NCBI RefSeq assembly: GCF_006345805.1
Contig: NC_043011.1
Span: 62,446,464 to 62,510,463, forward strand
Length of the DNA stretch: 64,000 bases
Direction of reading: 5' to 3'
Source: Octopus sinensis
Lineage: Eukaryota
The stretch's first letter is position 1, and every line of letters starts with the position of its first letter. Shown piece by piece: positions 1 to 64,000 of the stretch. The notes beneath the pieces are model-generated. The model did not search any database and was not told the origin of the DNA. It worked only from the letters and a program-made list of their open reading frames with translations. Made by a program: the position numbers and the translations under genes.

Positions 1-62
1 TCTCTTTGGCCTCAGTTAAGACACAAGAGTTGAGGGTTTGTTATCGTCTGAATCGGTTGAAG

Positions 63-117
<55 letters not shown>

Positions 118-118
<1 letters not shown>

Positions 119-271
119 TTTATTTAAAGCAGCAGAAAATTCAGCAAAACCTGTTACTCTGAGTTTCCCGTTGCCATTCATCGGACAGTTTTCTAGAAAA
201 ACTGTCCGACGAACGGCAACGGGAAACTCAGAGTAACAGGTTTGTTGAATATTCTGCTGCTTTAAATAAAG
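118..271. repeat. 154-bp imperfect palindrome centred on CTAG (193-196); each arm carries a degenerate hammerhead-like motif
   Basis: ctttatttaaagcagcagaa... pairs with ...ttctgctgctttaaataaag; right arm reads tgt-CCGACGA-a-cg gcaa cg-g-GAAA-ctcagag-TA-aca (203-238). Confidence 0.85.
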
Positions 272-447
272 CATATTACTCTACCACTGGTATTTGAGTA
301 GTCTTTTTCCACCTTGTTTCACATTTATGTGTTTACTCCGGTATATATATATTATATATATATATATATATAATGTAAATTAGAGATAAAACCACTATTA
401 TGTAACTCAAACAGTAAGTTTGGAGTGACACTACCTAATATTATATA

Positions 448-506
<59 letters not shown>

Positions 507-599
507 TGTGTGTGTGCATGTGTCTGCGCGCGCGTGTGTAAATTTGTATTAATGTGAACATGTGAATGTGTACTTACGACTCGCCGGCTGCTACTATAG

Positions 600-1250
600 T
601 AATCTACATGTTTTTCATATGTTTAGAATGGGAAACTCACATGCAGAATCTCTGGGACGTTTCGCGGATTTTGACTGTTCCATCGATTGATTGTATTTGC
701 AAGAATTAATTTCATTTGTTCTTTCTTTAAGAAGCCCCTTGCGTTTCTGGTTTTCTTCGGTTGTGACGGTTACAGGACATCCAGACTTTGGATCATCTTC
801 AAGTCTCTCTCTTCTCCTCCTAAATTCAACTGCTCACATTTGCATTGTTGATAAAACTGAAGCACCATCTCCTAATGTGGGAAGCATGTCAGCATGAGTT
901 TCCCTTGGGGGCTAGAGCCCTATTCTGGCGGCAATTCATAGCACCACGATGCCGAAGTCTGACAATTTTCAAGAGAAGTCGCTAGAAGATACATTTGAAT
1001 TCTTTGTGGAACAGAGAAATATCAGTTTATCTGGAAAGAAACGATGCAGTTATCAATAAGAAAGGTTGAAATGAATCCATGCAAGATGTCATAAGTCTAA
1101 CATCTTCCGTTTATAGTCAGCCTCTGAACGTTTCTGCCCATCGTCTTACAAATATACGACTGGTTTCTACCCATCTCTTGAATTCATTCAGAAAGCATTC
1201 GTTCACTCAGAGCTGCAACAGATCTCTGCCCAACATGGTCACGTAGTGCT
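600..1250 (-). pseudogene. Decayed mariner-type transposase fragment (N-terminal HTH region) with probable 5' flank
   Basis: Minus-strand translation ...ALAPKETHADMLPTLGDGASVLSTMQM*AVEFRRRRERLEDDPKSGCPVTVTTEEN resembles the mariner EDDPRSGRP motif; contains stops and frameshifts. Confidence 0.7.
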
Positions 1251-1524
1251 GGACCTATTAGTTTTAAGTATGTATGTATGTATGTATGTATGTATGTATG
1301 TATGTATGTATGTATGTATGTATGTATGTATGTATGTATGTATGTATGTCCGTACGTTTGTGTGTGTGTATGTGCGTGTATGAAAGTTTGTAGGTAGGCA
1401 TGAAAGTAGATATGAGTTCATGTATGTTTGAATGCATTTCGATTCTCAATAATTTTGGCAAGAAATTTGATGTGAAACAGTGTTTGCGAATATTACTACA
1501 CATCGGGCGAAACACACACACACA

Positions 1525-1594
<70 letters not shown>

Positions 1595-2174
1595 ACACAC
1601 ACACACACACACGCACACACACACATTGGAAGAGGATATACTTCGGTTTAAGTTTAGTTATGAACTAATTTGTCATAAATTTTTCGTTGGGTGAAGAGAA
1701 CTGCAACAAGTTCATTTAGTATATTTATTAGTAATATCAACCGTCCAGTGTAGTAGAATACGTCCGTCCGTCCATCCATCCATCCATCCATACTACACAC
1801 ATACATACTTACACAGATCCAAACATACATACACATACTTACACACACAAACACATACACACACACACATATATAAGTAGAGAGAGAGAAAGAGAGAGAG
1901 AGGGGGGAGAAAGAGAGTTATTAAGGAAGTGCTCAGGTGTAAAGAATGAGTCGATTTCTTTCAATGTCAGCACGACGACCGAATTGTAGAGAATGCAAAA
2001 GAACTCTCAGGTGGTCGTAGAGACAGAAAAGATGGAGATGAAGAAGACGTGGAGGAGTGACTTAGTAGTAGTAGTAATAGTGCAAGAAGAAGCGGAAGAT
2101 TACGTATTTATGTATGTATGTATGCGCATGTGTGCATGCATATATATGTATGTATATATATATATATATATATA

Positions 2175-2211
<37 letters not shown>

Positions 2212-2289
2212 TGTATATGTATGTCTATCTATCTATTTATCTATCTATCTATCTGTCTATCTATCTATCTAACTATCCGTCTGTGTGTG

Positions 2290-2320
<31 letters not shown>

Positions 2321-2764
2321 TTATCTACACACACACACACACACATGTGTATACGTATTGATGTATTTTAAAATTACAATTATTATTGTTGTTGTTGTTA
2401 TTGTTGTATTCGTTATATGCGATATATATGTATATATGTATGTATATATATAAATATGTGTGTGTGTGTATATATACATACACACACATATGTATATATG
2501 TATGTATACAACACACACACACACACACGCACACACGCGCACAAAGGATTAGAGAATGTATTCGAAATACACTTTCGCTTAGAATGGTTTCAACAGGTAA
2601 GTGCAAACAAGTGGAGCGGTTAAGGCCCTCCCATTGCGTTATCTGTGTGATGTGGCTTCTACTTAAAGATTGCTATCGATTACAGGTGCATTAGTACATA
2701 AGAATCAATAATATATATTTGGTAAAATTGAATCTAGATTTCCCTCATCATCATTTAAGCAAAG

Positions 2765-3040
2765 CGTGCAAAAAGACTGGAAAGCGATGGGGATGACAAT
2801 GGGCTCGCCATCGTACCCTGTATTTGCTAAAAGCTACGTAAGGGAATTTTAAATAAAGGGACTTACAAGAGATACATTCTCTTGAGGATATATCGGTGTT
2901 AATATTTAATATTTAATAGTGCTTCATCGTTTGAATGCATTGTGAAGGTTTCTCACTCTGGAAGAATATTTAATTGCTAGAAATATCGTCTCACTGTAGT
3001 GAATGGATGTAGGTGTTCAATCCTAGATGAAACCAGTTCA
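2765..3040 (+). pseudogene. Possible highly decayed PLE reverse-transcriptase fragment
   Basis: Translation AMGMTMGSPSYPVFAKSYVREF followed by YKRYI..(E)DI resembles the PLE RT motifs G.AMGSPLSP.LAN and RYVDDI; broken frame. Confidence 0.4.
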
Positions 3041-3257
3041 AACAAATCTCTGATAAAAAAAAACGTTCTAAGCACAACCTTGCTGTATTTATACCTATTA
3101 AACAGGCACAAAGAATAAAAACTTCTTATTTGTACAACACACTGAATGGTATAAATTGCTCGTTTCTCCCTTGTTCCAACTATTAGAAGGGAAGGATTCA
3201 TTTGGTCAGACGCTTTTTTTAGCAAATATAAGCTAAATGGAATGAGGTGTATCATAT

Positions 3258-3663
3258 CTCTTTCTCTCTTTTCTCTTTTACTTGTTTCAGTCATTTGACT
3301 GCGGCCATTCTGGAGCACCGCCTCTAGTCGAGTAAATCGACCCCAGGACTTATTCTTTGTAAGCCTATTACTTATTCTATCAGTCTCTTTTGCTGAACCG
3401 CTAAGTAACGGGGACGTAAATACACCAGCATCGGTTGTCAAGCGATGTTGGGAGGACAAACACAGAAACACACACACATATATATATATATACATATATA
3501 CGACCGGCTTCTTTCAGTTTCCGTCTACCAAATCCACTCACAAGGCTTTGGTCGGCCCAAGGCTATAGTAGAAGACACTTGCCCAAAGTGCCACACAGTG
3601 GGATTGAACCCGGAACCATGTGGTTGGTAAGCAAGCTACTTACCACACAGCCACTCCTGCGCC
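3258..3663 (-). mobile_element. tRNA-derived SINE, family A, full length
   Basis: Reverse complement begins ggcgcaggagtggctgtgtggtaag with A/B-box-like head, internal TA/TG tract and (taaaagag) tail; similar copies recur across the window. Confidence 0.85.
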
Positions 3664-3834
3664 TATATAATCGTAATACATTTATCTAAGTCAATTTGCT
3701 TCACTAGTTTTAACTATAAAATGTTTCATATTCGTATAGAGAATTTGCCATTTCGATTTAAATGAATTCCTTTATTATGAAGTAATTAAGGGTCCATTAA
3801 TTACGTTATTCACATTACAGAAGAAGAAACACTT

Positions 3835-3838
<4 letters not shown>

Positions 3839-3918
<80 letters not shown>
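3839..3918. repeat. (GA)n microsatellite
   Basis: Direct reading. Confidence 0.95.
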
Positions 3919-3920
<2 letters not shown>

Positions 3921-4268
3921 GAGTGAGAGACGAGAGAGAAGAGAGATGAGAGAAGAGAGAGAAAAGAGTAGGGCGAGAAATAGAGATGTACAATAAAAGC
4001 TTTTCTCATTTCTCAAGGGGGAAGTTATTAACAATTTCTTCCCCAATCTGTTAATAACAAAACATAAATGTAACGAGCTGATATCTAAAACCTGAGTTGA
4101 TGAGTTATAAAACTTCGGTCTTTATTAAAACGAATGACCGACAGGAAAATAAACAGCGACACTTGCTTTGTGAGCAGATAATAGCAAAGCCAACTGATGT
4201 TATATGCTAGGACATTCTTAATTAATTAATATCTTTGGTTTATTAGGCGGGGGATTGGCTGTGTGAAT

Positions 4269-4830
4269 AGGCGCAGGAGTGGCTGTGTGGTAAGTAGCTC
4301 GCTTACCGGGAAGAGTATAGCTATCAGCTGAGTTCATCATTGAGATTGTGCCGCGTCCTTCCCTTAGCGGGGAGAGGAAGGCCGTTTTTTCTGCGTGGTG
4401 ACCATATTGAAAGAAACAGTATGGAAGACGCGGTTGAAAGGGATTGTGACGGGTACCTTCGTATCTGGCCAGGGGTTAGTCAACTTTTTTAGTTACCACC
4501 TCAGCAGTAAGATCAGGCTGGAAAAGAGGTACCTGTCACATGAAAAATTCAGAAAAAGATGGAAGCTTATGGGGAGAAAGCTGGGAGTAACTGGCACCAA
4601 GTGAGCGGAGCCACGAAAAGAAAGCAAAGGTCCTACTCTGTGTATTGCCTTGTGGCAAATATTATAAAATAATGTAGCCCGCTTACCAGCCATATGGTTC
4701 CGAGTTCAGTCCCACTGCGTGTCACCTTGAGCATGTATCTTTTACTATAGCCTTAAGCCAACCAAAGCCATGTGAATGGATTTGGTAGACAGAAACTTAA
4801 GATGCCCGTCATATATGTTATATATATATA

Positions 4831-4890
<60 letters not shown>

Positions 4891-5118
4891 GTATATATGT
4901 GTGTGTTTGTATGTCAGTGTTTGTCTCCCACATCATCGCTTGACAACCGATGTTGGTGTGTTTACGTCCCCGTAACGTAGCGGTTTGGCAAAAAAGACTA
5001 GTAGAATAAGTATTAGGCTTACAAAGAATAGGTTCTGGGGTCGATTTGTTCGACTAAAAGGCGGTGCTCCAGCATGGCTGCAGCTAAATGACAGAAACAA
5101 ATAAAAGAATAAAAGAAT
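4269..5118 (+). mobile_element. SINE family A interrupted in its head by a LINE 3' fragment
   Basis: Head 4269-4307 resumes at 4674; remainder matches other family-A copies. Confidence 0.85.
4308..4673 (+). mobile_element. 5'-truncated L1/Tx1-like LINE 3' end with 14-bp target-site duplication
   Basis: ORF KETVWKTRLKG..FVSGQGLVNFFSYHLSSKIRLEKRYLSHEKFRKRW; A-rich tail; gtagctcgcttacc (4294-4307) vs gtagcccgcttacc (4674-4687). Confidence 0.7.
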
Positions 5119-5440
5119 TATGAATTCTCGCATCCTATTTGCCATTGTACTTACTGTCCGCCTCTAAATTGTCCGGCAAGGAACCAGGAATTAGTAGAAA
5201 GAAAGCTAAATCAGAATTTATTTAAAATGAATCGCACAAAAATCTATGAACTGCATTTTGCAACTATAAGATCCCAACGTCGTTCGATCCCACTGCATGG
5301 CAGGCTGGCAAAGTTTCATTTATCAACGGTTCGTGTCGACTCAAGGTAAACCGAGCGCTAGATTACATCATAATACATTAAAAAATTCCACTTAATTGCA
5401 ATTTCCTGGAATGTATTAATAATAGTATGAATAATTCAAT

Positions 5441-5675
5441 AGCGGCGAACTTGCAGAATCGTTTGCCCGACGGGAGAAATGCTTAGCGGTATTTCATCTG
5501 CCGTTATGTTCTGAGTTCAAATTCCGCCGAGGTCGACTTTGCTTTTCATCCTTTTGGGGTCGATTAAATAAGTACCAGTTACGCACTGGGGTCGATGTAA
5601 TCGACTTAATCCGTTTGTCTGTCCTTGTTTGTCCTCTCTGTGTTTAGCCTCTTGTGGGTGATAAGGAAATAGGTA
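5441..5675 (+). mobile_element. tRNA-derived SINE, family B
   Basis: gcggcgaacttgcagaatcg...gagttcaaattccgccgaggtcgacttt...ggggtcgat; many related copies in window. Confidence 0.8.
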
Positions 5676-6285
5676 TCAATAATTCAATGGGGGTCATATT
5701 GCCTCACTCACTGTAGCATAATTATTCTGTTTGAGGGTTTATGTGAAGGTTACATGTTACTGCGGAGTACTCAAGCATTCACGCAGTAAACCATTGACCA
5801 TTATATTCAGCTTATCGAACAATTCAGCACTCGTCGTAGAAACCGAGGGAGATCCATTTTAATATTTAAATGCGCCATTTTTAAACGATAACAAAAATAC
5901 AAATGTCCGTTTTCTGGAATACAAATGCCCCCTTATATTCTCTGCCTCATAAACGTCTGTAATAAACTTCACATCAATTGATAATGAATTTACTGGTAAC
6001 CGCTAGATGGCACTTGAACTGTTCAAATCAGTTTTCAAGTTTTCCTTGAAACACTGTCTTCTATGTTAAAAATGGCAGCCAATTGGTTAAGGGAGGTTTG
6101 ATGGGTAGAAATTGTGAGGGCGTCGATCGAATGCTTCCTGGCGAATGTTCTGGTATTTTGCATTCCGGGAGAATGAAAATGCTGCCGAGGTAAACCTTGT
6201 CTTTTATTTATCCATCTTCTGCGTTTGATATAAAAAGGTACCAGTAAAGAATTGGAAGTAGATACACTCTCATTCTTTCATTCAT

Positions 6286-6336
<51 letters not shown>

Positions 6337-6473
6337 CTCTCTCTCTCTCTCTCTCTCAGAATCGGTAAACCACCGCCTGTTTCTTGTCATTCAAGTAAGG
6401 ATGACAGTTGTTACCAAGCTCAAGCAAAAGAAGGGGATTGAGCCAGGAGCAACAAACATTTCTAATAGTAGTA

Positions 6474-6540
<67 letters not shown>

Positions 6541-6784
6541 CAGTAGTAGTAGTAGTGGTAGTAGCAGTAGAAGTAGCAGCAGTAATAGTAGTAGTAGTAA
6601 TGATGCCGATGAATGACATTACTCGCCAAAGTGGGTAGGGGGGCTCCAACACACTGAGAACAATATCAAAGTAGAAATACAACACAGAGTGAGTGGAGCT
6701 TGCACAGATCTAAAGTGTATAAAGAGAGGATATAACAAAAAAGAAAAAAAAGACAGAATTCAGAAAATAATGAAATTAATTATT

Positions 6785-7065
6785 TAATTAATGAAATCTG
6801 CACTAGCGGAGCGGTCTGTCTAAGGTAATACGGAGGAGACCACCACACACAAAAAAAACTTCTGTCTCCAATGCATGGGATGTGCCTTATTCCAGTTTTT
6901 CTTCTGCTTAGACAAGGATTTCAAAGTCGATCCATTCAGCCTCACTAGTCTTGCCACTCTCATCCACTTTTCGATAAACACATCATCCTCATCTTCCTCT
7001 TCAAATGATACTTGAAAAGGTGGACGAGATTTTGGCCAGAGAGGAACGTGCTTGTCTTGAAACGT
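6785..7065 (-). mobile_element. L1/Tx1-like LINE 3' end (same C-terminal type as 4308-4673)
   Basis: Frameshifted translation TFLSGQNLVHLFKYHLKRK...FIEKWMRVARLVRLNG, followed by AT-rich tail. Confidence 0.6.
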
Positions 7066-7071
7066 TTCAGA

Positions 7072-7686
7072 AAAGGATGGCTCGTCCGAGAAACTAGCAT
7101 TCTTCCACTGCTCTAGGGACCAATTCTGTAGGTTTTTACTCCACACTCAGCGCTTCAAACCTTTATTATTCAAACTAGTAGTTTTCTGATTGCAGCTCCC
7201 GGCGTACAGGTTTTGCGGAAACTGGGTTCTCAAGGTGGTCATAAAGCTCTGCAGTAATTTTGGGAGCTGTACTTTGGGATCCTTTCTAACAATTAGCGTA
7301 AGAGTTCGACGGTCCCTATCTGAAAGTTTTGGCTTTCTTCTGGGGTTTTGTTTCAACGAGGAGGTTTTTACCTCTTTCTCAAAGTTTGTCATTACTTTTG
7401 AGACAGTATTTCTTGACAAACCAAACATTCGGCTGTTCTCGTTACGTTAGCGCCTGCCATACGAGCACCAACAATTTGACCTCTTTGAAAGTCCGACAGA
7501 TCTGTTATTTTTAAACAATTTTCATTACCTTTTTCTGAGGATATCTGAACACAAACAGCAATTTTAGCAAAACATATTAAGCAACACTAATTATAAATGG
7601 AAAAAAAAAAAACTTTTGACGGTTTTATAGATATTTCAAAATTATGATGCAATGATGCTAAGTGCTTCCATGATTTTGTTCAATCC

Positions 7687-7690
<4 letters not shown>
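7072..7690 (-). pseudogene. Tc1-family transposon 5' part (TIR, HTH domain, up to first catalytic Asp)
   Basis: TA-cagggattgaacaaaat TIR-like end at 7690; MFGLSRNTVSKVM..RKPKLSDRDRRTL; FSDEPSF at the breakpoint; paralogous to 26710-27897. Confidence 0.8.
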
Positions 7691-7755
<65 letters not shown>

Positions 7756-7906
7756 GTGAAATAGAAAGATGAATAATCTTGTAGTAGATTAATCAAAAGT
7801 TTAACCGATACCTTAGTAGCAAAAATCACAGCAGTAAACAGCACGGTTGGAGGTACAACCATATGGTGTTGCAACCGTGCGTTGGTGCGGATAATTGAAA
7901 TTAAAA

Positions 7907-8290
7907 TATTATTGGTGAATTGAAGAAATGGAGCTGAACGCAGATTGAACAGAAATCGTTTTATTTCATTCTACACGTGTTTCGAAAGGCACAATTTACC
8001 AAAATCCGATTGAATAATGGGACCATATTGTGTCTTTCTCTTCAGGAAGAAAATAGGAAATCCGTTGGAAACAAAAACAGAACAGAGGCGGAGCAAAAAC
8101 AAATCGAACTAGGCTCCTAAGAGCCCATGGCGAAACTGTTTATCAGTGTATGTTGAGAACCGGTGGCTGAAGAATTTAACGGGTCAGGCATCGGTCAATC
8201 ATGTGGGTGAGGGTGTATAGATGTTCTTTGTGACCGAGAATAAAGTTCTGACTATTTAAGGAATATTGGATGTTTTATAAGGGGCGAGAA
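7907..8290 (-). repeat. Left arm of 384-bp perfect inverted repeat (pLTR-like)
   Basis: Compared line by line with the reverse complement of 9441-9824; no mismatch seen. Confidence 0.95.
7969..8048 (-). ncRNA. Minimal type-I hammerhead ribozyme, sense to the ORF and downstream of it
   Basis: Exact reverse complement of 9683-9762. Confidence 0.8.
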
Positions 8291-8669
8291 TAAATCTACT
8301 TAGAGACGTGTGTGTGTGTATACTGTTCTATATATGTGTGTGTTGGCGTAGGGGTAGAAAACATTTTTTGTGTACGTGTGTGCGTTTGAACGTTCGGCTG
8401 TCAGTGGCTACTGCAGTGAGAACCGTTGGGTGGCAGAAAAAAAAAATATATATTATGTTTTATGTGTGTGTGTGTTTATCTAAGCCTGCCTTGTCAAGGA
8501 AACCCTCCGTTGTGAAAAAACCAAGCCCCGTTTATCTTACAGGAGTAATTCCCCTTGCAGTGGTTAATCGTAGATATCTTAAAGGCTATTTCAGAATTTG
8601 TTACCAAGGGCTATGGGTGCCGATATTATTTATAAACGCTATTTAAAAGCCAGATAAGTGTAACGCCGA

Positions 8670-9461
8670 CTATAAAAGCCCGTTTACCATCCGGCCTCTG
8701 GCAAACAAAATATGGAAGAGTTCGGAGACACAAAGGTTGCACTGCCTTCTGCCCCTATCAAATGGGAGGTCCACCGACAAAATTGACCATTCCAGCCTGT
8801 AGCTTAAGTTCGTATCCTTCAGTCGCCATACTAGCTTACTGAGTCCCGTGGTCTGGCGCTTGTTCATGTCCCGAAAAGTTGCGTAATGGTTGGAGACCCG
8901 CAAAGACAATCTTGAGGATGAGGCCCCTACATAAGTGAAGACATCTGAGTCCGTGTAAACCTTGCATTGGTAGACGGCGTTTTTGATCTTGGAGTTCGCC
9001 GACGTGAATCTTATTCTGCTAGGATTAGTTTCTGAAATTAGAACTCCGTTCCTGTCACTATATTCGTTCCGAGACCTGCAGCCGCTTACTACTCTATTTT
9101 CCACTACGTCACTATTAACTATAGGAATAACCCCTGAATCTCCACTATCTATCAGAGTGCTGTCATTGCTAGTGCCCGTGGTGCTGCTATTGCGGGAAAT
9201 GATGCTGGGGATGCTATTGTGGCTCACTACCCTACTCCCATTGTTACCGTCAACCACAACACCCCTATTTATAACTATACCCCTAGTGGGTACTCCCTGG
9301 CTGGAGCTGAGATTATGTGTCACTGTACTGGCTCCCATATCATTATTACTACTATAATTATTCCTACTGAACATTAAACCGGGAGCGGAAGAGGCTGTAC
9401 CTCCGGAAAAAGGTGATAGGGTCTTAGTAAGTAGCCTATTTTCTCGCCCCTTATAAAACAT
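8670..9461 (-). CDS. GIY-YIG endonuclease (Neptune-like PLE type) with a low-complexity S/N/G/V-rich N-terminus and no RT domain, 263 aa
   Basis: AVYQCKV..TYVG..RVSNH..LSKLVWRLK..WSIL..CNLCVSELFHIL..MVN supplies the expected Y, Y-G, R, H, E and N residues; frame uninterrupted. Confidence 0.75.
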   Translation of the reverse strand: MFYKGRENRLLTKTLSPFSGGTASSAPGLMFSRNNYSSNNDMGASTVTHNLSSSQGVPTRGIVINRGVVVDGNNGSRVVSHNSIPSIISRNSSTTGTSNDSTLIDSGDSGVIPIVNSDVVENRVVSGCRSRNEYSDRNGVLISETNPSRIRFTSANSKIKNAVYQCKVYTDSDVFTYVGASSSRLSLRVSNHYATFRDMNKRQTTGLSKLVWRLKDTNLSYRLEWSILSVDLPFDRGRRQCNLCVSELFHILFARGRMVNGLL

Positions 9462-9820
9462 CCAATATTCCTTAAATAGTCAGAACTTTATTCTCGGTCA
9501 CAAAGAACATCTATACACCCTCACCCACATGATTGACCGATGCCTGACCCGTTAAATTCTTCAGCCACCGGTTCTCAACATACACTGATAAACAGTTTCG
9601 CCATGGGCTCTTAGGAGCCTAGTTCGATTTGTTTTTGCTCCGCCTCTGTTCTGTTTTTGTTTCCAACGGATTTCCTATTTTCTTCCTGAAGAGAAAGACA
9701 CAATATGGTCCCATTATTCAATCGGATTTTGGTAAATTGTGCCTTTCGAAACACGTGTAGAATGAAATAAAACGATTTCTGTTCAATCTGCGTTCAGCTC
9801 CATTTCTTCAATTCACCAAT

Positions 9821-9824
<4 letters not shown>
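9441..9824 (+). repeat. Right arm of 384-bp perfect inverted repeat
   Basis: See left arm. Confidence 0.95.
9683..9762 (+). ncRNA. Minimal type-I hammerhead ribozyme with extended stem II
   Basis: ttc-CTGAAGA-gaaag..(cacaat/attgtg)..ctttc-GAAA-cacgtg-TA-gaa: 3-bp stem I, intact core, palindromic stem III, GUA cleavage triplet. Confidence 0.8.
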
Positions 9825-9917
<93 letters not shown>

Positions 9918-10042
9918 CGAGAGAAATAGATAGAGAGAGAGAGAGGGCGGGAGAGGAGAAAGAAAGAGAGACACACGTAGATTGTTGACGGTCGATAATT
10001 TAGATGACAAAAAAGACATAATTTAGATGACAAAAAAGAAAT

Positions 10043-10124
10043 ATATGATGCAGGGGAAATAACTCTCCCATCCTAATATTTGTTAATATATTAGGATGGG
10101 AGAGTTATTTCTCCTGTATTATAT
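10043..10124. repeat. Short hairpin (about 32-bp arms, 8-nt loop); possible MITE remnant
   Basis: atgcaggggaaataactctcccatcctaatat / atattaggatgggagagttatttctcctgtat, 2 mismatches. Confidence 0.8.
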
Positions 10125-10659
10125 TTTTTCTTTCTACCGTACTTTAATGGAGAAATGTCTTAGTTATGTCCCCTGTCAATCTCCCGGCTTCGAATCCATG
10201 ATGTGGGTTAGTATGCACAGATTACAACCGTTGTTCTTGCTTTATGCGAGTCTATGACGCTAATGATGAACGTATACTAACATACGTGTACTTTAACATG
10301 AATGTGTAAAACTATGTTACGTAGATGCTTGCATTCAGACACACACAAATATATTGTTGAAATTTCAATGAAGGAGTTTGCAATCTAGCTTTGAAACCGG
10401 CTCGTTCTCTACTGGTAAGAATTCTTGAAATAAAACTGAATAATGACATACACACATACATACATCCATCCATCCATCCATTCATACATACACACATGCA
10501 CACATACACATCCATCCATCCATCCATTCATCCATCCATCCATACATACATACGTATACACATACATACATACATACATACATACATACATACATACATA
10601 CATACATACATACATACGTATACACATACATACGTAAACACATACATACGTATACACAT

Positions 10660-11454
10660 ACAAGGTAATTGCCTCATCTTTAGAGATGATTGCCATGTCC
10701 CTGTGCTTCCTTTTTGTCAATAGAATTTCTGACCTTCCACTCATGACTTCTCATTTTACTATTAAATCCTACTACAGATTTGTATGGTTTGAACGGTGGG
10801 TGAGAGACGAAAGATGTAACATGAACTGGAATGATCGCATCACTCTGAGATCGGATCTCCGTCTGATATACCTCGAAATCCACTTGTACGCCCTTTCACA
10901 TACCACCCACGTTGAGTCACTTGGCTTAAATGGAAGGACATTGCATGCATTTTATACTTCGTGGGATTTCAGGCTTTTGACCTCCCATCTTTGGAGATAG
11001 ACTACACGTCCACAAATTCTACACCACCGGCAGTTTATGCTCTTATAGAGGTTCTGAATACAGCCACATGGAATCCAACTTTTTAGACGTTCTTGCTGTA
11101 GATAACTTTCTTGAAATATTTATCATAACCTTCAAATATATGCTTCCTCCATTCAACCCTTCCGAAAGCTAATTCTTCCCACTTTTATATATCAAGTTAC
11201 AGTTCCTTCAGGTTGCCTTTTTTGTGGCTTATACTGGAGACACATTCCAGCAGCTTTGGCATTCTATTATCTCCCATAACGCATAATATGACCTTCCCAA
11301 CACAACTCTGTAGATATTATGCATCCACCCTTTGAAAGGTCTCCATCCATTGCACCGATGAATCAGTAAGTGATTGACCTCTGATGACAGTTCATAACCG
11401 GGTTCCCTCTCCCTTGCCTCTCTCTTTCCCTCTCTCCTTCTTTCTCTCCCTCTC

Positions 11455-11494
<40 letters not shown>

Positions 11495-11690
11495 AACTCT
11501 GCCCATATCCAACTCAAATTCCGCATTAACCACAATAGACAGCTTTTACTTTCCAGAATATCAAATCTCTTGAATTCTCTCCTTACTCTTCCCTCTCCCA
11601 TAAACCCTGTTCTGCAACAGTTTAATCGGACCATTAATGCCATCAGAGTTACTTTTTTGGCTAAATGGTGCGGGGGGGAGTAAGTACCAA
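10660..11690 (-). pseudogene. RTE-clade LINE 3' fragment
   Basis: Frameshifted LCWEGHIMR(M)GDNRMPKLL, KWEELAFGRVEWRKHIFEG and CRICGRV resemble the RTE thumb and C-terminal motifs. Confidence 0.6.
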
Positions 11691-12404
11691 ACTTTTCGCC
11701 AGGTTTAACTCCCTGGGATGAATACGATGCAAAAATAAGAAAAGAACCGAAAAATCCTTAGCAATTCTTAGTTCAGATTTCCAAAATGGTTTCAGCTTCT
11801 TTGTATCATTAAGAAAAAATATTCTTGGACACATTTTCAAGTTTATTGCAACTATAATATTAAAATTCTTTCACTTGTTCTTGTACTGATAGTAGGACGA
11901 AATGAAGCCAGATCAAAGCACAATAAAAAAAAAACTTCCAGTCCATTAGAACTAATAATCTATCGTCTGGAAGTCCAATACTATAAGAACTCTACTAAAG
12001 ATCATCTAATTAAACATCGCATAAAAATGTAAATAAATTCTATGTCGCTATATATGCTATTAATTAGATCAGCCACGAATTCCTATGCCTTGGGGTAGCT
12101 ATTTAAAATATAACTTTCTCGAGGGTATTAACAGAAAGCAAATAGTAAATTGATCATTCCTGTTTTTGGCAAAATTATTAATGACGTAAGTATTGAAACA
12201 CCAGTTTGGCACCTAATCAATGTAAACTCCTGTAACCGTAATGTTATATATTGTTTGTTTCTTAGACAAAGGACCAGCAAATCTGATAAATATTCAATAG
12301 CATCTTAGCCTCTTTGACTGGCACATCATATTATCGACTGCGGTGGGATGAACGGCTAAGTTGACCTTGGCAGGACTAGAACTCAGAATGTATGTATGTA
12401 TTCT

Positions 12405-12625
12405 TTTATTCGTTTACTCTTTTCAGTTATTTGACAGCGGAAAGCTGGAACACCGCCTTTAATCGAGCAAATCTATTCCAGGACTTATTCTTTGCAAGCT
12501 TAGTACTTGTTCTATCGGTCTTTTTTGCTGAACCACTAAGTTATAGAGGCATAAACACACCAGCCTCGATTGTGAAGCGATGTTCGGGGGTGGGGGGGCA
12601 GCAAGCACAGACAAACAGACATGTG
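12405..12625 (-). mobile_element. SINE family A tail fragment
   Basis: Similarity to 3258-3460. Confidence 0.7.
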
Positions 12626-12649
12626 CATACACGCGCGCTCGCACCCCTA

Positions 12650-12701
<52 letters not shown>

Positions 12702-12730
12702 CTATATATATATATATATATATATTATAT

Positions 12731-13050
12731 ATTTGCGTGTTCTCAAATTTAAAATCCTGAAATACTGTGCTGAGGAGGAAAATGATTAGAATGGAAAGGT
12801 AATTCTTACATTTTTCCTATCTTTCTAATTCCGAAACGCGTCCACTGTTAATCAAATGCCGAGTGAATGTTGCTGTTTTTCCTCTCTACCTACGTGAATT
12901 GTTTTTGAGTATATATTGTCTGGGAGTCGTTTCTTACAGTAGAAGAAACAGCTAGGTTCTTTGGTTTCTATTTCTAAAGTTCGGTATATGGTTAAGCAAT
13001 TTCTTTTGCCAAACACTAATTATAATTATATTCATAATTATAAATAATAG
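12731..13050 (+). mobile_element. ~320-bp non-coding HHR-bearing unit between (TA)n arrays (retrozyme-like monomer)
   Basis: Bounded by TA tracts; contains canonical HHR; no ORF. Confidence 0.6.
12767..12845 (+). ncRNA. Minimal type-I hammerhead ribozyme, canonical core
   Basis: gtg-CTGAGGA-ggaa..(ttagaa/ttctaa)..ttcc-GAAA-cgcg-TC-cac; GUC cleavage triplet. Confidence 0.8.
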
Positions 13051-13078
13051 TATATATATATATATATATATGTATATA

Positions 13079-13685
13079 TAATTTACAAGATAAGGGCAGA
13101 GGAAAAATTCTAATGCCAAATATGCCGAAACAAAAAATTGTTGATAACCATTATAATTTATGCGTCTCGAAATAAACCGATAGAAATCTCTAAAAAATTT
13201 CGTTATTACCGTATTGGTTCAATTTCGGGGTTAATTCATAAGAAATTTTCCCCTCCTTAGCGGCAAATACGTAAGACATAAATGAAATACTTACTCAAAC
13301 CCACGGAAAAAGCAAGCACTAAGTCCTGAGCAGACTTAAGTACCCCAAAAATATCCAAACTAGAAAAATCCTCGGCGCACTTCGAGACACGTGTTATTCG
13401 AAATAGAAACTTTCACAGAGTGATAGAATCCGGAAATGAACACTAATCTATTTATGATTGATATAGGATAAAATATTTTTAGGAAAAATTTTTTATTAAT
13501 GGCCAGTATATCAAAAAATGCCTTTAAAGGTAAAATTTATACGTAATTTACAAGATAAGGGCAGAAGAAAAATTCTAATGCCAAATATGCCGAAACAAAA
13601 AATTGTTGATAACCATTATAATTTATGCGTCTCATGCTGGCCATTGATAAAATTTTTTTCCCGAAAAACATTTTATCCTATATTA

Positions 13686-13690
<5 letters not shown>
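13079..13690 (-). mobile_element. Partial-tandem (465-nt period) HHR-bearing element with terminal inversion
   Basis: 90-bp direct repeat 13079-13168 / 13544-13633; 13634-13690 is an imperfect inverted copy of ~13455-13510; related fragment at ~61255-61375. Confidence 0.65.
13209..13263 (-). ncRNA. Hammerhead-like motif with one core substitution (G5A)
   Basis: Reverse complement ccg-CTAAGGA-gggg..cccc-GAAA-ttg aac caa-TA-cgg. Confidence 0.6.
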
Positions 13691-13741
<51 letters not shown>

Positions 13742-13754
13742 ATTTATATATATA

Positions 13755-14200
13755 TACGACAAGCTTCTTTCAGTTTCCACCTACCAAATCCATTCACAAG
13801 GCTTTGGTCGGCCCGAGGCTTTAGTAGAAGACACTTGCCAAGGTGCCACGCAGTGGGACTGAACGCGGAACCATGTGGTTTCTAAGCAAGCTACTTACCA
13901 CACACTCACTCCTGCGCCTATGTATACATTTCATTGCGTTTGTCTTTCTTCGCTCCTCCATCACTGGTGTATTTACGTGTATGTAACTTAGCGGTTCAGC
14001 AGAAATTCCTGATAGAATTAGTACTTGGCTGAAAAGAATAATTCCTGGGTTTATTTGTTTGACTAAAACCCTTCAAAGTGGTACTCCAGCATGGCCACAG
14101 TCAAAGAAAAGAGTAAAATCTTCATGAAGTGCTATATAACAACTATTCATTTATTCTTTTACATGTGTCAAGTCACGTGACCGCGTCCATGCTGGAGGAC
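13755..14200. mobile_element. Cluster of SINE family A fragments in mixed orientation
   Basis: Minus head 13755-13920, plus tail ~13950-14115, minus tail ~14150-14200. Confidence 0.7.
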
Positions 14201-14498
14201 CGTTGAATTCTCATCGAGTGGCAACAAACACTTGGTAAGGCTTAACTGTTATATTTCTTATCGGCTGCCATGCAGGATGAACATCACTGCTTCACTTTGT
14301 AAAACGATGAATGCCACAACTTAATATTTCCCATTTATTAGAATAACGCGTCGTTGCTTTAGAAGTCATGGGAGACAACTCTTAACTAACTTAAACGGGA
14401 AGATAATCCCATGCAAGGGAAATAACTCATACAATTATGTTTGCTTGTCATACAGAAAACTTTAGCGGAAATGGAAGTCATGACTGGAGACATGCTTC

Positions 14499-14556
<58 letters not shown>

Positions 14557-14587
14557 CAACAACAACAATAATAATAATAATAATAAT

Positions 14588-16699
14588 ATGGCTGTAAAGA
14601 TCAACTAATGATCAATAAAGCCATAACTGAAGACAGCCAAAGAAAGAAGAAAGGCCTCAGTATGGCCTGGATCGACTACAAAAAGGCGTTTGATAGCATC
14701 CCCCACACATGGATCCTCGAAACACTAGCCATTAACAAAGTAGCACCAACAATCATAAAATTCATAGAGCACTCTATGAATAAATGGCAAACAGTCCTAC
14801 ACCTCCAAACAAAAGAGGGACTCATGAAAACCAAAGACAACCCCATTAGAAGAGGAATATTCCAGGGAGATACGCTCTCTCCACTCCTTTTCTGCTTGGC
14901 ACTGTCACCTCTATCTGATATGCTAAATAGAACTGGATGCGGATATAAATGTTACGGCAAAACGATCAGCCACCTTTTAAATATGGATGACCTAAAACTA
15001 TACGCTGCAAATGACAAACAGCTGGAAACACTATTAAAGACAGTTCATGGATTTACCAAAGAAATAGATATGAAATTTGGATTAGAAAAATGCGCCAAAG
15101 TAACCATGAAAAGAGGAAAACTAGTTAAGAGTAACAACATCACACTAGATAAAACCAATGAAATAAAAGAATTAGACCAAAGCCAAACTTACAAATACTT
15201 AGGAATCAATAGACTACATATGATACAACGCACACAAATGAAAGAGAAAATAAAGAAAGAATACTATAGACGAATTAGACCTATACTGGAAAGAGAGCTC
15301 AACGCTAAAAACAAGATAGCAGGCATTAACACTTTAGCCGTCCTAGTTATAAGTTGCAGCTACAATATCCTTAACTGGATACTAAATGAATTAACCAACA
15401 TTGATAGGAAAACAAGAAAAATAATGACAGGATCTAGGATGCATCACCCAAAATCTGACATAGAAAGGCTATATATACAACGTATAGAAGCTGGTAGAGT
15501 CCTTATAAAGCTGGAAAACTACTATAAAATAACCACCATAGGACTGCAAAAATACCTAGAAGCAAAGAAAACTGATACAAATAGCGGCAAAACACGAGCA
15601 AAGCAAAAAACTGTTCTCAGTATTCAAGGAAGGTGACAAATACAAACGAGAAATCATACCACCTAAGAAATATGAAGAAGAAGAAGAAGAAGAAGAAGAA
15701 GAAGAAGAAGAAGAAGAAGAAGAAGAAGAAGAAGAAGAAGAAGAAGAAGAAGAAGAAGAAGAAACAACAAAAGCTATGAAACAAATGAAATGCAAACTAA
15801 AACTAGAACAGCACCGGACCATGATAAAACGATGGCAAGAAAAGCCCCTTCGTGGCAAGTACTGGACTAAACTAAATGCAAAAGAAATAGACAAAGAAAA
15901 ATACCAGCAATGGTTGAGAAGCTCAGGACTTAAAGCAGAGACGGAGGGATTTTTAATTGCAGCACAAGACCAAAGCTTCCCCACCAGAAATTACCAAAAA
16001 TATATAATGAAAAGAAATATAACAAGTAACTGCAGAATATGTGGAGATGGACAAGAAACAATAAATCATATTTTATCTGGCTGCCCAGTCCTGGCTAAGA
16101 AGGAATATATTCACAGGCACGACAGAGTTGGAACCTACATACATTGGAAGCTATGCCAACATTATGGAATAACAACAGAAAAAAGATGATATAAGCACAC
16201 ATTAGAGAAGGTCACAGAAAACGAGAAAGCAACCATACTCTGGGATATGCCGATACACACAGATAGAGAAATTAAGGCCAACAGACCAGATATAGTTGTC
16301 AGAGATCATGAAGAAAATAAATGCTTTCTAATTGATGTATCAATACCGGCAGATGACAACGTGTCTCTAAAAGAAATGGAGAAATTTTCAAAATACAAAA
16401 ACCTGGAAATAGAAGTAACTCGAATGTGGAATCTAAAAACAGAAACAATTCCTATCATAGTAGGCGCATTAGGTATGATAAAAAGATATTCAGACAAATG
16501 CATAACAAAAACATCAGGACTTACAAATATATATAACATACAGAAAATTGCACTACTGGGCACTGCACACATCCTACGCAAAACACTTACAACACAGTAA
16601 CCATAAGAGCATCACAACAAACCACAGCACATACCCAAGGCACACAGAGCTGCGCTCGGTAGTGAAGTGAAAGCACGCTATAAAAATAAAACTACTGAA
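14588..16699 (+). pseudogene. 5'-truncated R4/Dong-type non-LTR retrotransposon (RT, CCHC finger, REL endonuclease), subfamily A
   Basis: AWIDYKKAFDS, GIFQGDTLSP, NMDDLKLY, CRICG..HILSGC..RHDRVG, RPDIV..DVSIP..KE..K; flanked by (TAA)n; frameshift near 15550 and stop at 16187-16189. Confidence 0.9.
15674..15763 (+). repeat. (GAA)30 inside the R4/Dong ORF, encoding poly-Glu
   Basis: 90 nt, in frame between IIPPKKY and TTKAMKQ. Confidence 0.9.
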
Positions 16700-16718
16700 C
16701 AATAATAATAACAATAAA

Positions 16719-17075
16719 TTCCCTGATGCAGTACCAGACAGTGGCTCTCATGGCTTCTGATCTTAACTGATTGGAAGTGTTATCATGTACATTATTTTGT
16801 CTTAGTATAAAAGATCGTCTACAACAAACATTCTGCTCAGTACCACAGATTTGCTGGTCGGTTGTTTGACCTTAACCAGTTAAGCATGTCCCTTAGTGGC
16901 TGACGATAAATGCATCTCTGATCACGAGCAGAAGTAGTGGAGGAGCATCATAGCCATGTTTTGAGAGGGATTCTTTGGGGATTTGGATAATTCACCTCTG
17001 GAAACATGGGTGTTACTTTTCAAAATCCTTAAAGAACCCTTATTCAGGGATCTTTTGAACAGAAAGGGCTACTCG
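16719..17075 (-). mobile_element. Unclassified non-coding retroposon with (TTA)n tail, 3' part
   Basis: Related copies at 34962-35460, 39356-39767 and 50462-50670; ends ...ctggtactgcatcaggg followed by (att)n. Confidence 0.65.
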
Positions 17076-17089
17076 ACCTGAAGAAAATG

Positions 17090-17160
17090 ATCTACTACGA
17101 AAGGCAGAAGAAGAATATCTCATAAGAATTCTAAACACGAAACTTAACCGGAGGTAAACA
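17090..17160 (+). pseudogene. Possible GIY-YIG/PLE endonuclease C-terminal remnant
   Basis: LLRKAEEEYLIRILNTKLNRR* resembles the R..KE..FI...P.LN terminus; very short. Confidence 0.35.
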
Positions 17161-17399
17161 ACATCATTATTAAAAACAACTTCATCAACAGGAATCTTGA
17201 AACTTAGCAAGAAATTCTGCAAGAGAATATTCCATCATTTGATCAGTAACAAACCTAAAAGAGTTCTCGCATTGAAAAACGCAAAGGCATATCTACTAAA
17301 TATTAAATATTCAACAATTAATAAATAATTTGAATGTATAATTTCGGATTTAAATAAATTTTGATGATTATAAATGTGTCTATTTACTTCTGTGGTGTG

Positions 17400-17487
17400 T
17401 ATACATACATACATACATACATACATACATACATACATACATACATACATACATACATACATACGTACGTACGTATGTGTGTGTATG

Positions 17488-17518
<31 letters not shown>

Positions 17519-17820
17519 TGTATGTATGCATGTATGTATGTATGTATGTATACATACATACGTACGTACGTATGTATGTGTGTGTATGTATGTATGTATG
17601 TATGTATGTATGTATGTATACATACATACATACATACGTACGTATGTATGTGTGTGTATGTATGTACGTATGTATGTATGTATGTACGTATGTATGTATG
17701 TATGTATGTATGTATGTATGTATGTATGTATGTATGTACGTATGTACGTATGTATGTATGTATGTATGTATGTATGTATTATGTATGTATGTATGTATGT
17801 ATGTATGCACATATGTATGT
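17400..17820. repeat. Fold-back (ATAC)n/(GTAT)n compound microsatellite
   Basis: Strand polarity switches several times at catacgtacg junctions. Confidence 0.85.
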
Positions 17821-18348
17821 ATATAACCTCCGCTGTAGCGAGGGATAGTGAAATGAAACAAGAAAATGAAATATAATTTCGAAACCGAAATCAAAAATAT
17901 TAACGACAAAATTGAATTTATGGACCATCATAATTAAACAGATGGACACAGATGCAATATCAGCGTTGAGATATTTATGAACGTCAGCCTTTAATGGACG
18001 AAGAAGAAATTGGTTAGAGCTGTCAGACGCAACAGAAAGCCTGGCAGCAAGCACTGGACTGTGGATTGATTACATCAACGGACTTTGTTGGAGAAGAGTG
18101 TTTATAGCAAGTATGAGGGAACAAACTATGGTTATTAGTTAAACAATATGGGAGATTTGTTAGGAAACACTAATGGATGTCTGTCCGTGCAATCAGGGAA
18201 GATCAGTGGCGAAAGTTTAAGAAGCAGAAAAATGGTTATGAATGATAGAAATAGAATAATGGAGACAGTAAGGAGTTTTTAATTGGTCAAATTTGTCAAG
18301 CAATTGCAATTTAGAAAAATAGTAATAACAACACTAAGGACGATGATG

Positions 18349-18452
<104 letters not shown>

Positions 18453-18596
18453 TGAAAGAATGCGAATTAATGAGGGAAGCAGGATAAAAATGAGACAATT
18501 TGTTATCATGTTCGCAAAAGAAGAAGAAGAAGAAGAAGAAGAAGAGAAGAAGAAGAAAAGAAGAAGAAGAAGAAGAAGAAGATGATGATGATGATA

Positions 18597-18640
<44 letters not shown>

Positions 18641-18747
18641 ACGCTGATAAAACAAAGTTTTGGACAGTAAGTCTTAGATGTCTGATAAATTAGATGAGAT
18701 TGTCGTTCCGCGCGTGAACGTAACATGATGAGAACAACAACAACAAC

Positions 18748-18779
<32 letters not shown>

Positions 18780-19134
18780 CAACAACAAAAACAATAACAA
18801 CAGCGTCAACAGTACCATCACCACCACCACCACCACCACCACCACCACCACAATCCTGCCAACAACAATACCAAGAAAGACATGATAGAGTGAAAGAGAG
18901 AAAAGTAAATCAAAAGATGGAGACTGATGTTGATTCTGGATGCGAGAGTAAAATGGAAATTGATCGTTTTAAGACGGCCAGATAAGATGTCCGACCTTGA
19001 TAATGTTTCTTGTAACATACGGCGCGATTGCTTGTCAGCGTCATTGGACAGGTAGATGCACTGCCTTCACCTCACTACCACCACCACCACAACAACTACA
19101 ATAATAATAATAATAATAATAACAACATTTTTCT

Positions 19135-19525
19135 ACTATAGGCGCAAGCCCTGAATTTTTTTCCGGGAGGGAGTAGTCGATTACATCGACCCCAGTGCTT
19201 GACTGGTACTGTTTTCATTGAATCCCGAACAGATGCAAGACAAAGTCGACCTCGGCGGAATTTGAACTCAGAACGTAGCGACGGGCGAAATACCTATTTC
19301 TTTACTACCCACAAGGGGCTAAACACAGAGAAGACAAACAAGGAGAGACAAACGGATTAAGTCGATTACATCGACCCCAGTGTGTAACTGGTACTTAGTT
19401 TATCGACCCGAAAGGATGAAAAGCAAAGTCGACCTCGGAGGAATTTGAACTCAGAACGTAGCGACGGGCGAAATACCGCTAAGCATTGTTCCGCCCGGCG
19501 TGCTAACGATTCTGCCAGCTCTACG
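19135..19525 (-). mobile_element. Two adjacent or nested SINE family B copies
   Basis: Repeated gtcgacctcgg..gaatttgaactcagaacg motif at ~19245 and ~19427. Confidence 0.75.
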
Positions 19526-19529
19526 CTTT

Positions 19530-19566
<37 letters not shown>

Positions 19567-19593
19567 CAACAACAACAACAACGACAACAACAA

Positions 19594-20400
19594 CAGGATC
19601 AGAAGAGAATGTTATCGCAGGGTGAGAGCAATACTCAAGACAGAGCTGAATGCGAGAAACAGGATCGAAGCGATCAATGTTTTAGCCATACCAGTCGTGA
19701 CTTACAGTTTCAATATCGTTAACTGGTCAATTACTGAAATATGTAATCTTGACAGAAAAATACGAAAACTGTTGACAATGCATAGAATGCACCACCCTAA
19801 GGCAGATATAGAACGACTTTACCTGCCAAGAAAAGAGGGAGGCCATGGACTTTTACAAATGGCAATAACAATGAAGATTGCTGCAATTGGCCTACACACC
19901 TACCTGAAAAACTCTGAGGACTGGATGTTAAAACTTGTCTCAAAACATGAAAACAAGAAAGCATCATACTCAGTAACAAAACAGGCAAAGGAATATCTAA
20001 GTGAATTCCGAATACAACAAATTTCGGAATTAGAGATAGACATACAAGAAACAGGCACAGAAAAAGCTAAGCGCATGAAAACCCGGGCTAAAACTGCTGC
20101 CTTAGATATTCTGACTGATAACTGGCAAGAAAAACCTCTCTATGGCAAATACCCAAAGAGAGTGAATAATGCAGATGTTGACAAAGCCCTGACCCATCAA
20201 TGGCTAATGGCCTCTGGCTTAAAATCTGAAACAGAAGAGATTATAATAGCAGCTCAAGATCAATGCCTACCAACAAGAAACTACGAGGCAAACATATTAA
20301 AGAATGGCAGCTTTTCAACATGTCGTGTATGTCAACAACAAAATGGAACCATTGATCATGTTGTCTCCATGTGCAGTCTTCATGCGCCTACAGAATATCA
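19594..20400 (+). pseudogene. R4/Dong-type LINE internal fragment (thumb to zinc finger)
   Basis: RMHHPKADIERLYLPRKEGG, WLMASGLKSETE..AAQDQ, CRVC..H..SMC; preceded by (CAA)n, broken at a SINE. Confidence 0.85.
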
Positions 20401-20404
20401 CAAA

Positions 20405-20447
20405 GAAATTATGAGTAGATTTGGCAGACGGAAACTGAAAGAAACCC

Positions 20448-20545
<98 letters not shown>

Positions 20546-20865
20546 TAGATATACGTATATATAACGTACGTGTGTTACTTATTTGTATCTGTGCTTGTTC
20601 CCCCACAATCGCTTGGCAACCGATAATGGCGCGTTTACATCCCCATAAATCAGCGGTTCGCCAAAAGATACCGATAGAATAAGGCTTGCAAATGATAAAT
20701 CCTGGGGTCGATTTGTTCGACTAATTATGAAGTGAGGCACGTGACCGACCCCACAAAGCACATTTCAACACAGAATCCTTTGGTAGACTCTTTAATTTCT
20801 AGCCCAAATAAGCTCCAGCATGGTCGCAGTTAAATGACTGAAACAAGTAAAAGAATATAAAAGAC
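20405..20865 (+). mobile_element. SINE family A (head missing) containing an ~80-bp inverted fragment related to 22005-22087
   Basis: 20722-20803 reverse complement resembles the 3' end of the Tx1-like copy. Confidence 0.65.
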
Positions 20866-21689
20866 TAACTTTTGAGGGTTCCGACAGACATTTGAAAATG
20901 AAGAATGAGAAAGAAAATTCTTGACTTGACAGCTCCTACATTCTTTCAAGTGCGTGTACTGTGATTGTGTGTATGTATGTATGTATGTGTATGTGTGTGT
21001 GTGCGTGTGTGTGCGTTTATACTTTTTGTTGTGTGTGTGTGTGTGTGTAATATAGTGTCAGTATGTTTGAACGTGTGGATGTTTGCGTGTATATTCGTGT
21101 GTGTGCGTTTGTGGGTGTGTATATGTTTGTAGATGTGTGTGTGTGTGCGTGTAAGCGTGGATGTGTTTGTGCCTACTGTGAGTGCGCGTGTATGTGTGTG
21201 AGTATGTTTGTATGTGTGCATGTTTGTGGATGTGTGTGTGTGTGTGTTTGTGTGGATGTTTATGTATATATTTGTGTGTGTGCGTTTGTGGATGTGTATA
21301 TGTTTGTGGATGTGTTTGTGTAAGTGTGTGTGTGTGTGTGCGTACTCTGAGTGTGTGTGTATAAGTGTCTGAGTATGTTTGTGTGTGATGTGTTTCTGTT
21401 TATATTTGTGTGTACGCGTATATGTGTGCAAGTGTGTATTGCTAGGAGTGCGTGTGCCTGTATTATGTGTGCATGTGTGTGTGTGTGTGTGTGGGGGGGG
21501 GGGGTTGTGTATGCTACCATAACCACTTATAACTTCACCGTTCTTTCTTATTTCGATAAATTCAGACATTTTTTTTGTCTTATCTCGTCTGTGTCTTGTG
21601 ACAGAAAAACAGTTATGTTTATTTTTTTATTGCAAGTATCCGCTTTTATAAAGTTTTTCCGTTTCAGTTTATCGGGTGTGTATGTCGAC

Positions 21690-22087
21690 CAACTGTTGTC
21701 GCATCAGAGAAGAGTACAACTGTCAACCGAGTCTATAATTAAGATTACTCCGCCGTCTTCCTTCAATAGGGAAGAGCAGGCTTATTTCCTCTGCGTAGTA
21801 GCTTCCGCGAAGGAGGTTGTGTGGAAGACGAGAGTGAAAGGGATCATGACAGACCCCTTCATCTCCAGCCTTGGGTTGGCGAACTTTTTCCTTTCCCATG
21901 TGAAAAGGAAAATAAGGATGGAGAGGAGATGCCTGTCGCACGAAATATTTCGGAAAAGACGGACGACTTTAGCAAGAGCGTTGAAAGTAAATGAACTTGT
22001 TTGAGCGAGAAATTAGAGAGTCTACCAAAGGATTCAGTGCTGGAATGTAGTTTGTGGGGTCGGTCACGTGCCTCACTTCATAATTAA
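21690..22087 (+). mobile_element. L1/Tx1-like LINE 3' end
   Basis: AKEVVWKTRVKG..LANFFLSHVKRKIRMERRCLSHEIFRKR, same motif type as 4395-4604. Confidence 0.65.
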
Positions 22088-22503
22088 GTAACCTACTTTA
22101 TGGGAAGGTATGGATTCTCCTGGGATGCATAGTAAGTGCTGGAAAAGGCGCATTTGCACAGGACCTGCCCAAGAGCAAAAAACAGCTAGATTGAACATAC
22201 ATATACGCAATATCCACGCAGTTACTAGTTAAACACATACAACAAGACCTAGTCGAATGTACTTCTGCACTTGCACACTTCTACAAACTTCTATACTCCA
22301 ATAAACCCACATCCACTACTCCCTCACGTGTAGCTTCCAGATACGGATAAATTATTTACTTGTACACACACGCACACAAGCGCGATTACATTTAATTCCC
22401 CTCCACACAGAAACGCATTCTCATGGGCTACCTAGCCGCTCTTGAGTTCCTTCTGTCTCTTACTATTCCACTTTCCCACCCACGCTATGATTTTCATTCT
22501 TTT

Positions 22504-22540
22504 ACTCTGATGAAGGTCTAACGTTAGAAACGTTAACTGT
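22504..22540 (+). ncRNA. Degenerate hammerhead-like motif
   Basis: CTGATGAa ggtctaacgtta GAAA cgtt; stems I and II poorly paired. Confidence 0.4.
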
Positions 22541-23794
22541 CTTTCTCTTTCCATTAAAACCCATTCATTTGCCTTAGTATTTGTACTTACGAGTTTGAAA
22601 ATCTAGCAACTATGGAAAAACACACTCACACATGCACACATGTACATACAACGGACACATAAACATATACACAAATGTACGCACATAGTTATACACATAC
22701 ATACATATTAGATAGATGCACACATACATATACATGCATATACTTACATATACATACACACACGCATACATACGTTACTACATACATACTTAATACACAC
22801 ATATATAAAGCTATATACATACGTACATACAAACATATACACATGTACATACAAACATTCACCTATGTACATCCATTCGTACATCCAAACATACATATAC
22901 ATGCATACGCACATGCACACATACATACGTACATAAATACATACGTACATACATATATATATATATATACATACATACTCATGCACACATACATATCTAA
23001 ATACACACATACATATACACCAACAAATATACGTACATACATACATACATACATACATACATACATACATAGACACCAACAAATATACGTACATACAGAT
23101 ATACATACATACATACATACATACATATATTGCCATGTAGAAGCTCAAAAACAAAAATAAAAAAAAAAGTAAAATCAAATGAAATCGAATAAGTCTAGTT
23201 TGTCTGACTGAACCAAACTTATTGTTAAATAGTTTATAGCCTGAATATCCAAAGTGATGTTGGAGTGATTTTGTTTTTAGAGACAAATTACATAACAATA
23301 ATGATGATGATGATGATGATGATGATGGTGGTGATGATGATGATTATTGGTGGTGGTGATAACAACACAAACAGGAATAATAATGATATGGTGATGATAA
23401 TGATACGCAAAAGAAGAGTAAAAAGAAGGATAATAATAATATAATAAAATAATAATAATAATGAGAAGAAGAAGAAGAAGAAGAAGAAGAAGAAGAAGAA
23501 GAAAGAAGAAGAAGAAGAAGAAGAAGAAGAAGAAGAAAGAAGAAGAAGAAGAAGAAGAAGAAGAAGAAGAAGAAGAAGAACAACAACAACAACAACAGCA
23601 ACAACAGAAACAACAAAAACAACAGAAGGTAAAGAAAGAAAGAAAAGAAAAAAACAAGAGAGAAAGCCTGAGCTAAAATGAAGTTGTTTAAAATTTATAC
23701 AACTTTGACGTGAAATAAGTTTTTGAATTGACAGCTGAAAATTTTTGAGTATTGCATTGATTTTGCTAAACACTAAATCTCTATTCAGTCAATA

Positions 23795-23840
<46 letters not shown>

Positions 23841-24359
23841 TAATAATAATAATAAAGTGTAATTTTGTTTTATTCTAACGCTCATTTGTCAAAGCTGAAT
23901 GCCAAAATTATTGGTCGATTTTTATCAAATTACCGCTTTATCTGAATTCTATATATTTATGGAGAAACAAAATGGCGACGGAGACGAAGTGTAATTAGTT
24001 TTGTGTTATGCGTAACGAGTTAAAGTCTGGTGTGTTCATTACGTTACTTTTGTTGTTTGCTTTTCAGTGACGTGACCAGAAGAGGTGAAGCCACGTCATT
24101 ATTCTCGAGTTGTAACGTTATCTAGATTCGATTCCCGGACCGTGTGTTTCTATCATGTTCTTTAGCAAGGCACTTCATACCATGCTGCTTCAGTTCCCTT
24201 AACTGAAAATGAGTTTTGTTTTCTATAAAGAAGCGACTCATAAACTGTCACGTCCTTTCTACTTGTTTCCCTCGTCGGACTGCGGCCATGCGGCTCGGTG
24301 TCGGGAAAGTGAGAGAAAAAAAAAAAAGAAACGACTCCAACGACTCTATTTACAAAAAG

Positions 24360-24396
<37 letters not shown>

Positions 24397-24628
24397 ACAC
24401 ACACACACACATACACACACACATACACACACACATACACACACACACACACACACACATACACACACACACATATATATGATGGAATTACACACAGTTT
24501 TCGGCTACCAGATTCAGTCAATATCGGCCAGACAGGGCTGTAGTTGAAGACGCTTGCGCAAGGTGCTGCGTAATGAGATGGAACTCGAAACTACTAAACA
24601 CCAATTTCATATTATATATATAGAAGAA

Positions 24629-24778
24629 GGAGCACTCCGTCGGTTGCGACGATGAGAGTCCCAGCTGATACGATCAACGGAACAGCTTGCTCGTGATATT
24701 AACGTGCAAGTGGCTGAGCACTCCACAGACACGTGTACCCTTAACGTAGTTCTCGGGGATAATCAGCGTGACACAAAA
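24629..24778 (-). mobile_element. SINE family C tail fragment
   Basis: Matches 25693-25850. Confidence 0.75.
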
Positions 24779-25092
24779 ATAAGAAAAAAGCTGTCCGCTT
24801 ATTAGCTCCATGAGGCCATCGCCTTAAGTTAGCTATTTGATACACAAACTGTATCCATATAACCTTCGAACAAGGGAGGTCAATCGCTCCACACTACTTA
24901 TTTTTATAAGAATGCCATATTAGTATGGCGATAACTATTATTTTCCGGGAACGCTGCCGCTGTTCTCTTTTAGAGAGACTTAGTTATTTTAATATTTCTA
25001 TTATTGAAAACAAGTGGATGTATTCCACCGAAACTAGGTAAATAAAACCATCGAACAGAGATTGTCGGAAGCGACACCTACTGGCTGGCTAC

Positions 25093-25133
25093 GCTGCATT
25101 GAAAAGGGGCAATACCCCGAACGCGTCTGTAGC
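25093..25133 (+). ncRNA. Hammerhead copy 1 (GAA instead of GAAA)
   Basis: gctgca-TTGAAAA-gggg caata cccc-GAA-cgcg-TC-tgtagc. Confidence 0.6.
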
Positions 25134-25454
25134 TGCCGGTCAAGTTGTGGAGCGACTGACCTCCCTTGTTCGAAGGTTATATTGATACAGTTTGTGTATC
25201 AAATAGCTAACTTAAGGCGATGGCCTCATGGAGCTAATAAGCGGACAGCTTTTTTCTTATTATTTTTATAAGAATGCCATATTAGTATGGTGATAACTAT
25301 TATTTTCCGGGAACGCTGCCGCTGTTCTCTTTTAGAGAGACTTAGTTATTTTAATATTTCTATTATTGAAAACAAGTGGATGTATTCCACCGAAACTAGG
25401 TAAATAAAACCATCGAACAGAGATTGTCGGAAGCGACACCTACTGGCTGGCTAC

Positions 25455-25496
25455 GCTGCATTGAAAAGGGGCAATACCCCGAAACGCGTCTGTAGC
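25455..25496 (+). ncRNA. Minimal type-I hammerhead ribozyme with U3:A8 compensatory core
   Basis: gctgca-TTGAAAA-gggg caata cccc-GAAA-cgcg-TC-tgtagc: 6-bp stem I (one G-U), 4-bp stem II, palindromic stem III. Confidence 0.75.
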
Positions 25497-25655
25497 TGCC
25501 GGTCAAGTAGTGTGGAGCGACTGACCTCCCTTGTTCGAAGGTTATATGGATACAGTTTGTGTATCAAATAGCTAACTTAAGGCGATGGCCTCATGGAGCT
25601 AATAAGCGGACAGCTTTTTTCTTATTTTTATAAGAATGCCATATTAGTATGGCGA

Positions 25656-25692
<37 letters not shown>

Positions 25693-25694
<2 letters not shown>

Positions 25695-26075
25695 TGGCAC
25701 TCCGTCGGTTACGACGATGAGAGTTCCAGTTGACCCGATCAACGGGACATCCTGCTCGTGAAATTAACGTGTAAGTGGCTGAGCACTCTACAGACACGTG
25801 TACCCTTAACTTAGTTCTCGGGGAGATTCAGCGTGACACAGTGTGTGACGAGGCTGGCCCTTTGAAATACAGGTACAACAGAAGCAGGAATGAAGAGCGA
25901 GAGAAAGTTGTAGTGAAAGTGTACAGCAGGGGTTGCCACCCCACCTGCCGGAGCCTCATGGAGCTTTTAGGTGTTTTCACTCAACGAACAATCACGACGC
26001 CCGGTCTTGGAATCGAAACCTCAATCCGACGACCGCGAGCCCGCTGCCCTAACCACTGGACCATTGCGCCTCCAC
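25693..26075 (-). mobile_element. tRNA-derived SINE family C, full length
   Basis: Reverse complement head ggaggcgcaatggtccagtggttagggcagc..ggtttcgattcc. Confidence 0.85.
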
Positions 26076-26596
26076 AGAGCGACAACATAATAATACATTG
26101 TCATAAGAATTCATAAACTTCATTAGAACGCGAAGCGATTCAGAGTTTTTTTTTAAGATTTAATTTGTAGAAAAAGAATTCGAAATCTACCTGTGAGAGT
26201 CGACCCTGTATCCTCCAAGGGAGTTTTCAACCCAATACTTACATACTATTATTTGTAGCTTTTCTACTTCGAGTTTAACTGTTATAAAGAAAAACAATTA
26301 CTTCACAATAAAACGCTGTAATTTTGTTTCGTTTTAACGCTCATTTATCAAGACTGAATTCCACTCAAATTATTGGCTGCCATTATAAAATTACAGCTTC
26401 GTCTAAATCAATGATATATATATATATATATGTGGAAAGGCGAGATAGGGGAGGAGGTGAGATATAAATTTTGATTAATGGGAAATTGGATCGCTAATCT
26501 GATGGAGAGTGGCTTTCATCCAGAGATATCCGCGCACCAGATTCACTAACACTCTGCTCTTGTCAGACAGATAGACAGATAGATATGTATGTGAAT

Positions 26597-26689
<93 letters not shown>

Positions 26690-26709
26690 GTATATATATA
26701 TTTGAATAT

Positions 26710-27896
26710 ATATATTGCCTTTGGCAGTAATTACAACTTGAATTCTACGAGGTATGGACTCGTACAAAGTCTGAATTGTTTCCAAAGGAATGTTTGTCCG
26801 CTCTTCAGCTAAAACAGTCTCCAGTTCTTGTAGTGATGATGGAAGAGTGTATCGACTCCTTATTTGTTTTCCTAAAATGCACCATAAATGCTCAATAATA
26901 TTGAGACCCGGGGACTGTGGTGCCCAGATAAGATGTTCAACTTCACTGGAATGTTCGTCCTCCCATGCAATAACAAATTTAGCTGTGTGAAATAGTGCAT
27001 TATCATCCTGAAAGATAGAGGTCCCCTCCGGAAGCAGTTCCACAGCCATAGGATAAATTTGATCAGATAAAATGCTTAAATAGTGTTGACTATTAATTTT
27101 GCCATGGAGGGAAACCATTGGGCCGGCGGATTTCCGAGATATTAGCCCCCCTCCTATATCATCACAGATCCTCCTCCATTTTAAACAGTTGGAAGAAGGC
27201 TGTTAAATGCTTCTTTTGGCTGTATCCACACATATACTCGGCCGGTGGGCGGAAATAAGGTAAAGGATGGCTTGTCCGAGAAAATGACATTCTTCCACTG
27301 CTCTAGGGATTAATTCTGTAGGTTTTTACTCTACACTAAGCGTAGGTTTTTACTTCACACAAAGCCCTCCCGTGTAATCCAGCTTTGCGCAGCTCCCGGC
27401 GTACAGGTTTTGCGGAAACTGGGTTCTCAAGGTGGTCATAAAGCTCTGCAGTAATTTTGGGAGCTGTACTTTGGGATCCTTTCTAACAATTAGCGTAAGA
27501 GTTCGACGGTCCTTATCTGAAAGTTTTGGCTTTCTTCTGGGGTTTTGTTTCAACGAGGAGGTTTTCCCCTCTTTCTCAAAGTTTGTCATTACTTTTGAGA
27601 CAGTACTTCTTGACAAACCAAACATTTCGGCTGCTTTCGTTACGCTAGCGCCTGCCATACGAGCACCAACAATTTGACCTCTTGGAAAGTCCGACAGATC
27701 TGTCCTTTTAATGAATTTTAACTACCTTTTTTGATGATATCTGAAAAGAAACAGCAATTTTAGCAAATCATATGAAGAAAAAACTAATAATAAATAAAAA
27801 AAAACTAAAAATAAACAAGCTCTTGACGGTTTTATACACATTTCAAAACTATGATGCAATGATGCTAGTTGTTTCCATTATTTTGTCCAACTCTTG

Positions 27897-27897
<1 letters not shown>
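26710..27897 (-). pseudogene. Near-complete decayed Tc1 (DD34E) transposase with one TIR
   Basis: AEMFGLSRSTVSK, FSDKPSF..GRVYVW..GGGSVM, FQDDNA, QSPGLNIIEHLW; TA-caagagttggacaaaataatgg end. Confidence 0.9.
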
Positions 27898-27962
<65 letters not shown>

Positions 27963-27984
27963 AATGACAGTCAGACAAACAAAC

Positions 27985-28015
<31 letters not shown>

Positions 28016-28575
28016 TACATAGATAGATAGATATATAGATAGACAGACAAACAGATATGTCGTTAAATAGATAGAAATAAATTCATATTGCACCATTATT
28101 CAAAGGCACCACAGGGTCTGATCGTTGTGCCATACCGGCCACTGGATTAAGTTTACTGCATATGCACAAGAGCAGATCCTTCGACAGGCTACTACCCGAT
28201 TAGGGCCTATTAGAGGAAAGATTTAACCAGTAGATTGCTCCGAGGCCCGAAGATCTAAGGAAGGGACCTCAAATATCAGATGGCCCCTACAAAAAATCAA
28301 ACAACAACAGGAGCAACAAAAATATCTCACTACTCTAGACCAGGAAACGGACAGTCCACCTCAACCTAAATGCAGACTCGTTCTGCTTTGCAAATTTCTC
28401 TTGGAGGTCCTGAGCACTGTCTCCTTTTACCAGATTCCACTCTCAAGGAATTGGACCAATCTAACGCTAAAATTGAAGACACGTCGAGTTTCATGTTTCC
28501 GTTCATTCAAACGATTATTTAAAATAAACGGCACCGTGAGACACTGAGGAACGAATTCATGGATTACTTTTACGT

Positions 28576-28910
28576 AGGCGCAGTCGTGGCTGTGTCGTGT
28601 GAAGTTCGCTTCTGAATCATATGGATCCGAGTTCAGTCCCAGTGCGTGGCATCTTGGGCAAGTGTCTTCTACAATAGCCCAGGCTATGTTCATGTGCGTA
28701 GGTGTGTGTGTGTGTCTTTACGTTTCTGCTTGTTTCCACCGCCGCTTTACAACCAGTGTTTGTTTACATTTTATAACATAGCGGTTCGGCAAAAGGGGTC
28801 GGATAGAATATGCATCAAGCTTAGAAACATGGTTCAATTTCTTTGAGTAAACTCTTCGAAGCAATGCTCCAGCACGGCCGCACTCCAATGAGTGAAACAA
28901 ATAAAAGACT
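28576..28910 (+). mobile_element. SINE family A, diverged
   Basis: aggcgcagtcgtggctgtg head and conserved tail. Confidence 0.75.
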
Positions 28911-29991
28911 GTTACACAATATTAACGCATTTCCACAAATTATATAAATTCATCTCTTTGCATAAAATCATAGTCGCCGGCTTTCATTTTGCCGGGTATT
29001 CAAACGATTCGTTAAAATTTCGGCACCATGGAACTCAGACACAAAACGAAATCTTCTAAACATATTTACGCCTATTATAAAACTTCCTATCTTTCCTAAG
29101 ATTGTAGACACCCTGAAACGTCTACCAGCGAAAAATGATCTCATTAAAAGAAAGCCACGATTCACCAACAGACATTTTAACTCAGTGTGAATATTACTTG
29201 TATAATCATTCTGCTTTCATTTACGAGCGAACGTTTATCAGCCAAAAGTAAATTTCTTTGCTTTGACGAGTGGAGAAAGCAAAGGCGAGAATCATTTTGA
29301 CAGCTAAGCGAAGGGTCAACACATGTTTCGTAACATAGCAAAGAGGTTTACCGTAGGGCGATAGATTTTACTGTCGTAAACAGAAATCTGTTGTACGAAT
29401 GACAAACCAATGTAAAATTTCTGACTGTTTGTAGTTCTCCTACACTGAAATCAATTTTATCTGCATGACACATTATATATTGTGCATAATAAATGATATA
29501 TGTTTATAAAGAATCCGTGTGAAACTGTGTAAATCAATGTATATGACGTCACACTTTTCGTTTAGGCCGTGGTCAGTCTTCAGCAATCAGATTTATGATC
29601 AATTAAAAAGTTGTGAACATCTCATCTCTGTTTCAATCTTAACCATGAAATAAAGAAGACTCTATAGTCTTTTGAGGGTGATTTGGTTGTTATTATCAAG
29701 CAGGCCGGATGTCTACAACGGGGTTCTCTAATTGTATTGTGCGCAATATTATATACCCCTAGATCAGTTCTGATTGACGAAACCCATGATTAAGGGGGCT
29801 GTAATCAGGGCCATTAGGAAAACTTTTGCTTGATATAGCGTAATGACTTCCTTTTCATTTAGATGTAGTTGTTTGGCTTTTGAGAAGATTTGGCTATTTC
29901 TACCAGCGCGAACGAATGCTCACGTAGGAGCCACCAATGTTAGCTTACCATTTAAGGGTTTCTCTTAAGTAATATAGTGTCTTATGGAAGG

Positions 29992-30205
29992 TGGCGGGCT
30001 GGCAGAAACGTTAGCATGCCAAGTGAAATGCTTAGCGGTATTTCGTCTGTCTTAGCGTTCCGAGTTCAAATTCCACTGAGGTCGACTTTGCCATTCATTC
30101 TTTCAAGGTCGATGAAATAAGTACCAGTTACGCACTGGGGTCGATCTAATCGACTGGCCCCCTTCCCAAAAATTTCAGGCCTTGTGCCTAGACTAGAAAA
30201 GAATA
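29992..30205 (+). mobile_element. SINE family B
   Basis: ggcgggctggcagaaacgttagc..gagttcaaattcc. Confidence 0.8.
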
Positions 30206-30830
30206 TATTTATGGGAAATGATTGCCGTCATTTATATTGTGTAACCCCCCTAAATTCTATGAGAAACATCCACCGTCGGTTTAATATTCCTACACTACAC
30301 ACACGCACGAACACACACACACTCGCGCGTACACACACACATACAAATAGATAAAACAAGATGATCTGGATTAAGACTTTCACAAACCAAGCAGATTGTT
30401 GGATTGATTGATTGATTGAACGAATGATTAATTGGTTACATGCATACGACCTGGCTAATAACAAAAAACAAAAGAAGTGAAATAGAACCAGTGCACTTGT
30501 TTATTATTAACACAATGACCTACCTGGGTTAACACAAAATCTTTTTCAATATACGAGTGCATGACAAGAAACTTGCAAACCAAATATAAAAAATGAAAGG
30601 AACGCACACACACAGCCTCACTCACACACAACACACACACAAATAATGGCGCGGACACACACGTACATGCACACGCATGCACCACACAAATACGTACGCA
30701 GCTTCTTGTTGAACAAACGAGAAAGGAATTAATTAGCATCTCTTATTTTGATACAATGTACATGAAATGATATTTATCTCTCACTGGAGGCAGTGATTTT
30801 TTTGTTGATCCTACCTTAACACAACAGTAA

Positions 30831-30912
<82 letters not shown>

Positions 30913-30913
<1 letters not shown>

Positions 30914-31217
30914 GTAGAAGAAGAAAGAATAGGAAGTCCTTTGTTGTTTTGGCAGTATTAAATAATACTTGAAAAAGTACCTGAAAAATTATCAGAGAAG
31001 CTATCTCTATTCATTTTTCCGCCATGATAGATCGTTAGCCACAACACACATTTTTTTCTCTCCTTGTTTTTTCTGTGTCCCTTTCTGTAAAAGAGCGTAG
31101 GCTCGAAACGTAAAATACTTTTTCTATTCGTGAGCGTTATACTAATACATCTGTTTGTTTTGTACACCACCTGTCTTCGTCTTTTGTTTTTTCGTAAACT
31201 CTCCCTATACACACACA

Positions 31218-31282
<65 letters not shown>

Positions 31283-31579
31283 GTAGAAGAAGAAAGAATA
31301 GGAAGTCCTTTGTTGTTTTGGCAGTATTAAATAATACTTGAAAAAGTACCTGAAAAATTATCAGAGAAGCTATCTCTATTCATTTTTCCGCCATGATAGA
31401 TCGTTAGCCACAACACACATTTTTTTCTCTCCTTGTTTTTTCTGTGTCCCTTTCTGTAAAAGAGCGTAGGCTCGAAACGTAAAATACTTTTTCTATTCGT
31501 GAGCGTTATACTAATACATCTGTTTGTTTTGTACACCACCTGTCTTCGTCTTTTGTTTTTTCGTAAACTCTCCCTATAC
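30913..31579 (+). repeat. Tandem duplication (369-nt period) of a 298-bp unit carrying a degenerate hammerhead
   Basis: 30913-31210 matches 31282-31579; ttt-CTGTAAA-a-gagc gtag gctc-GAAA-cg-TA-aaa at 31082-31115 and 31451-31484. Confidence 0.85.
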
Positions 31580-31689
31580 ACCCACACACACACACACACC
31601 ACACACACACACCACACACATATATATATATATATGCATATATATATATATGCATATATATATGTATGTATATTGTAAAGTGCGTAACA

Positions 31690-31737
<48 letters not shown>

Positions 31738-31741
31738 TGTA

Positions 31742-32030
31742 AAGTGGTTACAGTATTCGATCACAATGTTGTGAGTTCAATTCCTGGCGACGCGATGTGT
31801 TCTTGTGCAAGACACTTTATCTCTTTCGTTGCTACAGTCCACTCAGCTGGCAAGAATGAGTAGTAGCTGTATTTCAAAGGGACCATCCTTGTCACACTCT
31901 GTGTCACGCTGAATATCCCTGAGAACTACGTGTTAAGGGTACACGTGTCTTTGGAGTGCTCAGCCAGTTGCACGTTAATTTCACGAGCAAGCTGTTTCGA
32001 CGATCGTATCTGGTGGGACATACAAATTCG
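31742..32030 (+). mobile_element. SINE with family-C tail and a different tRNA-like head
   Basis: Tail matches reverse complement of 25720-25870; head resembles 43886-44000. Confidence 0.7.
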
Positions 32031-32747
32031 GTCAGTTGCGTTCTATTACTTAATAAATGAAACAATGTATGGTTATTTACCATACGATTTTTCATTTATG
32101 ATATATATATATATAATATATATATATATACATATATATACATACATACATACATAAATACATACATGCATACATATATATATACACACATATATATATA
32201 TATATATATATAATATATATACATATAAACACTCACATACATACGCTGTTTGTTAATCTTGTGAAATCAATGGGAAAATGTATTATTTAAAAGCAAGTAA
32301 AAATTGCTATGGAAACTATGAAAGTTTGGTATAAAAACCTTATTCAAAAACATTTAATACTAAACAAAAAACAGAGATAAAAAAACCCACTGAATTTTGA
32401 GTCAGTTACTGTCCACAACGAACTCATTGGTGTTCTTGTGGCAATATAGAGATGTAGTTCACGCTAGGTTGAAGACGGAGGAATACGTCGACTTGACGAT
32501 AAAAGTGAAAATATGAATTAAAATATAATCAAAGCAAGAAAGAAATCCTGTTAATATTGTGGTTTATCACTTGACGGAACACCACATAACAGCGACTTAG
32601 TAACGGAACAACGACATCAGCAACAACAACAATAACGACAACAACAAACTTAAGTTATAACAGAAGGTAAATAAACGAGACCAGAGAAAGTAAATTCTAG
32701 GAGAGTAGCAAAAGAATAATAATAATAATAATGATAATAATAATAAC

Positions 32748-32820
<73 letters not shown>

Positions 32821-32835
32821 TAATAATAATAATAA

Positions 32836-34905
32836 AACTGTCACAACAAGCGCAGAAATCTCAGCACCGCATGGATTGACTACAAAAAGGCCTTCGACAG
32901 TATACCGCATCCATGGATCTTGAGATCGCTGGACATCTTTAAAATTTCCCCTGTGATTTCAAACTTCCTGAAGCACAATATGTCGTTGTGGAATACGAAT
33001 CTCCAATTATACCACTCTAATGGAGTACTTGCCTCAGAAAATATAAACATCAACTGTGGAATTTTTCAAGGTGACTCACTTTCACCTTTAATATTCTGCA
33101 TAGCCCTAATACCCCTTACAAGTGAATTAAACAGAACAGGGTATGGGTATAAAATTGCCAATAAAAAAATAAGCCATCTATTTTATATGGATGACTTAAA
33201 ACTTTATGGCAAAGACAATAATGAACTTGAAGGCCTATTGCGCACCGTGAAAGCATTCAGCGATGACATCGGGATGGAGTTTGGACTTGAGAAGTGTGCC
33301 AAGGCCACTTTCCAGAAAGGGAAAGTGAAGACCACAAATTCAGTCGTGTTAGATGTTGACACAGTCATAAGAGAGCTTGAGCAAGAACAGACATACAAAT
33401 ATTTAGGGATAAATGAAGGCTCTGGCATTCAGCATGCAAGCATGAAAGAGAAAATCAGAAGGAATGTTATAGGAGAGTTCGTGCAGTCCTGAAATCTGAA
33501 CTAAATGCACGTAACAAGGTGTTAGCTATAAATTCCTTAGCAGTTCCAGTTGTTACTTATAGCTACAATGTGTTGAACTGGAATATGAGTGAAGTAAAGA
33601 ATATAGATAGAAAAATACGCAAGCTGCTGAGTTGTAATAGGATGCACCACCCAAGGCAGACGTAGATCGCCTTTACCTTCCCAGAGCCCAAGGAGGTCGA
33701 GGCCTGATCCAATTTGAACTAGCTTACAAAACAACCACAATTGGACTGGCCAAATATCTCGAAATATCGAATGACTGGATGCTAAAGCTCGTGGAAAATC
33801 ACGAGAGACGAAAGAAGCTTCATTCTATCATCAAGAAAGCAAAAAATGTGCTATTGATCTCGTGCAGGATACCCAAACTGAACAACCCGAGGGAAGTACG
33901 GCAACTATTGTTGCAAAGAAGGTGAAAATGATGGCAATGAAAAAAGCGCACGAGCAATTGGCTGATAGGTGGGAGGAGAAACCTCTGCACGGCAAATATG
34001 TGACCCGCAGCAAACAAGCTGATGTTGACCAGAAGCAAACCCATCAGTGGCTGCGGAGCTCAGGGCTAAAAGCAGAGAGCGAACGTTTCATCCTGGCTGC
34101 TCAAGACCAAAGCCTATTAACCCGGAACTACCAGGCCAATGTGATGAAAAATGGAGCAGAACCAAAATGCCGATTCTGCAACGACATGATTGAAACAGTG
34201 AACCACCTAATCTCTGGATGTAAAGTCTTAGCACCAGTGGAGTATAAATTAAGACATGACAGAGTTGGCCAATATCTCCACTGGCTAATAAGTCGGCATT
34301 ACAATATCAAAACTGCCGACAAGTGGTATAATCACCACCCTGAGGCTGTAACTGAAGGAGAAAATGTAACCATTCTGTGGGACTTTCCAGTACATACAGA
34401 CCGAACCATCAAGGCCAATAAACCAGATATTGTTGTGAAAGACCAAAACAATAAAGTTTGCTCATTGATCGACATGAGCATCCCCTGTGATCATAATATC
34501 TCAGCGAAAGAGTTTGACAAGCTCAGAAAATATAAAGACCTACTCATTGAAATTGAGAAAATGTGGCATCTCAAGGCGGTTACAATACCAGTGATCGCAG
34601 GAGCACTAGGAATGATCAAGAAGGGAACCGAAAATTATATGAGAATGATCCCTGGCTTACAATCCCTGCAAGAAGTGCAAAAGATTGTCTTAACTGGTAC
34701 ATCGCACGTATTGAGAAGAGCATTGTCGATGTGAGAACTGTTGCTGCTCATGTATTTTAAATTAACTTTAAAAAAAAAAAAAAAGGAACGAACTACTGAG
34801 TTTGGTTTAATGGCCTACCAATATACACTATGAGTTTCTTTGCCCTAGGAGTCGGGAAGACACTCGGCAAGAAATGGAAGAAAATTTGAAAGAAGAAAAA
34901 AAAAA

Positions 34906-34907
<2 letters not shown>
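32836..34907 (+). pseudogene. 5'-truncated R4/Dong-type LINE, subfamily B (RT, CCHC, REL, 3' UTR)
   Basis: AWIDYKKAFDS, GIFQGDSLSP, YMDDLKLY, CRFC..HLISGC..RHDRVG, KPDIV..DMSIP; (TAA)n flanks; frameshifts. Confidence 0.9.
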
Positions 34908-34943
<36 letters not shown>

Positions 34944-34961
34944 GACAACAACAATAATAAT

Positions 34962-35460
34962 AAAAAGATAGGCTACAGCAAATATTTTGCTCAATATCAC
35001 AGATTTCCTTGTCAGTTGTTTGACCTTGATTTTCTTGTCAGTTGTCTGACCCCATATGTCCCCATAGGGTCATATGGGGACATATTCAACTGGTTAGGTT
35101 ATGTGCATCTCTGATCTCGAGCAGAAGTAGAGGGCGAGTATCATAGCCATGTGTTGAGATGAAGTCTTTGCAGTTTGCATAATCATGGGTGTTTCGTTCC
35201 ACATCCTTAAACAACCCTTAGTCAGGGACCTTTTCAGTGGGATGAACTACTGAACTTGAACAAAATTATAAGTGGACACCACCTTCAAGGTCATTCGCTG
35301 TTTTTCTTGATATGAGATCACCATGTCGCATACCTGTGGTTGCAATGAATGTGCCTGGTGTAACCTAATCAGACGCGTAGTCATGATGGGTATATTGGGA
35401 TTCGTATATTTGTACCCCAGTGTCACTTTGATGATATGCACTGCACTATCAGTCAATAGT
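34962..35460 (-). mobile_element. (TTA)n-tailed non-coding retroposon copy
   Basis: Similarity to 16719-17075 and 39356-39767. Confidence 0.65.
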
Positions 35461-35470
35461 AATAATAATA

Positions 35471-35510
<40 letters not shown>

Positions 35511-35524
35511 TAATAATAATGATA

Positions 35525-35616
<92 letters not shown>

Positions 35617-35658
35617 TAATAATAATAATGATAATAATAATAATAATAATAATAATAA

Positions 35659-35823
35659 TTGCTGCTCATGTATTTTAATTTAACTTTAAAAAAAAAAAAT
35701 TAACGAACTACTGAGTTTGGTTTAATGGCCTCCTACCAATATATACTATGAGTTTCTTTGCCCTAGGAGTCGGGAAGACCCTCGGCAAGAAATGGAAGCA
35801 AATTTGAAAGAAGAAAAAAAAAG
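35659..35823 (+). mobile_element. ~165-bp 3'-UTR-only copy of R4/Dong subfamily B in a (TAA)n array
   Basis: Closely matches 34741-34907 with a few differences. Confidence 0.8.
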
Positions 35824-35859
35824 TAATAATAATAATAGCAATTAATATTATTATTATTA

Positions 35860-36070
35860 CTTCAAAGTGTTGCCACAAGGGCAGCTTGGTGGAAGGAGAT
35901 TAAGTCGATTACATCGAGCCCAGTGCGTAACAGGTACTTATTTAATCAATCCCGAAAAGATGAAAGGCAAAGTCGACCTCGGTAGAATTTGAACTCAGAA
36001 CGTAGCTACAGACGAAATAGTGCTAAGCATTTCGTCCAGCGCGCTAACGATTATGCCAGCTCGTCGCCTT
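35860..36070 (-). mobile_element. SINE family B
   Basis: Conserved gtcgacctcgg..gaatttgaactcag motif. Confidence 0.75.
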
Positions 36071-36138
36071 AATAATAATAATAAGAAGAACAACAATAAC
36101 AATAATAACAACAACAACAACAACACAACAACAACAAC

Positions 36139-36179
<41 letters not shown>

Positions 36180-36839
36180 AAAGCTCCGGGTTCAATAACA
36201 ACATGGACGTACAATAAGATCTCTACACAAAACAAACTTAATCCAGTCACATCGGTGCGATGGAAGGAAAACTTCGCAATAGCACTGTGGAAAAGTTCTG
36301 TTAAAGCTTAGGTATTAAAAATCGGGAAGATTTTTGTCACATAAAGTGCAGTTTATTTCTTAAATGCACGATATCGCAATGCGACATACGCGACTAATCA
36401 AAACTGGTGCCAGGAAATCTGAAACAAACACACTAATTACACAGTAAGTACGTAAATTGAATAATTACCTTTACGTGCAACTGTCCATGCATCCATGTGC
36501 ACATGTTAATATTTATAAGTAACATAAAAAATATCTGCACTACTCACACCTACACACACAGAAAATAAAAAAAAGAAAAACACGTGTCACGAGCGACGCC
36601 GAACCAAACTAAAACAAAATGGCTTCGCACAGACGAATATGAAAAAGGAGCAGATTAGTTTCTCTGTTTGTAAGATAAACAAACAGTTATGCCTGGAAAC
36701 ATAGCTACCAAAACAAAAAACAAAAGCAAAATAGAGATGATTTGCGATCGATAAGCCTTCAGTATGACAAATACATCCATTCGAAAAACAAGAAAGCGGT
36801 GTCATGTCAAAAAGTCAATTCTTGACAAACTGACCCGTC

Positions 36840-38010
36840 TCCTATCGTCATCGTAAATTCATGATGGTTCGGTCATCGTCCGGAACAACAAGGACCACGC
36901 TACCCAGTGGAGAACCAGACTGGGGTCGAAAAGTCTGCTGCTTGAACCAACTCTCAAAAAAAAAAAAGCGATCTTCCAGGGAACCAGAACCTGGATAACC
37001 CTAACCCTAGAACTGTACTGACGCCACCAAAAACATTACCGAAAGCAAAACGCATAAAACGAACCAGAGAGGATTATAGAGGTGTGTTGAAAGCTTTCTA
37101 TGCAGCCCAACTAAACCCAAACAATGAGCTCATTGTACAAATATACACTTCATGGAGGAACTCAGTAGGCAACGAAGTACGCAGATATATAGACGCAAAT
37201 AAATTAAGTAATGTACATAGAGGCATCATTAAAAATAAAAGGTTAACTGACGCTCTAATTAGACAAATTAGAACACAAATATCTCATGGTAGACCAAATG
37301 GAAACAGCAACAATGCAGATGAAATAGATAGCAGATGCACAGAACCCAGTGTACGAGCAGTACATCCCAACGAGGAAGCTGGAGAAAAAATAGCGAAGAA
37401 CAGATATGCGGAGAAAGTGAAGAATGAAAACCTACCACAAGAATACCTGAATAGGTATGACGTAGAATTTGAGGTGAACAATAAAGAGAAGATCTTAGAA
37501 GCAACAGAAGATATGAGAGAACACAGCAAGGCTGAGTCTACTGACAGGATCAATAGTGAACCGATACCAAAATTCTCAAATAGCATAAAAACAACACAAT
37601 TATAATATATTATAATGTTGCTCTTAGATCTTAAGCAATAAGGGAAATGGTCCAACAACCTGATATAATTTCATCCATTTCACTGCTAAAGTTGTAAGTG
37701 ATATTAGGAGGATAACAAAAGGACCAGCCATGTCAATAGACCTCCTGGGTGGAAAGTAGCAATGCAGTAAGAGATCGAACTTTTGCAAATGGATGTATCA
37801 GTTCTCGATGGACATGATAGAGTATATGTTGAGACGAAACGAGGTATAAAAATTAAGCAAAAATATAGAAGCAAAGATTTTATAAACCTCCCAGCAACCA
37901 AGGAAAAATTGAAACAATGAATATGAGAGAAAGCCCGACGGCTGAGAAGGAAGGACAAAAGAGAATCAAATTTTATCGACAAAAGAAGATATTCAAGCAT
38001 GCAACATATT
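36840..38010 (+). pseudogene. R4/Dong-type LINE N-terminal (pre-RT) region, heavily decayed; 5' boundary approximate
   Basis: RIKRTREDYRGVLKAFY.., PPGWK.., KEKLKQ..KARRLRR motifs; many stops. Confidence 0.6.
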
Positions 38011-38111
38011 CAAGTAAACAAGTAGAAGAAGAAGAAGTAGTAGTAGCAGAAGAAGGAGAAGAAGAAGAACAACAACAACAAAACAACAACAACAACAATA
38101 ATAATAATAAC

Positions 38112-38143
<32 letters not shown>

Positions 38144-38172
38144 TAACAATAATAATAATAATAATAATAATA

Positions 38173-38215
<43 letters not shown>

Positions 38216-38216
<1 letters not shown>

Positions 38217-39248
38217 CAAAAAACTGTTCTCAGTATTTAAGGAAGCTGACAAATACAAACAAGAAATCATACCACCTAATAAACACAAAGAAGAAGAAGA
38301 AGATGATGAAGAAACAACAAAAGCTATAAAACAAATGAAATCCAAACTAAAAATAGAACAGCAACGAGCCATGATAAAACGATGGCAAGAAAAGCCCCTT
38401 CATGGTAAATACTGCACTAAACTAAGCGGAAAAGAAATAGACAAAGAAAAATCCCAGCAATGGTTGAGAAGCTCAGGACTCAAAGCAGAAACAGAGGGAT
38501 TTTTAATTGCAGCACAAGACCAAAGCCTCCCCACCAGAAATTACCAAAAACATGTAATGAAAAGAAATATTACAAGTAACTGCAGAATATGTGGAGATGG
38601 ACAAAAAACAATAAATCATATTATCTCTAGCTGCCCAGTCCTGGCTAAGAAGGAATATATTCACAGACATGACAGAGTTGGAACCTACATACATTGGAAG
38701 CTATGCCAACATTATGGAAAACAACAGAAAAAAGATGGTATAGGCACACACCAGAAAAGGTCACAGAAAACGAGAAAGCAACCATACTCTGGGATATGCC
38801 GATACACAAAGATAGAGAAATTAAGGCCAACAGACCAGATATAGTTGTCAGAGATCATGAAGAAAAAAAATGCTTTCTAATTGATGTATCAATACCGGCA
38901 GATGACAACGTGTCTCTGAAAGAAATGGAGAAACTCTCAAAATACAAAGACCTGGAAATAGAGATGACTAGAATGTGGAACCTGAAAACAGAAACAATTC
39001 CTATCATAGTAGGTGCATTAGGCATGATAAAAAAATATTCAGACAAATACATAACAAAACACCAGGACTTACAAACACATATAACATACAGAAAATTGCA
39101 CTACTAGGCACTGCACACATCCTACGCAGAACACTTTCCATACATAAACCATCAGAGCATCACAACAAATCACAGCACATACCCAAGGCACACAGAGCTG
39201 CGCTCGGTAGTGAAGTGAAAGCACGCTATAAAAATAAAACTACTGAAT
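38216..39248 (+). pseudogene. R4/Dong subfamily A 3' part (zinc finger, REL, 3' UTR)
   Basis: Highly similar to 15600-16699; one frameshift near 38715. Confidence 0.9.
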
Positions 39249-39279
39249 GATAATAATAATAATAATAATAATAGTAATA

Positions 39280-39321
<42 letters not shown>

Positions 39322-39355
39322 GTAATAATAATAATAATAATGATAATAATAATAA

Positions 39356-39767
39356 GTGCCCTGATGCAGTACCAAGCAGTGACCTTAGTAGCTTCCCATC
39401 TTAACAGATGTACATTGTTTTGTCTTAGTATAAAAGACGGGCTACAATAAATAGCCATGTGTTGAGAGGAATTCTTTGGGGTTTGGATAATGTACCTCTA
39501 GAAACATGGGTGTTTCGTTCAACATCCTTAAACAATAGGACCTTTTGGACGGGTTGGTCTACTTGACCTGAAGAAAATTCTAACCGGGCCCCATCTGCAA
39601 GGTCATGCGCTGTTAATTTTGATATGAGATCACTATGTCGATCACGAATGGTTGTGATGAATGTGCCTCGTGTACCTTTATCAGACGGGTAATCATGATA
39701 TACTGTAATCATGCTTCGTATATTTTACCCCAGTTTCACTTTGATGGCCTGCGCTACTCTCTCACTC
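39356..39767 (-). mobile_element. (TTA)n-tailed non-coding retroposon copy
   Basis: gtgccctgatgcagtacc end; similarity to other copies. Confidence 0.7.
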
Positions 39768-40134
39768 AATAATGACAATAATTTGTTACCAAAGAAACCT
39801 GAATCAAGAATATCAAAAACCTAACTGAAGATATACACTACCACTGCCACCATGAACACCACCGTTACCTCACTGCCACCATCTCGACCTTCACCACCTT
39901 CGTCATCATCATCAATGTTACTCGCCCATTACCATACCCCCCACCACTACCACCACCACCACCACCACCACCACCAACGCCAATTGATTCGTTCTCTTCC
40001 GTTTGCAGACGCTTGACAGGCTGGTTGGCTGGCTGGTCGGTTGGTAATGTAGTTTTGAAGCTGTTCGTCTTCCTAAAGGAGACAAAAAAAAAGTATTCAA
40101 GAAACTTCAAATCAAATCACACAGACACACAGAC

Positions 40135-40165
<31 letters not shown>

Positions 40166-40364
40166 CATGCAACAGATGCACATATGTATGTGCCTGTCCA
40201 TAGGTATGTACAAGTAAAACAAAGGAAAGAAAAAATATATTAATGAATAAAGAGAAAAAAATCTTCCTAAATAATTCTGATATGCCATATAACGAATTCT
40301 TTGTCTTGCTTACTTCAATTTTCGCACGCACACACACAGACACAAACACAAACACACACACACA

Positions 40365-40403
<39 letters not shown>

Positions 40404-40474
40404 TACACACCATATAAACATATATATATGTGTGCGTATATGTGTATATATATGTGTGTATTATATATATAATG

Positions 40475-40505
<31 letters not shown>

Positions 40506-40605
40506 TATATATATGCGTACGCATGCACACAACACATTCTTTTTTCTTGCCTGACGATATTCATTTAGTTTTTGCGGATCATCATCATCATCATCCTCAT
40601 TATTA

Positions 40606-40665
<60 letters not shown>

Positions 40666-40737
40666 CATTATATTATTATTATTATTATCATTATTATTAT
40701 TATTATTAATAATATTATTATTAGTTCTCTTCCTGAT

Positions 40738-40935
40738 AGGGCGGTGAGTTGGTAAAATGGTTAGCACGCTGAACGAGATGCTTAGCAGTATTTCACCCGT
40801 CTGAGTTCGAATTCCGCCGAGATCAATTTTGCTTTCATCCTTTCCGGGTCGATTAAATAAGTACCAGTTACGTACTGGGGTCGATTTAATCGACTTAATC
40901 CCTTCAGACAAGCTGCCCTCGTAGCAAAATTTGAA
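40738..40935 (+). mobile_element. SINE family B
   Basis: ggcggtgagttggtaaaatggttagc..gagttcgaattccgccgag. Confidence 0.75.
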
Positions 40936-41056
40936 ATCACTATTACATCTCTTCCTGTCTAATTTATTTCGTCTAATTTAATATTCAATATGTTTTTCGC
41001 TGGAATCCAATTTTGGAGTCATCGAAAATAGAAATGCAAAGATCCTATAGGATTTT

Positions 41057-41480
41057 ATGGTTCATGAGATAGAAAATAGGAAACCAGACATAGTATTAAT
41101 TAAGAAAGAAAGCAAACAATGCTGGATCATAGATATAGCATGCCCAGCTGACAACAAGGTATGCAATAAGGAAGAAAGAAAAGTCGAGAGATATAACAGG
41201 TTAGCTTGGGAGGTTAAGCAGTTGTGGTCGATGAAAAAGGTGGTAGTAGTACCAATAATTGTCGGAGCCCTTAGAACAGTGATCAAAAATATTGAGAATT
41301 ACATGGAACAAATATGGGCTGCAATAAGGGTGGAACACTTGCAGAAAACAGCACTGCTTGAAAGCGCTCGAATCCTCCGGATGGTGCTCGAAAGATAAGG
41401 AATGTTACCTTAGTTCATTGGTTAGGACCAGCTGGTACCGTAGTACATCTCCAGATTTAGAAGCTGTGCAAAGAAAATAG
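41057..41480 (+). pseudogene. R4/Dong-type REL endonuclease 3' fragment (third subfamily)
   Basis: RKPDIV..IIDIACPAD..KEERKVERY..L..E..VPIIVGAL..LQKTALL; (TAA)n after 3' end. Confidence 0.85.
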
Positions 41481-42130
41481 ATAATAATGATAATAATAAT
41501 TATATGCTTAACAATAAGATGCACTACATTTACCAAAACCCGAAAAATTGGAGCAAGATTTTTGTGTTTGAATGAAATTCAACGAACGAAACTCTTTCAA
41601 AAAATTTTGTAATTAACTTATTCTGTTTGGCTCAACAAGTCTAGAAGCACAATGAAAATTCTTCTAATATACTCTTAAATGAATTCTTCATTTGGAAGTC
41701 ATAAAAACATAAGCTCTTAAAATCCTTACCAAGTCTCTCGGCAGAAGTTTGCGATATAATCCTTACAATTTCCTTCACTCCGTTGGCTGCATATCTGTTA
41801 TATATACATACATGCATACACCCCCCCCCCCCGCACACACACACACACATACATACATTTATATATAGATATATATAGATACACCTACGTATGTATTTAT
41901 ATAATTCCCTACAGCGATGTTCATGTCGGAATAGGGAATTACAAAGGGTCCCATTGAAAGGAATAGTGAATAGGTTTTATATGTTATGCTGCAGACGATG
42001 TATGCATGGATGCAGCTTCGATATCGTTAGTAAATGAGTGACAATAAACGGAGATTGAAGAGAGGTTGGGGGGGGGGATGTAGAAAGAAACGTTGAGAGG
42101 ACGGAAGGAAAGAAAAAGAAAGGAAAACGT

Positions 42131-42230
42131 NNNNNNNNNNNNNNNNNNNNNNNNNNNNNNNNNNNNNNNNNNNNNNNNNNNNNNNNNNNNNNNNNNNNNN
42201 NNNNNNNNNNNNNNNNNNNNNNNNNNNNNN
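42131..42230. other. Assembly gap (100 N)
   Basis: Direct reading. Confidence 1.
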
Positions 42231-42745
42231 ATTATATCATGGTGTGTGCGTACGCGTAATATACTTCTTTCTGCCATTCATCTAATGTCAGAAAGAACGA
42301 AAAACTGTAAAATTGAAATGCCTCATACAAAAGAAATTCTACGTTGAAGTATCTTTTGCATGCAAACTACCAACATAATACATTAGAAAAAAAAAGTTCT
42401 TTTTTGTTTTGTTTTGTTTGCGATAATTCTTTACATCTTTATTTATCTATCCAGGAATATGGGGCAGAAGCAACGAACTCTAATGCATTAAAGGCAAGGA
42501 GAGCGCTGTATGTTTGTATGACTGTATACACAGACACACACACACACGTGCGCAAAAAGACACATCCACAAAGAAACACACACATACACACAGACACACA
42601 GACACACACACACACAGACACACACTTATATATGTGTGTATGTGTGTGCACGTTTACTGTCGTTTACTAACTGGTTTCGATCCATTTTTCTGAGAAGATT
42701 TAGAGATGTACTGCATGTTTCGTGTATTTATTTTCATAGAGCTGT

Positions 42746-42813
<68 letters not shown>

Positions 42814-43119
42814 ACACACACACAAATATATATATATTTGCACATAGAATGTATACATACCTACCTACCTACATGCATGCATACCTACATATGTATATTG
42901 TTATTTGTGCGTATGTGTGTGTGTGTGTGTGTGTGTGTGAGTGTGTGTGTGTGAGTGTGTGCGTGTGTGTTAAAATTATTTCGAAATGCATAGCTCAGTT
43001 TTCGTTTCCTTATTTCCATATTTTTTTTATTTTCTACGAACGTAGGAAAAATATAAAAGAATTTCATGATGCTGATGATGAAGATGACGCTAATATTAAC
43101 AGCATCAATAATGATGAAG

Positions 43120-43180
<61 letters not shown>

Positions 43181-43635
43181 TATAATAATAGCATGATGAT
43201 GATGATGATGATGATGATAATTGAAGCAGCAACAAAAACAACCGTGAGAATAAGAATAATATCTGCATTGGGAATTATCTGAAAAGAAGCGAGCAAATAC
43301 TAAGCGAAAAGTTGAGGACTTGCTTAACGTTTCAATGTGGACCTATTTCATAAACTACTATTTCCTATACGATGCTTATAAACATGTATCTATGTATATA
43401 TATGTGTATGTATGTATGTATGTATGTATGTATGTATGTATGTATGTATCTATCTATCTATCTATCTATCTATCTCTCTCTATATATATATGTGTGTTTA
43501 TATCTATATCTATATATATATAATATATATATAGTTAATCCAACAAGAAACAGAAAAAAGAGAGAAAAAAACACAGCAACGCAGACGTGGAACAATTAAA
43601 AGTATTATTGACGCTCAGGAAAGAAGGGAAGGAGG

Positions 43636-43670
43636 GCTTAACATTTCGAGCGGAGCTCTTCGTCGGAAAC
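43636..43670 (-). ncRNA. Degenerate hammerhead-like motif in a PLE-type repeat end
   Basis: Reverse complement CCGACGA-a-gagc tcc gctc-GAAA-tgtta. Confidence 0.5.
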
Positions 43671-43823
43671 AGGAGAAGGAAAGATCCAGAGAAGGGAAGA
43701 CAGAGGAAAAATATTTGAGCTGGTGGTGCTCAAGAGATCACATGTATATATTCCTATTTATATATAGATATAATACATACATATATTTATATATACATAC
43801 ATATATATATATACACACACACA

Positions 43824-43854
<31 letters not shown>

Positions 43855-44153
43855 TATATATATATATGTAAATATATATATAGTTTAGGCGCACTCGGCT
43901 CACGATCGTATGGTCGTGAGTTCAATTCCCGTCGACGCTTTGTCTCCTTGGGCAAGACACTTATTTCACGTTGCTTCAGTCCACCTACCTGGCAAGAATG
44001 AAGAGTGCAAACACAAAAACACAAATCATGGCACAAGCAAGACTTCTGATGAATGTACAAGACTTCCGGACCCAAAGGCCTCGAACGCTCAAAACTTTTC
44101 ATACACCCCTCGTGTATATATATATATATATACATACATACATACGTACATAC

Positions 44154-44184
<31 letters not shown>

Positions 44185-46089
44185 TATATTATTGTCCAAA
44201 ATCAAAGAGTAGGAGCAGGACAGAGTAAGAGAAATAGTAGTATAAGTAAAGAGGAGGAGAGAAAATAGTAATTCAGTGAAGGAGAAGTAGTGAGAGTAAT
44301 AGCCTTGACTGAGAGGGAGTGAGAGAAAGTAATAGCAATGAGGGAAAGGAAGTGGCAAAGAGCGCGTCGTTTATCTTGTTTTTTCTCCCTCACAACATAT
44401 GAATGAGAAAGGAAGGGGCGGAAAACAATCAGCCTTTCAACTCTTTGTGAGTATATGTGTGTGTGCCTGTAAAAGGGAGATATGTGACTGTTTGTATGTA
44501 TGTATGTATGTATGTGTGTGCGCGCGTGCAATGGAAATGGGATGGTGAACGTTTAGCGCTAGAAAGAAAAAATTGAACTTTGTTTATGTGTGTGTATGTG
44601 TATGCAGGTACAAGGGAAGTATGTGGATGTTTGTATCTGTCATTATTTTGTACCTTATTTTATATATAAAATATTACAAGTAGCCGTCATTTTGACGGCA
44701 CAAGGTCAGTCAGTTAAGTAATAAGACCTCTGGTTAGATAATAGCGAGGCTACCCGTGGAACACGAATTCACATCTTTTGTAAAGATGATAGACGTTCTA
44801 AAACTGGACGAAAACAAACCTTTGAATTTCTAGATCCTGGAACTTTATTCTTACTAGACAGAGGCAACATCGTATGTTTTTGACATCATAGGAATATATA
44901 AACTTCGAGTGAGCGTGAAATAATTCTTTTTTTTTTAACGTTGTGATATAGAAGCAGATAATGCTGTGAACAATAACGTATAAATACTGGTTTCAAATAC
45001 CCTTGGGTTGAAAACGTCGAAATATTCATATAAAAGTTTAGTAGTAATTAACTGGCAGACTTTGGCTGATGAGAAATCAGGCACCTATTTGGCGCTAAAT
45101 TTCGAAACCGGTACTAAGTTGACCAACATTACTTGTTCTGACCCAGTAGAGGTGAGAGGTTATTATTGTTCACTGAATTTTTTTCCTATCATATCTGTAG
45201 TAAATTTGTGACTATTCGGTGGCACGGAATTATTTTTGACTTCTATTTTTTAGCGATGTAGGTGCTCATATAATGCCCTTGTGTATATATGTACGTAACT
45301 AACATTGTATGTATATATTTTATTAATTTGCCTGTACGACTGATAATTCGCTTGCCACTCGTGATGGTGTGTTAATAATAACATCCCTATATTTATTCAA
45401 ATAAGTTATGTAGAAAATTTAAACGTATAGAAATATAATTCCCTATAAAACAAATAAAATGTCCAAATGGATGACAACCGCCATCTCGGGAGAATCCGAT
45501 CATCGCCCCTTCCCGAACGTAGCATCTTCGCAGAAATGAAACAGTGGTTGGTTCTCTATTTCGTATTAATTGTCTCAGATGTAGCGATCTTTCATTAAAT
45601 CCTCTTCACCACAAGCAAAAAAAAAAAAAAAAAAAAACCGGCTTTTCTGCGGATCAGTTCAATGTCTTTTTAAAACGTAGATCTGATTGACACATTCTGG
45701 AATTCATATTTCTCAGTTCCAGCTTCGTTGCTGCTTCTTTCTAAATTCCATCTCCACGGTGCCATACGTTGACAGTATCTACTGCTTCGTTCGCTATGAG
45801 AGAATTCTGTGACGATTCCTTTCCTGTTTGGCCAATGGTGTTGATGGTGAGGGACCTACTTATGCAAACCGTTCGCGCGATCTCACCATGATATTTTATC
45901 GCATTTAAGAGTTGTCTTATCTTTGTCTATAAGGCACACATTTGATATTTTAAAGGTCACAGCCCTGTAATGAAAGAAACACCGTAAAATCTCCGACACT
46001 TTTTACAGTCGTGCCCAAAAGTTTGCAACATGAATAAAAAATTGAAATTGTCATGTCCAAGAACAATTCGATTCAATAGAGTTCTATAT

Positions 46090-46355
46090 TCAAGAGATGA
46101 GTAATTATGTACATTATTCACATTATTTAAATTTGACGATCATTGGAGACCACATTCCCATGTGGGATGAAGTTAAAACAATAGACAGAGAACACCACGG
46201 GAAAATACGAAAACTAAAAGAAGCAGCACATATGCTAGGACACAGCAACCTCCTAAGCAGACCCAGTGCAGGTATGAGCAGCATATGGGAACCGGTATTA
46301 AGGAAGGATAGGGAAATATTAGATTTATAATCCCTAAAATTCCTTCCATAATCAC
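46090..46355 (+). pseudogene. PLE GIY-YIG endonuclease C-terminal fragment
   Basis: GDHIPMWDEVKTIDREHHGKIRKLKEAAHM..LLSRPS..SIWEPVL. Confidence 0.6.
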
Positions 46356-46356
46356 C

Positions 46357-46435
46357 TACGGGCATATGGCCTAGTGGTTAAGAGCGCCGGCTACTAACCC
46401 GAAGACTCCGAGTTCGAAACCAAACAGTGACCTGA
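46357..46435 (+). mobile_element. Short tRNA-like SINE (family D) with (TAA)n tail
   Basis: tggcctagtggtt A box, gagttcgaaacc B box; related copy at 52457-52532. Confidence 0.65.
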
Positions 46436-46881
46436 ATAATAATAATAATAATAATAATACATACACACATATATGAGTGTGTGTGAATAAAAGATAGTGT
46501 TTATTTCTTCTTCTTGTTGATACCATAGCTGTTGCTGTGCTTTTGGTTGGTCTCGTGGTTAAGTTACTATTATTATCGTACTTTGCTGTCAACATGGACC
46601 AAAGCCATCGACGCCGGTGTCATTGTTCAAAGTGTTTTTGTTCTCATTGTTGTCAGGAGATTGTTTCCGATATTTCGCAAGGAAATTCTCAATTCAAATT
46701 CAAATAACAACTGTTCAAACAAAAACACCTTGCTTTCGTTGACTACAGGAAAAAACAACAACATAGTAATAATAATATAATAATAATAATCATAATAATT
46801 TTTTCAAAGCGGAGGAAAAAAATTTTAATCTAACACGAGTTTAAAATAATTCCCAAACAAAATAAATACAGAAAACGCGCG

Positions 46882-46930
<49 letters not shown>

Positions 46931-47169
46931 GCACAATAAGTTCTACCTCGGTGTTGTAACAACCATGTCTTTTCACTGATAATCTACAATCAGACAATAG
47001 AATAACTTATTAGGTCAGACACAGACATGACGATGGAGAAAAAACAAAACCAAAAAAAAAAGAAACAAAATGAAACAAAATAATAAAATAATAATAATAA
47101 CAAACAAAATGAACAACAGAACCAATAAACGAGAAAGCTGTGGGGAAATTTACGTGAAGTGTAAGCATT

Positions 47170-47204
47170 AAGTCAATAGAAAGATAGGACAGACGTGAAT
47201 GAGT

Positions 47205-47292
<88 letters not shown>

Positions 47293-47357
47293 TAATAATA
47301 TAATAATAATATAATATAATAATAATAATAATAATAATATAATAATAATAACAATAA

Positions 47358-47424
<67 letters not shown>

Positions 47425-47704
47425 TAATAATAATAATAATAATAATAACAACAATAATATAATAATAATAATAATATAATAATAATAATAATAATAATAA
47501 TAAAATAATAATAAATAATAATAATAATAATAATAATAAAATAATAATAATAATAATAATAATAACAACAACAATAATAATAATAATTAATAATAACATA
47601 ATAATAATAATATAATAATAATAATACATAATACTAATAATAATAATAATAATAATACAATAATAATAATAATAATAATAATAATAATCATAATAATAAT
47701 AATA

Positions 47705-47755
<51 letters not shown>

Positions 47756-47785
47756 CAATAATAATAATAATAATAAATAATAATA

Positions 47786-47820
<35 letters not shown>

Positions 47821-47834
47821 TAATAACAATAATA

Positions 47835-47907
<73 letters not shown>

Positions 47908-48145
47908 TAATAATAATATAATAATAATAATAATAATATAATCAGACCACAATCCTCCTACTAATAATAATAATAATATACTAATAATAATAATAATAAT
48001 AATAATAACAACAATAATAATATAATAATAATAATATAATAATAACAATAATAATAATAATAATAAATATAATAATAATAATACAATAATAATAATAATA
48101 CATAATAATCTATAATAATAATAATAATAACAATAATAATAATAC

Positions 48146-48198
<53 letters not shown>

Positions 48199-48199
48199 C

Positions 48200-48254
<55 letters not shown>

Positions 48255-48282
48255 AACTAATAATAATAATAATAATAATAAT
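47170..48282. repeat. ~1.1-kb degenerate (TAA)n array
   Basis: Direct reading. Confidence 0.95.
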
Positions 48283-48284
48283 GC

Positions 48285-48704
48285 TCTTTCTTTTTATTTG
48301 TTTCAGTCATTTGACTGCGGCCATGCTGGAGCACTGCCTTTAGTCGAGAAAATCGATTCCAAGGCTTATTCGCTGTAAGCCTAGTACTTATTTTATTGGT
48401 GATTTTTGCCGAATCGCTAAGTGACGGGAACGTAAATACACCACCATCGATTGTCAAGCGATGTTGTGTGTGTCTGTGTGTGTGTGTGTGTGGGGGGGGG
48501 AAACACAGGCATATAAACACATGCACACACATATAAATCTATGAAGGGCTTCTTTTAGTTTCGGTCTACCAAATCCACTCCCAAGACTTTGGTCGGCTCG
48601 AGGCTGTTGTAGAAGACACTTGCCCAAGATGCCACGCAGTGGGACTGAACCCGGAACCATGTGATTGATATGCAAGCTACTTATCACACAACCACTCCTG
48701 TGCC
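48285..48704 (-). mobile_element. SINE family A, full length
   Basis: Similarity to 3258-3663. Confidence 0.8.
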
Positions 48705-48804
48705 TTAATAATAAAAAATAAAAATAAAATTAAAAATAATAATAAACATAATAATAATAAAAAATGAATAATAATAAACATAATAATAATAATGATAATG
48801 ATAA

Positions 48805-48810
48805 TAGTAA

Positions 48811-48872
<62 letters not shown>

Positions 48873-48878
48873 TAGTAA

Positions 48879-48910
<32 letters not shown>

Positions 48911-48995
48911 ATAATAATAATAATAATAATAATAGTAATAGTAGTAGTAGTAGTAGTAGTAGTTATAATAATAATAATAATAATAATAATAGTAA

Positions 48996-49066
<71 letters not shown>

Positions 49067-49070
49067 GTAA

Positions 49071-49111
<41 letters not shown>

Positions 49112-49137
49112 TAGTAGTAATAATAATAATAATAATA
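48805..49137. repeat. Higher-order (AAT)n(AGT)n compound array
   Basis: Block (aat)n agt aat (agt)n repeated about 4 times. Confidence 0.85.
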
Positions 49138-49362
49138 AGAAGAAGAAGAAGAAGAAGAAGAAGAGGAACAGCAACATCAACCATAACGACGACGACGATA
49201 ATGATGACAATGATGATGATGATGGTCCTTTCTGTATAAGAAAGTATAAGACCTGAACTATTTCAGTGGAGAGCGACTAATCGATTATGGCGATCCCAGT
49301 GCTCAACTGGTACATATTTCATCGACATCATCATCAGCATCACTATCACCACCACCACTACC

Positions 49363-49396
<34 letters not shown>

Positions 49397-49847
49397 TTAC
49401 CATCATCATTAGCATCATCATCATAACGGTGTTGTCATCGTAACCATTATCATGAACATAACACTCTTACTATTGCTGTAACAGCAGCAGCAGCCCTTAT
49501 TACTGCTGCTGCTGCTGTACCTTTTGGTTTTGATGATGTTGCTGTAGTAGTAGTAGTTAGTAGTAGTAGCTGTCGTTGTTGTTGCTGTTGCTGTTGTTGT
49601 TATGAGGCACTCTGCTTTCAACGAAGCCACTTTAATATTTCATTGGCGGAGCCAGAAGTCTGGGTCGTGTATGAGATTTGCTTTCGTTTAGAATCTGCAA
49701 CTTGCAACTGTTGAGGAAAATAAATACAAAAAAATAGAAAACAGGTTGCGTTTCCATTTTTGTGGAATATGTTTCAGGTAGAACAAGGTTAACTACTAAA
49801 GAGATTTGCTATCAAACATTTAGAGTATGGTTAGCAGAAACGACTAT

Positions 49848-50035
49848 GGAGGCACAATGGCTAAGTGGTTAAGGCAGAGGACTCGCGGTCGTATGAACGC
49901 GGTTTCGATTCCCAGATCGGGCATTGTGTGTGTTTATTGAGCAAAAACACCTAAGCTCCACGAGGCTCCGGCGGGCGGTGGGGGTGGAGTGTACTCTTTC
50001 ACTACAACTTTCTCTCACTTTTTTCCTACTTCTAC
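49848..50035 (+). mobile_element. SINE family C head
   Basis: ggaggcacaatggctaagtggttaaggcag..ggtttcgattccc. Confidence 0.8.
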
Positions 50036-50461
50036 CACAAAGCAGAGGAACCATGGTATAACCCACTATGGGGTGGTAAAACCCTTCAGACCCTAGTCTA
50101 GATTGCGAATTCTCTGCACTTCAGGATGTTTCAGCTCTTCACCCGTTAAAAGCCACCGTTTACGGAATGAGGATAACAACGTAGCTTTTGTGCCCGTGCA
50201 ACCGCCAGTCTATCGCGTATGGTGGGTGGATCTTCAAGTTGCCACACGCATTCTTAGTAGCATGGAGTAGGGTCGAATTAAATATTATTCTTTGTGGTTA
50301 ATGGAGTGCGTCCTGATTGGAAAAAGAAGGAAGAAGAAGACAACAACGACGGCGACGAAAAGATAAAAGGAAAAATCAACCACAGTGGAATTCGAACTGA
50401 GAAGGTGAAAACCGACGAAATACCATTAAATACTTTGCCCGGCGTTCTAACGATTCTGCCA

Positions 50462-50670
50462 AGTACCAGGAAGTGGCTCTCACGGCTTTTAGTCTTAACT
50501 GATTCGAAGTGTTATCATCTACTTTGTTTTTTCTTGGTGCAAAAGATGGTCTACAGCAAATATTCTGCACAATACCACAGATTTGCTTGTCAGTTGTTTG
50601 GCCATAAGTATTCGAGCATGTCCTTTGTTGGCTGATAATATGTTCATCTCTGATCATAAGCATAAAAATG
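50462..50670 (-). mobile_element. (TTA)n-tailed retroposon 3' fragment, diverged
   Basis: Similarity to 16728-16930. Confidence 0.6.
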
Positions 50671-51050
50671 AAGCATAAAAATAGTCTGAGAGCTTAATAC
50701 CTGTCTCTTCAAAAACCTGTCTTCTGTAACTTGGAATTCTTCAGTTACAGTATCTTATTTATCAGCGAGAAATGTAATGAAGTAACCAGTTTATTAGTCA
50801 TTCATTACAAGTGCAAAGTGCTAAATGTATATGTATGTATGTGTGTGTGTGTGTGTATGTGTATATATGTATCTATCTATCATTTTCTTTCTCCCTCTCT
50901 CTCTCTCTGTATATATATATATATATATATATAGCAATTAAGGACAACTACTTAATAAGGAAAACTTAACAAGAAATTGTCAGGTAGATAGCGTGAAAAC
51001 CTCATAAGAGAAAAAATTTCGAAAATAATTATTTCTTATTGAACATATTA

Positions 51051-51320
51051 ATTTATATATAGAGGGCATTATACCTACATGCCAGATGGCATTATACATA
51101 CATGCCACACGCTAAGAGGGACAATTAGTCATTTCTACTAAAATATTACTAATCCCACCGAATGCAATTTTTCAAAGTAAGACATTGTCTTACTTTGAAA
51201 AATTGCATTCGGTGGGATTAGTAATATTTTTGGTAGAAATGACTAATTGTCCCTCTTAGCGTGTGGCATGTATGTATAATGCCATCTGGCATGTATGTAT
51301 AATGCCCTCTATATATAAAT
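51051..51320. repeat. 270-bp near-perfect palindrome with a 1-nt loop (51185)
   Basis: Arms differ by 2 substitutions and 1 indel; each arm has an internal tandem ggcattatac(c/a)tacatgcca. Confidence 0.95.
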
Positions 51321-51326
51321 AAATAT

Positions 51327-51385
<59 letters not shown>

Positions 51386-51390
51386 TATAT

Positions 51391-51422
<32 letters not shown>

Positions 51423-51433
51423 ATATATAATAT

Positions 51434-51474
<41 letters not shown>

Positions 51475-51477
<3 letters not shown>

Positions 51478-51888
51478 CGCAGGAGTGGCTGTGTGGTAAG
51501 TAGCTTGCTAACCAACCACATGGTTCCGGGTTCAGTCTCACTGCGTGGCATCTTGGGCAAGTGTCTTTTGCTATAGCCCCGGGCCGACCAATGCCTTGTG
51601 AGTGGATTTGGTAGACGGAAACTCAAAGAAGCCGGTCGTATATATGTATATATATATATATATGTGTGTGTGTATATGTTTGTGTGTCTGTGTTTGTCCC
51701 CCTAGCATTGCTTGACAACTGATGCTGGTGTGTTTACGTCCCCGTTACTTAGCGGTTCGGCAAAAGAGACCGATAGAATAAGTACTAGGCTTACAAAGAA
51801 TAAGTCACGGGGTCGATTTGCTCGACTAAAGGCGGTGCTTCAGCATGGCCGCAGTCAAATGATTGAAACAAGTAAAAGAGTAAAAGAG
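51475..51888 (+). mobile_element. SINE family A, full length
   Basis: aggcgcaggagtggctgtgtggtaag head to taaaagag tail. Confidence 0.85.
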
Positions 51889-52205
51889 TATATATATAAA
51901 TCAAATTGGAGATAAAACCACTGTTAGGCAAATCAAACAGTGAAAAACATAAGCCAAAACATAAACATATATATAATTAATATAATATACAAAAAATCTA
52001 AAGTTTAAAATTTAAATTATTAATTTAAAATTTTTTTATATTTATAAATTTTTATATACCTTTTATGTATTTTTCAAATTTTTAATTATGAATTTTAAAA
52101 CTTTTAATTTATTTATTTAATTTATATTTATGCTGTGAAATTTGATTTAATCTTTTTTCCCTGTAAGTTTGGATTTAATCCATAATATTATTATTATATA
52201 TATAC

Positions 52206-52266
<61 letters not shown>

Positions 52267-52267
52267 C

Positions 52268-52295
<28 letters not shown>

Positions 52296-52298
<3 letters not shown>

Positions 52299-52418
52299 AT
52301 AATTCACCAAAAAACATAAGACGAAGACAGGTGATGGTAGACGACAAACAGATGCGTTAGTTTAAGGCTCAGGAAGTGAAAAAGTCTTTAACGTTTCGAG
52401 CCTATGCTCTTCAAGAAA
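52296..52418 (-). mobile_element. 3' end of the same HHR-bearing family as 30913-31579, core partly deleted
   Basis: Reverse complement c ttgaa gagc atag gctc GAAA cgtt..catctgtttgt..cacctgtcttcgtc. Confidence 0.65.
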
Positions 52419-52456
52419 TAAGTGGAAATTTTACCGGTGAGTGTGTTAAATTATAA

Positions 52457-52532
52457 GGCACCAAACGAGAATCGAACTCGGAATCTAAGGATTAGCAGCC
52501 CGCGCTGTTAACCACTACGCCATATGCTTGCG
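52457..52532 (-). mobile_element. tRNA-like SINE head (family D)
   Basis: A and B boxes present; acceptor stem does not pair. Confidence 0.6.
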
Positions 52533-54579
52533 CTTCCACATATTTATATATGCCTCTACATATTTTCCATTTTCCACTATTCGACTTGAATGACATCAAG
52601 TTTCCAAAAGAAGAGTTTTAATATCTCAGCACCCGGAGCGTAAAATCGAACTCGCGACTACAATGTTTCGAAGCGAATATTTAAACCACACTTCCATAAC
52701 TCTCCCTATTTCTATGCATATTCGCATATCTTTACTGCTATAGATAAAAAGCTCAACCAATATTAAAAGCAATACTCGGCACTTAATAGCCATATTGTGG
52801 ATATCTTTATTTTTCAGGTTTTCAATTTATTTCGAAATAGGTTTTGCGTTGAATATTATGTTTTGTCACCCGTTTCTGCTATTGGAATATGCATATCTAT
52901 GTCATGAATATGTATAAACTGTGGAGAGCATAAATATTTCATAATAGAGACAGATTAATGATGAGGAATGGGAGAGATAATTTTGAGGGAAAAACATTGA
53001 AATAAGGGCTATATATAAATACATACATATATACATGCATATATATATATATAATATATATAGATACATGTATACATATATGTGTATATATGATATATAT
53101 ATATATAAATATGTGTATATATAATATTTATATATATAAATATGTGTATTTATAATATTTATATATATAAATATGTGTATTTATAATATTTATATATATA
53201 AATATGTGTATATATATATATATTTGAATATACACGCATTTAGAGTCACACGTTTTCAAAATATAAAGATATAAAGACACATATGTGTGTGTGTGTGTGT
53301 GTGTGCAGGTAGGAATAGCACATATACAGAGTGCGTGTATGAGAGAACCCGTGAGTGGTACATATATGTCTGCGCGCGCCCATTTGCGTGTGCGAGCACG
53401 TGTGTGTATAAGCGTGTTTGTATATATATATATATATATATATGTGTGTATGTATGTATGAATGCATATGTGCATGCGTATGTGCGCGTGTGTGAGTGTG
53501 TGCATGCGTATGTTTATATTTTTATATATGCAGAAATAGAAAGAGAGATATATAGAAAGAGAGAGAGAGAGAGAGAGTGTGTGTGTGTGTGTGAAGGAGA
53601 TACTGAGTGAAAGAGAGGGAGAGAAATAGAGAGCGAGAGCGTGTGTGCTGACATTAGTATAAATCTGCGAGATGGCGTGAATTGAATGATGCAACTATTT
53701 CTGTTAATATGTTTAAGATATTGCGACAGCGATTTTCAAATGAAATTAAAGATTGGCATTTCAAATAGAACAGTTATAGGTTATGTAAATAACATAGCTT
53801 TGGAAGCGAAGTTTCCAGGGGAAAATAAGGAATTCAGATTTGACCTTTTAATATTTACTGCTGAACGGTGACAAAAGGTCATCAGCATTGAATATTAAAT
53901 ACTAGCATTATATACAGAAGCACAGCAGTTGCGTGCGTTTGTGTGCTCAAGTACGTTTGTATAGAGAAGTACAAACAGACATTCGTGCATTCGTACAGCC
54001 ATATATAAATGCGTAACTACCTACATATATACATCTAAACATGCATGTTTAGTTGTATATATGTTGGTAGTATGTAGTTAGGGGTAGAGTTATCTATATA
54101 TATATATGTGTGTGTATTAATAAGGTAGTATTATTACTGTCATTTACTGTAATAAGGTGGCTAGCAAGTTCACTCCTTTATAGGCACAATATAATGCAAT
54201 TTAAAGTAATTTAAGATTAGGAGGCTTTGATTTTAGTAAGTGGTTTTATATAGCCGACCTAATCGTTAATTACTTTATATATATAATCGTTAACAGACCG
54301 AGAACAGTAAAAAACGTTTCAATGAAAGATAAAGTATTGCAATTCAAATGTATTACTTTCCAGCAAAAAGCACCGTAAAGGTGGAAGTATAAATATAGTG
54401 TAGTGGTACAACAAAACACCAATGTTTACTGGAAATAGCAGTCGATACAGTTACGACGCTATAGTAAAGCTTCACTGTGTATATACTGGCAAAGACGTGT
54501 GACGGCAGCGAACATAACAAATGTTGTCTTACCTGTCGGAAGAACATTATAAAAATGGACAACTAGAATCGGATAATTC

Positions 54580-54890
54580 AGTACCAAGGTTTCATCTTTT
54601 CAGGGTCGATAAAATAAGTATCAGTTTGACGCTGAGGGTCTTGTGCCGAAATTTGAATATATAAAACGGTGAACTGGCAGAATCGTTAGCACGACGGGCA
54701 AAATGCTTAGCGGCATTTTGTCCGTTTTTACGTTCAGAGATCAAATCCCGCCGAGGCCGTCTTTGTTTGCCTTTTCTGTTTCCAGGGTCGATGAAATAAG
54801 TACCAGTTGAACACTGGGGTTGGTTGAATTGACTTAGTTCATCCTCCAAAAATGTTGGCTCTGTGCCAGAATGTGAAACCATTGTTATTC
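54580..54890. mobile_element. SINE family B fragments
   Basis: aacggtgaactggcagaatcgttagc head at ~54665 and a preceding fragment. Confidence 0.7.
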
Positions 54891-56477
54891 TTACTATACA
54901 TTAGCGCAGCGACCTAGTAGAATCGTCAGGAAGTTGGCAAAGTCATTTACATTTCTTCCCGGTTTTTTTTTTACGCCAGGAGTCCAAATCCAGCCGTTCA
55001 ATAGTTCTGAGATCGATAAAATTGGCTAAACAAATCTCCATTTGCTTCTTTGTTTCTATTAGCCTATGCATATCTTTATGTTGCTCATGTCTCTGGGTAG
55101 CCAACTTGAGACAACTGCTTCTGTAATGACCATTAAAAAATTCTTCTTACATGTGAATATTTTTGAATCCAATAGAATTATTTTAAAATTACTGAACCTA
55201 CATTTAATTTATTGGAGCCTTTTAGATTTAAAAAGTTATTAAATCCAGCTGAGATTCTCTGGATCTACCGATTCCCTTTTAAGTTTTGGCGTTCCTTCAG
55301 ACAGTTTGGGGCCACTAAATTGGATGTGACTCTCTTTATTGTCTTGTTTTGAATTTGGAAATAATAAGGGGCCCTCAAAAGACACTTTGTCCTCGGATCC
55401 CCACCAGATCTAAATCTAGCCCTAGCATTCTGTAACTCTACTATTGGGAAGCCATAAATATTGATTGCCTGAGACATAAATATTGTACTAAGCTCGTCCA
55501 TGCCCTTGCTGGCTACAGATCTTTTAATTGTTCGTTTTGAATTTCTTTGGTTTGCCAATATTAATAGGAGCCACGCCGCAAACATTTACTTCACGACCTC
55601 GGTCAGGCAGAAACTGTCTGAAAAGTGCGTAAACAATTTTTATCGAATATTTCTTTAACTTCGTTTTAGCTGTATATAGAATACGCATACAGCATACGTG
55701 CATATATATATATATATTTATATATATATACATATATATATATGTATATATATATTTATGTATATATATGTATATATATGTATATATGTATACACATGTA
55801 TACACACACACACACACATATATATACAGTTATGTATGTACATAAATATATACACACGCACAAATATATATATATATAGTAAAGAAATATATACATAAAG
55901 ATACATATACATTAATACATTTAATGTATATGTGTGTACATGTGTGTGTATTTGTGTGTGTGTGTGTGTATACATTATATATATCTATCTATCTATATCT
56001 ATATATACACGCATATATATCTATATTTACACACTAACACACACACACACCACAACAAAAACACACACACAGAGCAAAAGCTCACACACACACACGTATA
56101 TATGTAATTTAAACATGATTGTTAGTGCTGTTGATATAATAGATGATATTTTGAATATACTTTTGTAAACCCAAGCATTACCCCAAGTCAATTGATCAAC
56201 GTTTCTATTTTCAATATTTACGACAAAATACTGGAGGAAAAGCAACACGGATTCATATTTATGTGTTGCTATAAGGTTATATTTTGTCCATTACTGATAT
56301 TTTAACCTTCAAACGAACTATTCTTTCACAACACACAATAATTACATTTTCTTCTTAAACTAATATTTATAGTTATGGAAAAATGTAAAACTATATTAAA
56401 ATAGTCCTGACTCACTTTATAGATATTTCACAATGTATGTACACATACATCGACATATATGCATACACGCACACACG

Positions 56478-56508
<31 letters not shown>

Positions 56509-57148
56509 ATTTGTTTTTTTTTTATTTGGTTAGCAAGATTCTGTATTCTGAATTAGTGTGCAAGGAAAATTTTAGAACAAAAATAATGAGTGGAAATTGA
56601 ACAGGTAAGTGTGTTGCTAAATAAGGCATTAAAACAGAATGACCCCACCAGGCACAACAGAATTTATTTGTGGAAGTCTGTTTGCCTATGAACTCTAACA
56701 TTCCATGGTTTTAAAAATTGAACTTTGGACGTACTTTGTGTGAGGGGAGTAAAAACATCTTTTTTATAATATTTTTGTTTCATAAAACATTCTTAGTCGT
56801 TTGATATTTTATCTTAGTTTATGGGCTTCGTTTTTGGTAGTATTGCACACTTTTGAAAATTTAGTCGTTTATTTACCCTTTTGAGACGCCGTGCTATTTG
56901 TATTTTATTTACACATATATATATTTATCTTCTGTGTTCTTGCCTATATGTATATCCTTTTTATACAATGGTGATATTCATATATGATTCAATGTTTGAG
57001 ATATGATGTTATATATTAAGTCGTTGACTCGGATCTAATGTTTATTCTGTGAACAATGTTTATTTATCTTTGTCTCCTATATTTGATCACCTCTTTTTAC
57101 AGTCTTTTAAACGCTTTTGTTTCCATAAAGGAGACAAATATTATTTCT

Positions 57149-57192
<44 letters not shown>

Positions 57193-57299
57193 GACATGGC
57201 AGAAGTAAATAGATACCCTACAAAACATCGTTTTCTGTTTATTCTAACTTGTAAAGATTTATATCTTATATTAATTGACATGTTTACCTTTCAGTTTCT

Positions 57300-57690
57300 A
57301 TGTGTGACGCTTGAATCATGCCTCGTACAAAAGAAGACTTGAAACTCCGAATTTCAAAGAGGGCGCACCATGCATCAATGTCAAGGTCCCTTCGCTTTCT
57401 AAAGAGAAGTGTGGAGGATAATTCCCTTTGGAAGGCCTCTGACATAACACAAGTTGATGTCAGTCCCAGAACAGCCGTCAGGTATCTCCATAAACTTGGT
57501 TACTATGGCAAAGCAGCAAGAAGAAAGCCACTTCTTCGAACAGCCAATATCAAGCGGAGAAAAGGTTGGGCCAGTGTGATGGTAGAGAGGCCACTAGCAT
57601 TTTAAGATGTTGTTATACTCTCTGTTGAGTCCAGTTTGATGTTTTTTTCTGACTGTGGTTAAGTGTGAGTATGGAGACACTGACGAGAAA
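57300..57690 (+). pseudogene. Tc1-family transposase fragment (different family from 26710-27897)
   Basis: VSPRTAVRYLHKLGYYGKAARRKPLLRTANIKRRKGWA..VVILSVES. Confidence 0.7.
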
Positions 57691-57778
57691 AGCTAGGATC
57701 AGTACGAGTCTTAGCAAAAAAACAAACAAAAAAATCAATACTGGGGTCAATTCATTCGGCTAAAAGTTCTAGAAAGCG

Positions 57779-57916
57779 GGCCACAGCATGGCCACAGCAT
57801 GGCCACAGCATGGTCACAGCATGGCCACAGCATGGCCACAGCATGGCCACAGCGTGACCACAGCATGGCACAGCATGGCCACAGCATGGCCACAGCGTGA
57901 CCACAGCATGGCCACA
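57779..57916 (+). repeat. 11-bp minisatellite (GGCCACAGCAT), about 12.5 copies, inside a SINE-A-like tail
   Basis: 12 units plus a partial; flanked by ctggggtcaattcattcggctaaaag. Confidence 0.95.
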
Positions 57917-59604
57917 CTATAGCTGCTGCATGACCGCTGTCTAAGGATTGAAGCAGACAAACGATACAGATATGCATACAACCTTACCCGAATATGAATT
58001 CAGAACATAAAGCCCAAAGAAATTCCACTGGGCATTTTGTCCGGCATACTAACGGTTCCTCTATCTTACCATCTCAACAATGATAACAATATCATTGCAT
58101 TTCGGGACGGTCATTTTCTCATTTTTTCTGTCAAATAAACACACGCACTATGTATTCTTACTTCACTCGTTTATTACTCTTCTTATTTTACTTCATGTTC
58201 ATTGGCAAGAATTCTTTCGTCATACATCTGTGACCGCTTCAGCGACATTTTCCGTCCAATAATAATAATTATGATGACGATATATTCTATTGGCCTCACT
58301 GAAAATAATAAGAGAAATCTATGCGTACTGGACCAAGTTGAAAAGCGACGAAGGTGAGATGGAAAAGAGGAGAACATTGGAAATATATGAAGATTATGTA
58401 GATAAGATTTGCTGCTAATGTTGGAATAAACTTTATAAATTAGTGAAGTCGAAAGAAGAAATAGCAATTCCCCAGTCAAAAACATCATTAAACTGAAATA
58501 AAAACGAGAATATTATATGTTATTCTGGGTAGCAAACAATGTGATGACATACAAGTAAATAAAATCACTATTATACAAATACTCTCAATCTTAATCTGGA
58601 AAAGTTGAATTGTCACAAATGTAGCTGTTGATTATTGAATGGGGGGGGGGGGCAGAAGTATTGTGGTAGTTAAAGAGACTGAATGTTTAAAAGGCATCAA
58701 CGATGATTTTCTTTTTCTTTTTAGCTTTACCCAATTTCCGGAAAGGATACCTTAACTCGTTACAGAGGAAATACAGAGAAAGACAAATTAGTTTAGGGAA
58801 ATAAAGACAAACAGGACGAATGAGTGTGAGATGTAATAGAAGTAACGAAATAGAAATAACGAAAACACATCGATTACGAGAGAGCATAAAGCTTTATAAA
58901 GAAATAAAGAAAACTTTAAGAAAAATGTGAAAGAAATGTCAGTCAACAGCTGAATGGTGTTGTCGTACGATCAGCTTAAGTGCCAGATGAGAGTATATTT
59001 GGGGATTGCTGATCGAATATTTGGAGCAACAGGCTGGAAATAGAAAAGAGGTGTAAACTGGCTAAACTAAGGATTTTACCTGTCGCATTTTAGCTCTTAC
59101 ATTTTACTTATTTCAGGAAATGGATTGCAGCCACACTGGAGTACCACATCGGGATGTTTTAGTGGAATAAATCGCCACCTGTACTTATTTATTTCAAGTT
59201 AAGTTTGGTACTGAGGCTATATGTTCCTTTGGCTGAAAATCCAAGTTGCTGGGACGTAAACAAACCAACGCCGATCTAAATCAATGCTGGGAGACAAATA
59301 AGTACAAACACAGACACACACACACACACACACACACACATACTTATATACATGCGTTCTCCCAACTTAGCGGTTCGGCAAAATTAACCGATACAATAAA
59401 CGACAAGGTTTAATCGATTTCTTTCAATAAATCTTTCAACACTTCCAGGTGTTGCTATGACATGGCCGTGACCGACGGACTGAAAAAACTAAAGGAAAAT
59501 TATATATAAGTATATAATATATATGATGATATATACATATAGACATATATACATACACACACAATATGCATATATATATATGTATGTATATATATATATA
59601 TACA

Positions 59605-59664
<60 letters not shown>

Positions 59665-59668
<4 letters not shown>

Positions 59669-59950
59669 TCTTTTATTTGTTTCACTCATTTGACTGCGGT
59701 CATGCTGGAGTACCACCTTTTGTCGAATAAATCGACCCTAGGACTTATTCTTTTAAGCCTAGTACGTATTCTATCGGTTTCTTTTGTCGAGTGGCTAATT
59801 TACGAGGAGTAAACACACCAACAAAGGTTGTCAATCGATGGTGGTGCGGGGAGAGACACATATACACAAGCACACCCATACACATATACACACACAGACA
59901 TATACGACGGATTTCTTTCAGTTCCGGTCTACCAAATCCACTCACAAGGG
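59665..59950 (-). mobile_element. SINE family A body and tail
   Basis: Similarity to 3258-3545. Confidence 0.75.
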
Positions 59951-60381
59951 TGATAGAAAGACGCCGTACATATGTATGTATGAATGTACGTATGTATGTA
60001 TGTATGTATGTATGTATGTGTGTATGTATGTATGTATGTATGTATGTATGTATGTATGTATGTATGTATGCGTATGTGCCTTTGTCTTTGTGTCTTTCAT
60101 GCTACATGTTTTACAACCGGATATTGGTTTGCTTTCGTCACCGTAGCTTTGCGGTTCGGCCAGAAAAAAAAAAAATCAACAGAAGTTTCAAACTTTAAAA
60201 ATATAAATTTACTGCGGCCGATTTGTTCGAATAAGTTCCTTCAATATGATTATAGTAAAAACACTTGCCCAAGCTCAACCGGGAACCATGTGAGTGGGAA
60301 GCAATATTCTTACCACACAGCTACGCCTGCGCCCCACAGCACATCCACACTTGCCCCTCCACACAGCCACATACACGCACA

Positions 60382-60415
<34 letters not shown>

Positions 60416-61372
60416 ACACACACACACACACTCACATATATATATATAGCAAAGTGAAGTTGTAAGGTACCGCACGAGTAGAATTATATATGAAAGAAGG
60501 TTTGAAATAAACATATTTTAAAATTGCATTTTCAAACCTTCTTTTATATATATATATATAGATTGATTGATGGAGATATTCGGTTTTACTGAGGCTATCG
60601 TATGTGGACATAAAAAAACTACGGTATAAAATCAAAATCTACAATGTATGCTAAAAGAAATAAATCGATATTTCAAAGAAGAATCAAAAACATAAAGTAG
60701 AAGAGTGAATTATATTTAGCTTTCTATAGCTTATATATTTTACTTGCAACAATGAAGTCTTAATATTTATTGATGTTGCTTATCTTCCCGATGGTGCAGT
60801 TGTAACTTCGACATTGTTATTGCAGTAACCGTGTAGGTGTGTGTGAGTGGGTGAGAGAGAGAGAGAGAGAGAGGGCGAGAGAGAGAGAGAGAGAGTTTGG
60901 CAGAGTAGAGCGAGGTAGAAAAAAAAGAGAGCGTAAAGAGAAAGTAAAGAATAAGGAATGGTGCGTCAGCATCTTGATGAACGTCGGATTTCAGATGTGT
61001 GAACCGTTACAACGAGGTGTTTATCACCAAACAGGAATAATTAAATTGTCAGGTTTGGTTTTATTCGTTCAGTCCCTCTGGTCAGGCCTGACGGAGCACA
61101 TATATAAGAATGCGAGCGGGTTCAATACGTACCTACATGTACATACGTACGTACGCATGTATGTATGTATGTATGTATGTATGCAGGCATTATGTGTGTA
61201 TGTGTGTGTACACATACACATATATACATATACATGTCTATATATATATATCTAATGTAGGATAAACTTTTTTCGAAAAAATTCTTTTCCCCCAAAAAAT
61301 TTTATCAATGGCCAGCATATTAAAAATACCTTTAAGGTTAAATTTATAAACAATTCATAAATAAGGGCAAAC

Positions 61373-61418
<46 letters not shown>

Positions 61419-61600
61419 TATATATATACATATAGTGAGAGAGAGCGCGAGAAAAAGAGAGAGGGAAAGACAGGCAGAGAATTAAATTGATGGGTAATAA
61501 GCACATACTTTAGTAGATATATAGGTAAATATATAGATAGATAGTTTTAGATGGATTTTGAGATGGACAAAAAGACAAACAGACAGACAGATAGATAGAT

Positions 61601-61638
<38 letters not shown>

Positions 61639-64000
61639 TGAGAGAGGTAGATGTTTTTCGTGAAAGACAGTTAGATAGATAATTGGAGTGACAGCTACAT
61701 ATATCGTTAGCTTAGAGTTAGAGAGTCAGATGAATAGTCACACACACACAAACACACACACACACAAATACACCCACACACACTCACACAAACACACAGA
61801 TATAGTAAAATGCATAGATGAAAATACAAAAAAGAATGAAACATGATGGAGGTGAATCGGTACATAATTCAGTCAGATAAGTATAACTCGTGACAGAAAG
61901 CAAAGATAGAAATATGATACGAAACAGCAATGGAAGACTGTGTACAATGAAATTGAAGTAAATATTTAAAGCGACACTTGACATAAGGTTTTGGCTGACA
62001 ATCATTATTAAAAACAAGGAATAACAACAAGAGAAATAAGAAAAAAAAAGTTATGTCGACTTTACAATATCTTCTCTACATGATGTTTCTATAGAACAAT
62101 GCTACTCAAAGTGGTGGTCGTGGATAGGTGGGGATACGCGGTGGGAAAAGAAAGGAACATTGTAAAATGCGTATGTAATATTGTATTATTTATTTGTAAA
62201 ATACATATAAGGTAAAACAAATTGTCAACTTTTCTTATATTCATTATATAAATTGTTTCCGGTATAAATAATTATTACCAAGAAATATTACCGATCCCTA
62301 GCACATTGGAAAAAAAACTGCTAGTTCGTCACATCAGACAGTTTGAGAAGCACTGCTGAAGAAGACGAGAAAATCACTCGTATACTTTGGGATGTGATCA
62401 TCAGTGACGATAAAGCAATGTTAGATAATTTCTATTTTCATTATTTTGTGAGTTTGTGTGTTTTAGACTTAAAGCGTATAATTTTTGGAAATGTATTCAA
62501 AAATATCGAATTAAGAGTATGTATAATTTTGTTCACTAATATCAGTTTTTTGTCTTCTTATTTATTCTCCTATTGGTATAATCCTGAAATATTAATCTAG
62601 AATTACTAATTTTGTTTTTCAAGTGAAGAAAAATTATTTTACAAATATTTCTTTGGTTTTGCTTTTAATTTGTTTTCATTACTTGTTTTTGCAGTGTTAC
62701 AAATTTACGTTCATGATCCTTTAGAGAATTATAATTTTTTTTCTGCTTTCTGTATTAACACCGGAAGCTAAATATTGGAATTTCTATTCATTAAATTTAA
62801 TATCTTGAATTTAATATCTTAAATTTAATTTCTTATACTTGCTTTAATTATTAAAAGTATTGAAGTGTAGTAGCTAATTTTGTATGGTTTCTAAATACTG
62901 AACAATAACACTTTTCCAAGTATGTTACTAGACTAATTTATATTCTTAATATTTCTAAAATATGGTATTTAAGGGTTTTGAATTTTATATTCTTCAACCT
63001 TATGAAAATTCAAACAGTTTTCTTTTCGTGTTGCTTCTGAAAGCATTTCATGATTCTAAAGACAATTGTTTTATTTAATGAATTTATTTCACCGTTTAAG
63101 TCGGAATGGTAAGCCTTCTGGTAGAATTTCTTAAGTAGGTAATCTTTGTCGCCTACACTTAAATTCTATTTTCGTCGCTCTAACATTTTTGAGGATTCAC
63201 GGTTCTGCTAAAGAATTTCCTTTAATCCCCATAACCTAATCTCAGTAGTTCATGATTTCAATTATATAACAATTAATTTCAAGTCGTCCACTTCAGGGAA
63301 GCCAGCGACTCATGGCTATATTTCTCTTTCTTTCCTTCTTTCTTTCATTCTGTATTATATGGACAGAACAGATAAGTAGATAATTATATAGATAAATGAC
63401 CATACACACATGCATACATATATTTATATATTTGTATATATATATATACATATATATAATTATATAAGTATGTATATATGCATATATGTATATATGAACA
63501 TAAACATAATAATATTTTGTATATATATATGTGTGTGTGCGTGTGTGTGTTTGTGTGTTTATGTGTGTGTGTTTGTGTGCGTGTGTGAGAGAGAGAGGGG
63601 AGAGAGAGAGAGAGAAATTGGACTGACGACAGTTAGTGCTTCCACCCACAGTTGCTTTCGTAGTAGGGGAGAAAGAGAGAGAGAGAGAGAAAGAGAGTTT
63701 ACTAAGAAACAAAAAGAATGGCGAAGTTTCCCTTTAAGAGGAGAGAAACGCACAGGGTTTATATGATGCACATACATATATGCATAGCACCATATATGGA
63801 ATGCATCGGTGGTGACATAAGAACCAAGGTAGTAGAAATAAGAGACACACCCACTTAGTAACGGTTGTATAAGCACACACACATACACATACACCCATAC
63901 ACGCAGGCACGCATGCACTCACTGTTACACGCTCACTCACACACACACATAAATACATAGATTCAGCGCACATACACAGTTCTATGTGTGCATATATCTA

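What the first reader, a model, noticed from the sequence alone, without database searches (positions are those of the whole stretch)
7753..9824. Young RT-less Penelope-like element encoding only an intact GIY-YIG endonuclease between ribozyme-bearing inverted repeats
Seen: two 384-bp inverted repeats with no mismatch found (7907-8290, 9441-9824) flank an open 263-codon ORF whose C-terminal ~100 aa carry the GIY-YIG residues (VY..YVG..R..H..E..N) and the CNLC motif; (TA)n lies on both sides. There is no RT; ~160 aa of S/N/G/V-rich sequence sit where RT should be. Known: PLEs encode RT plus GIY-YIG and have HHR-bearing pLTRs that can be inverted at the 5' end; animal retrozymes are non-coding. 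Inference: a recent, semi-autonomous class that supplies its own endonuclease and borrows RT in trans, intermediate between PLEs and retrozymes.
Basis: partly seen in the sequence, partly recalled or inferred. Interest (0 to 1): 0.85.

Follow-up and report, generated by a model that had tools for sequence, protein, structure and literature searches.

The report
Truncated octopus Penelope-like retroelement copy
This is a young, 5'-truncated copy of a known kind of retrotransposon (a Hydra-clade Penelope-like element) in an octopus-type genome; it lost its reverse-transcriptase part when it inserted, so it is not a new RT-less class of mobile element.

Summary
Two 384-nt inverted arms (7907-8290, 9441-9824) have no mismatch. 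A 263-codon ORF (8670-9461, minus strand) ends in a GIY-YIG-type nuclease domain. (TA)n lies on both sides, and each arm carries a hammerhead ribozyme.

ORF codons 8-263 line up with the C-terminal third of RT-EN polyproteins in Octopus sinensis relatives. In those relatives the same N/S-rich stretch and nuclease sit directly downstream of a reverse transcriptase, and one relative (L004) starts at its N-terminus. The window copy breaks inside a conserved motif (SHNNKLL) exactly at the inner edge of the right arm. That arm supplies the ATG and six codons.

The nuclease matches the Hydra clade of Penelope-like elements (Craig et al. 2021): no CCHH motif, a CxxC before the catalytic Glu, (TA)n targets, hammerheads. 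A 5'-truncated copy joined to an inverted partial copy is the standard PLE insertion scar. It recurs here in a 220-bp mini-copy and in the full-length relative.

Two minor points of interest remain. The octopus lineage has lost the CxCX5C linker but still inserts into (TA)n. Its hammerhead has a 55-nt helix II that Rfam misses at threshold.

The parts
7690..7752 (.). Left half of the (TA)n target microsatellite
   Evidence: (TA)31 run. Related copies in L003 and L004 are also flanked by (TA)n.
7753..7906 (-). 3'-terminal 'tail' of the element, present at this end only
   Evidence: Collinear with the arm in the 3' ends of the RT-EN relatives: window 7690-8048 matches L003 12690-12331 at 78%, and window 7757-8048 matches L004 7441-7168 at 74%. 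Its last 48 nt are 95% identical to one end of the L003 mini-copy. It is absent from the inverted arm.
7907..8290 (-). Left arm: the segment of the element's own 3' UTR (sense orientation) that is duplicated in inverted form at the 5' end
   Evidence: Exact reverse complement of 9441-9824. Homologous to the 3' UTRs of L003, L004 and L001.
7966..8051 (-). Type I hammerhead ribozyme, sense copy. It has a CUGAAGA core, a ~55-nt helix II, GAAAC, and a palindromic helix III (ACACGUGU). The predicted cut is after A7972.
   Evidence: Descriptor hit with 0 hits in 200 shuffles. Mirror of the RF00163 sub-threshold match. Covariation in alignment A2.
8291..8669 (-). Unique part of the 3' UTR
   Evidence: Lies between the stop codon and the left arm; no ORF homology.
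8670..9056 (-). GIY-YIG-type endonuclease domain (Hydra-clade type), codons 136-263 plus the stop
   Evidence: 2207 cluster representatives at E<=1e-3. Catalytic residues conserved. Fold matches. Pairwise pN 0.18 against pS 0.73 versus L003. The C-terminal CxH motif is missing.
9057..9440 (-). N/S/G/V-rich low-complexity linker (codons 8-135), homologous to the linker between the RT-associated domain and EN in octopus relatives
   Evidence: tblastn of window codons 8-263 against L003 10904-11698: 48.5% identity, E 2e-67. The same stretch occurs in P0151, P0166 and the L004 ORF.
8670..9461 (-). The 263-codon ORF. Codons 1-7 (MFYKGRE) come from the inverted arm and codons 8-263 from the truncated polyprotein. 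An in-frame stop lies 6 codons upstream of the ATG.
9441..9824 (+). Right arm: inverted duplicate of 7907-8290 (a partial second copy, head-to-head)
   Evidence: 0 mismatches in 384 nt. Its outer end abuts (TA)n at the same sequence position as in the L003 mini-copy, the L004 5' fragment and the L001 3' end.
9680..9765 (+). Hammerhead ribozyme copy, antisense to the ORF
   Evidence: RF00163 full-length alignment, 14.8 bits, E 0.49. Descriptor hit 9686-9759.
9825..9916 (.). Right half of the (TA)n target microsatellite
   Evidence: (TA)35 and (TA)10 runs.

Best explanation
The feature is one recent insertion of a Hydra-clade Penelope-like retrotransposon (PLE) into a (TA)n microsatellite of an octopus-type genome. 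Read on the minus strand it consists of:
- a 384-nt inverted partial copy of the 3' UTR;
- a 5'-truncated main copy holding the last ~256 codons of the RT-EN polyprotein (linker plus GIY-YIG nuclease);
- the full 3' UTR with its hammerhead;
- a 154-nt tail.

The reverse transcriptase and the conserved domain before the linker were never copied into this site. The ORF looks complete only because the inverted arm happens to supply an ATG in frame, and because the copy is too young to have decayed.

Proposed mechanism (inferred; it rests on published PLE biochemistry). The element's protein cuts both strands of the AT-rich target and extends both by target-primed reverse transcription, from two alternative internal start sites on the RNA. 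One cDNA started at the distal site (tail end, 7753) and ran about 1.7 kb to the truncation point (9440). The other started at the proximal site (arm outer end, 9824) and ran 384 nt. The two were joined head-to-head.

The copy cannot move by itself. Any movement or expression of its nuclease would be incidental.
For: Shown here:
1. Arms, ORF and (TA)n flanks are as described.
2. ORF codons 8-263 are collinear with the C-terminal part of RT-EN ORFs in O. sinensis. The match to L003 has E 2e-67, and L004 is a near-full-length copy. The break falls inside the conserved SHNNKLL motif, at the arm edge.
3. The RT-proximal part of the L003 ORF finds 145 proteins. Many are ~700 aa and sit on ~2.5-kb contigs. 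The 710-aa member P0174 models at pLDDT 91, and its best PDB matches are telomerase RTs (E 5e-9).
4. The nuclease family carries the published Hydra-clade marks: no CCHH, CxxC before E, CxH after N, and CxCX5C, RWK and DKT motifs in full-length members (PMC8557442 section 11).
5. The hammerhead is supported by a shuffle control and by covariation.
6. The same end structure recurs in independent insertions. The L003 mini-copy (8477-8700) equals the window element minus 7803-9646, at 92-95% identity. L004 has a ~40-nt inverted piece of the same arm end between (TA)n and its 5' UTR.

From the literature:
- Inverted 5'-truncated copies, one-sided tails and (TA)n targeting are PLE hallmarks (PMC8557442).
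- A purified PLE protein cleaves and extends both strands, starts reverse transcription at two internal sites, and the tail is the sequence between those sites (PMC11167929).
- Paired PLE hammerheads on opposite strands are common (PMC4209133).
Against: - No RT-bearing copy of the same subfamily (>=90% identity) was seen. The RT-bearing relatives are only 48% identical in protein and 71-78% in DNA, and the source genome could not be searched.
- Only five related insertions were examined.
- The tail is 154 nt, against the 30-40 nt described for canonical PLEs.
- The family lacks the CxCX5C linker that defines Hydra ENs in the literature.
- Expression of the ORF cannot be excluded.
- The GIY-YIG fold matches are weak (E >= 0.06).
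Confidence: 0.9

Rival explanations
1. One reading: a propagating, semi-autonomous RT-less PLE derivative that encodes its own endonuclease and borrows RT in trans.
For: The ORF is open with an ATG. The catalytic residues are intact. The nuclease domain has been under purifying selection between subfamilies. A related RT-EN family with a 78%-identical 3' UTR and hammerhead exists and could act in trans.
Against: The break lies inside a conserved protein motif, and the start codon comes from the inverted arm, with a stop 6 codons upstream. The ORF lacks the conserved C-terminal CxH motif. There is no second copy with this layout in the window or in five related loci. The layout is the known random 5'-truncation plus inversion scar of PLEs (PMC8557442). 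The purifying selection measured is between lineages and says nothing about this copy.
Confidence: 0.04
2. A cut-and-paste DNA transposon with 384-bp terminal inverted repeats and a GIY-YIG nuclease serving as its transposase.
For: Perfect inverted repeats flank one ORF, with TA-rich flanks.
Against: The arms are a duplicate of an internal 3' UTR segment of a retroelement family whose full-length members encode a TERT-like RT. The element is asymmetric, with a 154-nt tail beyond one arm only. Relatives lack long inverted repeats: L003 has none and L004 only ~40 nt. The inverted piece has a different length in each insertion (384, 170, ~40 nt).
Confidence: 0.01
3. The inverted arm is not part of the insertion event. 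It would be a later local rearrangement (fold-back or inverted duplication) or an assembly artefact.
For: 100% identity over 384 nt is what an artefact or a very recent duplication would also give. A 100-N gap elsewhere in the window shows that the assembly is not gap-free.
Against: The same kind of junction (an inverted piece ending at the same arm end next to (TA)n) occurs in two other insertions in the O. sinensis assembly. The arm's outer end coincides with a recurrent element terminus rather than a random point. The N gap is at 42131-42230, far from the feature.
Confidence: 0.05

Closest known systems
Hydra clade of C-terminal EN+ Penelope-like elements (Craig, Yushenova, Rodriguez & Arkhipova 2021, PMC8557442)
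   Same: The GIY-YIG EN lacks the CCHH motif and has a CxxC just before the catalytic Glu. Relatives also have a CxH after the Asn, and an RT with DKT and RWK-type motifs. The elements are short, insert into (TA)n, carry a hammerhead in the terminal repeat, and show 5' truncation plus inverted partial copies and a one-sided tail.
   Different: This copy has no RT (truncated) and no CxH. The whole octopus subfamily (window, L001, L003, L004) has replaced the CxCX5C zinc-finger-like linker with a long N/S-rich low-complexity stretch plus a Cys-free ISETNP.R.RF.S.NSK segment. Hammerhead helix II is ~55 nt, and the tail is ~150 nt.
Canonical EN+ PLEs (Penelope/Poseidon, Neptune, Nematis)
   Same: Overall plan of RT plus C-terminal GIY-YIG EN, pLTRs with hammerheads that have small palindromic helix III, inverted 5' copies, a tail, and a preference for AT-rich targets (PMC4209133, PMC11167929).
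   Different: Their defining CCHH motif (two Cys between GIY and YIG) is absent here. Only one Cys lies between the VYQ and YVG motifs.
Animal non-LTR retrozymes
   Same: Hammerhead-bearing, non-autonomous and PLE-related (PMC7229834; bioRxiv 10.64898/2026.07.22.740005).
   Different: Retrozymes are non-coding tandem repeats with direct hammerheads that yield circular RNAs. This is a single insertion with inverted hammerheads and a coding remnant.
LINE-1 twin-priming inversions
   Same: A 5'-truncated retroelement copy with an inverted 5' segment, created by priming from both target strands (from my own knowledge of Ostertag & Kazazian 2001).
   Different: In L1 the inverted part is a different, upstream portion of the same RNA. 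Here it duplicates the 3' UTR, which implies a second template or a second initiation, as reported for PLE protein in vitro.

Membership tests
Hydra-clade PLE | C-terminal GIY-YIG EN without the CCHH motif (no pair of Cys between GIY and YIG) | tested here: met
   VYQCKVYTDSDVFTYVG has a single Cys. The family alignment shows the same.
Hydra-clade PLE | CxxC before the catalytic Glu and CxH after the conserved Asn | tested here: inconclusive
   CNLC..E is present (C241, C244, E247). CxH is absent because the ORF stops 3 aa after N260. Relatives have it: CPH in L003 and L004, CKH in L001.
Hydra-clade PLE | Linker with a CxCX5C motif upstream of EN | tested here: not met
   The window, L001, L003 and L004 have no Cys there. 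Argonauta P0037, P0167 and most other family members keep CNCR....C. This is read as a lineage-specific loss, because the flanking domains are homologous.
Hydra-clade PLE | PLE-type RT (TERT-like) with RWK and DKT motifs, upstream of EN in the same ORF | tested here: not met
   Absent from the window copy. Present in relatives: L004 has SDKTRN, FIQFDI and YRDD; P0174 has RWK and ADKT. The P0174 model matches telomerase RTs best. The absence is explained by 5' truncation.
Hydra-clade PLE | Insertion into (TA)n | tested here: met
   (TA)n on both sides of the window copy, both L003 copies and the L004 copy, and 3' of the L001 copy.
Hydra-clade PLE | Hammerhead ribozyme in the terminal repeat | tested here: met
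   It is below the Rfam gathering score because of a 51-nt insertion in helix II.
GIY-YIG nuclease superfamily | GIY-YIG fold with conserved Tyr, Tyr/Gly, Arg, His, Glu and Asn | tested here: met
   The residues are conserved. The top four distinct Foldseek PDB matches are GIY-YIG enzymes, but weakly (E 0.06-1.2, TM ~0.5). Pfam PF01541 appears only as a sub-threshold hit in homologue P0201.
Type I hammerhead ribozyme (Rfam RF00163) | CUGANGA...GAAA core, helices I-III, cleavage after GUH; score at or above gathering | tested here: inconclusive
   The core and all helices are present and covary. The variation among copies falls on N7 and H17. The Rfam score is 14.8 bits against a gathering score of 34. 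Self-cleavage was not tested.
Canonical PLE EN (cd10442 type) | CCHH zinc-finger-like motif inside the GIY-YIG core | tested here: not met
   definition from PMC8557442.
Non-LTR retrozyme | Non-coding tandem direct repeats, each with a hammerhead | tested here: not met
   The hammerheads are inverted, the insertion is single, and it holds a coding remnant.
TIR DNA transposon | Symmetric terminal inverted repeats at both extreme ends, a transposase, a fixed TSD | tested here: not met
   A 154-nt tail lies beyond one arm only, and the arms are internal 3' UTR sequence of a retroelement.

The most novel reading that the evidence does not exclude
This truncated layout is not a dead end. EN-only copies with an arm-supplied start codon would be transcribed from the inverted pLTR, and would make a working (TA)n-nicking nuclease. 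That nuclease would help RT-bearing relatives or hammerhead mini-copies to integrate, giving a split, two-component PLE system in octopus.
Probability: 0.04. Interest if true: 0.7.

Novelty: new member of a known kind. Interest (0 to 1): 0.15.

Why it matters
For the scan, an apparently new element class turns out to be the standard insertion scar of a described retrotransposon clade.

Some modest value remains:
- It documents a recently active Hydra-clade PLE lineage in Octopus. A zero-mismatch 384-nt inverted duplicate implies a recent insertion.
- This lineage keeps strict (TA)n targeting although it has lost the CxCX5C linker. Craig et al. proposed that this linker mediates (TA)n recognition, so the lineage is a natural test of that idea.
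- Its two alternative 3' ends and both-strand copies match the in vitro behaviour reported for a vertebrate PLE protein.
- Its long-helix-II hammerhead escapes Rfam thresholds.
- Its N-rich linker causes RefSeq to name these transposon ORFs 'myb-like protein I', 'dyrk1' and 'DDB_G...-like'.

Tried and rejected
- Pfam on the ORF and on octopus RT-EN ORFs gave no usable hit. There was only a sub-threshold RVT_1 in P0167 and a sub-threshold GIY-YIG in P0201.
- PDB sequence searches with the domain and with the family profile gave nothing meaningful. The three hits at E ~0.3 are chance.
- Rfam found no hammerhead, either at gathering score or in a 3.6-kb E-value scan.
- The first word-indexed protein search found a single homologue. 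The exhaustive HMMER search was needed.
- An exact-sequence look-up of the window ORF in public assemblies found nothing on record, so the source genome and same-subfamily copies could not be examined.
- Supplementary files of Craig et al. are not held, so no direct comparison with named Repbase Hydra families was possible.
- BLAST extended the ORF alignment 11 codons into the arm (RIKF*...). I rejected this as spurious: it contains a stop and has 3 matching residues.
- dN/dS between subfamilies is about 0.07-0.13, but dS is saturated and the value says nothing about this copy.
- I considered a TIR DNA transposon and an assembly artefact and rejected both (see rivals).
Full report
1. OBSERVATION

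Arms 7907-8290 and 9441-9824 are exact reverse complements over 384 nt. The repeat finder extends them to 389 nt at 99%.

Between the arms, on the minus strand, lies an ORF of 263 codons (8670-9461). Its ATG sits 21 nt inside the right arm. An in-frame stop lies six codons upstream of that ATG.

(TA)31 lies to the left (7690-7751). (TA)35 plus (TA)10 lie to the right (9826-9916). No other copy of any part of the element occurs in the 64-kb window.

2. THE PROTEIN

Pfam and PDB sequence searches with the ORF found nothing. An exhaustive HMMER search with the last 128 residues found 2207 cluster representatives at E<=1e-3.

These proteins share one pattern: CxCX5C ... V(V/I)Y.A.V ... YIG.T..FK.R...H..SF ... 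T.LS..W.LK ... W.I ... CxLC..E...I ... LN.R.E...C(R)H. This is the description Craig et al. give for the EN of their 'Hydra' clade of Penelope-like elements:
- no CCHH motif;
- a CxCX5C linker;
- RWK and DKT motifs in the RT;
- elements under 3 kb, inserted into (TA)n, with canonical hammerheads (PMC8557442, section 11).

In the window ORF, Y164, Y177, G179, R188, H192, C241, C244, E247 and N260 occupy the invariant or nearly invariant columns. An AlphaFold2 model of the domain is confident (pLDDT 88.5). Its best PDB matches are GIY-YIG nucleases (T4 EndoII, Hpy188I, PD-T4-3, I-TevI), though with weak statistics (E 0.06-1.2).

The ORF stops three residues after N260. It therefore lacks about 20 residues, including the CxH motif that L003, L001 and L004 keep. 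'Intact' is true of the catalytic residues only.

3. WHERE THE RT IS

The closest relatives are in Octopus sinensis.

In locus L003 a single open frame (9290-11752) runs from a (TA)n tract through, in order:
- RT motifs (FIQFDIGNFYPSI, VPMGSSDSAQ, LYRDD, NFLDVTL..YRPYHKP..SNH);
- a conserved domain (NYIWFVIPFGKQ...SHNNKLL);
- an N/S-rich low-complexity stretch;
- the nuclease.

Window codons 8-263 align with its last third (48.5% identity, E 2e-67). The alignment starts at NRLLTKTLSP against NKLLNKTLSP, exactly at the inner edge of the right arm.

Locus L004 holds a near-full-length relative. A 710-aa family member (P0174) aligns from its first residue at L004 3858. The ORF runs to 6556, and the RT region matches P0174 at E 1e-89.

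Other annotated octopod proteins show the same order of RT C-terminus, IWF domain and N-rich stretch. They are P0151 and P0166 (O. sinensis), P0269 (O. bimaculoides) and P0037 (Argonauta hians). Where their sequence reaches that far, the nuclease follows (P0037, and the start of it in P0151).

A search with the RT-proximal part returned 145 proteins. Many are about 700 aa and sit on ~2.5-kb contigs. The model of P0174 (pLDDT 91) matches telomerase reverse transcriptases best (E 5e-9), then other RTs. This is expected for a PLE RT.

So the S/N/G/V-rich sequence is the family's own linker, not something in the place of RT.

4. THE RIBOZYME

Rfam reports no hammerhead at gathering score, nor in a 3.6-kb E-value scan. 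On a 131-nt stretch it gives a full-length but sub-threshold RF00163 alignment at 9680-9765 (14.8 bits against 34). The penalty comes from a 51-nt insertion in helix II.

I wrote a descriptor with these requirements: CUGANGA; helix II of at least 5 bp; GAAA; helix III of at least 3 bp ending in U; H17; and helix I with at least 5 of 6 pairs. It hits both arms and one further site. It hits nothing in 200 dinucleotide-preserving shuffles of the window.

Homologous segments from L003 (two) and L001 (one) keep the core. They vary only at N7 (A/U) and H17 (A/C). On the four-sequence alignment:
- 91% of cells are paired, against 34-47% when partners are slid;
- 8 pairs change on both sides, against 0-1 in the slid controls;
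- the central pair of the palindromic helix III changes with them, so the palindrome is kept or nearly kept (ACACGUGU / ACAUAUGU / ACAUGUGU).

With four sequences this is suggestive rather than statistical proof, but all measures agree.

A small palindromic helix III, a large helix II and paired motifs on opposite strands are described for PLE hammerheads, which are thought to act as dimers (PMC4209133). The sense copy relative to the ORF is in the left arm (8051-7966, minus strand). The right-arm copy is antisense.

5. ANATOMY AND ORIGIN

The element does not end at the left arm. Window 7690-8048 is collinear with the 3' end of the L003 element (78%) and window 7757-8048 with that of L004 (74%), up to their (TA)n. 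So 7753-7906 is a 154-nt terminal extension, present at one end only.

Two termini recur next to (TA)n:
- The arm end (...CCATTTCTTCAATTCACC). It is found at the window's right side, at the right end of the L003 mini-copy, at the 3' end of L001, and as a ~40-nt inverted fragment in front of the L004 5' UTR.
- The tail end. It is found at the window's left side, at the left end of the L003 mini-copy, and at the L003 and L004 3' ends.

The L003 mini-copy (8477-8700) is 92-95% identical to the window element with 7803-9646 removed. It is an independent insertion of the same subfamily with the same end structure.

Published work fits this pattern. PLE insertions are typically 5'-truncated, often with an inverted 5'-truncated copy at the 5' end and a one-sided tail (PMC8557442). 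A purified PLE protein cleaves and extends both target strands, prefers AT-rich DNA, and starts reverse transcription at two internal RNA sites. The tail is the sequence between those sites (PMC11167929).

My inference is as follows. One cDNA began at the distal site and stopped in the linker-coding region. A second began at the proximal site on the other strand and stopped after 384 nt. The two were then joined. Two sequence details agree with this but prove nothing:
- An imperfect 12-nt extension of the arms, containing a shared CTACTTA, lies at the inner junction.
- 7 nt (AATAATA) are shared between the start of the tail and the right flank.

Zero differences between the arms imply a very recent event (inference).

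6. VERDICT

This is a dead, young, 5'-truncated copy of an octopus Hydra-clade PLE. It is a new member of a known kind. The window is probably from Octopus sinensis or a close relative. The evidence is the 92-95% identical mini-copy and near-identical LINE ORFs; this is an inference.

The RT-less semi-autonomous class is not supported. It cannot be strictly excluded without the source genome, and I give it 0.04. The octopus lineage's loss of the CxCX5C linker while keeping (TA)n targeting is the most useful by-product.

Noticed in passing
window 9057-9130; L001 10440-10620; L003 11230-11400; L004 5972-6200: The octopus subfamily has no Cys in the EN-proximal linker, so the CxCX5C motif is lost and replaced by N/S-rich sequence plus ISETNP.R.RF.S.NSK. 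Yet every copy examined sits in (TA)n. This bears on the proposal in PMC8557442 that this linker mediates (TA)n targeting.
   Followed up: partly
L003 8477-8700: A ~220-bp mini-copy of the window's own subfamily (92-95% identity), inserted in (TA)n. It consists of 48 nt of the tail end joined to 170 nt of the arm with its hammerhead, which equals the window element minus 7803-9646.
   Followed up: yes
L004 3600-8485: A near-full-length relative laid out as: (TA/TG)n, then a ~40-nt inverted arm-end fragment, 5' UTR, RT-EN ORF (3858-6556, with one frameshift near 5975 and an early stop near 4005), 3' UTR with a slightly degenerate hammerhead (~7160-7255), tail, and (TA)12. A second, 78%-identical copy starts at 7502.
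   Followed up: partly
window 45066-45113 (+): A third hammerhead-like motif: CUGAUGA, GAAAC, palindromic helix III ACCGGU, cut after GUA. It was found by the descriptor (0 hits in shuffles) but has no Rfam match even at E<=10. It is not in (TA)n. About 1 kb downstream, ORF 46097-46330 (+) loosely resembles a canonical PLE EN C-terminus by eye, but Pfam finds nothing.
   Followed up: partly
window 7796-7812 versus L004 3843-3857 and 7502-7516: The 12-nt motif TTAACCGATACC sits just upstream of the ORF start in both L004 copies. It also occurs, in the opposite orientation, inside the tail of the window, L003 and L004 elements. It may be a conserved terminal signal or chance.
   Followed up: no
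P0001, P0002, P0151, P0166, P0269 (O. sinensis and O. bimaculoides RefSeq/GenBank proteins): Fragments of these PLE ORFs are annotated as host genes: 'DDB_G0288805-like', 'probable serine/threonine-protein kinase dyrk1', 'myb-like protein I', 'GATA zinc finger domain-containing protein 14-like'. The N-rich low-complexity linker is the likely cause.
   Followed up: partly
window 14608-16189, 19622-20548, 32920-34734, 38335-39107 (+); 26546-27118 (-): The window is repeat-rich. It holds several LINE fragments (RVT_1 at E 1.5e-19; a weak zf-RVT hit) that are nearly identical in protein to a LINE fragment next to the L001 copy in O. sinensis. It also holds a DDE_3 (Tc1/mariner-type) transposase remnant just below the Pfam cut-off.
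   Followed up: partly
window 10033-10137: A near-perfect ~30-bp-stem hairpin (GGGAAATAACTCTCCCATCCTAATAT...ATATTAGGATGGGAGAGTTATTTC) lies just right of the (TA)n/(GA)n tract. It gives sub-threshold matches to several plant miRNA models (best 40 bits against a gathering score of 111). It is probably a small palindromic repeat.
   Followed up: no
window 42131-42230: A run of 100 N (assembly gap).
   Followed up: no
L003 9116-9300 and 12850-12960: The (TA)n tracts that received the L003 PLE copies are themselves bordered by inverted copies (~90% identical) of another short repeat. In translation it reads ...LSSFSSRAVAMLGHRHLV.... This suggests a (TA)n-associated SINE-like element that supplies PLE target sites.
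   Followed up: no
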